The notes beneath the pieces were generated by a model that saw only the letters and a program-made list of their open reading frames with translations, did no database searches and was not told the DNA's origin. This document shows, in pieces, positions 1 to 64,000 of a DNA stretch of 64,000 bases. The position numbers and the translations under genes are program-made. The stretch covers positions 1,612,001-1,676,000 of the forward strand of contig NC_047073.1 in assembly GCF_902459465.1 (NCBI RefSeq), given 5' to 3'. Numbering within the stretch: position 1 is the first letter of the stretch; every line of letters starts with the position of its first letter. This stretch comes from Asterias rubens. Taxonomy: Eukaryota.

Positions 1-242
1 CATCACAGTGTTCTGATGAAGTTGGTAAAGGGAAATTGTTAAGTTGGTTGTCTGTTCCCAGAGGTAAAAACAGCTGCTTACTTCATTAAGCGACAATTAT
101 TTGATTGAAAGGATTGTTCTATCTTTCTTTGAGATTACATGAAAGTTGCCAATAGATGTCTTGTGTGCACATGGCTTGGCCACGCTTGAGCTTAGTGAGC
201 TAAACACAGCTAATCTTTGATAAGAACCCAAACACTCTACCC

Positions 243-785
243 GTGGGGTGTCGTGGCCGAGCGGATAAGAGCACCAAACTCAAGCTCTCTTGTTGCTGTT
301 CAAGAGAGTGTGGGATCGAGTCCTGGTCGTGACACTGGTGTCCCTGAGCAAGACACTTAACTATAATTGCTTCTCTCCACCCAGGTGTAAATGGGTATCG
401 TGCAGAGATGGTCCTTGTGATTTAGATTAGTAGCTCATATTTGTTGCACAGCACACAGACTGTACACTACCCAGGGAGCTGAGATGGTTTAAGGAATGAA
501 TTAAACATTAAATGACAGTGACCAGGGCTGAATTTCATAAAGCTGTTAAGCAAAATAAATTGCCTGGCAAAATTCTTTGCAAAGCAAAACATGAGTGAGG
601 TACCAGTTGCACCAATGTCAACTTTATGGAAATTTGGCTTGTTAACCAGTTTCTGTTTAAGAAGATTTTCTGTGCTTAGCAGATTTGTTTGCTTACAGGC
701 TTTCATGAAATAGGAATTGCTTTGAGGTGCCCTTCAAGTGTGTAAGGCAATTCTAATTATTATTTTATCTTATTATTATTATTAT
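243..785 (+). mobile_element. tRNA-Leu-like SINE (family A), interrupted by a MITE near 529-710
   Basis: Head GTCGTGGCCGAGCGG..TCAAG..GGGATCGAGTCC (A and B boxes), body TCCCTGAGCAAGACACTTAAC..CTCTCCACCCAGGTGTAAATGGG shared with many copies in the window, and an (ATT)n tail. Confidence 0.8.
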
Positions 786-792
786 CCCTTAC

Positions 793-3700
793 CTTTTCCT
801 CCAGATCTGACTTGGTGATGAGGATCTCCTCAGCATAGCCCACCTCCTTGTCCCTCTTAAGGCCACGCCCTTCCTTATCGCTAATCTTCCAGATCATGAG
901 TACAGCATCCTCTGATGTAGTGATGAGGTACTGGTCATCGTAAGTGATTCGCATCTACAAATAAAAAGTAATACAAATAAAATAAAGAATGAAGTTTGCA
1001 CGACACAAAGCACAATGTCCACAGACTTACATCAAACTCCCACGGTTTGAAGATAATGATGGTAGAAAACTTCCCTTAGAATATTACTTGCTGAGTGATG
1101 TTTTCAGGAGAATCGTGTTAAATACCAGTACTGGTAAATATACCTGGGCCCAATTTCATGGCTATGCTTACCGCCGAATTCGGCGCTTACGATCACGCTT
1201 ACGTGCAAGCGCCGAATTTCTGTGCTAGCCTTGTAAGCCTAGAATGCCTAGTAACGTGGAGTAAGTACGCGCAGAAGCCAAAATTCGCCGCTAACCTGTG
1301 AAATTCACTTGCCGGGCACAGAACTCCCTGCTTCCGTAAGCACCGATTCTGAGCCATAAAATTGGGCCCAGTACTGGTATTAATGTGACTCTCCAGAAAA
1401 CATCGCTCTGTGATTTTTACTTTTTTAAGCTGAAACTTCTACAGGTAACTGTGGTAACAAGTAATATGCCTGCAATTTTTTTTCACAGAACTCAGGAAAG
1501 TATAGAGTATAAAGTGCCCAAACACACATCGATGTATATGGGTAAAACCAAACATAACATTCTTCATCCCCGATGCAATTTTAACTTCTAATTCTACAGG
1601 TAAATTATATTACAAACATCTTCATTCACAGTGAGTACGGGTTCATGTCATGGCCAAAAACATGATCTACAAAATGTATCAAAACCCTTTAAAATACAGC
1701 GGTCGGATCTCACCTATGATAGTCGTGCATGGCCCATACACAAGTGTTCACTTCCAGTCATTTGTACTCGAAAATTGTTGCATACGCGTGGTTAGTTTTT
1801 AAATTAAGATGAAAATTACAAAATATGGTCACAGGAAATAGAGAAAAAATTATGCAAGAGTTTTGACAGGACTAACTTCCTACCTTAGTAACAGCTGCTC
1901 CATGGCCCATGTGTTCCTGCCATTCCCCGGGAACAGTCAGGGGAAACTTAAGGGAGCGCAGAGTACCAGTGTTGGTACCGGCGAACAGCATACGTCCACT
2001 GTGGGACATCACCACCTGGGTCAATGTGGTTTCCTGTGCATCAACATCACGCAAAATCTAGAGAAAAAAAACAAACAATGAAATAGTTTGAAATGTTCTC
2101 AGATTCACCCTTGCCCTTCCGATTCCCCTTCAGAATGGGGCTGATTGTGAAGAATTGAAACGTAGGCCAAAGTGACAACCACTTCACAGGCAGGCATACC
2201 CGTCTTATCTAAGCCCGAACATGGTCGGGTGAAGTGACATTAGAGTGGATGATTGAGGTCATCTAAAGGTACGCCAAGGGAGTAAGTTAATTAGAAGGAC
2301 ACCTAAGAATTTTGCTGGGCAAGCACAACTTTTTGAAATAAGTTTTAGTTTTTACAAAACGTACTGTGTATTGAGTGCTTTCCCTTTCCCATTAGAAACA
2401 AATCCACAAGCATCTTGGATTCAGATCCAAAAACTTAACCATTCTTTAGCTGACCACTAGACCACCACATTTTTCCAGCCTGGCAAGATAATGGGAAAAA
2501 AATCCATAAAGTTCCAAAAGAACCTTAGTTCCAGAAGAACCTTAGTTCCAGAAGAACTTACCTGTGAGTCTGAGATCTCTTTCAGGGTGCGATCTGAGCC
2601 AACAGCAAAAGTGGTCTTGCCGTCCGGCGTAGATGTGACACATGAATAACTGCAAGACTTGAGGACGCTCTCCCCTTCTCGCTTCCCAGAGTAGGCATTC
2701 CACTCGTAGACAGCTCCGTCCATACCACAGGAGATGATCTTGCTGTCATCTGCGCTCCAAACGACCGAGCGCACCTGTGCCAAGAAGAGTACTTTCATTT
2801 TTAAACATCGAACTAAAATTTTATGACGAGTCAAAATAGTCAACCTTTAGTGCACACTCGAACTTGCTAAAGTTTGCCTGTAAAAGTTGCATCGTGTGTT
2901 AATTGGAGAAGTATAATTATTCCATTCTGTGCAAGCATCCTCTTTTAGGTTGGTATACTTTAAGGATCTTGGATTTAAGATTACCTTTCCGTTGTGACCC
3001 TTCAAGTTGCTGACATTCTCAAATGTTGTCGAAGAGTAAATCTGGATCACGTTTCCATGGACCGCGGCAAAGACATGCCCACCATTGCTGAATGAACACT
3101 GTGAATTAAAGACAGAGGAACATCACAAATAAGATTCATATTGAACTGCCTAAAAAAAAATTGTCAATGGGTTTGGTCCGGCTAGAACATACTGCTTTGG
3201 TCAGACAATGTCTATATGTGATCCTAGTTAGTTAATTAGTTTGGTTTGTCTGTGAACATGATGAACATGCTACAAACAGACGCGGTCTGTGTGCACACAT
3301 ACATTCCTTCGACGCCCAACCGCACCACGTCTAGTCCCTGGTATGATCAAAGTACAGCAATTCAGTTTGTAGTTTGTCCTTCTCATTTTAAGTACATTGC
3401 AACTCCATCTAATTGCAGGGCGGGATGGTCGCTCGAAGCACCATTCCAATCAAACCTTTCCCAGCCAGTCCATGGAGTTTGTAACAGACCGTAAAAAAAT
3501 TGCTACAACGTCCACTCCGTTTGGACACAGTTTAAGCCTGTTCGGCTATACTTTTCAGGACATAGTGAGAAATGAGTTCGGTGTGATGGGGGTATACGGC
3601 TCTCTTAATATGTATGCATAAGTACATCACAATTCTAACCCAAAACAAGGCCATAGGCGCAGCCACTGCAAGTGATGGCGGACGTGCGCCTATGGCCTCA

Positions 3701-6700
3701 TTTTGGGTAAGAATTATGACGTCATGCATGAATATTAAGAGAGGCGTATCAGAAGGAAACTACTCGATCTGTTTACCTCTCTACAGCCCCTGATGGTGAA
3801 CTCCTTAAAGGTACGTATGTCATCAATAAGGAGATTCATCAGACGGAGTTTATCACTGAAGCCAACGAGAACGTAAAGACCCGAGGGATGTAGAGCGATG
3901 CTGTACGCCTCCTCTTGGAACTCTTTGTGTAATTCCAAAGCACTGTAGGAAAAAAAAATTAAAAAATTGTTACAAGAGATATTTTAATATAAATATGTAT
4001 CATCGTCGCCGTTGTCCTATGAGTCATGGCTGACCCTTTGTGACCCCGATTATGATGGAGTTCCACTTTTGCCTATCCAGTGCAGATCGATATGCATCAT
4101 TTATTGATAAGCCTGTGAGAGCTTTGATTCCGTCTGTCCAATAAAGTTGTTGACGGCCACGTGAGAGACTACCTTCAACCTCAGGGAGTGAAGTATTGAA
4201 GCTTGTACTTCACACTGAAATAGGGAACGTCTCAAAAGCTGGAACAGCGGGAACATAGCTCTAGCTACCGGACAATCTTGGTGGTCTAGTTGGTAAGACA
4301 CTGCTCTAGAAAAGCAAAGGTTGTGGGTTTGAATACCAATCAAGTAATATGCCTGTGATTTTTCTTCACAGAGCTCGGGAAAGTACGGAATAAGTGTAAA
4401 ACCAAACTTAAAATTCAGATAATAAAATAAGATAAGATAACAAATCCATTATCCCACACTGGGGAAATTAAAACTGGCCTTGATTCAAACAGTACAGACA
4501 AACACACTAAATGTGTATAACAATAAACAGACAGTACAAAAAGACAGTATAAACATACAGTATACAATACAATATTGTGTGCTTCAACTTTCCTCTGATG
4601 GAATTCCAAGGTATTAGTTTTGAAAAGTGACAAGCTTCTGTTTTGTAAGACAAAGTAAAACAATACCCTGCAAGATCAAAATTTAATAAAATTATGCACT
4701 TGAAATTATTCTTTATACTTACGTTGTCTCGTAGTTCCAGATACGTACAGTCCGGTCGATTGAGCATGTGGCAATGAGAGGTTTTCTAGCGCAGACATCC
4801 AGACCAGTTATCATGTTGTAATGGAACGGCTGGGCCAACAGCTCAAAGGTTGCCGAGTCACCTTGCTGTTTAGACAAACAAGAGATTTCATTCACATTAT
4901 CACATTGTTACAAAAGGGTCTGAGCCAGATCATTTGCCTTTGTTTTGGAAAGAAATTCGAAACAAACATGGCCGACAAAAAAAACGAATTCTGTGCTTAC
5001 AATCACCATTCTCTGCTTACGTGCAAGCGCCGAAGTTCTGCACTAGCTGTATAAGCGTAGAATGCCAAGTAATGTGGAGTACGCACGCTTATAAGCCAAA
5101 ATTCCCAGCTAACCCATGAAATACGCTTGGCCTAAGCACAGAATTCACTGCTTCCGTAAGCGTCAATTATGTGCTTACGGTAAGCAGAGCAATGAAATTA
5201 GGCCCTCTTTTATGCAATTGGGCCTAGATTTGATTGAAAATTTTCATGAGACATACTATTACCTTGCCAAGATCAGCACTGGACAACGTCATGCAATAGA
5301 GCTGGTTGGTTATCGTGCTAGCGACGAGCGTTTCTTCAGAGGGACTGACGGTTAACATCTTAATCTGATGTGCTTCAGCCCGGCTTGGGTCTCCTCCAAG
5401 GACATCGTAAGGAATCTGTTGTGAAAAGTCAATAAAGGAATGAAGAAGTCACTCTTGTGTCCTTACACACAGACCAATAGCTTGACCAAGCATCAAGGGC
5501 CAGTCACACGTGTCCTTACACACGGGACCAATAGCTTGACCAAGCATCAAGGGCCAGTCACACGTGTCCTTACACACGGGACCAATAGCTTGACCAAGCA
5601 TCAAGGGCCAATCACACGTGTCCTTACACACAGACCAATATATAGCTTGACCAAGAATCAAGGGCCAGTCACACGTGTCCTTACACACGGGACCAATAGC
5701 TTGACCAAGCATCAAGGGCCAGTCACACGTGTCCTTACACACGGGACCAATAGCTTGACCAAGCATCAAGGGCCAGTCACACTGCAGTGATAACGAAAAC
5801 AATAAGGACCACGACCAGAGAGAACGCATTCTATTGGTTGAATTGCTCCGCGCAAAATACTCACACGCTCATTCAACCAATCGAGGGCGTGCATTGTAAA
5901 TGTGATCGTTGTCGTGTTCATTATCGCTGCAGGGTGACTGGCCCTTAATGGTTAAGAGTCTTGCTTAATGACACAGGTGTCACGACTGGGACTCGAACCC
6001 ACACTCTGCTGATCAGAAAGACCGGTGCTCTGAACCGCTAGGCAACAACACGCCACAACTAACCTTTATTTCTCTGGTCTTCTTGTAGAAGTCTTTATCT
6101 TCTGTCTTCTCATACAGATGTACAATTCCTTTACCACCGGAGCAAGCGAAGCCCTTGGAGTATGCTACGATGGCACCCACAGAGGGTGGGCCCGAACTAG
6201 CCGGTTCCCCTTCAGATATGCTACCCATGGCATTCCTGTATAATCGGACAACCAAACAACACAAAAACGCAATCATTAAACTGGTTACCCTGTGTCTTTA
6301 ACTTAAAGTCTGCCCAAGTTAGTCAATATGTAATGTCAATGTTGTATAGATATATTGCACTTTCTTTTGTATTTATATTTTGCTTGTACAGCGCCATGAG
6401 CGTCATGCCTGACGAACCTGAGCACTCTATAAGAGACCACTATTATTATTAATATTATTATTATTATTCTAATAAAAATAGTAATCATAATAACAATACT
6501 TGAAAGTATTGTTTCAAGCTTTGCATTGTGTGGAGAAATAGGAAAATCTATAAATAAATAGTTTACTTTTTGTTTATAGAAGATTTGACCTCTGATGTCA
6601 CTCGAAAACCATAACATGATTCGCGTGCATACCACCAGGCAAAACCTTTGTGTTTTGGCAGCCAGCTAGAAAGTGTATGCAATCTTACCCGGTCTACGCG

Positions 6701-7966
6701 TCTTTTTGCCCGGCGAACCATGACGTATACAGTGTTTTGTCAACAGAGGGTGGTTTGAATGTAAACATAGGTCACATCGTCTATAGTTTCTTCCTATTTT
6801 TTATTATTACCTTTCTGAATCCTTGCTCTGAGCAGACACCATGACGGCCAGCTCATTCTTTAACTCTCCAGCCTCAAACAGAAGAAGTTTAGCATTATCC
6901 GTTCCGACAATGACCCTCTCGTCCGACACCCAGGCATGGGAGAGGAAATTCTGCGGCTCCATCTTCTGGAAAGCAAACTGCTTGAGGTTCCCTTCGCTGT
7001 AGCGGTACAACTTAAAGATGCCGTTGCCGACAACGCATACTTGAGTGTTGTCTTGTGGGTTGAATGAGACCTGTAAAAACACAAAGATGATCAGTTAAGA
7101 AAGGGAACACAAAAGAACAAATTTTCTACCGGCATGTTTGGCAGTGCTTCAAAATGACGAAACTTTATTTGTTGAGTTTCTTATCTAAAGTGACATGAGA
7201 ACACTCACATGCAACCAATTTCAAGAAATCTCAAGTTAGGTTTACACACAATTTTGGAAGGATTGATGACTAGAGCAAGCTAGTCAAAATGTTGAAACCA
7301 GTTAGAAGCTAAAAACAACTTAGAAATCTCCTGAATTCCAAAAAACTACTATGCAATAGTAGAATATAAAGCAAGACAAGTTCTCAAAAAAACATAATCT
7401 ACCTAGCAAGTAGATACTCACATGGCGTTACCGCAAAACAATACTTATTGATACCTCACCATGCAATGCCTCAAATCCCATATAAAATGACATACCTGGT
7501 ACACGTCATTGTTCGTAGCGTTAGTGGTCTTTGTGACGGCCATGACTTTAGACTTCTCCCACGTCCAGTACACCAGAGTCCAGTCTGGTTTCCCGCCCTG
7601 CGCAATCAGATACTTGGAATCAGGAGAAAACGCCATACTGACAATCTCGTTTGACTGGATATCCGTCGAGCTAAGAACCTTTCGTCTCCTTAGGGAATGA
7701 AGGTCGTATATTGTGACGGTGGCCTTCTCCGCTCCTTTCTCAGCCACGGCGACATAACGTCGATTAGGACTAACACACATGGATGTTGTGCCCAGAGTTT
7801 TGTCAGATCCAGGGATGAATTTCTGGGATTTTTGGTCGATGTTGTATAGGATTGTGTTTGCACCGGATGGATAAACAATGGTCTGTTCATCGACGTAGTT
7901 GATGTTGCCAGTGATCTCACCTTTGAGACCAAAGACATGTTTCATCTGAGCTATGGCAATCGCCAT
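793..7966 (-). CDS. CFAP57: Cilia- and flagella-associated protein 57 (WDR65), 5' part. Coding exons (minus): 7966-7496, 7070-6811, 6235-6064, 5415-5263, 4865-4723, 3942-3777, 3098-2985, 2774-2562, 2057-1884, 954-793. Coiled-coil C-terminus lies beyond position 1.
   Basis: All exons have GT/AG ends and join in phase. Peptides match recalled vertebrate CFAP57 in order: [142 protein letters not shown]. Confidence 0.96.
1146..1369. mobile_element. Palindromic MITE family D; copies at about 4975-5225, 19623-19898, 30047-30270, 51815-52066
   Basis: TIR GGGCCCAATTTCATGGCTCTGCTTACCG and reverse; internal GCGTAAGCACAGAATTC motifs recur in all copies. Confidence 0.8.
2511..2560. repeat. 3 x 17-bp repeat ending at a CFAP57 splice donor
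   Basis: GTTCCA(A/G)AAGAACCTTA at 2511, 2528 and 2545; the last copy runs into the donor at 2560-2561. Confidence 0.75.
4265..4400 (+). mobile_element. SINE family D fragment; related copies at about 29630-29730 (+) and 45540-45690 (-)
   Basis: tRNA-like GGT..AGTTGGTAAGACACTGCTCTAGAA..GTGGGTTTGAAT followed by GTAA.ATGCCTGTGATTTT, shared among the copies. Confidence 0.6.
5455..5783. repeat. Tandem array of about 6 x 54 bp in a CFAP57 intron
   Basis: ACCAATAGCTTGACCAAGCATCAAGGGCCAGTCACACGTGTCCTTACACACGGG, with unit starts at 5473, 5527, 5581, 5634, 5692, 5746. Confidence 0.95.
5767..5947. mobile_element. MITE with TIR AAGGGCCAGTCAC.CTGCAG (PIF/Harbinger-like)
   Basis: Left end AAGGGCCAGTCACACTGCAGTGATAA; right end TTATCGCTGCAGGGTGACTGGCCCTTAA. 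Superfamily inferred from the GGGCC-type terminus only. Confidence 0.7.
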
Positions 7967-8794
7967 CTTGACCTGAAGTTAAAAAAAGAAAAGCATTAGT
8001 TAGAAATCATCAAATAGATAGGTGATACAAAGTTACTTAAAATCTTGACATTGTTGTTCCGTTTTTTAACAGCTTATTCTCTTTTTCACTTTTAAAAAAA
8101 CATTATAAGTTTTTTTTAAAAGTAAATGAGACTGAAGAACTTAATTATACTTTTAATAAGAACAAGGATTAGAAATAACAAGGTATGATGGTTGAAAATG
8201 CAGTTTAAATTGCCCCACATCATTACGAATCTTAATGTAAGAACATAAAAAATATTTTAAGTGGAAAAAAAACTTAATTAAAATTATCTTAAATTAAAAA
8301 GATAATCAAAGAGTTTTTCGGCAAAGGTCGGGTTAATAAATTAAACTTATTATAGGTAAAACTAGAACGGAATATTTGTTATCTGATTTGACCCATGTTG
8401 GCATGTTTGGCATGTTGGTGTAAGGGGGTGATTATTGAGGTAAATTCGTGATGAATAAAACAAATAATGATGCCTAGTATTTTTCCTTTCAAAAAAGTTA
8501 GCTCTTCTTGTTGTCGTCAACCATGTCAAATAAGCCTGACGAATTATGGATAAATACCTTTTACGAGAGGATATTGAAAAATATTGAACAATTTATTAAA
8601 TAAGTTACATTGAAAAATACAGTTTCCAAGTGTCGGAAATACATGCTCAAAGACTAACACAACGTACAGTTCAGCCGGTTCGTCGTAAATTAAAATTTAG
8701 ACAAAAACAATGCAAGTTTTTGTGGACCTGAATTCTGAAAATTCACAGACAATATTTTGAATCGATGTTATATAATGAAAAATTAATATCTTAC

Positions 8795-8931
8795 CTTTTA
8801 TTTTACTTCCGGCCAATGTCCAATTTTGTCTTAGTATCTTTTTATTATGAATTTTTCGATCCGACGATTTGTTGACGATCTTCACAGCCCGGAAATCTTG
8901 GTCCCCATATTGATATCGTTGTCATGTCAAC
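8795..8931 (-). promoter_or_regulatory. Putative CFAP57 non-coding first exon and promoter with an RFX X-box
   Basis: The ATG exon is preceded by an acceptor (exon starts 7972), so a 5' UTR exon must exist. Strong minus-strand donor AAAG|GTAAGA at 8795/8794. ETS-like CCGGAA cores near 8806 and 8889. X-box-like GTTGTCATGTCAAC at 8918-8931. Confidence 0.55.
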
Positions 8932-10132
8932 ATCCACTTGCTAGCAGGTCACCGTTCAAATAAACCTCGCCTCCGCTATTCTATTCGCACGCGACGTCTG
9001 GGAACCAGATTTTTCCCAGGTCGTACAGTACTCGACGGCTGTTTCCAGCGTAAGTTTTTTCTAAGTTCGCAATCAAGAAACATGCAGGGGCACCAGTTCA
9101 CGCTCAACTTTGGGTCACCTGACCCGATCAGGCTGTTCCATTTATTAAACTTACTGCTGGCTTTGCTTATTATACTGCGGCTTATACTCTATAAGCATAA
9201 TAATAATTTGTTTTTTAAATGATTTGTCTCTAATGATTGTTTCTGATTGATCGAAATTCTGATTGATCAAAATCCTGCCTGGAATTCCTTTAGGCAGTTT
9301 GTACACTAGCCAAAACCTAAAATAATTGTGCTCATATAGGCCTCAACTCTTATTTTGAATAAAAAAAGAGCACTTCTCAAACATTGCTAAGCTTTTACTT
9401 TTGTATATCTGTTGAGTTCATGTCTAAATTATCACCCAAAATGTCAACATTTCCCATAGGACTAGTGTAGCACCTTGCCTGCCAGAAAGGCACTGGAATA
9501 ATCTGAAGGTTCCTTTTCTATTGTTTTGTTTGACCTTTTCACTGTTGTGTACAAAAAAATGTATACACAATGCTTTCTGTGTCTATAGTGGTAAAAAGAA
9601 AGAAAAATGCTACCAGTACAACAATTGTTGAAACAAAAATCCATATCTCACATTAAGTAATATTAGAGCTTTTATTATCTTGTATTTACAAAAAATAGAA
9701 CTACTCAAATGATGTTTGAAAAAGTGGCACTCTAATGAATTTAATTCGGAAAAGATGTAACATTTGCACTTGGGGAGGGGGGGGGGGATGAGACTTGGCA
9801 AGAGCAAATAATCCCTTAAGGAATACATAATCTGAAAAGCAATGTCGCATTAATGCTTCTTATATTCAAAATTTGTTGGGAGAAAAAGAGATATATTTTT
9901 TAATAACCAGAGTGCTTCGAGGTGAACTGTTTTCTCAAAATGCATTTCCTATTCAAAGCTGCCGTTATGCTTATACAACGTAGCTTTTATAGCCATTTAT
10001 TTTCAGAGCGTTACCAAACGTATGCAGGCTCTTTAAGAAGGGAGTAAATATGGCACTTTTCTCCCTGATAATTTTACTTTAAAAACATTAATTTTATATT
10101 CTGTAATTGTTTGCATGCGTTACAGGGAGATA

Positions 10133-10203
10133 TTCAAACTTGTTCATCAGAGCATGGAAAGATTGGTTTCAAACTTGTTTATCAGAGCATGGAAAGATTG
10201 GTT
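10133..10203. repeat. Tandem duplication, 35-bp period, in the presumed CZIB 3' UTR
   Basis: TTCAAACTTGTT.ATCAGAGCATGGAAAGATTGGT at 10133 and 10168. Confidence 0.85.
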
Positions 10204-10345
10204 TACTTTCAGGGAACTTTTTGCAGAATCAGGAAGATTTGGCAGCTCCCTCCCCTCTCCACTCCTCTGCAATTTCGAGCACATCCCCTTTCCCCCTCAC
10301 TTTGTCTGTCTGTTTTTCTCAGCAGTCTAAACACTATGGAGTTGT

Positions 10346-13300
10346 TCATTTCATAGTAACGAAACGACTTTCAAATTCGTCGATACTCACAGGAAGGTTT
10401 GTCTTTTCATCGTAGTCCGCCCACTCCTGGAACAAAAGTCACAAAAAGTTAACGATAAAGAAAATACGATGGAAAAACTTAATTAAAGAACAAAGCAAAA
10501 TCTTAACTCATGATTATATTGTTTTTGGGTTTTTTTAATCGCTGGATATGAACTATGCTAGTCTTGTTCATAGTAACCGATATCTCACTAACTTTTTCTG
10601 TCAAATCAACTTCAAATTGTGTCGTTGAATCTGCTCCTTTCGCCTGAAATCCCACCTGACAAAAAGAAAACGAAACGGTCAAGTAAATTAAGAGAAAGTA
10701 CAGCAACGGTTGAATGCAATGTTGCTATTATCAACAGTTGGTGCTATAGGTAGGGTGATAAATTGTTAATGTTTTTTTGTCAACAAAAAAGCTGATGTAT
10801 TAGCCACAAATATCAAGAAAGATGCAATATAAGTGAATGTTTCGTCTGGACTACAGGGTCTACAGACAGCAACAAAACCTGTCATTGTATTTTCACAAGA
10901 ACATCCAATCCATCCATGTTAATGCAGGAATCAATTCTCAGATTCAAACGATTTTATTGATTTCTGAACACTGAGGGGCATTTCAGACAAAAAATTCGCA
11001 GGATGCTTTCTACCATTACCATTTTAATAACAAATAAGCTTTCAGATAGAAGCTACATCAGTTTTTAAAATTTTTTTGGGGGGGAGCAGGGGGTCATTAG
11101 TCCAAAGTAAGACCCTACCAATGCCCTGAATTTCATCTTGAAAGGGCAAATCCATTTTCATTTTGCAAAGGGCACTTCCATTGGAAAATCTTAAGGCCAA
11201 TAGAAATGTTTTGAAGGAACACCAAGGCCACGACCAGGGGCAAGGGAGACCACGTCCTTCGTAGCCTGTATGTAAGTCCAGGGGTGGATTTCACAAAGAG
11301 TGAAGACTAGTCTTAACTCGAGTTACTCTTCCTAACTTAGGACTGTACATACGTTTTTAATATCTCCTAGTAACTCTTTGTGAAATCGACCCCAGGCCTG
11401 CCTACCTTTAACAAATTCTTTAACAGTTAGTTTAAAATTAAAGGAACACGTTGCCTTGGATCGGTCGAGTTGGTCTTTGAAAAGCGTTCTGTAACCGTTT
11501 GTTATAAAAATGCATATGATTAGAAAGATGTTGTAAAAGTAGGATACAATGACTAACATGGTCAGCCATTTATGGGAGTCAATTTTTTTACTCCCATAAA
11601 AGGCGACCGTGTTAGTTCGCGACATAAAAGGAAAACTGTGCAATTTTGAGTGATACTTGTGTGGATCATTATATTCTACTTTTAAAACATCTTTCTAACC
11701 ATATGCATTTTATCACAAATGGTTACTAACGCCTTTTTTAGACCAACTCATCCGATCCAAGGCAACGTGTTCCTTTAATGAAAAATTAATTATTCTTCGG
11801 TTTATAAGACTGAAAACAAATTACCCTTGGTGAGAAGTCCACTGGTTCCATTCCTCTACATTCAAAACCAATTATCGTCTTGAACTTGTTGCTGTCCTCT
11901 GCATTATAAGCTTTATATGAATCCTTCAATATATCTTCAGAAAAAAATGGGAGGAAACAATTTCCAAATAAGTATACATTTTTAAGGGAGGCTCATAGAT
12001 TTGTCACCGTAAGAGTGATTTACAGTTAAAATGACAAAGATACAATAAAAGTCATAATGAGTGCATTTGACTAGCTTCCCTGGGTCGACCCCGCGGTGCT
12101 TACTCAGGTGAGCCCCTGACAAGAGCTAATCAAATGATCACTCGCCCTCTTGTGGTGACGTCATGCACCTCGAGCTAGCCCCAAGTGACCCGTTCCACAA
12201 GCAGTGCACTTGGGGCTGACCAGAGTGAGCCCCTGGAATTACGTCAAAGCTATTCGAACAGACCGGGGGCAGATCGGGACGACCCGGGAAGCTAATCAAA
12301 CCCACCCATAGTGAAAGATTCAGCTATAAACAACACAGCATGAAACTGAATGTCACAACTATCAATGCTTACAGCGAGGTGACAGCGGGTACAAACCGCA
12401 TCACTGGCCTTAGCATTCATGAATAGACACTAAGCCTCAGAAATCTAAGAGACGAGTCAAGCATGAATCGTTTCTGAGATTCAATTGTTTTCATAAACAT
12501 TTGAATTCCTCACCTTATTGAGACAGTTGCTATGTTACATGATTCGGGGCAAGCTTTTGAGTAGTTACGTGAACACCCATACACAATTCCGAATCAGGCT
12601 TTGTTCATCTTGAGGTTGCATTGCGAAGGATTGCCCCAAACTATTTGACATAGCATCTGTCTCTATAGTCTGAGGACTTCAAATGTAAGCGGTACATTGT
12701 GACTAAGCAAGTCATCGTACCAGACATTATTCAAATCTAACTCGCAAATGGCTTATTCGTTCCCTTTAACATCCCAACTGACCGATGTGATTTTCCCGGC
12801 TGCACATTTTGCACTTTGACACCATGCTTGCTGACCCCCGACCTCCTTTGGTTGGTGTATTTTCCTGTGTTAAAAAAAGCAATACACAAGAAAAAAAAGT
12901 ACATAAATTTTAAGTAGGGGCAATCCATTACCAGACCAACTCCACCCACAACCTCCAGAAAAAAGGGGGGGGCAGGAAACAAATAAGCGGTTTCAAGCAA
13001 TGGTGTTTCTGTTCAGTAGAATGTGGGTTTGAGTCCCATTCAAGACACGTGTGTCCTTAAGCAAGCATGATGCTTCGTCCTTCGGATGGGACAAAAGGCT
13101 GTTGGTCCTGTGTGTTGTGTAACGCGTGAAAAAGAACCAAGCTCATTATTGTAAAGAGAAGGGGTTCGTCCCGGTGTTCCTGGTTTGATTGGCTGCATTT
13201 TGCGCAATAGCACCTTGTAAACCATTATGGTGCTGTGTTAACGGAGTTGGTTTCATAATTCAAACATAGTTCCACACACCTTGCAGGAAAATACTGAATG

Positions 13301-15872
13301 TTGAAGCGCCTTGAGTGTCACGTCACTAAGTGACGGATATGAGTGCAGTCCGGAGGTTGTTGGTTCAAACACCCCTCTAGTCAATTTTTCTTTGTTCGAC
13401 CCGGAAAAAAAAATATGTGTACTGAGGAAAAAATCTGTTGCACAAAACAAACAGGCATAACACCCAACAAACATACCAACAAACAGACTATCAGACAAAA
13501 CCCTACAAAGAAACTAACAATACAAGGTATTTACTTACAGTGAGTGTTAAATATTGCCATGATTCTTTAACTGTTCCACAGTTTGAACATTTTATCTGAA
13601 ACATAAAGAAAACAGCAATACCATTACAATACCATTACAAACAGTCATAACATTGAAGAAAATGGAAAAAACAAAACAAACAAACATGTGATATCCCTAA
13701 GAGACTCGTTTTTATGCAAAAGTTAACAAAGGGGTGTGTGGTGTAATCTTACGCCAAATATGCAAGAAAACACCTAGGCAAACCCCTTTATTTGTGATGA
13801 GTGCAAAATTGGAGAAAATTAAAAAAAAACAAAAAAACAAGCGATATCCCTAAGAGTAAGACACCCAATTTTAGCAAGGGTTTGTGCAATCTGCAGCCAC
13901 CAATGCCAAAAAAGCACTGAGGTAAACCCATTTTACTAGTGATGAGTGTAACTGGGTTCTTATTTAAATGACTTGCACAACACACTTTTAGAACTTTACA
14001 TCTCGTCAGAAGGATGAGGCAATAAGAGACTTGGTTTCTTGCTTAAAGGCACTGGACACTATTGGTTATTACTCAAAATAACTGCTTAAAGGCACTGGAC
14101 ACTATTGGTTATTACTCAAAATAACTGCTTAAAGGCACTGGACACTATTGGTTATTACTCAAAATAACTGCTTAAAGGCACTGGACACTATTGGTTATTA
14201 CTCAAAATAACTGCTTAAAGGCACTGGACACTATTGGTTATTACTCAAAATAACTGCTTAAAGGCACTGGACACTATTGGTTATTACTCAAAATAACTGC
14301 TTAAAGGCACTGGACACTATTGGTTATTACTCAAAATAACTGCTTAAAGGCACTGGACACTATTGGTTATTACTCAAAATAACTGCTTAAAGGCACTGGA
14401 CACTATTGGTTATTACTCAAAATAACTGCTTAAAGGCACTGGACACTATTGGTTATTACTCAAAATAACTGCTTAAAGGCACTGGACACTATTGGTTATT
14501 ACTCAAAATAACTGCTTAAAGGCACTGGACACTATTGGTTATTACTCAAAATAACTGCTTAAAGGCACTGGAAACTATTGGTTATTACTCAAAATAACTG
14601 CTTAAAGGCACTGGACACTATTGGTTATTACTCAAAATAACTGCTTAAAGGCACTGGACACTATTGGTTATTACTCAAAATAACTGCTTAAAGGCACTGG
14701 ACACTATTGGTTATTACTCAAAATAACTGTTGGCCAAAACACTTACTTGGTAACTAGCAATGAGCTAAAACATTGGAGTATAAACGGTTGGAGTACAAAA
14801 CATTATGAGAAATGGCTCTCTCTGAAGTAACATTGTTTTTGAGAAAGAGGTAAATTCTCACCCAAGTATTAAAAGACTTCAGGTCTGAAACCTTTTTCAG
14901 GCATCTTAAAGCACACAAATTTCTACAACAAGGGTGTATTTTTCTTTCATAATATCCTCTTGCAACTTCAATTACCAAACGAGTCAAAAATTTCACAGGT
15001 TTGTTATTTTATGTGTACATTGTATGTTGGGATACACCAAGTGAGAATAATGGCCTGTGACCATTACCGATTGTGTCCAATGTCTTTAAGAACTTTGGCC
15101 TAAGTGTCAAGACCAGTACTCAGTCCCACACTCTGATGGCACATACTCTGATGATAGGAAACACCAAAGCTATGTGCGCTAGACCTTGTCTACTTGGCTG
15201 CGACATGCCACATGCCATTTTTTGTTTTTATTCAAATAAAATAAAAATTCAAAAAGGTATTCCCTGCTTCTTACCTTGACATACCATCGGAAGTCTTCCC
15301 CATCTGGTTGTAAATTTGTTACATTCTCAAGATTGGCTTTAATCTGAAGCCCAATTTTCTGAAAGAATAATTTTGTGTAAAGAACACAATTCATTAATTT
15401 TGGTCTACACCCATGTGTTAGCACTGTATACTCAGTATAGAGTCTCAGTAATATTGCTGAGACTGATTGCAAATAATCTTGATAAAGTGATTTGATTGGC
15501 TAGACTGGTGCCCCAACACATGATGTCATCAAAGTTGTTAGTAGTTTTGTCATGCATACTTTATTACCACATTTATCTGAACCTGTTAGGATTTTCAAGT
15601 TTCAAATTATTATTTTTATTTGTTCGTTGCTTGTTGCTCATAGAAAACCTTAAAATTTGCATATATGAAAAGTTTTTTTAAAATTTAGCTGATTGTCAGA
15701 AAAATAAAGCCACACCATTGGGAAGACATGACTGGATTTACCCATATTTGCCGATATAAAACCTCCAACTATGCAGCTGTTTAAGTAGGTACCTGAACAC
15801 AAGTTTTAATTATTTGTATAAATTAACTCATTGTAACTTCACATAAACAGGCACAAACAAACCTACCACCAT
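10346..15872 (-). CDS. CZIB: CXXC motif-containing zinc-binding protein (C1orf123/UPF0587), complete, 160 aa. Exons (minus): 15872-15867, 15358-15275, 13595-13539, 12864-12783, 11934-11825, 10655-10593, 10426-10346.
   Basis: Spliced CDS is 483 nt: MV|[28 protein letters not shown]|IKCSNCG...|[27 protein letters not shown]|[37 protein letters not shown]|VGFQAKG...|EWADYDEK...TMK*. Both CXXC motifs are intact and the length equals the human protein. Confidence 0.95.
11281..11393. mobile_element. Short palindromic MITE family E; copies at about 22502-22665 and 40465-40620
   Basis: TIR GGGGTGGATTTCACAAAG / CTTTGTGAAATCGACCCC with repeated TCCTAAC/TTAGGAC internal motifs. Confidence 0.7.
11438..11778. 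mobile_element. TTAA-flanked MITE family B; second copy at 16070-16311
   Basis: TIR TTAAAGGAACACGTTGCCTTGGATCGG and its reverse complement at both ends. Confidence 0.85.
12069..12305. mobile_element. MITE family F; second copy at about 27600-27840
   Basis: Ends TAGCTTCCCTGGG..GACCCC and GGGAAGCTAATC; internal GGTGAGCCCC motifs collinear between the two copies. Confidence 0.75.
14043..14729. repeat. Tandem array of 16 x 43 bp, identical to the MITE-A terminus
   Basis: Unit TTAAAGGCACTGGACACTATTGGTTATTACTCAAAATAACTGC starts at 14043 + 43n up to 14688; one substitution seen, in copy 13. Confidence 0.97.
14688..15089. mobile_element. TTAA-flanked MITE family A (about 390 bp)
   Basis: Terminal inverted repeats TTAAAGGCACTGGACAC..GGT.ATT and reverse, with TTAA at both ends; internal sequence shared with many copies. 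Confidence 0.8.
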
Positions 15873-17269
15873 GGTTTTGAGTTTAGGATTCTTCTCACAG
15901 TAGCAACATGTATACACAGAGCTGGTTTGATCTGCAGGAAGAAAGCTAGCTGTGAGTAGAAGATAGAACTGTAGATAAAAGAGATTCAAAACTATTATAC
16001 AATTAAATATTAATAATAATGAATGAAAATTTAATATTATTTATAGCACCAGTCCGGGGTATCCAGAAATTAAAGGAACACTTTGCCTTGGATCGGTCGA
16101 GTTGGTCTTTGAAAAGCGTGTGTAACCGTTTGATATAAAACGCATATGGGTAGAAAGATGTTGTAAAACCTCGCAATTTCGAGGCAAATTTGTGTGGATC
16201 ATTGTATTCTACTTTTAAAACATCTTTCCAACCATATGCATTTTATAAAAAACGGTTACAAACGTATTTTATAGACCAACTCGTCCAATCCAAGGCAACG
16301 TGTTCCTTTAATTTGGGCACTGTCACAACAATGTGAACTAAATAATTTAGTAAGTTTTTGCGCATACAAGTAACACTATCACAACACACCTCTTGCTTGT
16401 TGTCGTTCTGTATTCTGGTTGGCTGAAACACGGTCATGTGGGGTGAACTATGGTCTAGTGATCGCCACATTTTGCGGGAATAGTGCCCGCCAGGCACTAG
16501 TTTTTCAAAAAAGTGCCTGGTTACAGCGCCCTCTCTTGACTTAAACTGTTACTAGCAACTACAAAACTTCCTTTTTTTCCCCATATTTCTGTTCTTATTT
16601 CACATTTAAGACCGAGTTGTGTTATAAAACAATTGGCTGGCATAATTTGGTAACTAGTATATTTATTTTCCCCCTCTACTCTCGGGCCTGTGAGTGACCA
16701 TGGGAGGGGCTTATTTCCCGAGGCCGAATAGGTCTTCTGGTCACTCCATTCAAAGTCCCTCGGGGAAAAGACGTACACTAGTTACACTGGTTAGTGGTTA
16801 CCTCATTGCCAGTCAGTAGTACTTCCGTACTAGTGTAGTAGTACTTAGTACTACTATTACTACTAGTACTACGGTAGTACGTAGTACAGCTACAGGCTTT
16901 ATCAATATGAAATTTCTCGACTCTACCACCATTTATGGCATGGTCTACCCTCTCGAGCTCAGCGACTATTTCTACCTCCATGCTCAGATCAGAGGCAGAC
17001 CACACTCCTCAGTGGTACTGTACTACTAGTACTACTGTCACTGACAGACGTCCTATGTATCTCACTATCAATCATCAGTCATCACCATACATAGTCATAG
17101 ACATGATATTGATAGAGAAAGGTCTACCAATCCATGGCATAATTAGCCCCCCCCCCCCAGGGCTAGGTATGCAGGATGACCACTGTCTGATCTGATGACC
17201 CATCATGGATGACCATACACCCATGACGAGAGACTAGTTTAGAAGTGTGGTCAAAGTGCAAAAAGGGGA

Positions 17270-17445
17270 TGCACCCGGACTTGTTGCAGCTCACCTACTG
17301 TGTGCGCACGTACGGTGGGTCGTGTGCACTGCTGACTGTGTGTGTAGTATACGAAATTCGTGTGCAGATTAGACACTCACTTCATCCACGACAACTAAAC
17401 TACACAGTGCAAAGTTTTCCGATGAAAATGCACAGAAGTAAGTAT
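17270..17445. promoter_or_regulatory. Putative bidirectional CZIB/ZIP promoter with clustered metal-response-element cores (TGCRCNC)
   Basis: MRE cores at 17270-17276 (+), 17303-17309 (+), 17302-17308 (-), 17322-17328 (-), 17360-17366 (-). Candidate UTR-exon donors point outward: minus TAG|GTGAG at 17295/17294 and plus GAA|GTAAGT at 17437/17438. Confidence 0.5.
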
Positions 17446-18440
17446 CTTTCATTCAAACCATTGGTATCCTAGTGACTGCTCATATGAGTGATACAATAAT
17501 TGAATTAAACTTTACCTTTTAGAGGCATTTTAAATGAATATTTACCTTGTTTGTGCGAGGTTCCAATGTGCACGTAGCATGCACGTATCACTTACAACAA
17601 GTAGTTTGGTGCCCTTATAGGTAAAATACAAAGAGTCGTTTAGTTACTTCTCGGTACCAGACATAGGCAGAAGTGGAAATTTTGTGGGAAGTAACAAAAA
17701 AGTTTTGAAATTTAGCTGTTGTCAGCAAATAAAGCCTTTTCATTGAACAAACGTAAGTGGATTTTGATCTGAACACTTATAGGGATAGAAAAAGTGGTAT
17801 TTTAAAAGCTTTTATCTCAGTATAGTGTCAGAGCAGAGGACAGGACTTTGGAAATATCTGAACTGAGTGTAGTGTGTAGTAGAACTATGTGCAGTGTAGA
17901 ACAATCAACCACACTCAACAAAGAAGAAGTAATTATGTAAATATTTAAGCTTATTTTTATCAATAAATTATTGGAAATTTGTTGTTTCCAACTGTCATAT
18001 AAGCTTCCTTTATTTAGGGCGAATTAAATCCATACTTCTCTGGAAAGGTTGACAGAATTTATACATCGAAAGGCATAGTTTTAAAAGTGTAAACAAACCA
18101 TTGTTAAAAAAAAATTAAAACAATGTGGCACTGCGAGTAGAAATGGAACTTTTTCTTGGTAATTGTCAATCCCTTTTGGTCGACCTAAGTTTTTATTTAA
18201 TTGTGAAGTTAACTCTAATTTTATTACTGTTTTATTTCAGTGCGGATGACGGGTGAAAACCAATTGCTATAAACTGTACCACCGAATTGATGTCACTTAT
18301 CTTTCAGAGAGAAATCAGTTTTTGTTTAATTGCAAGTAGTCAAAAAAAGAACACATCGATTTCAACGAGTTGTCACAATGGAGTTTAGAAAAACTATTTC
18401 ATCTTGTGAGGCAATGTAGCGTTTGGAAAGTATCGCTGTT

Positions 18441-19592
18441 ATGAAGACAACAGAATTTATCCCACCATCAAAAATGACGATGGACCCGTCCCACAGTAGC
18501 AATATGAAGCTACTGCTTCTGCAGCTGACTTGTATGATAGCCGTGTTCCTGATCACCCTAGCCGGGGCACTCCTTCCCCTTAAAGTGATCAAGACAAATA
18601 AGTCGATTCCCCTCAGTCGTCGTTTACGCTCGGAGAAGATATTGAGTTTCAGTAACTGCTTGGCAGGAGGTGTGTTTCTTGCGACTTGCTTCCTTGGGCT
18701 TCTCCCGTCCGCCAGGGAGAAGTTCCAGGAGGTTTTCGAGGCAAGGAACATTACGGTGAAGTATCCAATTTGTGAGGCCGTCGTGATCATGGGATTTTTT
18801 CTTATTTTGACATTTGAGCAGCTGGCATTGTCCATGCAGCAGTACTGGCAGGGCGCGAGAAAGGACAAACCCATTCCCATGATTAATATTGAAGCGAGTC
18901 TAGAATCTACCAAAGAAGATGGGAAGGTCAAGATCGACACTGATCACGAGGATGAGGAGGAGGATTTGGATTTGTTCAACCGAGACTCAGACAAACAACC
19001 CATGTTAAGCTCGTCCAATCATCACTCAAGTAATGGAGGTCGTTTCAGGGTCAAAGGTCATCACCCCGATGAAGCTGGCGATGCTGAAAATGGACACCAT
19101 TCCCACGAAGATGGACACAGTCACCTAGGCAACATAAATAACACCGGGTTGCTACGGTCCCTCATCCTTCTCTTCGCTCTTTCAACACATTCCGTCTTTG
19201 AGGGTATGGCTCTTGGTCTACAGGAGGACATCAAGAGTATAGTGTACCTCCTCGTCGCAATGCTCGCCCACGAGAGCCTCGCTGCCTTCGCCCTCGGTGC
19301 GAGCCTCATCAAGAACTCCGTCAACACCTACATGTTCATCGTTTACGGCGTGGTTTTCGCGGGGATGATACCGTGCGGGATCGCGCTCGGGCTCTGGATC
19401 CGCGCCTCACCCGGATTCGGGGCAATTGTCTGCTCGGCCGTCATGCAAGCCCTGGCGGCTGGAATCTTCATTTTCGTCACATTTTTCGAGATATTGAATC
19501 ATGAGTTTGAGGTGCACATGGATAGACCTCAGAAGATTGCCTTTGCCGTTTTGGGTTATGTGATTCTAGCTGCTTTGGAAGCTGTTGGATGA
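18441..19592 (+). CDS. SLC39A3: Zinc transporter of ZIP subfamily II (SLC39A1/2/3 pro-orthologue, ZIP3-like), intronless CDS. Start is 18441 or the ZIP3-like ATG at 18504.
   Basis: Uninterrupted ORF with eight hydrophobic segments. ZIP3-like N-terminus MKLLLLQLTCMIAVF..LLPLKVI, GGVFLATCFLGLLP, YPICE..GFFLIL.FEQ, His-rich loop GHHSHEDGHSH, TM4 HSVFEG, TM5 HE, TM7 AAGIFIFVTFFEIL. Confidence 0.93.
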   Translation: MKTTEFIPPSKMTMDPSHSSNMKLLLLQLTCMIAVFLITLAGALLPLKVIKTNKSIPLSRRLRSEKILSFSNCLAGGVFLATCFLGLLPSAREKFQEVFEARNITVKYPICEAVVIMGFFLILTFEQLALSMQQYWQGARKDKPIPMINIEASLESTKEDGKVKIDTDHEDEEEDLDLFNRDSDKQPMLSSSNHHSSNGGRFRVKGHHPDEAGDAENGHHSHEDGHSHLGNINNTGLLRSLILLFALSTHSVFEGMALGLQEDIKSIVYLLVAMLAHESLAAFALGASLIKNSVNTYMFIVYGVVFAGMIPCGIALGLWIRASPGFGAIVCSAVMQALAAGIFIFVTFFEILNHEFEVHMDRPQKIAFAVLGYVILAALEAVG

Positions 19593-21472
19593 TGATGTGG
19601 GGGGCAGGAGCTCTGCTGATCAGGGCCCAAATTCTTGGCTCTCCTTACTTTTGATTTGATTTAGATTTGATTACAGTAAGCAAACAGTTGGCATTTGCGG
19701 ACGCAGGGAATTATGCGCTTGGTCAAGCATATTTCATGGGTTAGTGGGGAATCTTGGCTTGTGCGTGTGCATACTCCATGTTACTAGGCATTCTACGCTT
19801 ACACAGCTACCGCTGAAATTTTATGCTTGCCGTGCAAGCGGAGAATGGTGATCGTAAGCGCAGGATTCGGCGGTAAGCAGAGCCATGAAATTGGGCCCAG
19901 GTTTTTGCACTCTCCAACGCTGTTAAAGGCTAACTAACCAATGAGTTTTTATTGCCATTAATTTTTAAAAGTGCTTACCAAATGATAACCTTCTGTTTAA
20001 AGAAGAAATATCAAAGTTTGTCTTTAATAATAGTTGAAGTTACTCTTCGACACTTCCCCCTCTCAAATTATTTGTATGAATGTCGGATTGCCCAGTAACA
20101 CAGCATAAAATTTCATAAAATTTATGTATAAATTGTCTGTAAATCTTTTGAACCAAAATAAGTGTTAATAAAGTAAACGAAACAAAAGGTGACGATTAAA
20201 ACTGAAAATATTGGTTTCTTGAGGGTTAAAGACAACTCTGGTAGTTTTACCAAAATATTTGAAGGTGCAATAAAGCAATGGACAAAATTATGCTGAGATT
20301 TTTATTAACGAAAAAAATTCTTATTTGTAAATTTCAGATGTTTTTTTTAATGACAGAACAAATAATATTCTTTCTTTTACATTATTTAATTTATACCGTG
20401 TGCCTTATAATTTTGTACTGTTTAATACTATGAATTTTCCAGCTTATTTCAGCCGATTTCTTATACAAAAAGTTCTTTTGCATCTTAAAATATGAATTTG
20501 TATACCTGGAATTTGTCATTGCATTTTTATACTTTAATGGTTTTAAAAGGAAGTTAAAATGTTCTCAAATTTTCTGATAACACAAAATAAACCTCAAAGC
20601 GTTAAAATTTTATTTACTTCATTCTGAATTAAAATATTTTTATTCAGTTAAAACGAAGGTAGAAACAGAGGTAAAGAGAGCAGAGCATTCAGGCCTGATG
20701 CTTTTACTAAGGCAAAAGGGGCAATTGCCACCATGCCTCTAGCCTTGTTGCCCCTTGAAATGTTCCAATAGAAATTTACAATTTCCTCCTACGGGTGCCC
20801 TTTACAAAGGAGAAGCACCTTTGTGCCCTTGATCTTTCTTTCAAGAACAAAAAGTCTGATGCTTCACCGAGGCAACAGAAGCAATCGCCTCCATGCCTCC
20901 GGGGCCCAATTTAATAAAGTCTGTAAGCACAAAAACCTGCTAAGCACAAAAAAAAAAATTACCAGCCTAAATTACATTGAAGTTTCGCTGTTGTGACTGG
21001 TACCCGACTCAATTTTTGCTTAACAGCTTTATGACATTGGGCACTGGTCATTGCCTTGTTGCCCATACTATAGATACAAATTTACAATTTCCTCCTAGAG
21101 GTGTCCTGTACAAAGGAGCAGCGCCTTGGTGCCCTTACACATTCAAGAACAAACCATCAGGCCTGAGCATTACTCATAAAAATTGTTATTAAATATACAT
21201 GATACTTTTATACATTTCTTATCAGGGTAGGGAAGTATCCCACAGAATTTGCTGAGCTGAACAATTTACTTAGCAAACAGTTATCTTTTAACCCCTCCTA
21301 TTGTCTGACCACTCTGTACCAACCGCAACGGTATTAACTGATAAAGGCCTTTAGACACTATCTCAAGTTTTGATCCATGGACAAAAAATACACGGTTCCA
21401 ATTGGTGTTGACTTCCAAAAAGTTCACAGCAGGGTTCAAATCAGGGCTCAATTTCAATGGCTCTGCTAATCG

Positions 21473-21860
21473 TTAAAAACACTGGACACTGTTGGTAATT
21501 GTCAAAGACCAGTCTTCTCACTTGGTGTGTCTCAACATACATATATATGCATAAAATAACAAACCTGTGAAAACTTGAGCTCAATTGGTCGTCGAATTTA
21601 CGAGATAATAGTGAAAGAAAAAAACACCCTTGTCACACGAAGCTGTGTGCTTTCAGTTGCTTGATTTTGAGACCTCAAATTCTAAATCTGTGATCTCGAA
21701 AATCAAATTCGTGGGAAGTTACTTCTTCCTCGAAACCTATTTTACTTCAGAGGGAGCCGTTTCTCACAATGTTTTATACAATCAACCTCTCCCCATTACT
21801 CGTTGCCAAGTAAGGTTTTAATAATTATTTTGAGTAACCAATAGTGTCCACTGCCTTTAA
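21473..21860. mobile_element. MITE family A; more copies at about 22197-22503, 23350-23652, 24161-24532, 31124-31479, 32508-32863, 47965-48300, 50230-50488
   Basis: Collinear internal sequence (CTCACTTGGTGTATCTCAAC..CAGAGGGAGCCGTTTCTCACAATG) and inverted ends. Confidence 0.85.
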
Positions 21861-24800
21861 TTTCTATCTACAGGATTCCAAATGTTATCTTGCATACGCG
21901 GTGGGCTTGGTCCACTTTCATAGTGAAGCTTAAAGGCAGTGGACACTATTGGTAATTACTCAAAATAATTTTTAACGTCCGATCCAAGGCAACGTGTTCC
22001 TTTAAGTAGCTCTATGAAATTGGGCCCTGGTGATGAAGACAACACTTGCCTTTCATATTTGAGGCTTAGCTAGTGCTACCCTTAACAAATACAAATATCA
22101 TGCAGATCAGTTCTCCTATGCAGTGCTAATTACTTTTTTGAGGGAAAAGGGATTAATTTAACAGTGGGCTGAAAAATGCTGGTACTAAAAATAGCGTAAG
22201 AGGCACTCGACACTTTTGGTAATTACTCAAAATAATTAATGGCATAAAAAGCGTACTTGCTAACGAGCAATGAAGAGCTGTTGATACTATAAAACATTGT
22301 GAGAAAGTTTTTGAGTTAGAGTTCTCATTCAAATAGGCATCTGAAAGCAAACAAATTTGTGCAACAAGGGTGTTTTTTCTTTCATTATTATCTTGAACTT
22401 GACCAATTGAGTAAAACTTTCACAGATTAGTAATTTTATGCATTTGTTGGAATTCACTAAGTGAGAATACTGGTCTTTGACAATTACCAAAGGTGTCCAG
22501 CCGTTGATTTCACCAAACTCATCCTAACTTGGGATTAATACTAGGATTTAGGACGAGTTAAGTTCCCTATCTGAAAGTGTATGACGCATTGAACCCATCC
22601 TAAGTTAGGACGGGTTACTCGTCCTAACTCGAGATAGGATTAATCCTAGCATTTTGTGAAATCGGCCGCAGTGCCTTTAAACTCTTATGAAAATAACGTC
22701 AGTAAGTTCCACTTTGTACAAAGAAAGTTACTCTCTTTAAGATTACAAAATAAGGAATATACACAGTATACATTATAAACGATTGTACTACAGACATCCG
22801 TCTGTTAAATTTCTTACATTGTACATGGTATTTTATATACACCGGCCCAAAGTTCACTAGACCAGGGGTGCGTTCCACTTGCGCAAACATATCGCAACCA
22901 TACACGCAAACATTTTTTATCATTGGAATGATCGGTTGCCCCCTCGTGTGTGGTATGAAGATGGCAACACCGTATAAAGATTTTTTGTAACATTGGTTTG
23001 TGATGTATTGAAGGTTCTTGTTTGTACATCATGACACCGACTGATTAAGTGGTTATTTCAACTCCACCTGACTGCGTTATTTTCACCGAAAACACACTGT
23101 AATTATGTTTGTGACAAGAAAATAATATTGCCTGCATATTGTGTTGTTGTCGGCCATTTTAAAATCACCCACCAACACCTCAGAAGTACATTCCCATATG
23201 GTTGCCAATGTTCGCCAACGATGGCGGTGCACAACTCATTCATTCTCAAAATTGTTGCCGTGCGCAAGTAGACCGCAATGTATAAGATGACTTTGAGAAG
23301 GGCACCTTCATTTAGAGGTAAACAAAATGCAGGTCATGTCCTGTGCGCTTTAAAGACACTGGACACAGTCTTCTCACTTGGTCACCTGATGTATCTCAAC
23401 ATATGCATAACATAACAAACCTGTGAAAATTTGAGCTCAATTGGTCGTCAAAGTTGCGAGATAAAAATGAAAGAAAAAACACCTTTGTCACACAAAATTG
23501 TGTGCTTTTAGATGCTTGATTTTGAGACCTCAAAATCTAATCTAATCTCACAGTGTTTTATACTATCAACAGCTCTCCATTACTCGTTACCAAGCAAGGT
23601 TTTATGCTAATAATTGTTTTGATTAATTACCAATAGTGTCCGGTGCCTTTAAGTACAAACATTTCTTATTGTTCCATAATGGTTTTACTTCTAAGATGGT
23701 GGCATGGTGATATCAAGGTACATTATCTCGAAAAGTTTACTAAGCAGAGTTAGATTATTGCTTAGCAGAAAAGTAACAAGCCAAAGTTATACTCAGTTAA
23801 ATCAAGTAAGAAATATATTCCAAAGGTTCAGTACTATGAGGTCTATAGAACAGTTTGTATAATTTCATAAAATGGTATATTGAGTTTTATTGGTGATAAT
23901 ATGTTCCACAATAAATTTGTTTGGGTAAGATATCCTTGAATTTGTTATGAAAACATTTAAACAAAATCAGGATATATGCTGTTTAATAAAAAGTTACGGA
24001 TCAATATAAACTTGTCGCTGTTCATTTGTTTGGTTTGCTTGGTTAATTTTAACAGTCCTTGTCTTCGGTAACATTCCCTCATCTCCCATTATTAGGGTTC
24101 GTTGAGTTATGGAAGACAGCCTACTCTCCAATCCTCTGTTGTTCAAGTTGACACTAATAGTTTACAGGCACTGGACACCTTTGGTAATTGTCAAAGACCT
24201 AGTATTTGCACTTGGTGTATCCCATAATACACATAAAATAACAAACCTATGAAAATTTTGACTCAATTGGTCATCGAAGTTGCAAAAGAATAATGAAAGA
24301 AAAACCACCCTTGTTGCACAATTCGGTGCTATCAGATACCTAATAAAATACTTCAAGCCTGAAGTCTTTTAATATTTGAATGATAAACTACCTCTTTCTC
24401 AAAAACTATGTTACTTAAAACTTTTTATCACAATGTTTTATACTATCAACAGCTCTCCATTGCTTGTTACCAAGTCAGTTTTTATGCTAACAATTATTTT
24501 CAATAATTACCAATAGTGTCCAGTGCCTTTAAAATTTTAAGTTTAAGATCGACATCAGGTGCAGCAGGCCTGGAATGTTGCCTTTGTTTTGGCCTTGGTG
24601 CCCCTTCGAAACTTTCCTGTAGACTTTAAGATTTCCCAGTGGAAGTGCCCTTTGCAAAACGAAAATGGCCTTGCCCTCTCGTAGATGAAATTCCAGGCCT
24701 GGCGCAGGCTTAACTTCCATCATGCTGGTCTTCCAAGGGCTCAAATTTAGGAGGAAAAAAGTTCTAAGACTGCAGGTCTTGTAGCTTGAAAATATTTACT

Positions 24801-26145
24801 GGACCAAAATTTCTTTTACAAAACCTGAAACAAATGAGAAAGACTTTTCTACACAGTTACTCACAAAAATAGTTTTTTTAAAGTGCTTTATTCACCTGAA
24901 GGGCGTCTCAAAGCACTTCCAACATTATTACCCCTGGTCACTGGGCCTTAATTCATTCCTTAAACCATCTGAGCTCCCTGTGGAGTATACAACTTGTGTT
25001 AACGCGTTTATATGTAAACTGTTTATTTGACCGAGCACTAAAGACAACATCTCATTTGTCTAAAGGTATTACTCAACACAATTGTGGCGTGTCATGTCCG
25101 AGTGTTTAGAGCACCGGATTCAAGCTCTGGTATTTGACCAGCAGAGTGTGGGTTCGAATCCCGGTCGTGACACTTGCTACGTCAAATTGGGGAGGTAGTG
25201 CTTTCTGCTCTACCAGCCAGGCTTCGGACTAATGGTACCAAAGCCTACACACGTATGGACTGTAAAAGGGGCAACCCTGTTTCAGCCCTAGGAGCAGGTG
25301 GCAAAGGCCTTTGGAAAACAATAATTGTAGCCCACACCTTGAAGTGGCCTTCAGGCCTTGTGTGTCTGGCGACGTGCATAAACAGAAATTATAACAAAAT
25401 TGAATAATACTGAATACCCGTAGACTCAAAGTCAGCATTTGAACAGCATTTTTTTTTTTACAGAGCGAGGTACATTTACGGAACGCCCCACAAGCACGCA
25501 CTAAAATACTCATCCAATCCAATTAGAACATTCCTACCGTTCGGACATTTGAGAGACTCTCTTAATAATAATAATAGTGGCTTCTTGTATAGCGTATATA
25601 TCCATCACTCAGTGATGCACCTAGTGCTGTAACATACAGTAGGGAGGTTTCTAGGTGACGTCACCACTTTGGGTTTATTTCATGCTCACATATGACGTCT
25701 ATGCTCACATATGGTCTGCACGTACGTACCTGAAGTGAAAAATGGTAACTTCACGTATGCTTAAAGCGTGAGATTCTAACAACACAATTTTCTGACGTTC
25801 ATGTTCACGTATTTGCTTGCGCAACATACAGCTACATCTCCCTAGTAATTCCTGCAAGGTATGTGGGACTACGTTTGAATTATGAGACATATTACTTTAC
25901 CGCACCATGTAATGGTTGACAAGGTTCTGTGGCGCAATATGCTGCAAATCAGACCAGGAAAACTGAGGCGAACCCCTTCTCTTTTCGTTTAGTGCACTGG
26001 GCTCTTTTACGTGCGTAGAACATTCCTACAGGGCCATGATTTGTGACACTCTTCCAGCCCAGAAAATTGCAGAGGTCAGCCGGTCATCTTTGCCGCCCTC
26101 TTGCAACCCGAAAAAACAAAACAATTTATCTCGCAGAAGATGTTG

Positions 26146-29100
26146 CTACTCGTAGTAGACCAGCCTTATGTCATACATGTAGACAACTGAATCCTTTTCA
26201 CCGGTGTCCATCTGGATGAATCTATGGTTGACATGCTTAACAAATCTCAGCGTCTCCTTGTCGCGGTACACCAGTGACAGGGCGTTGCTCTCGGGGCATA
26301 TGCTGAGAAGCTGCAGAAGAAAAATAAAGATGTGGAAGGATGGGATGGAGTCAAAATCTTTATGGAAGAAAATAAAGCTCCCTGGGGAGTATACAGCCCT
26401 GAGTTGCCATGGCGCTCCAGTGGGTTTTCATTCAAAAAATTTGGGTGTCATGGCCGAGCGGATAAGAGCACCGAGCTCAAGCTCTGGTGTTTCTGTTCAG
26501 CAGAGCGTGGGTTCAAATCCTGGTTGTGACACTTGTGTCCCTGAACAAGACTCTTTACTATAACGCTTCTCTCCACCCAGGAGTAAATGGGTAGAGACTT
26601 GTGGTTGGTTTAGCTTAGTGTGCTACATATTTGGCGGCACAGGCTGTATACTCCCCAGGGAGCTGAGATGGTTTAAGGAATTAAATGGCCCAGTGTTCAG
26701 GGTTATAATGTTATAAGCGCTTTGAGACATGGTGTATAAAGCGCTGTATAAAAACCGAATATTATTATAGGATTTGAAAATTAACTGTACTACCGCGGTG
26801 CCAGTTCTATTATTATTATACACAATATCAAACTCCACCCTCACAGATACCCCTTGGTGAAGAGAAGCATTTATAGTAAAGCATCTTGCTCAAGGACACA
26901 AGTGTCACGACCGGGACTCGAACCCGCACTCTGATGACTTAACCACAAGAACTTGAAATCAATGCTCTTAACCACTCGGCCACGACTCCCCACAAGAAAA
27001 GGTGGCACTTGTGGTGCTTTTAAAAAAGAAGTGATAAACTGAAAAACCTCTTTACCTCATCATCCTCTGCCTTAGCAATGTATGTGATGTATCCACCATG
27101 ATCCATTTGCCAGCCTAAAAGAAAATGGTACAATTAAACAGAATCTTGAAAATCTTTGTTAGGCCGTGTCCGAAACGACGACTTCGGCTACAGCTACGTC
27201 TAGATCAGCGCGTCTACAAGTGTTGAAGAATAGGCAGACGCGCGCGAGCTAGCCGTAGCTGTAGCCGAAGTCGCCGTTTCGGACACGGCCTCACAGGTTA
27301 TGTTCTAACAGTAAAGCGCAGCGGACTGAAGCTCATTGTTTCTGATGTGCAGAGTGTTGGTTCAAGTCCCGGTCGAGACACTTGTACCCCAGAGCATGAT
27401 GCTTCACCATAATGCTTTGTTCTTCGAATGTACTAGCTAAAAGAACCCAGAACACATATCATAGAAGAGTAGGGGTTAACCCCAGTGTTTCTGGTTCACA
27501 AAGCAAGCATCCTTGTTTATAGGTTACCTCAGGTTTGCGAGGTACAGTGATCAAGTTCACTTGAAGGCACCATTGTTTTCATTACCAGATATATATAGCG
27601 TTCAATTAGCTTCCCTGGGTTGACCCCGCGGTGCTCACTCGGGTGAGCCCCTCACAAGAGCTAATCGAACGATCACTCACCCTCTCGTGGTGACACCATG
27701 CACCTCGGGCCAGCCCCAAGTGACCCACTCCACAGGCAGGGCACTTGGACTGACCCAGGTGAGCCCCTGGAATCATGTCAAAGCTTTTCAAACCTACCGG
27801 GGGCAGACAGGGTGCAACATAGGGAAGCTAATCGAACGCAACCTAAAACATACTTCTCTTCTTTCACTACATTTTGAAGGGTCAATTAGGGTTTGAGAAA
27901 ATCCTGAAATCAACTTAAAATCCAGGGAAATAACGAGCCTGTAAACAAGAAAAACCAAATCAAAATACCTATAGGGCAGTTGAACTGTATGACAGCATCC
28001 AGAGCAAACTCGGACCCTTCTGTGTCCGTGTCGTGCATCAGTGTGTAGCAACCATGTGACCAGCGTCTCACCTCAGCTCGACATCTTGGATTACACACAG
28101 GCTTGGGTTCTGCAATGACAGTTGTAGTAAAGATAATTTCGGTTGTGGTAAAGACAATTTCACTTGAGGTTAAATCAATTTCACTTGTGGTAAAGAAAAT
28201 TTCAGTTGTGGTAAAGACAATTTCACTTGTGGTAAAGACAATATCACTTGAAATTACCAAAAGTGTCCAGTGCCTTTGGGTAGGAACAATATCCCGCCTG
28301 AATCCTACTCACTTGAGTTACCAGTATCTTCTTCTTGTTCCTGACTTTCCTCCTCTGCTTTCTCATCTTTCTCCTCCTCTTTCTTATCACTCCCCTCCTT
28401 CCCCGCCTCCGCCTCCTCTTCCCCCTCCCTCTCCTCCTCTTTATCATCATCATCATCACTGTCATTGTCCGGCGCACTCTCGTGTAACTTCAGCCCAGTA
28501 AAGTTAGACATTGTTAGAAACATGTGTTCAGATTGCAGAACCTTCAGGCACTGTTGCACTACCTCGGGTAATGTTGATCTGTCAGCCCTCTCATAATTTC
28601 TATAGTTTCAGCAAAACAAAAACAAAAATAATAATATTTTATTCCAAAGTGGACCATACCCCATAACCCTGGGAAGGGTAACACTTTTATAAGAATAAAT
28701 TACAGTTAGTGAATAAGTCATACGAAAAGGGATTTTAAATTAGAACAAAAACACATACATTGGAAAAGCATAATCACACAGTTTGATTTTCTTTTAAAAG
28801 AGTAAGTAAAAAGACATACTTGGCAACGCAATTAATTATAGCCTCGTTGGGAGTATCCATTAAAAACTTAAACCTATCTTCCCAACCAGGCACTTTACAA
28901 TTAAAATAAGAAAAACTATAACGTTTAACCACGAGCAAAGTAAATCATGAAAAAAGTATGATCAAATGTGATCATTATAGAGCAATAAAGTATAAGGATA
29001 TATAAGCAATCAATCACAACAGTAAAAACCATGTAAAATATAAAATTCCTGAAAAAGATCCACAAAAGAGTGTCATGGCTGAGTGGTTAAGAGCATCAAA

Positions 29101-32100
29101 TTCAAGTTCTGGTGCTAAGTCACCAGAGTGTGGGTTTGAATCCCGGTAGGGACACTCGTGTCCTTGAGCAAGTTCTCTTCACCCAGGGGTATGTGGGTAC
29201 CTGTGAGGGTAGAGGTTGATATTGTGAATGAAAAAGCCTTTGTTGCCCAGGTTGTATTTTCCCCAGGGAGCATAGAAACATTTTCCAGTGCGAATTGTGA
29301 GTGTCAATGCGTCACGCTCCGTATACGGACAGTGCAAAAATTACATTCCAAACTTTGTGCGCATGCATTCTGTTCGTCGCAAAATAACGTTCTGAAATTT
29401 TAAACTTTCCAACTCGGCCTCGTTGGATATGGGAGGCAGAAGTGCTATATTTTTCCGTATTCCACTCGCGCTTGTGTGATAACTTATAATAACACAGTAC
29501 TTATAAAGCGCATGGCAAAAAAGTCTTGATGCGCTTTATAACAATGAAGGCAAATAAAACAACCATACAGGCAATAAAACAAGCAGGTAACTTTTAAGAA
29601 GCGATTTAAAAACATTTCGAACTGCCCCTAGCTATCGGGTAATCTCGGTTGTCCAGTTGGCAAGACACTGCTCTTGAATTGCAACGGTGGTGGGTTTGAA
29701 TCCCACCTGAGTAACATGCCTGTGATATTTTCACCCACTTCAAGCTTAGCATACAAATACTTAGCAGTATTTACCGCTTACAACAGCTTTATGAAATTGG
29801 ACCCTGGCCAGTATCATTTTGTTATGCTAAGCTACTTTCTGCGCTTACAGCAGCTCTATGAGTTTGAGCCCAGCCGATGCGTCCTGACATACCTTTTATT
29901 AGCTGGCCCTCTCCTTTCCCAACTAATGTCGGAGCTTTCTAGAGCCTCACATATCATCTCATACTTTGCCTCCTATAATCAGAATCAAAAAGGTTCAAAT
30001 AAATAATTGACAAATTGTCAAATTACATGAGGTAATAAAACATCAAGGCCAAGTTTCATATCTCTGCTTACCGCAGAAATCTGCGCTTAAGATCACTATT
30101 CTCCGCGTACGTGCAACTGCCAAACTGCTGCGCTAGCTGTGTAAGCATAGAATGCCCAACAACGTTGAGTACGCCTGTGCACAAACAAAAATTCCCTGCT
30201 GACCTGTGAAATACGCTTGACGTAAGCACAGAATTCCCTGCTTCTGTAAGCGCCGACATAAAATTAGGACCTGATAGAAACAGTGGCTTAAAATGCATGT
30301 GACATCATTTCAGTAGGGCGTCCTCGCCTAGAGGTCAAAAGGAGGTTGGTCATAGGCTAATCCTGTGTGCAGAGCGTACAAATAATCTGTCCTTTTTTGT
30401 TTGTTTCGTCATCAGTTATCAGTTTGCCTTTAAGATGGCTGCTGGATGGCGTCAAATGCATAATGTCTATTGCCCCAACTGTTGTTGAAGCTGTTAGAAA
30501 GTCTTACTTGAAATAACACAGAAACGCTCACAAAACTACACACCCACGCAGCATTCCCGGGTTCTCCTTCACGAATGCTTAACTTACCGAAAGAAAGTTC
30601 TCCAATTCGATCTCCGAATCATTGGTGAATCTATCCTGGATTTCTGATTGGTTGAGAACATCCAAATACAATGGATTGACCCAGTGGTAGATTTCGTCAT
30701 CCTAGAAGAATTATTGGGCGTAAGAAGTTTACACATCAGTTTGAACGTCTGAAACACAGTGATGGGTTTAAGTTGAACCACACACATGACATTTAACCCT
30801 TACAATACACTCGGGCTCCTGCATCACTTACCTCGATTGTAATGTGCGGATGAAGTTCAGGTTTAGGTTCGATGTACGGCGTTGGTCTGTCAATTTGTGA
30901 GCCATGGAACCAGCCACTGACCGACAGACGACACTTGTCCTCACACAGCACCTCTGCTACCTGGTCAAATAATGTCAGAAATGTGGTCAGGAAAATGTCA
31001 GCCTGAATCTGGTAAGCATAAAGTTGTTATGCTAAGCTGTTTGTTGTGCTTATAAGCAGTTCTATGAAATTCGGCCAAGGTATATAAGCAGAGCCATGAA
31101 ACTGGGCCCTGCACGTACTCCCTTTAAAGACACTGAACACGTTTGGTAATTGTCAAAGACCAGTATTCTCACTCAGTGTATCCCAACATACGCATAAAAT
31201 AACAAGCCTGTGAAAATTTTGGCTCAAATTGGTAGTCGAAGTTGCAAGAAAATGATAAAAGAAAAAGCACCCTTGTTGTACAAATTAGTGTGCTTTCAGA
31301 TAGGAATAAAAGGCTTCTGACCAGAAGTCTTAATATTTTCTCAAAAACCACGTTACTTCAGAGGGAGTCGTTTCTCACTATGTTTGATACTATCAACAGC
31401 TCTCCGTTGCTCAATACCAAGTAAGTTTTTATAATAATATATATTTTGAGTAATTACCAAACGTGTACAGTGCCTTTAATCAAACTCGAATTGTTGTTAC
31501 AGAAACAGTTTGAAAAAGTGCCACATTCCGTGTCTCACCTGATGAAACGACACCGGGTTTACTTCGAAGAACACAAAGTTATTCCATTTGGGAAAAAGAG
31601 ACTTTACAACCTGGCTCGGCTGACCATGCTCTGCAAGAAAACAAAAGTGGTAACCAATTTCCTGAACCAGACATGCAATTTGTGTAGACTGATTTGAAGG
31701 TTTGCACGGTGGAGGTACAACATTAGATAAGAATAAGCCTGGGGAGACTGGTGCGACTAGTGTCAAAGCCGTGACTATTGCTTTATTCGAGTCGTGTCTA
31801 ACATGTTTAAGCAGCTCCATGAAAATGGGTCCAGCAAAAATTCCATAAAGTTTACACTGTTGTGACTGGTGCCCAACTCACTTTTGGCTTAGCACGGTAT
31901 TTTGCTTAAAGATACTGGACACTATTGGTAATTGTCACAGACCAGTGTTCTCACTTGGTCAATCTCAACATATGCATAAAATAACAAACCTGTGAAAATT
32001 TGAGCTCAATTGGTCGTCTAAGTTGCGAGATAATAATGAAAGAAGAAAAAACCCTTGTCACACGAAGTTGTGTGTGTTTAGATGGTTGATTTCCGAGTCC

Positions 32101-35100
32101 TAAAGTTCTAAATCTGAGGTCTCGAAATCAAAATGGTGGAAAATTACTTCTTTCTCAAAAACTATGTCACTTCAGAGGGAGCCGTTTCTCACAATGTTTT
32201 ATATCACCAACCTCTCCCCATTACTCGTAATCAAGAAAGGTTTTATGCTAATAAATATTTTGAGTAACTACTAATAGTGTCCACTGCCTTTAACAGCTTT
32301 ATGATATTGGGCCCACGCTTTGTCTGAGTGTGCTTACCGTCAACATTGAAGAGGTCCAGCGATCCGCCATCTTGCTCTGTCCAGCTGGGTAGGAGATAGA
32401 AGATAAAAGCGATTCGTCTGCCACCAAGTTCATCGTCGTGGCAGAGAAGGGCATCTGGAAATCATAAATTCAATAACCAAACGATAGATAAAATTTCACT
32501 CAGTTGTTGAAAGGCACTGGACACCCTTGGGATTTGTCAAAGACAAGAGTATTCTCACTTGGTGCATCCCAACATATGTTAAAAATTACAAACCTGTGAA
32601 AATTTGGACGTAATTGGTCATCGAATTTGAAAGTGAATAAGAAACGAAAAAACATGCTTGCTTGCTGCAAAAATGTGTGTATTCAGATGTCAAAAAAATG
32701 CTTCAGGCCTGAAATCTTTTAATATTTGAGTGAGAAACCTTCAGGGGAAGTCGTTTCTCATGTTCATTTCATACTATCATTATTTCTCCATTGCTCGTTA
32801 CCAAGTAAGTTTTTATGCTTACAATTATTTTTTACTAAGTACCAATACTGTCCAGTGACTTTAACATCTTACGCTACCAACGGAAGGGAACATCTATAAA
32901 GCTGACAATTTAGACAATGCCCAGCCAAACAACTTATAAGAAGGTTCATTTAAGAAAACCTATTTTTGGCAGGTTTTCCACCCACCATCTGCCTACCTGT
33001 GTAGTTGTACTTTGAACAAGTCATATCCACTGTGTCGTTCAGTGTTATACCCGTAACTTCCCTCAGCCAACACAAGAAATCTTCATACAAAAATTTTCTG
33101 AAAGAAATTAACACAGATATTTTTCATTATCCTCTTGATTAATTTCCACTTTTTCTACCTTCTTTATAAACTCTTTACAAAAGTTTCCTGAAAAGATTTT
33201 TTTTAAATGTACAAAAATCTACACTAGTGCATCTGACTTTATATTTGTTTCATTTACAAACATTAACCAAGATTTGCTTTTATTTGTAGCTATACATGTA
33301 CTAAGAATTCTTGTTATGTATTTAAAGGGTAGGGATGAGTTCTTAAACATCTGTTTAAAACAGGCAGGGTCGTGACCAGGCGATAAAGGCTTGAGCCAAA
33401 GGCAAAAAAGCCCGAGCCACAAGAGTCGTCGAAAGGCGTAATAAAGTAGGAAACTCTGTCAAAACGGGTGGTGCATTTTTATGAGACAGTTTTTGGATAT
33501 GCATTTGTGCACGTAGTTATGCATCCTTGTATCCATGGGCTAAAATGAGGAGGCGAGATCGTTCACCCCTGGGAACAAGGTTGTGGGCTTACCCGCACAA
33601 ATGCTATCCGAAAACAACCGGTTATAAACAGCTTCAGCTGGTCATTATCAACCGAATAAACACCCCTTACGTGAAACGCTCTCCACCAATAGGAATAACG
33701 AAACTGTCTGGGGTATTTATGAATGAAACTTCAAAATGAATAATGAAAAGAGAAAAAAACAATAATGCCAAGACAAAAAGTATGGTCACAACAATATATT
33801 TTGTATAGTTCCCTACTTCACTCACCTTAATCCAATGATGTGAGGGGATGAATAATTTTGCAGTGCACCAGACTGTTTGGAAATAAACAAAATACATTAA
33901 TTATTGACAAGGGGTGATCAATTTCGCCGCACCACTCATTTTGCAAAGGGCACTTTCATTGGAAAATCTTAAAGTCAATGGGAAACTTTTGAAGGGGCAC
34001 CAAGGCCAAGACCAGGGGGCAACAGAGGCCATGACCTGCATGTTATTCCAGGCCTGCCACTTCATAAGCCTTTAACTATATAAGTGGGTCTGGATCATAG
34101 CAAGAGTTTACATATTTGTGGGGTGTCGTGGCCGAGCGGTTAAGAGCACCGAATTCAAGCTCTGCTGATTCTGTTCAGCAGTGTGTGGGTTCGAATCCCG
34201 GTCGTGACAATTGTGTCCCTGAGCAAGACACTTAACCATTATTGCTTCTCTCCACCCAGGGGTAAATGGGGACCTGTGAGGGCAGAGATGGTTCTTGTGG
34301 TTGATTTAGCCGAGTAGCGCATTTGTTGCACGAGGTCGATTCTCCCCAGGGAGCTGAGATGGTTTAAGGAGTGAATTAAGGCCCAGTGACCAGGGGTAAT
34401 AATTTGAAGCGCTTTGAGACACCCATTCGGGAGTGAAAAAGCGCTATATAAACTAAAAATATTAAATATTATATTTCTGAGCCACCTTGGACGTACTCAG
34501 TCTTAGACACAGTCACCGTGGTCAAGTGGTTAGACTGCAAGACTTGCAATCACAAGGTTGTGGGTTCGAATCCCCAGCTAATCGCTGATTTCACAATGAC
34601 TAGATTAAATATTGTCGTCTAGTTACTGAATCACAATTTGTATGAGAGAGATTGGTTGTTGCCAGCTTGATGTTTATAGCCCCTTGTGGGAGTTTGCCAA
34701 GTTCCCTTGATGGGAAGATCATCTAAACAAACAAACAAACTCCTAGTAAGCTTGGGCGATATCGATTTATTTTATTCACGATATCTCGCTGACAATATAT
34801 CGCGATATTCGATATAATCGCGATTAATGAAATTTGACATCATCAGTCTTCAAACTCCGAGTGAAAGTTGTAGAAGAGACAGTCATAGCATAAGAGAGGT
34901 GTTCTAATGACCTATTCTACTGGTTTTACTCCAAACCTATGGGGTGCAAGATGTCTCAGCTAGCAAATACATCGCGATGTTTAATCGATATTGCGATATA
35001 TCGCGATTATCGCGATTATCGCGATATATCGCGATATATCGATATTTCGATTAAAACCAAATCCATCCGATATTGAAATCGTTTCCAAATTAATATCGCG

Positions 35101-36674
35101 ATATTCGATAATATCGTGATATCGCCCAAGCTTAACTCCTAGAACTATGAGGTTCGTTCTGCTACCAAATCCACGTGGAGACGATAGCGGAACGAACCTC
35201 ATAGTTTTAGGAGTACCTCAGATGTAGCCCCTACCTGCTGAAATTTGTAGAGATCATTGGACTTTTCTTTGAAGGGCAACCCGAGAAGATCGTCTTTAAG
35301 ACCCTGTAAAAAATTTGTGTCCTTCACAAAGTTGGGAAGTACACAGCAACTGAAGGGGTCATTGTGTAGTTTAGCTCCACTTTCTGAAAGTACAAACAAG
35401 AAAATATTAACAAATAACAAGCGGAAAAACTGAAGACGCCCCAGGCCTGCTGTGTCATCTAATCAAGATCATGCTGCTAATTGACTAATCCTACTCCTAG
35501 AACTAGGTTCGTTCCGCTATCGTCTCCACCATAGAGACCAAAGCGGAAACAAACACTTATATTCATACTGCTAATGTCTGTTGGTCTGATCCACTACGTA
35601 TCTCTACCATCCCCATGGCCATACGGAGTGGATTGGACCAATTAATGGGGCCAAGTCTAGACTAGTACTGCAGTAGACAAGTGAGAGAACAGAGTGGCAT
35701 CGAGAGAGAGAACATGTGTAACGCGAGACGTAAGGACTAAGGTTTATCTCGAATAGCAAAATATCAAGAGAGGGCGCTGTTGAACCCACACAAAGATATA
35801 GGCCATGCGTGCGAACACCGTGCATGACAACATACACCGCGGTAGCAAATGCCCCATCTGCCTACCCATGACGCATTGCGGTTCTGAATCGCGATAAACC
35901 TTGACCGATCGCGCCCAACAGATCTACCTCCATGCATGCACAGACCATCACAGACCTTCATCTTCCTTTCTTCCGCCCTGGGGTGGAGTGTGGGTGAATG
36001 ACCCACGTACCATCTACTTCATAAGGCTCCCCCCCCCCCCCAGAAGGAGCCTTTTTATAGTTATAGTTTCTAGAAGTACGTACCCTCTACTCCTAGAACT
36101 ATTTTGGTTTCGCCCGGCTAACATCTCCCGTAACAAGACGATAGCGGGACGAAACCAAAATAGTTCTAGGAGAAGAGGGTACGTACCCTCTACCCAGCCA
36201 GCAGCATAAGGTTTTGCAATTACCCCTGACTGATTTTACTGAATGGCCGCAATGCACTGTGGGATGGGAAAAGGGGCTTTGTAAGCCCCATCCCCAAAAG
36301 TGCCTTTCGGCAATTCAGAAAAATCAGTCAGGCGGTAATTGCAATAAACCCTATGCAGAACCCAACCCTACATTTGGGGAGCCTTAAAACAAACTAGGAA
36401 GTGCCCCCACACACCAGAGAGGAACCAGAGACCCTACAAAAACTACATTCCCAGGTCACTGGACGCACGATCACCCATTTCACTCACCGTGCTCGAAAGC
36501 AGCCCGACCCCTGAACGCAGCACCCAAGTTGTCTTTGAAACTCTTCTCTTCGTAGCAAGAATTTAGGTCCGCAGGAACCAAATTCGAAGACCCCGTCTTC
36601 TTCCTTTTCTTCCCTGATTTCGTGGCTTCATGGGTATCTGGATCGTGTCTCTTGTTTTCGCAATTACTTGTCAT
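26146..36674 (-). CDS. OGFOD1: Prolyl 3-hydroxylase OGFOD1 (Tpa1 orthologue; RPS23 hydroxylase), about 552 aa. Exons (minus): 36674-36488, 35383-35235, 33872-33826, 33097-32997, 32454-32338, 31630-31539, 30960-30832, 30701-30588, 29972-29893, 28599-28322 (or 28313), 28109-27969, 27114-27056, 26310-26146.
   Basis: Phases are consistent over 13 exons. Motifs [36 protein letters not shown] (HxD), [13 protein letters not shown] (distal His), [10 protein letters not shown] (2OG-binding Arg), [15 protein letters not shown], acidic insert, [19 protein letters not shown], and C-terminal YYE*. Confidence 0.95.
26443..26820 (+). mobile_element. SINE family A, near full length; a minus-strand copy follows at about 26820-26990
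   Basis: Same tRNA head, body, AAGCGCTTTGAGAC..GCGCTGTATA 3' segment and ATT tail. Confidence 0.8.
27161..27291. mobile_element. Small hairpin MITE
   Basis: Arms AGGCCGTGTCCGAAAC..GACTTCGGCTACAGCTAC and GTAGCTGTAGCCGAAGTC..GTTTCGGACACGGCCT. Confidence 0.75.
28115..28252. repeat. Tandem array of about 6.5 x 21 bp in an OGFOD1 intron
   Basis: Unit about GGTAAAGACAATTTCACTTGT, beginning within a few bases of the exon 11 acceptor. Confidence 0.85.
29070..29290 (+). mobile_element. SINE family A, 3' truncated
   Basis: GTGTCATGGCTGAGTGGTTAAGAGC head and TCCTTGAGCAAG..CACCCAGGGG body. Confidence 0.7.
31906..32293. mobile_element. MITE family A inserted at the TTAA of another repeat
   Basis: Flanks read TTTTGC|TTAA..TTAA|CAGCTTTATGA, whereas the uninterrupted paralogue at about 21010-21045 reads TTTTTGCTTAACAGCTTTATGA. 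Confidence 0.88.
33940..34056. repeat. Dispersed repeat family (GGGCACTT.CATTGGAAAATCTT..GGCACCAAGGC); copies at about 11120-11280, 20690-20900, 21050-21170, 24560-24710, 57270-57345
   Basis: The same motif string recurs in both orientations, often bounded by CAGGCCTG. Confidence 0.6.
34118..34476 (+). mobile_element. SINE family A, full length
   Basis: Best-preserved copy: GTGTCGTGGCCGAGCGGTTAAGAGCACCGAATTCAAGCTCTG..GTGGGTTCGAATCCCGG, complete body, GCGCTATATAA and ATT-rich tail. Confidence 0.85.
34511..34740 (+). mobile_element. SINE family C with an (AAAC)n tail; second copy at 39716-39998, fragment at about 43535-43612
   Basis: Head ACCGTGGTCAAGTGGTTAGACTGCA.GACTTGCAATCACAAGGT.GTGGGTTCGAATCCCC, shared body and GGGAAGATCAT..(AAAC)n end in both copies. 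Confidence 0.75.
34747..35134. mobile_element. hAT-type MITE with an 8-bp target-site duplication
   Basis: TIR TAAGCTTGGGCGATATC / GATATCGCCCAAGCTTA flanked by direct repeat ACTCCTAG (34739-34746 and 35135-35142); internal ATCGCGAT-rich repeats. Confidence 0.85.
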
Positions 36675-38071
36675 TTTCGCATGTCACTTTTTTCATCCTT
36701 GGTTCCTCGTCGACATTTTCAAACTACGCATCATCTTTTTATGAATATCAACAAATACACGTGCAATTTTGTACGTAACAATTGTCGCAGGTACTCATTA
36801 CTTCCGTGCGACACACTAGCTGGGGTAGTCTGGGAACCAACGTTGTTCATTCGTATTTTTTTGTTACATGAAACAGCAGTCGGGTTTGGTCTGTAATATA
36901 ATTGTTTGTAAGATTCATTTGTTTACAAACCATTTTTACTCCTTCAACTTTCGACCAATCACATTCACACATATATCAGATTTCAGAACAACAATTGAAT
37001 ATATTATTCTGTACATGCAAATGTACTGGTAATTACCGTTTAGAACAAAAATTCTTTATTTTATAAACCAATCCGCAAGGGAAATATTTCAAACAAATTA
37101 AAGTGTTCAATAAATTGGCATTGAAAAGCTTCCATTAATCAATGTTGCTTAACTAAATACAAAAAGTAGCCACGCACACCCCAAACTGTGCTCACCAGAA
37201 TAAGCACAAACACATTTGCTTAGCAAAAATAGGTTAACAGCAAGTATGTTTTTTGCTCAGCAAAGAACTTTGCTATGCAGAACTTTCCCAAAACAAAATC
37301 TGTTACTTTAACAATGACCCTTCTTTTTTACAAACAATAATGGTGTTTCTAAAATAAAACTGCCCCCCCTCCCCCACTTTATTGAGTTCTTTTAAAGGGG
37401 CAACTTAATTTCCTGCTGAAAAAGGATACTTCCATGAGAAAATCTTCAAAAAAGGGCTTCAAAGATAATCAATTACAAAGAGTACCAAAACGTTAACAGA
37501 GTTGGGACTGAACAAAGACAATTTGAAAAGAATACATATGGATGACAAAATTTAATAACAGTTCATAAAAAACAAGTTTATTTACATTGTCAATAGTAAA
37601 AAGCGACTCAAAAAGAAAATCTTAAATATAAATTCAGGTTGGTACCAAATTCGTCTACCCCTGATGCTTTCCAGACTGATAAGTAAAAACAAAAAATCAG
37701 TTTAAAACTGAACTGCGATATTATGTGGAGACCTAAGGACAAATCGAAAAAGGGAAAATACAAGGTCTTCATCGGGAATTCTAAAGACTGGGGTGCTCTA
37801 CAAGATTTGTTTCTTACAAAGTATCAATGGGGACTGGGGAAGCAGTTAACTATCAGAGACAAAGGAAAAAAAACCATAAACATGCTTCTCAGGGATGCAT
37901 TTTTGATAAATGTTTGCTCTGTGTACAGTATAGGCCTACTGCAATCTATCTGTAATTGGGTCACCCTTACTCAAGTTAGGACCAGTCCCAACTATACATT
38001 TGGGCGATTGTCAAGTTGGGGCAGAACAATAACAAATTGAGTAAAAAGAAGAAAATACACTGGGGCAACTC

Positions 38072-40221
<2,150 letters not shown>

Positions 40222-43200
40222 TTACAATTTTAATTCAAATGAGTCCGATTCAATCAGTCAAGTTTGTTTTTTGATACTGCGATGATAATATGAGACTTCA
40301 CTTAGGACGGTTCATACTTCCTGTGAATGCGAATGTGATACAAATTTTTGAAGCCACAAATACACATCAAATAATTTGCATCAGTTGAAATGTGCTGAAC
40401 TCCTGCGAAACATTCGCTGCAAAAACATCCGCATTTGCAGGAAGTATGAACTGGGCTTTTCAAAAAAAACTCTTCCTAACTTAAGACTAATCTTAGGACT
40501 TAGGACGAGTCCCAAACCCTGCACTGTAGCATGCGGACCTTAAGATTAATCTTAAATTAGGACGAATTACTCGTCCTAACTCAAGATAAGACGAGTCCTA
40601 ACTCTTTGTGAAATCAACCACAGGTTACCTAAACTAGGCGCCAACTCCTTTTTAAAAATTGTTAACATCTTTGTTCAACAAAGGAGTATAGCGCCCGAGT
40701 TACTGGGTCTATTTAGAGGTCAGGTCCATCCCCTATGACTGAAACTCACCTCTAACTTCACACCGCTCTTAAATGCACACTTTCCTGAGGAACTTAGTCA
40801 ATGAATTTAATCACACAATTTATGTATTTGTTTTTATGTTGAAATGGAAAGTAATACTTCAACAACAATAAAACACAGTAGGACACTTTTAAGTAGGCTG
40901 CTGAACATGTTTTATTCTAATAAAACAACTGTGTCGTATCAATAAGTTATAGCTGTTTGGGTCATGACAATGGCCAGTGATTAACCAATAGCAAATTCAA
41001 CCATAGTCTAGCGAGACTATCCACAATCTTAATATCTGCCTGATCTGCTGATGTTACTGTTAGCCTGAACATCAGATAGCGTCACACTTCAGGGCTCATG
41101 AATAACACCTCTGGCCTAGAGTGGCCTCAAGCCTATCCCCATCCATATTCACCTTTCACCTACATTCATTTCACACACGAAAGAATCCTACAATGTACGT
41201 AACAATACATTCTGCACGTACACACATGTGGACACTACTTACGTACGCAAACGACTGAAACTTGAAAGTAAGTTTTCCATATCTGTGTTTTGATTGGGCC
41301 GAGGTGACGTTTCTCAGCTGCACCCACATCACCTCGGACCAATCAAAACGCAGATGCAAAGGCAAAGCTACCCTGTGGCCTGTGCCGTGCACCGTGTCAG
41401 TGTCACTGCACGATTATCCAATATGTCCCCAATAAGGTTTACCACGATTCAGAACCGCAATGCGTTGTGGGAAGGCAGATGGGGCAGCTTGCTATGCAAT
41501 GTATGTTAATTGTTCTTTTGTTTTCATGCAAGAGTCGCACACACATCCCCTATATCTTTGTGTGGGTTCAACAGCGCCCTCTCTTGATATTTTGCTACAA
41601 TGGCGATAAACCTTATGACATCATAGTACTCTACTATACTAGAACTATTTCGGTTTCGATAGCCTGACAAAACCGAAATAGTTCTAAACATCATATCTAG
41701 GAGTAACAGTTATTAACAGTACACTAACAGTAACAATAACATCATCGTATCCAATGAAATTACGTACGATACGAGTTCTGGCAAAGAAAAAGGCAGGGGA
41801 CCTTGTTTTTTTCTCCTGAAATACACCCATAAAATCAACTAGCTTTATGATCATCATATTAAGAATTTACGATATAATTGTCAGTTTTAATGAAGAGCAT
41901 GCCTCACCTACTTCGTCTTTCTCAAACTCGAACTTTCCGCCTAGCCTGTGGTGTGTGATTTGGTGCCAATTTAGTGCAGGTGCGATGCAGCTGGCACAAA
42001 ATTAAAAAACAAAAATCGTCAATGACCGTCACTCAGTGTGAGTGGTGTGGTGCGGCAGGAGATTCTGGCGAACTAAACGCAAACTTCTGATAGCGCCCTC
42101 TTTTGAATCGTCCGATCCTCCGCGCGCCATCAACTCATGAGACACCGGGGAAAGAATCGCCTGGAACACCAGAATCCCAACTGCTCAGTCTAGTCATTTA
42201 CAATGTTTTACAGGATTTTGTTTCGAAATAAATCGTGAAGTCATATTAGATGTCGTAAACTTTTCATTTATTTTGTCTTCAAAGAATGTGCTACAATGTC
42301 CCAAACTGTGGCTTAGGCCATGCCCCAAATGTGTGTCCACAGCTCATAGACTGGAGGGAAATGGTTCAAAAGAGAGCGCTGTCAAAAGAAGTTTGTACAC
42401 AGTTAATTGCCTTTCGGGGGGGTGCACAGAATCTCCTCCAACACCCGGCGTCACCCGGGGCAACCCCGGGTGTAAAGTTGGACTATAATTTATAATTAAT
42501 TGAGGCGCCTATAGTATGCTTTTGGGATATTAGATAAGACATCTAAGAAGAAGAAAACAACAGTTTCGTTTTTAATCTACAACTTTACATTGCAGTGAAA
42601 ACTTTTCAACTGCGCGCGTAATGTGGGACACTCAACGTTTTGCGTTGACCGTTATTGACTGTCGTGCACTGTCATTTGAAACCAGCACAAACTTTGATGC
42701 TAGCACTAAAATTAGTGTTAACACAGTCGAGTTTTGTACGGAAGCTTCAAGATATACTAAGAAAAATAAAAGAGACAAGTATGACTTGTAATAAGTCTCA
42801 ATTATTAAGACAATATGAGTCGAGATTATGATTATTTAAGATCCTTAAATATGAGATTAACCATTTTGATTATCTTTATTATATTATTATTACATTGATG
42901 TAGATGAATGCATTACCATTAATTTTATTGTCTTTCTCTAAATTTCGATGTCCCATTGATGCTTCCGTACACACACTTTTAGTAGTTCAACAACAAACGA
43001 CGACGACAGATGACTGAAGAAGGTGGGGATTCATTTTGGTCATTTTGAATATTGTAATTATGCCCTAATTATAAAATAATAATTTTATTAATATCTCTTC
43101 TCACTCACTGTAGACAGAGTAGTCGTGTATAACCATGATTACTTCCCAAATTTTACAACCGAACTGGCTGCTCTTTTGTTTATGAAATTTGGTTCAATCA

Positions 43201-43984
43201 ATCAAAATCAAAATCATTTCCTACTATACTTATGCTACTCCATGCTAAACTATCTGTATCATCATCAATCATTTCATGATTCATGGTTTATTTTGTTCAT
43301 GATTTGTATCATTATGTCATGAGATTATTGATTGGATATTGAGTCATTAACATTTGCTCTTGCCTTGGATGCCTTTTGCTACTGAAGGATGAGTCAGACC
43401 ATGGACTCTGGAGGAACCTCCATGGTTTTTAGACCCAGTCTAAAACTGGGCCGGCGTGGGCTCTGTACTAATTTCTTAGAAATGTTGAAATTTCCCTTAA
43501 TTATTATAACCCAGCGAACCCCTGATACACAATGGCTAGCATTTATAACTATTGTCGTCTAGTTACTGAAACACAATTTCTGCAATTCAAATGGGAAGAT
43601 CATCTGAACAAAAAAATCGCAGTCAAAGGGCTTAATTTGCAAGAACAAATTGCAAGACAAGCTCTCAACAAAGATAAATCTTCTCAGCCAAGTCGACTGT
43701 TACCGCAAACTAAATACATTGATAGGTCTACCTCACGAGGAACAGTTCGACCCTCGGACAGTATTTTCCAAAGTTTGATCTTCAACCCGCGCACAGAAGC
43801 GTTACAATTATATAAACAACACCAGGAAATGCCTCCCAAACCCATAAACTTTACTACAGTTTCTTTAACTTTGAATTTCAGAGTGTAAAATTTGATGAAG
43901 GGTACCAAAGACGTCAACTTGGAGGTGGCTTGATAAACTTAAGTTTCATCTGTCCAGTTGCAGACCAGCGGCCCGGAATTCAAA

Positions 43985-46351
43985 ATGTCAGTCATCCATG
44001 GATTGTCTAATGTCTCAAAAGTGTGTTGGACTTCCAGCTTCACAAAAAACCAACGTATCTATATCATCTTTGTAATCATCGTAACAATAGAGTTCCTTCC
44101 TTGTTCAGTGGCCAACGTGCTGGACAGTGTCAAGTGCAGAGATCTACAGCTTGGACAGTATCCTTTCCAAGTAGAATTTAATAATTATCATTTCCAGGTT
44201 TAATTTCTTCAGTAACTAAGCCATTGGACACTTTCGGTAAACAGTAATGTCCAAGGCCCACACTTCGTGTATCACAACTTCTATATAAAACAACAAACCT
44301 GTGAAAATTTAGGCTCAATCGGTCATCGGAGTTGGGAGAAAATAACGGGAAAACCCACCCTTGTTTCCGCACGTTTCGCCGTGCCGTGACATGTGTTTAA
44401 AATAAATCCAGAATTCTCGCTATCGAGAATTTATATTGTTATAATGTTTTCTCAAAAAGTCAAAAGAGTTTCATGGAATAATATTTCAAGAGAAGTTTTT
44501 CACCATTACCTTCTGTAAACCCTGTAAGTAATTTGTAAATCTGTGAACTGTAAGTTTTTGTTCTGTTCCGAAAGTGTCCAATGGCATAAACTGCTGTGTA
44601 GCCAGGGACCACACTCAAATTACAATACAACCTGGGAAACAGCAGCCAGGCATCGCCATTTAACGTGGATGCAACTTAAATGAGTTTCCAGTAATTAATG
44701 TGTGCGAGTACTGTAAGGTACGTATCCAAATGTAGTAGTCATCTGCTCTTTGTAACCTCTTCCTTAACAAATGAATCAGATATGTGTGTCAAGACCCTGT
44801 TATTGATGCTACGATGCAGGCTGCTGTTGGGTGCAGTCCAAACCGCTTAGTCACAGGTACGTATTTAGACTGGTCCCTTATAAGGACAAGTATTGGTTGT
44901 ACAGAACCAGCAATAGCATTGGATACAACGATACATTTATGTATCACAGTACACCAGCGATATCATCAATGGATACAACGATACATTCATGTATTACAGT
45001 ACATACATCCATTATTCAATTGTTGCAGACTGTGACAGGGTCCACAGTGTTTTGTACATCCGAGGGGGGGAAATTGCACTGAGGCCGCCATTTTCCCCCG
45101 AGGTTGTAAACTTGTTTTGCTATACCTTAGTTCTACTACGAATGACCCTACCAAAAGCCAAGGTTTCAAAAATAGCCTAAGAATCCATCAAAGACCAAGA
45201 ACTACAAAAAAAATTAGATCATGGCCTCAAAACATATTCCTGCCCAACAGTAAAACATGTGTTTTTAATATTACTTGCTTTGTGCTTTACGTGTTAAACC
45301 ATTTCTTTTTATTTGCAGTGAATTGTATGCCAGTACCAGGGACAGTGTGTGATGGAACTGAGCATAATGGCACCACATCAGCCTTTACAAGAGAAGTCCC
45401 ATGTAGATACACGTAAGTAGTTCTTTCTTTTCTTGAAGAAACATACTCAATACGCAGAACTGAGAAGACTCCTGAATTCTGAAAAATCCACTTCGCGATA
45501 GTTGAAAATAAAGCAAGACAAGTTCTCAAAAGAGTATTAATTGGTTTTTACCCATACACCGATGTGTGTTAGCACTGTATACTCAGTACTTTCCCCGAGT
45601 CCTGTGATAAAATAACACAGGCATGTTACTCGGGTGGGATTTGAGCCCATGACCCTTGCAATTCTAGAGCAGTGTCTTACCAACTACACTTCGAATCTAG
45701 TTCAAGGGTTCGAGTCTTTATCCCCGATGCAAATTTAACATCTCTTATTTTCAAAAGAGCATAATCTAACCAGCAAGTAGATACACACATGGTGTTACCG
45801 CAAACCAAAGTAGTATATCAGATGGTCAAACTTTTTCCTTACATTCCATTTTCATTCTTCTTTATTTCAGGACCGGTTATAACTACAACACTACTCTCTT
45901 GCTGTCGATATTTCTTGGAATGTTTGGTCTGGATCGACTGTACCTTGGGTACCCAGCCCTGGCACTGCTCAAATTCTGCACAGTAGGGCTACTCTTCATC
46001 GGCCACTTTCTGGACGTCATTCTCATCGCAATGCAGGTTGGTTTTACAGGGATGTGTTTAAGGGGTATTAGTGCCCTCTAGCAGCAATGATGTTTTTTCT
46101 GCATTTATTAAAACTGGAGCATCTTAAAAGCAAGACTAGGTTATTTTATGTGTTTAATGAGACAAAGGAAAATACTGTAAGGGCTACTACAAATGCATAA
46201 AAATTGCCTTTTGATTTATTGTTATGTAAATTTTTCTTTGTAGGTTGTCGGACCAGCAGACGGCTCGGATTACGTTTTGGATTACTATGGACCGGCATTA
46301 CACAAATCCACAATAGATAACTACACGTACTACATGCCAAACACAGACTGA
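43985..46351 (+). CDS. TM2D1: TM2 domain-containing protein 1 (beta-amyloid-binding protein-like), 205 aa. Exons: 43985-44157, 44780-44856, 45319-45412, 45871-46036, 46244-46351.
   Basis: Signal-like hydrophobic N-terminus, then KCRDLQLGQ|YVCQDPVID, Cys-containing ectodomain, TM2 segment SIFLGMFGLDRLYLGYPALALLKFCTVG, and VGPADGSDYVLDYYG. GYPAL.LLKFCTVG is TM2D1-specific rather than TM2D2/3. Confidence 0.93.
44158..44779 (+). other. U12-type (minor spliceosome) GT-AG intron in TM2D1
   Basis: 5' site GTATCCTTT at 44158, branch point TTCCTTAAC at 44760-44768, CAG acceptor at 44777-44779 with no polypyrimidine tract. Splicing restores the GQ|Y reading frame. Confidence 0.9.
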
Positions 46352-47552
46352 GAACAGATAGTGTCATTCCTTCAACTGAAATATGAACACATCGCGGATA
46401 GAATTCTGCAGTCGCCTGGCATGTGCATTTAGACCCTCTTCTGTTGAGGATGAGACAGGGAATTCTGCAGTCGCTCGGCTAGACTGGGCCTCGCCGCTAG
46501 ATCCAGTGATTCCATTGAATACAATGATATCATTGGATACGTGCAGTGACATGGGCTTTCCATGCCCAAACAGTACTGCCGCCTGTCGTCGCGTATCTCT
46601 CTATGTGAAATGAGGGAGGTCAAAGGTCAAACTACACGCCGGTTTTTGATGCCGGTCTCTGGCGTTATTCACGAGCCTCGAAGAATGACGTCAAAGGTTC
46701 AGGCTATCGCTCAGCGTGTGTATTTAGGCCCTTGTGTGATGAGGATAAGACAGGCCTACACGGCCCTGAAACCCTTTCGAGGACTAGCAACGGGGAATCG
46801 GTTAGCCTGCAGTTATTTCACTGGTCCATATTTTATATTAAAGAGGAATGCACTTCAACACTGAACTAGCCAGCTGGACCATTTGGAAAGAATTTTGACT
46901 GCGACTGAGGTATCATAACTAGCAATTGGCCAGCAGACCATTGCTAATGGAGAACAAGAATAAACTATAAAAAATAGTAAACTTGCAGGTACATTCATGT
47001 ACTAAGTCTCTTTTGATGGAGTGGGGGCTCTAAAAAGAGTCGGTTTGGTCTTAACAATTCGAACAGTGTACACTGCTCATCTCAGGAAAAAGTCGTACCA
47101 TGAACACTGGTCGAAGAGGATTTGTGGAAGCGTTTAAGATGCTATTTTTGTTGGCTTATGTGAGCAGAAAGTACTTGGTGACGATACAATAGATGAATTG
47201 CAATAGGCCTCATTGACTGCCATCTTTGATGTAAAACAATGGAAAAACGCATGCGTGTATGCGCTCAGCGCGACCCTCAGCCAATGATAGCTCTTCACGT
47301 GTGAGCAATTTATCAAAGAATTGCAATCCATCTATACCCTCCACTCTGAATTCTGGGGTGATATCACAAAGACCTACGACTGATCTTAACTGTTGATCAA
47401 TCTTAAAGGCAGTTGACACTATTGGTAATTACTCAAAATAATTATTATAATGAAACCTTTCTTGAGAAAATGAGAAAAGCACCTACATGTATAGTTTGCA
47501 CATTTGAGCTGTTTTGGGAACAAGCACTATAAAAGAGAAGATTAATTTGTCT

Positions 47553-47686
47553 TTTTTGTGTGGGTATTTCAATACTTCAAGCACTTCAATACTCAATGGA
47601 AAGTTATTTGTATTAATTTGTACTTTTTGTGTGGGTATTTCAATACTTCAAGCACTTCAATACTCAATGGAAAGTTATTTGTATTT
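47553..47686. repeat. Tandem duplication, 71-bp period
   Basis: TTTTTGTGTGGGTATTTCAATACTTCAAGCACTTCAATACTCAATGGAAAGTTATTTGTATT occurs twice, 71 bp apart. Confidence 0.9.
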
Positions 47687-48479
47687 ATCAGTTTAAATTT
47701 AAAACCAATTGCAGTGAGTTGTTATTATTTAAAAAACAAAAAACAAGACCTGGTGGTGTTGCAAAGCTTCCCTTGAAATTAATAGTTTTGCCTGCAATTT
47801 ATTTTGTGTAGGAAAGTGATAAAGTCTTTGGTAATTAATGTTTCTGTTCATTTGTTAGAAAATTTATCCCTAAAGGTATAATATAAAAGGACAATAAACT
47901 TTTGCAAGTAACATTGAATAATGCCAAAAGACCACTTGTGTTTTATTCTTGAACAAATTAAATGGAGTTGTTATTTAAAAGGGAGGGTATACTTTTTGGT
48001 TATTACTCCAAAAATCAATGGCACAGGAGAGCTGTTGGTAGTACTAAACATTGTTAGAAGCACAACCTTCTTTAGCAACGTAGTTTTAGAGAAAGATAAT
48101 AATTTTTTACCCCAAACTTTGAATCTGATCTCAGATTCTCAGGCATCTGAAAGCACACAATTCTGTACAACAGGTGTGTTTTTTTCTGTCATTATTTTAT
48201 ATTCTTGCAACTTCAATGACCAACTTTAACCAAAATGTTCACATCTTTGTTACTTTTATGAATAAACAGATGGGAAACACAAAGTGAGGATACAAGCCTT
48301 TGACATTTTTTTTTGTAACAAAAAGATATATTTATAACATAAATCGTCATCCTTCCATTATTGAGAACGGGGGTGTGCCGCTTAAAATAAAAGTAGACCT
48401 ATTTTTAATTGGTAGCCTTTTCATTCACAGAGCGCTTATTTTATTTTAATGTTTTTTTTTTTTTGGTGGGGGGGGGGGG

Positions 48480-48726
48480 GGCGCGAGCGCATAATCGAAG
48501 ACGACCAAACAATATCTAAGAACACTAGGTGGCGCTGTTTCAATTTTGCGGTGGCGTCTGATCGGCAAACTTCAGTCACTTTCGACTGCTTCGATTCTTT
48601 GGAATTTGACATATTTGACCGCCTTAAGAGGATTAAAATAATGTTTGTCAACGTCCATACGCAAGAAGAAACATATATCTAAAATACTGATTATTCAGAA
48701 TGGTCATCGCGGTGGACAAAGTACGT
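48480..48726 (+). promoter_or_regulatory. Putative promoter and non-coding first exon of the LAP gene
   Basis: The ATG exon has an upstream acceptor (exon starts 49531). CpG-rich patch near 48480-48560 with a CTCF-like ACACTAGGTGGCGCTG (48522-48537), and a candidate donor GTACGT at 48721. Confidence 0.4.
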
Positions 48727-49575
48727 TAACTGTGAATGGTTCGTGAGTATCTAATTTGTTTACATTAACTAGTGGTGCATAGCGAAATTGCGACGATATT
48801 GTGTTGCATCAAATTCGTGATAAACTCAGAGTTGCTTTCAAATGTTATTTTTTGCTGGTCGCACCAAATTAAAGGAATTTGTAGTTGCTGAGTTATTAAA
48901 GTGTAAGGGCGAATCTCGGTTCCGGCACTTGTGTCCTAAGACAGTCTATTATTATAAGTATTGATACTTTAATTTAAAATAATATTATAAAATTTGTCTC
49001 AACATTGAACAAGGCCAAGGGCGGCTTCCTTCCAGGGCTGGCGTTATTGACAAAAGGGTTTTGATTTGATACCTTTTGTAGATAGATCAAGTTTTTGGCC
49101 ATGACATGAATCCCTTGTCACTGTGAAATGAAGGTGTATGTAATATAATTTACCCATGCCCCTGCATGTAGAAGTTTCAGCTTCATAGTTGTTGTCAAGT
49201 TTTTGAGAATAAGTGAAAATCACACAGCGATGTTTATTAAATTATGTTTTCAGGAGTGTTGCGTAAATACTTACCAGTACTGATAAATACGAATACAAGT
49301 ATTGCTAAAACAATACTTGTGACATTCTTTACTCAAATCTCAAAATCTACACCACCTCAACAAAATATTTTAAGGGACGCTTTCTACCATTATCTTCAAA
49401 CCGTTACAAGTTTAATGTAATTCTGTGGACATTGTGTTTTGTGTTACTCAAACCCTATAAATGAACGGGCACGGAAATGATGAAAAAGAGAAGTAGAAAA
49501 TTAATATTTGATTTGTTATTTCCCTTTCAGATTTATCTTTAAGTACGATGATGAACCCTTAAGAAAGTCGGCACG

Positions 49576-49730
49576 ATGTCTTGTTTCTGCATCCGTCTGC
49601 AGAAGGATATCGTGAAGACGTTGGATTTCCGTCACTGCAGCCTCTCCTTCATCCCTCCGGAGGTGTACGAGTACGATGAAACACTGGAAGAGTTATGTCT
49701 GGACTCCAATAACATCAAGGAATTACCCAG

Positions 49731-49764
<34 letters not shown>

Positions 49765-52700
49765 GGCACTTAGCCTATATAGCGCTTCACACAAAGGTCC
49801 CAAAATGCTTTACAAATAAAGAAAAGTTAATGATAAAACAGGTGAGTTGTCAGCAGGTGTTTGAAACTGTTCTCATTTTGGAGCAGTTCTGATGTTGCTG
49901 TCAGGCTAGTTTGAAAGCCAGTAAACTCAAGACAGTGGTCTTGTGTTTTTCAAAAACTTAACTGTGTAATATTTGTACGATCTGTTTTTGTTGTAGCCGC
50001 TCTTCCACTGTCAATTCCTTCGGAAACTCAGTGTGTGTGACAACGATCTCAATTCCGTCCCGAATGCTGTTGCCAGCCTCGTCAACTTGGAACAACTAGA
50101 CATCAGTAAAAATGGTAACATCATCCACTTCTTCACCAAAGTGTACAAAGAGAGCCTGTCTTATAAAAACCTGTCTACCTATCCACACTGACAGTTCAAG
50201 TGGCTCTCGTAACCCACTGTAGCTACTCTTAATTGGGCAAAACACCCTTGTCACACGAAGTTGTGTGCGTTTAGATGGTTGATTTCGAGACCTCAAATTC
50301 TAAATCTGAGGTCTTGAAATCAAATTCGTGGAAAATTACTTCTTTCTCGAAAACTGTGTCACTTCAGAGGGAGCCGTTGCTCACAATGTTTTTTACACCA
50401 TCAACCTCTCCCCAATACTTGTCACCAAGTAAGGTTTTATGCTAATAATTATCTTGAGTAGTTACCAATAGTGTCCACTGTCTTTAAGAACTGATTTATA
50501 AATGTTACCAATTTTCTTGTTCAGGTATTGTGGAGCTACCAGACAGCATCAAATGCTGCAAGAATCTTAGCCTGGTGGAGATCAGTGTCAACCCTCTGGG
50601 AAAGTAAGATCATTATGCCTAAGCTGCGTTCCGAGTCCCTAGTCTGTCCCTTTGAAAACCAGTTTGAAATGGTTCTGATCATAGAGTTATTTATAAGAAC
50701 TAGAGGGCGCACTGGTGATGCTTCTTGCACAAACACGACGGGACAGCAAGGAGACACGCGCACCATTCTGCATGCGCGTTGAATATGAAGTACAAGTTGG
50801 AATTTGTGTTTATTGAACGCTGACGCGACAAACACACGCTGTTCGATGCCTGCTTTGTTAACTTAGAAAATAGCCGCCTGCATGCATGCCGGGGCGCGTA
50901 TATAGGCCAGTGCGCCCTCTAGTTCTTATAATATAACTCTATGGGTCGATGTTCTGAGTTATGCAGAGCGGGAAAAAAAACCAACACTTTAAACCAGGCT
51001 CAGTATCAGGATCAATGTACTCATCTTCTTAGGGTTTGCTAAAGTACTCCATGTGTTTTCATTTGTATTTGGGCCATGATGTCTAACTCGGTTTGTGAAT
51101 GGTCTAATCCTCTTGTGGTGTATTTTGCTATCTTAGTTGCATGTTTTGTTTTTTTCTTCTTACAAACCTAAGCTTAAACTCCAAGTTTGCACACTGAGAA
51201 TATCATGGAAAGAACACAAAACCAGGATAGGCAGAGTGAAACTCCATTATAACCAGGGTCACAAGGGCCAGCCATGATGACGACGACAACACTGCTTCAA
51301 AATTTATAACAATGCTAAAGCCAGAGTCCAAGCCTAGGTTTTAGAAAAAGGCCCAAACAGTTCAGTGATCTCTTTTTGGGTTTCCCGTTCATAGATTGTT
51401 TGAATGTTTCCTTTCAGGCTTCCAGAGGGATTCACCCAACTGGTCAATCTGACCCAGCTATACCTCAACGACACACTCCTTGACTACCTCCCGGCAAACT
51501 TTGGCCGTCTCGTCAAACTCACTGTCTTGGAACTTAGAGAGAACAGACTCAAAGCGTTACCACGGTAATTAATCAAAACATTATAATAATAATAGTGGCT
51601 TCTTATACAGCACGCATATCCATCACTCAATGACACTCCTGGCACTGTAACATTTATTATTTCCTGCAAGGTATGTGGGACTATGTTTGAATTATGAGAT
51701 CTACTCCTTTTACATAGCACCATGTAATGGTTTACAGGGTGCTGTCGCGCAATATGCAGCCAATCAAGCCAGGAACACTTGGGCGAACCCCTTCTCTTTT
51801 TAATAAGTGCACCAGTGCTGAATTTCATGGCTCTGCTTACTGTAAACAAAGAATCGGCACTTACGGAAGCAGGTAATTCCGCGCTTCTGCCAAGTGTATT
51901 TTAAAGGTTGGCAGTGAATTGTCGCTTGTGTTCGTGCGCACTCCACATTACTTGGCTTTCCTCGCTTACACAGCTAGCACAGAAATTTGGCACTTGCACA
52001 GTAAGTGGAGAATGGTGATCGCAAGCGCAGAATTCGGCGGTAAGCAGAGCCATGAACATTGGGCCTAGCAAGAGAATGGATTTTTGTGTGAATGATCAGC
52101 AACCTTTGAGCCAATTTGGATGCAATGGAAATTCAATTATCATTATTACGAAAATTTACAAAAATTATGACAATTCTTTGGTGGATTTTTAACTTTGTTT
52201 TCTTCTTTTTACCAATTACTAGGTCTATGTCAAGATTGACAGAGCTAGAGAGACTGGATCTTGGCATGAATTCATTCAGACAAGTAGTAAGTATACAGGG
52301 AACCAGACCAGACCATGGAGGCTAACTACAGTTGAATGTTAAAAGTTAGTTTTAAATACATTGTCACTGCCAGGGTTGTAGCTAGACCAATTTCGGCCAT
52401 AAATGAATTATGTTTGGAAGTCAACCAAGGGCAGCAGATCAACAAAATAATCATAATTCACTATAGGCCATCAATAGACCAATCCGACGAAACAAAATTG
52501 GTAGCGCCCTCTATTGAACAAATTTACAAACGCGGTGTTTTTTTGTGCATATCTATGCACTGAAAACACCGCAGCAAATGGCGCGCGGTGCTCAACAATT
52601 GCGTGCCCCGTGCGCGTCCAGATCGGTCTATTGGTGCAGTGCAAGCTTCAGGTATGATGCCATGTTTCTAAACTGTTCATGGGCCCATGCATAAAGTTGA

Positions 52701-55700
52701 ATGGCCTTTTGACTGTGTTCTTTCTCTGTGACATTTAATACTCCTTATCATTAGCTCAGATCAATGCATAGTGGACAGTATTTTTAAATCTGTGCTGGGC
52801 AGCACATTTCGTTTTGCTCAGAGTGCTGGGCAAAAACTGTGAGGCCTTGGTAGGGTCACCCAGCACTGCTAACCGCTACAACGCTGGTAACTGGTCGCAC
52901 AAAGTTTACAGTTCTTTTCCCTGATTGGGTTTTTTGTCTCTGTTGTTTTTAGCCTGAAGTGATTGGTTTCTTCACAAAGCTGACAGAGTTATGGGTCGAC
53001 TCCAATAAGATTACTTCCATACCATCGGTAAGTGATGATCATTTTGTAATTATCGGCGTTGTGTGACCTCACGCAGGCTCTCCCACTGGGGTTTTCCTCC
53101 CGCATCTAAAACAACCCGTCTTTTGCTCTTTTGTCAATATCTTTATTTGGGGGTGCCAGTCAGAAGCCATACAACAATTAACTGCCAGGGATCACACCCA
53201 AGTTAGGATACAACCTGGGAAGCGGCAGCCAGGGGATCACCTTAATGGGATGCGACTTTAAATAAATAAATAAAAACAGTTTATAAAAAAAAAACATTCT
53301 GTGTGAACATTTTGCTTTCAGAGCATAGGAAACCTGAGAGAGCTGGTTTATCTAGACGCTTCCTGTAACCGCATTGAAACCCTCCCCTCGGAGATACAAG
53401 GGTTAGAGAGTCTGACGGATCTTCATCTCTCCAAGAACTACCTTCAAGAGCTTCCTGACACCGTTGGTAAGTGGGACTCGAGCCTCAGACTAACAAGAAC
53501 CCAGAATGTGTGGGGAGTAAAAGCGGATCTTCTGTGCCAGAAAAAAAAAATAGCCTGTAAGCTCGGTTTATACTTCTTGCGATTGAGAATGCGATTTGAA
53601 TTTTTACGTCACAAATTCGCAATAAATTACTCACAAAAGTTCAACTCCTGTGAAACATTTGCTGCGAAAACAGCCATTACGCACCTCGCTCATTTGGAAA
53701 ACTGTGCACACACGTTATGTCTCATTAAAAATTTTCAGTGACTAATTAAGCACAACTTTGCCCAACTGTGTTAGGTCTGTTGTGAAAGAATTATTGTGTA
53801 AGTGGTGCACAACATGCGCAGTGAATGTTGAGCAAGCTGACTTACGCACATGCGTAGAGTTTTGTGACGTACACACAAACAATATTGAGCAGCTATACAG
53901 CATTTTTTTGGCGCAGTGCCTCTTTAAAATGTCCAAAGTAGTTCTTGTATTGTGATTAAATATGCAGATGACACAGCCTTGACTGGATTAATTTCTGGCA
54001 ATGATGAATCAGAGTATAGGACAGGAGTTAATCAGTTTGTTGATTGGTGTGAAAGAAATAACTTAGTTCTTAACGTAAATAAAACAAAAGAAATGGCTTT
54101 TAACTTTCAAAAAAACATTTAACCCGTACAACCTGTTAAAATTAATGACATGTCTGTTGAAGTGGTAAAGGAATACAAGTATCTGGGAACTGTAATTGAT
54201 GATCAGCTGAACTGGAACTTTGATACCACGAAAATCTATAAGAAGGCTAATCAACGGTTGTACTTTGGCAGGAAGCTGAAGTATTTTAATGTTAACACCC
54301 GGATTCTTAATCTATTTTATCAGAGTACTATTTTATCCTTGTTGACTTTTTGTGCAATCACTTGGTTTAATTCACTTTCAGTTTTTAATAGGCAAAAACT
54401 AGTTCGCATTACCAAACAAGCCAGTAGGATTATTGGTTCAGATAATGACGGTCTTCAGGAATTAGTTAAGAATAGACTTATGAGTAAGTTCCACTGTATT
54501 TTGTCTGACAACACACATCCCCTTTACCCACTGATTGTTCACAACAAATCTGGTAGGATCCGTCAACTAAGCCTTAAGACTAACAGGTTCAAGAACTCAT
54601 TTTTACCTATTGCTAGCCATAATTTTAACTGTGATTTTATTAGATAACTGCAATGCATCCAGCCCTATGTACTGCCTTAATTGTTTATTATTGTTTTATT
54701 TGATTTTCTGGCATCTCCTGTGCAATTTGGCCTCTTTTAATTTGGGGAGGGGGTCCACTACCCAATCATGCTTTAGTGTTTGACTGTTTGTTTGTTTGTT
54801 TGTTTGTTTGTTTGTTTGTTTGTTTTTATATATAAACTTTAATGATTTTTACTTACATTAAGGTTATTGTTTTATGCAGTATTGTGGTAATTCTTGTGCA
54901 ATTTTACATTTTAATATTTTATATGTTGCTGTACAATAGGATTGTAAATTTTATGTATTTTTATATACTTGACCAATAAACCATTCAATTCAATTCAATT
55001 CAATAGTGCGTGATCCAATGCTACTACAAAATCTAGATGAAATAATACTTGTGTACGTAGCCTGCAAGATATTACAAGATTACACAATTAGATTCAAGAT
55101 AATTTGGTATTCACAGAGCCTTTTTGGTGCAAGACATCCTCGTCGCCAAAATGTAATATTGAGAGACTTAAACATAGACAAATAACTGACTCGGTGAAAC
55201 GATGTATGTGTGGTTCACTAACATGTTGGCATAACACACAGGGTCAGCGCGCATGCGCGATGCACATAGAGTATATCTATGGAGAGCCTAATGTGACAAT
55301 ACTACAACGCTTTGAAAAATGCAAGATATAATTTTGTTTGATCGTGGCGCAACGCTACCACAAAATCAATGTTTTTACCACAATTTGTTGAATTAGTCTG
55401 GTTTTCTGTTCATCAGGTCAATTAAGCAACCTACAGAGTCTAAAGCTTGACTGCAATCAGCTTTCATTCCTCCCGTACTCCATCGGTGGACTGGTCTCGC
55501 TAGAGGAGCTTATATTGACCTCAAATGACCTCGAGGAACTCCCGCCCAGTATTGGACTTCTGAGAAAGCTCTCCCACCTCAACTTGGACCAGAACATGCT
55601 CCTGGAGCTCCCTGCAGAAGTAAGTCTAACTGTTCTTTTGTGGTATTTTTTTCCTGGCTGTTTTCTTTATTTCTATTTAAGCGATAGGGACTTACAAATG

Positions 55701-55976
55701 TGGATTATTGCTTGGAAATAAATTCTTGAAGACCTTTGGAAATATTTCTCTAACACAATTTGTTCTCCCTTCCCCAGCTCGGAAGCTGCAGCTCAATAAG
55801 TCTTCTCTCTCTTCAAAGTAACTTCCTGTTGGTGCTACCAGACGAGATCGGTCACATCAGCAATCTGTGCGTCTTCAATCTTAGTAACAACCAGCTGAGA
55901 TATCTTCCATACAGTACGACCAAACTCAAGAAACTCAAAGCTATGTGGCTCTCAGAGAATCAGGTGAGTCATTACA

Positions 55977-56007
<31 letters not shown>

Positions 56008-59000
56008 AGCAATCAATAGTTTTTTATAATTGTTGTCTGTTGACTATTGACTTATTTTTCCCCTCAGGGCAAGCCATTGATTCCTCTCCAGTCAGAAATG
56101 AAAGAAGACCTCGGCAAGAGGGTCTTAACCTGTTTTCTGTTTCCGCAGCAGCACAGAGAACCTGGGGATGGTGAGTAACTCTTGAAGAAACGACAGTGTG
56201 TGTCGTGGTCGAGTGGTTAAGAGCATGGAATTCAAGTTCTGCTGGCTAAGTCATGAGGGTGTGGGTACCAATCCCGGTCAAGACACTTGTGTCCCTGAGC
56301 AAGACACTTGACTCTAAATGCTTCTCTTCACCCAGGGGTAAATCGGTACCTGTGAGGGCAGAGATGGTTCTAGTGATTGATTTAGCTACATACTTTGCAG
56401 CACAGGCTGTATACTCCTAAGGGAGCGGAGATGGTTTAAGGAATGAAATATATTGCCCAATGACCAGAGTAATAAAGGTTGAAGTGCCATGAGCGTCTCT
56501 GCATGACCGTCCCAAGCACCATATAAGAAGCCAGTATTATCATAGATAACTAGTATTTCTGTTTGAATATATGACATTTGCCCTGTGACTGACACTTATC
56601 CTATAATGCCAGGTTTAATGTACATCCCCTTCCTTGTTTTTTATCTTAAGATGTTTATCCGAGTGATGGCGATAGTTTCCATGCATCAGTGTGGGATGAC
56701 CAGCGCCTTAACTCCAGGCAGATTGCATTTGATGTGTCCGAGTCAGACTCTGAGGTAAGTTGCCTCATGCAGACTTTATGTAGATAGACAAAGACCTAGT
56801 CTGGTCTCATGTCCTTATTCGCAAAGATAAACACAGGTACTGGATTATTTTTCAGTTACTTTTTAACTTCACTCTGGTTTTCAAGATTCATTGCAGCACT
56901 TTTTGAAATTGTGCTGACGCATATGGCTTATTTCTCAAAACATTGGTTATTGTCTTTTTCATTTTAGCACAATATGAAGCGAGCTCCGACGCCTTATCCC
57001 AAAGAGGGAATCAAGAGGAAGGTTCGCCTCCCACCCACACCGAGCCCTTCCCAGGGTCGGCAGAGTAGATCGACAAGCAAGCGTGACATTCTCCCAAACT
57101 ATCCATCAGTTGATGTGTCTGTAAGTAGACTTGATTGTTTTGTTTTTTTTGGTTTTTTTTAGATGATCTTCCCTTTAAGGGAACTCAGCAAACTCCCACA
57201 GGGGAATTAAAAACACCAAGCTGGCAACATACGATGTCTCTCCTCATGCATACATTGGTTTAACGTCTTTGGAAACTTTTGAAGGGGCACCAAGGCCAAG
57301 ACCAGGGCAACTGGGGCCATGGTCTCCGTGAAATTCCAGGCCTAGTGTGACTTAATTCAAATGTAGGCCGCAAATTGTCTTTAATAATCTGGTCACAATA
57401 TACATTGTGGCTCTGTGACATTGTGACAGTGTGACATTGTGACGTGAAATTGTGACACTGATATTATTAATGGTTTATTTATTTCATCAATATTAATAAG
57501 ACACTAGCAGTAAAAAAATAAAAAATAAAAAATGAATTGTGGTCAAATAAATGTACACTTTGGCAGTTTGATATTATGACACTGTGACATTGTGACACTG
57601 ACATTGTGACACTGATATTGTGACATGTAACACACTAACTGTCACAGGAAAACAGTGATGTCATTTGGTTTTGATTTGTGTTTTCTTGTTTCAGACGCGT
57701 CAGGGTCGCCAGGGAGGCCCTCGTGAGGCTAAACCTCGTCGTTCTAGGTCCCCCGGTTCACCCATTGCCGACAGCCTTCACTTGTTCCAGGCAGATAAGG
57801 TGACTTTACATAACAATAATAATAGTAACTAGTTCTTATATAGCGCGTTGTACAGTAACCATATCAATGAGGTTTACATTAGTGTCCTGTTCATTGGGCC
57901 AATAACATCCCTGTAATTTTTCTAAGCTCCCCGGGGAGTATAGCCCTGAGTTGCCGTAGCGCACCAAAGGCTTTTCATACACAATGTCAACCTTAACCCT
58001 CACAGGTATCCATTTATACCCCTGGGTGAAGAGAAGTATGCTGCTCAAGGCGCAAGTGCCACGACTGTGGATTTGAACCCACACTCCGATGATTGTACCA
58101 CCAGAACTTGAATTCGATGCTCTTATTCCACTTGAAATGACACCCCACATACATACACTGGTTTTTTTTTTAAAGATGAACATAATTTTGTGATGCTTAG
58201 CTACTTTTTGTGCTTAAGTGGCTCTTTTAAATTGCCGCAAGGTGTTGTTTGTGCAGTTGTCTGTTCAGTGGATGAAGAATTATTTTGTTACTGTTTTTAG
58301 GAGTTGATGGCAAAGGATAAAGCTCGACTGAGGGGAAGTATTTCTTCTGTCAGTCGACAAGATAGCGACTCTGAGTCCATTGCATCATCGATGAGAGAAA
58401 GAGTCGTTGGACGTCGTGAGATGAGGGTTGGTAGTCGCTGCAGTAATGCGTATATTCAATTTATTTGAACAAACCGTCTTGAAGGTTTTGATACCTTTTT
58501 GCGTTTACCTGTTTAAGTTTTGGCTTCATTAGTCAAGTTTTTTTTGAAAAAAAAGTGGAAAAAAAAGTAAATAAAATAATAGGACTGGTAAATCTGTTGT
58601 ACATTCTAAAATAATTTTCATCTCCTCCAGAGATGAAAATTGTTTTGGTGTCACTGTTTCTCAAAAACTACAGCACCTCAACAAGTAATATTTTAAGGGA
58701 ACCTTCTTATCATCACTATTTTCAAACCTTGTAAGTTTAATGTAAATCTGTGGACATTGTGTTTTGCGTTGTACAAAAAGTAAAAGTACCCAAATCCTTT
58801 AATGGTAAAATTGTTCTCTCACTATATTTGATTTTCTTTTTCCCAGGCTCAGACGGATAGAGCAGCCATGAGCGATAGTGAGGCTTTCATTCGGAGCCCC
58901 GTCTGGAGCCACACTGGCGGAATCGACCAAAATAAACCACCTGGCACTCCGCAGTACTACAACGCCAGACCTTCTCGCAGTGGTGGTAAAAGCCACAGTC

Positions 59001-62000
59001 AGGACTATGAGTCTGATCGGGTCGACGGGTCCCGGACTCCACTGATGTCTTCACGGCGGCCACAGGTCCAGGGTGAACATGCCAGGACCCCACAGAGTAG
59101 CAAGGCAAACTACAGCCGTGGTTACGAGTCTGATCAAATTGACGGGTCCCGGACTCCTCTGATGTCGGCACGGCGGCCACAGGTGCAGAGTGAACACGCA
59201 AGGACACCCAAGGCGAATTACAGTCGCGGTTACGAGTCAGAATGTATTGAGAGCTACCACTCTCCTCTGGAGGAATATGTCCGAAGACAGACAACGAACA
59301 GATCAGAAACAAATCGTAACTCCAATGTGAGTGTGGATGGGCGCCAGTCTGCACCCCGCCCTGTATCCCACAGGCGGAGTTCAGGCTACAGTACTGACCC
59401 GGAGCGCAGGTCCAGGGCGCCGGCCGAGAGTCGAGAATCCAGAATGGCAGAGGTGAAGCAGAAGAGAGATCAGATGCTTCCGCCTCCGTACCACAGAGTG
59501 AGACAACTACGATCAGGCAAAGAGGGGTCTTCACAACCCAACACTCCTCACAGAGGCAATCGAAGAAGCCAACCTCAAAATGTGAAGGACTACGGGTGGA
59601 TTGATGGACAACTTCCATCTACCCCAGAGGACCAAGTAATGGATACCTCTAAACATCCTGGCGGAGAGCTGCCTGGAACCAGAGATGGCGATAGAAGCAA
59701 TCAACCCAAGGAGTCCAATCCGCAGAATCCATCGAGGAGAACTCCTCAAGGTAAAACATTGCCAAGAGCAAGCTACCCATCTGCCTTTTCAGATACAGAG
59801 GTGACTTCCAGTCGAAGGCGCAGCAAGTTGCACAATCAAGAACGATCGGAGAGAGCCCCCGATGCTAGTAACAAACCACAGATTGAAAGAACTTTGCAAA
59901 GCGATAGTGAGAGGGTATCCCCAGTCTTCAATCAAAACGGACCCGATTCGGAGAACCCCCCAAGATGGGACAGAACTTTCCTCGTCAACAGAAGAAGGAC
60001 GCCACCTGTTTCTGAAGACGGTCAACGTATGGACGGTGGAGACTACCAACCAAGACAAGGCGGACAGACTGACGGGGGAAGGGCGTCTCCATATACCACC
60101 AAGGAGAACTCTGACGCACGTATTAATGCCAGGCAACCTAGCTTCAGGCATCAGGACTCACAACAACGGAACGCTCCAAGACAAGGCGACACAGTTTCAG
60201 TCGAGGATGCCACTCGACACAATCCAAAAACAACAGACTCACAAATCTACGCTAACTCAAACGGCAACAGTGACTACCTGAACTCTCTCAACGACCGACG
60301 CCATACGGCTGCACCTTCGGACAACTTTCCCAAAAATCTGAACCCACGAGAGAGTCGAAGTCTCCCAAGAGATGTTGGAAGTTACCAAGAGCATCCGAAA
60401 GAAGCATTCAAATCCGACATCGGCATTCATCAAACGTCCTCAGAAGAGGTTGCAAATAGAAGAAGCTCACCCGATGAAACCGTGAGTGAGCGTCACCCTC
60501 ATTTTAGGGTGAGTGGTTCTTTACTCAATTGAGAAGTCCTTGAGTATGTTTTCCTTAAATAATAATAATACGTATCAGTTGTTTACATACAGCCTGTGCT
60601 GCCAAGTATGAAACACACTGAGCTAAATCAACTAAAAGAACCATCTCTGCCCTCACAGGTACCGATTTACCCCTAGGTGAAGAGAAGCATTTAGGGTTAA
60701 GTGTCGTGCTCAATGATACAATTGCAGAACGACAAAACTTGAATACGATGCTCACAACCAATCAGCCATGACACCTCATTGAAGTCCTTGAGTCCGTTTC
60801 CCTTTACAGAACTTGTATATTTTGCTGCAAATTTAATGACGAAATACTCAAGTCTTAATTAAATTGAATGTGATTTGATTATTGTCGACTTGTTTTTATT
60901 ATTTGTTTTGCTCTAATAGAGAGGTGACAAGAAGAAGCGACTGCATGGTGGAGCTCCAGACTATGCTGCCTCAGAACCAGAACTCAGACAGGCGTTCCAA
61001 AACGCCAACCCAACCGGACCCGTTCCTGATCAAGTCAACTTCAGACCACCACCTCCAGAGACCAGAACCTTGCCATTTGACAACAGAAGGTCGTCGAGTC
61101 AGGTCTTACAAAACGGAGCACGAGATTTCGGCAGGTTCCCTGTGGGTTTACCCTCATCAACGCCAAGTGTAGAGAGTGGTTCCAGATCACAAAGCCCGTT
61201 TGATTCCAGACCGCAGACTCCAAGCGACGTACAGCGAAGAAGCCGACCGAATTCCCCGACGAATCTTCCACGATCTCGTCCTCATTCTGACCACGAATCT
61301 TACCATCCCGTCAACAGACAGAAAGACTTCAGAGCCTCTAATTCCTTCAGACCTACAAAAACTAGCGATAGACAATATGACAGTAATTACGGATACCTGA
61401 GGGGCTCCAGCATGCCCAGACCTACGGCCACTCCAGGGAATCCTTACCCTACCCCTCACGGCATGAGACCCAGAGAAAGCCTTAACGGGCCCCTCACCCC
61501 GATTGTACCTGACACCATGAACCAGGACAGACGGAGAATCCTGTCCTCTGAGTCTGACCAGACACACTACCTAGGTCCATCCGGTCACTCGTCCAAAGTG
61601 CCGTGGCCGGACCTCTGGCCTCAAGACTCCTCAGGATACGCCAGCGACCAGAATGAACCAGGATGGAAAAGAGGTGAGAATGAAAAAAATTGTTTCAGCA
61701 GACAAAATTTCATGTCCGTACATGGATGCTAAGGCCAGAGATGTGGTTGGTACCCGCTATCAGCAAGTAGACACTATTCAGCTGAAACTTTCACAGCTAA
61801 AAATTCAATAATAATATTTGTATTTTATATAGCGCTTTATACACCATGTCTCAAAGCGCCTCCAACATTATTACCCTGATCACTGGGCCATTTCATTCCT
61901 TAAACCATCTCAACTCCCTGGGAAGTATACAGCCTGTGCTGCCAAGTATGTAGCCCACTAAGCTAAACCAACCACAAGAACCATCTCTGCCCTCAAAGGT

Positions 62001-63661
62001 ACTCATGGGGGCCTTCTCACTTCTAAAATTCTCTTAAAAGACATCTTGAACACATCTGAGAATTCTTTGATTGACCTAGACTGGCGCCTTTGAATGTTGA
62101 ACAGAGAAAGTGCGCCCTACAAATGCTGTGTCGTTGGTATTATTATTGTTATTATTATTTGTCTTCCAGGTTCCTGCAGCACTCCAACATCTTCCGTCTT
62201 CCAGGGTCCCTCAGCTCCAACGTCCTGGAAACCTGGGTCTGAAATGACTCCTGATACTAGATCAAGACACCCCTCTTCTGAACACCATCAACAGGGCTTG
62301 ACAAACAAACAGGTACCTTGTTTTTGTTTATTGATAATAATAATAATAATAATACTATTAATAGTGGCTTCATATAGCACTCATATCTGTCACTCAGTGA
62401 CGCTTTAACATACAGTACATTGTGTATTTTTCTTCTAGGATGTGGGACTGCGTTTAAATTATGAGACCTACTCCTTTCTTACATAGAACGGTGTAATGGT
62501 TTACAATGTGATGTGGCGCAATATGCTGCCAATCAAACCAGGAACGAAAGGGGCGAACCCCTTGTCTTTCGCTAAATGCACTGGATTCTTTTACGCAAGT
62601 TTACACATCACACAGGACCAAGCGCTTTATGTTCCATCTGAAGGACGAAGCATCATGATTATTAGTGTCTTGCTTATTACATTTGTGTGTGTCATAAAGG
62701 GATTATGGCCAAAGATTTATACCATGTAGTTGAGATAAATTGTTGAAGAAAAAGTAGCATCACAAATTTCAACAGTTGTATCCTTCATTTTGATTCTTTT
62801 AATTTCAGCTGAAAGTAGTGATTTTCAAGAACCCTGGTCTTGGTTTCAGCATCACTGGAGGCACAGAGGCCCACGGTAATCCCTTCTCCCCTCACGATCC
62901 GGTCAGTAATTTTTCTTCTTCTTATTCGCTAATTAAAGCCATTATACACTTTCGGTACAGAAAAAAAAAAAAAGTTTACAGATTTACAAATAATTTACAG
63001 GGTTTACAGAAGGTAATGGTGAAAGACTTCTCTTGAAATATTGTTCCATGAAATGCTTTACTTTTTGAGAAAACATTAAATCAATAGAAATTCTCGTTAG
63101 CGAGAATTACAGATTTATTTTAAACACATGTCATGACACGGCTAAACGCGCGGAAACAAGAATGGGTTTTCCCGTTATTTTCTCCCGACTCCGATGACCG
63201 ATTGAACCTAAATTTTTTAACAGGTTTGATATTTTATATATAAGTTGTGATACACGAAGTGTGGGACTTGGACAATACTGTTTACCGAAAGTGTATAATG
63301 GCTTTAAACAATTTCCCCAGAGTTTCCAAATTTTTGTTTTCCTCCGACTTTTTAAACAAGACCAGAACGAAAGTGAGAAAATATTTCCGCATAGTTTAAC
63401 TCATAACAGACCATTAATTTCTGTATAATCATCACAAAACGCCCAGACATCACTAGATTGGTCATGGTCACGGACAAAGCTATCACAACAGCCGGCCCGA
63501 AACTGTGGAACAGTTTACCATCTCGCATCAGAACACTGGACACTGTTCCGTCATTCAAAAACCAATTACTCTTTAATTGTATTTGTTTTTCATTGCCTGT
63601 TGTTGCTGAGCACCATGATCTAGATGGAATGACGCTATACAAATCTGGTTATTATTATTAA

Positions 63662-63706
<45 letters not shown>

Positions 63707-64000
63707 TTTTACTATTATTATTATTTATCTAATCAATTTTGTTTTCAGTAAGAATTTCAAGAAAAAAACCATGATACAGTAAGGCCATTTTGATTGTTAA
63801 AAAAATATTTGTTGCAAATATGTGACGCCAACATTTGTATTGCAATCACAGAAAGTATGAACCAGGCTTTATTCTATTGTTTTGTTTCCGGTCCCACAGG
63901 GAGTCTTTGTGACCAAGATTCAACCGGGAGGTCCAGCCGATGGCGTCCTGAAACCTGGAGACAAAATCTTGGAGGTGAACAATCGCAGCTACGAGAACAT
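49576..64000 (+). CDS. ERBIN: LAP-family scaffold, Erbin/Densin-180 (ERBIN/LRRC7 pro-orthologue); C-terminus runs past the window. Exons: 49576-49731, 49997-50114, 50525-50603, 51418-51564, 52223-52286, 52953-53027, 53322-53466, 55417-55619, 55778-55963, 56068-56170, 56651-56754, 56968-57120, 57695-57799, 58301-58426, 58847-60508, 60920-61673, 62170-62312, 62809-62901, 63900-64000+.
   Basis: N-terminal CxC plus TLDFRHCSL, a long LRR run, LAPSD ([23 protein letters not shown]; [12 protein letters not shown]), Erbin/Densin-type KRAPTPYP, a very long disordered region, then one PDZ ([40 protein letters not shown]). A single terminal PDZ argues against Scribble. Confidence 0.92.
50680..50943. mobile_element. 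MITE with about 35-bp TIRs
   Basis: CATAGAGTTATTTATAAGAACTAGAGGGCGCACTGG and CCAGTGCGCCCTCTAGTTCTTATAATATAACTCTATG. Confidence 0.75.
53940..55003 (+). mobile_element. 5'-truncated non-LTR retrotransposon (CR1/L2/Rex1-type ORF2 RT end) in a LAP intron
   Basis: KYADDT (53961-53972 encodes YADD), [53 protein letters not shown] in a single frame with one TAA at 54120. AATAAA followed by an (ATTCA)n tail at about 54975-55003. Confidence 0.88.
56196..56540 (+). mobile_element. SINE family A in a LAP intron
   Basis: Head, body and tail collinear with the copy at 34118. Confidence 0.8.
57412..57645. repeat. Two blocks of degenerate TGTGACA(T/C) short tandem repeat
   Basis: Repeated TGTGACATTGTGACA at about 57412-57460 and 57575-57630. 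Confidence 0.7.
57813..58146 (-). mobile_element. SINE family A, minus strand; further partial minus copies at about 60555-60775, 61805-62005 and 24890-25000
   Basis: Reverse complement of head (..GAAATGACACCCCA), body and (AAT)n tail. Confidence 0.75.
62335..62680 (-). mobile_element. SINE family B (same head type, different body); other copies at about 13005-13235 (+), 25560-26010 (-), 51580-51810 (-)
   Basis: Shared body CCATGTAATGGTTTACA..GCGCAATATGCTGCCAATCAAACCAGGAAC..GGCGAACCCCTT and (AAT)n tail in all copies. Confidence 0.7.
62933..63307. mobile_element. TTAA-flanked MITE family C; second copy at about 44217-44590 inside the U12 intron
   Basis: TIR TTAAAGCCATT..ACACTTTCGGT at both ends; the two copies are collinear in opposite orientations. 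Confidence 0.8.
63440..63725 (+). mobile_element. 3' end of an L2/CR1-type LINE
   Basis: Peptide [20 protein letters not shown], typical of LINE ORF2 C-termini, followed by a long (ATT)n tail. Confidence 0.7.

Follow-up and report, generated by a model that had tools for sequence, protein, structure and literature searches.

Genes and Features at the Locus

The window, by which we mean the whole 64-kb stretch of Asterias rubens DNA analyzed here, carries two divergent genes with a link to zinc and a short tract dense in metal-response-element (MRE) cores (table 1). The plus-strand gene encodes a protein of 383 amino acids in a single coding exon (CDS 18441–19592), with a match to the Pfam Zip family (PF02535, E 6.5e-58) over residues 26–379. 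Its best named matches are ZIP3-like or ZIP3 proteins: the ZIP3-like protein of A. amurensis has 97% identity to the window protein and shares a 90% cluster with it, and the next is that of Acanthaster, at 68%. These matches identify the gene as a ZIP3-like zinc importer of ZIP subfamily II (ZIP1/2/3).

The minus-strand gene is CZIB, also named C1orf123. The family PF05907 (CXXC_Zn-b_euk) was found above cut-off on three of its exons, and tblastn with four homologues recovered the coding exons, save for the 6-nt ATG exon. CZIB binds zinc via two CxxC motifs and interacts with the HMA domain of CCS (PMC6160046).

Table 1. Exons, MRE Cores, and Repeat Element of the CZIB/ZIP3-like Locus, in Coordinates of the Window
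Feature	Position	Strand	Evidence or remark
CZIB coding exon	15271–15358	−	RNA contig and homologues
CZIB start-codon exon	15867–15968	−	ATG at 15872–15870, "MV", then donor GT
MITE-like element, very high copy	16067–16314		102-nt inverted arms, 86% complementary; between CZIB and ZIP3-like
Putative upstream CZIB exon	16389–16470	−	27-codon upstream ORF, donor GAG/GTGTGT; from the A. amurensis model
MRE core TGCACCC, extended TGCACCCGGACT	17270–17276	+	Precedes the mapped ZIP3-like 5' end by about 40 bp
Palindromic double MRE core GTGCGCAC	17302–17309	Both	Positions −10 to −3, counted from the mapped ZIP3-like 5' end
ZIP3-like exon 1, untranslated	17312–17437	+	RNA contigs; 17312 is a minimal 5' end, start possibly further upstream
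MRE core TGCACAC, extended TGCACACGACCC	17322–17328	−	In ZIP3-like exon 1, +10 to +16
MRE core TGCACAC, extended TGCACACGAATT	17360–17366	−	In ZIP3-like exon 1, +48 to +54
ZIP3-like exon 2	18241–19592	+	uATG-rich 5'UTR, then CDS 18441–19592

The 5' Ends of the Two Genes

Two RNA contigs cover the 5' part of the ZIP3-like transcript: one (X12 record 11) joins 17312–17437 to 18241–19518, and the other (X1 record 7) has the same 17437/18241 joint; at the end of the ZIP3-like contig, 11 nt have no match. The donor reads AA/GTAAGT at 17437/17438 (GT, 17438–9), and the acceptor ttttatttcAG/T at 18240/18241 (AG, 18239–40). A first-pass annotation, made from the sequence alone, had placed the ZIP donor at 17438, and this is where the RNA contigs splice to 18241. 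The same annotation had set the start sites of both genes at the MRE cluster; for the ZIP3-like gene this agrees with the 5' end of the RNA contigs, but RNA and the A. amurensis gene model place the 5' exons of CZIB 0.8–1.4 kb away.

The 5'UTR of the ZIP3-like transcript is at least 326 nt long (17312–17437 plus 18241–18440) and contains seven upstream ATGs, one of which arises at the junction of exons 1 and 2. The upstream ORFs are all short, at 1–32 codons. So many upstream ATGs suggest that the importer may be under strong translational control.

For CZIB, an RNA contig (X1 record 1) joins 15271–15358 to 15867–15968. The ATG exon ends in ACC ATG GTG/gtaggt, giving the protein start MV-KIGLQ, and all CZIB homologues compared begin with MVK. 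Protein searches gave only hemichordate and unnamed matches for the 97-residue ORF around the CZIB exon and, for a mollusc-like CZIB, no Asterias protein in the best 120. A good acceptor, ttttatctacAG, abuts the 15867–15968 exon, which is therefore not the first exon of the gene; moreover, the contig continues for 43 nt past 15968 without a match in 15100–19700 at 90%, implying at least one further exon upstream. The CZIB model of A. amurensis has 219 amino acids, with its CDS end at 8483 of the A. amurensis sequence L007. There the peptide MWRSLDHSSPHMTVFQPTRIQNDNKQE, followed by GT, is identical to that at 16470–16389 of the window, and the sum of 27, 32, and 160 residues equals 219, as expected if 16389 is spliced to 15968. 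Of the CZIB exons with evidence, the one furthest 5' is thus probably 16389–16470, and the gene would begin at or beyond 16470. The 27-codon ORF upstream (16389–16470 in the window and 8403–8483 in L007) encodes the same peptide in both Asterias species, and stays in frame across the following exon up to the CZIB start, which yields the 219-residue A. amurensis model; it could be a true N-terminal extension or an annotation artefact.

From this putative exon it is ~0.8 kb to the MRE cluster and at most ~840 bp to the ZIP3-like 5' end; the respective distances in A. amurensis, which has a shorter spacer, are ~0.36 kb and ~440 bp. A donor for a CZIB untranslated exon had previously been proposed at 17295. 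The motif itself, AG/GTGAGC, is present on the minus strand at 17295/6 and is kept in A. amurensis, but the RNA contig splices CZIB at 15968, and none of the RNA contigs over 15100–19700 uses the 17295/6 donor or links it to CZIB. A minus-strand ATG at 17382 was also considered as the CZIB start and rejected, as it is followed by a stop after two codons and has no GT donor that would restore the frame.

A Cluster of MTF-1-Type Cores at the Importer Start

The factor MTF-1 binds TGCRCNC, and activates metallothionein and ZnT1 from upstream MREs. A pattern search for this core returned 42 matches in the 64-kb window, where shuffles predict 36, which gives a background density of 0.066 cores per 100 bp. 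Five of the matches, 17270 (+), 17302 (−), 17303 (+), 17322 (−), and 17360 (−), are held in a tract of 97 bp at 17270–17366, which is the only place in the window with three or more cores per 100 bp. These five cores had all been reported at the same coordinates and strands by the first-pass annotation, and its rough estimate of a background well under 0.1 per 100 bp agrees with the density measured.

In 100 order-2 Markov simulations of the whole window, no stretch of 100 bp contained more than three cores. An order-2 model of the local composition was trained on 17000–17600 with the cluster included, and is thereby deliberately generous; it gave a probability of 5e-4 for four or more cores in 97 bp, and never produced five. 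Cores of the MTF-1 type are clustered here far beyond chance. It should be noted that the pair at 17302/17303 is a single palindrome, GTGCGCAC, with TGCGCAC on both strands; this can fit only one protein at a time, so that the independent sites number four rather than five.

The bases that follow the cores were also compared. A G at position 8 (TGCRCNCG) is present in four of the five cores, and 4 of the 11 TGCRCNCG octamers in the window fall in the cluster. Against the extension of the MRE consensus NTGCRCNCgGCCc (PMC9820605), TGCACCCGGACT and TGCACACGACCC match at four of five bases and the other cores match poorly, as counted by consensus and not by a position weight matrix. The octamer TGCACACG is that of the standard high-affinity MRE-s probe for EMSA (PMC9820605). 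Another copy of TGCACACG is found at 19764–19771, ~170 bp past the ZIP3-like stop and probably in the 3'UTR; this copy is also present in A. amurensis (L007 11337).

Relative to 17312, the cores are at −42, −10/−9, +10, and +48, and the whole cluster spans −42 to +54; these offsets refer to a minimal 5' end, the end of a contig, and not to a mapped transcription start. At least two cores are transcribed as part of ZIP3-like exon 1, two are at its 5' end, and one is ~40 bp upstream. The MRE cluster as a whole coincides with the importer's start.

The tract is single-copy DNA. The region 17240–17440 matches nothing but itself in the window by blastn, repeat finding across the window gave nothing relevant to the tract, and the read depth is ~19, the same as in the flanks (DNA-like run X9). 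An origin from a repeat family, which the earlier annotation had named as a possible objection, is excluded by the self-only match and the flank-like depth.

Distribution of the Cluster Across Echinoderms

In A. amurensis (L007), a plus-strand core is found at 8845 as TGCACACGGACT, together with minus-strand cores at 8875, 8923, 8957, and 8994. The alignment shows the first, third, and fourth sites (17270, 17322, and 17360) kept in place, that at 17322 being identical; the palindrome is replaced by one minus-strand TGCACAC offset by 2 nt, with the plus-strand core lost. An extra copy of CGTGTGCA lies in a 40-bp insertion adjoining the 17360 site. All four positions of the cluster are therefore retained, with one core added, versus three of the seven alignable cores outside the cluster (~22 kb aligned). 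The difference has a P of ~0.1 between species that are only 7–15% divergent here, and is no more than suggestive.

We inspected 21 kb at each of six further ZIP3 loci, from Acanthaster, Lytechinus pictus, Amphiura, Diadema, Anneissia, and Antedon. None of them has three or more cores in 150 bp within 10 kb on either side of ZIP3. In the 3 kb upstream of the ZIP3 ATG there is no core in L. pictus and one in Acanthaster. The Diadema locus has five cores in 700 bp at 2.3–3 kb upstream of the ZIP3 ATG, and the Amphiura locus has four in 750 bp; as clusters both enrichments were rejected (P ~0.04 and ~0.13, respectively, by a rough Poisson estimate corrected for ~30 windows per locus). No MRE cluster was found at the CZIB loci of the sea urchin, Acanthaster, Saccoglossus, or Ptychodera either.

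A search with the promoter (17150–17500) against Acanthaster and the other classes returned only chance matches of 11–15 nt (blastn-short). As promoters are thus unalignable beyond the genus, site-by-site orthology can be judged within Asterias alone. The conservation that the first-pass annotation had named as a check extends to A. amurensis, where the cores are kept, but not to the other echinoderm loci, which have no cluster. By its distribution, the cluster seems to have arisen within the Asterias lineage and not to be an ancestral feature of echinoderms; at most, it could span the forcipulatid sea stars.

Gene Order of CZIB, ZIP3, and OGFOD1

The order CZIB (−), ZIP3 (+), OGFOD1 (−) is common to A. 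amurensis, Acanthaster, and L. pictus. In Amphiura, Diadema, and the two crinoids, no CZIB gene was found within 10 kb of ZIP3, and in Saccoglossus and Ptychodera no ZIP gene was found within 10 kb of CZIB. ZIP3 is followed by OGFOD1 in five of the six loci of other species, and the Amphiura locus is without any other called gene. The conserved CZIB/ZIP3 pair is an observation separate from the MRE cluster, and a firmer one.

The OGFOD1-type gene, for a 2OG-Fe(II) oxygenase, and ZIP3 are arranged tail to tail in sea stars, sea urchins, and crinoids, so that the linkage of ZIP3 and OGFOD1 is kept more widely than that of CZIB and ZIP3. In Ptychodera flava, an identical CZIB protein is encoded at two places ~1.27 Mb apart on the same chromosome, and both copies adjoin the same TPR gene; the pair reflects either a segmental duplication of recent date or a duplicate in the assembly.

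Comparison with Known MTF-1-Controlled Promoters

The closest precedent is mouse Zip10 (Slc39a10), where MTF-1, acting through an MRE at +17 within the untranslated first exon, blocks Pol II and so represses the gene (PMC3124522); for zebrafish zip10 a similar repression through an MRE cluster is cited in the same paper. The starfish case shares with mouse and zebrafish Zip10 a zinc importer of the ZIP family as the target, and with Zip10 the placement of TGCRCNC at or downstream of the start in a first untranslated exon, and the logic to be expected would likewise be an importer turned off at high zinc. It differs in the subfamily, as the starfish gene is of the ZIP1/2/3 type whereas Zip10 belongs to LIV-1; in the number of sites, with four to five in a cluster as opposed to one in the mouse; and in that it concerns an echinoderm and is known from sequence and RNA contigs, the start being a contig end. 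The ZIP3 promoter of yellow catfish has a functional MTF-1 site, with MTF-1 named as a direct regulator (PMC7503416). The transporter is of the orthologous type, but the catfish site is single and distal (−1327/−1343) whereas the starfish sites are clustered on the start, and the two promoters have no sequence homology.

In density, the tract resembles the promoters of metallothioneins and ZnT1, with four to five cores in ~100 bp, in both orientations, 20–40 bp apart, and close to the start; mouse Mt1, for instance, has five MREs, a to e (PMC7503544). The clusters of metallothionein and ZnT1 are, however, upstream of the start and activating, whereas half of the starfish cluster is transcribed; the starfish gene also encodes an importer, unlike metallothionein or ZnT1, and its activation by zinc would oppose homeostasis. 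The locus is like a bidirectional promoter in that CZIB and the ZIP3-like gene are divergent, their most 5' supported exons being under 1 kb apart, and in that the pairing is kept from sea stars to a sea urchin. It is unlike one in having a MITE-like repeat and low-complexity DNA between the two genes, and an MRE cluster centred on one start only. Within the echinoderms, a paper on the sea urchin asserts that its MTF-1 is highly homologous, presenting no data on the factor, and cites and scans for TGCRCNC (PMC4768315).

Proposed Control of the Importer and Alternative Explanations

That four independent MREs at its start make the ZIP3-like importer responsive to zinc through MTF-1, most probably by repression, is the explanation we prefer, and we put its chances at about even. 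Zinc-loaded MTF-1 would bind the candidate sites, and transcription of the importer would follow cellular zinc, the most likely direction being repression under zinc excess and release under zinc shortage. Repression is favored as the direction since no fewer than half of the sites are on the start or downstream of it: MTF-1 on the MREs could stand in the way of RNA polymerase II, as it does at the +17 MRE of Zip10, and it is this Zip10-like geometry on the start of an importer that leads us to prefer zinc-dependent repression by MTF-1. The position on the start of a zinc importer, the G of the extended consensus, the single-copy nature of the tract, and the retention in A. amurensis would all speak for control by MTF-1; the lack of a cluster at the six other echinoderm ZIP3 loci weighs against it, and so may the good fit of only two sites to the GC-rich 3' extension. 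Much of what the first-pass annotation read into the cluster survives, as it is real, non-random, at the 5' end of the importer gene, and compatible with a ZIP10-like repression; the CZIB start that it placed there is not supported. The cluster would best be filed as a lineage-specific addition to the known class of MTF-1-controlled ZIP genes.

The main alternative is that the sites might be a neutral by-product, in which copies of CGTGTGCA arose by micro-duplication or slippage in a GT-rich promoter that retains its CpGs, with no zinc sensor using them. Three of the sites do share this longer unit beside a (GT)4 run, and the A. amurensis tract, with its extra copy of the unit in the 40-bp insertion and other indels, would fit such a history, as would the lack of a cluster in the other echinoderm classes and in the other sea star examined (Acanthaster). 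By chance, ~11 four-site clusters are expected genome-wide, taking the rate in the window and an assumed genome of ~417 Mb. Yet the probability is at most 5e-4 even under the local composition model that includes the cluster, and the gene at whose start the cluster falls is among the few dozen that would be expected a priori to be under MTF-1 control. Further, the 17270 site (TGCACCCGGACT) lies outside the GT-rich unit, fits the extended consensus best of all, and is conserved, and all four positions are kept in A. amurensis whereas most background cores are lost; we therefore regard a neutral origin as rather unlikely, though it deserves to be taken seriously. The shared unit also invites a reading by some other factor, be it a DNA-binding one for (C)GTGTGCA(C) or an RNA-binding protein for a GU-rich motif; in the latter version the motif in the 5'UTR would control the translation or stability of an mRNA loaded with upstream ATGs. 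In favor of this are three sites in the same orientation that share more than the MRE core, appearing as CGUGUGCA in the transcript, and the seven upstream ATGs, which suggest post-transcriptional control. We consider it very unlikely, given that the 17270 site is a good MRE even though it falls on the opposite strand, is not part of the shared unit, and precedes the 5' end, that all sites satisfy TGCRCNC and four of them TGCRCNCG, and that no factor of such a specificity could be named.

The model of the first-pass annotation was a bidirectional zinc switch shared by both genes, with the MREs activating CZIB on the minus strand while the plus-strand importer is repressed or tuned. It draws on the head-to-head arrangement followed by OGFOD1 in A. 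amurensis, Acanthaster, and L. pictus, on supported 5' exons less than 1 kb apart (~840 bp, and ~440 bp in A. amurensis), on the binding of zinc by CZIB through its two CxxC motifs (PMC6160046), and on the conservation of the minus-strand donor motif at 17296 in A. amurensis. Against these stand the RNA contigs, none of which links CZIB to 17296 and one of which splices CZIB at 15968, and the A. amurensis model, which puts the next exon at 16389–16470. The comparative data also disagree: the CZIB/ZIP3 intergenic region has one core in Acanthaster and none in L. pictus, and the CZIB loci of Saccoglossus and Ptychodera have neither a cluster nor a ZIP neighbor. A search of the literature on CZIB or C1orf123 together with MTF-1 found no mention of CZIB or C1orf123 in the papers that it listed. 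We judge a shared switch improbable. Under MTF-1 control of the importer, the cluster could affect the divergent CZIB gene only as an enhancer lying upstream, an effect that is conceivable but unsupported.

If the cluster is functional, it would be the first indication outside vertebrates that MTF-1 controls a ZIP importer through MREs at the start site or in an exon; and, the subfamily being different from that of Zip10/zip10, it would suggest a negative-feedback design that arises time and again in evolution. The locus also offers echinoderm metal toxicology a concrete and easily tested promoter.

A Possible Role of CZIB in Zinc Handling

Co-control of CZIB by the MRE cluster is speculative. 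In its widest form, the idea would be that CZIB works together with the ZIP3-type importer, that the pair has been kept for about half a billion years in eleutherozoans by a shared control region, that this region senses zinc in Asterias through the MTF-1 cluster, and that CZIB is itself a target of MTF-1; we think of this as a long shot, which draws mainly on the conserved gene order. If true, CZIB would be a component of cellular zinc handling. The CZIB/ZIP3 pair is a cheap lead to the function of CZIB, a link that the MRE cluster alone does not establish.

Repeats in the Spacer and in a CZIB Intron

The MITE-like element in the spacer between the two genes stands apart from the MRE cluster. 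Read depth over the repeat at 16024–16331 is 1e5–1e6 in every run compared, and relatives of the element are seemingly present elsewhere in the window, for example as similar ORF peptides at 11332–11643. Between the element and the MRE cluster, low-complexity tracts of the TAGTACTAC type occur at 16836–16887 and 17010–17040; they are largely absent from A. amurensis and explain much of the longer spacer of A. rubens.

A perfect minisatellite with a unit of 43 bp is located at 14040–14729 (16 copies, 99% matches), in the CZIB intron between the exons at 15271–15358 and ~13524–13601. A. amurensis apparently has a single unit, as all copies in the window align to L007 6743–6786.
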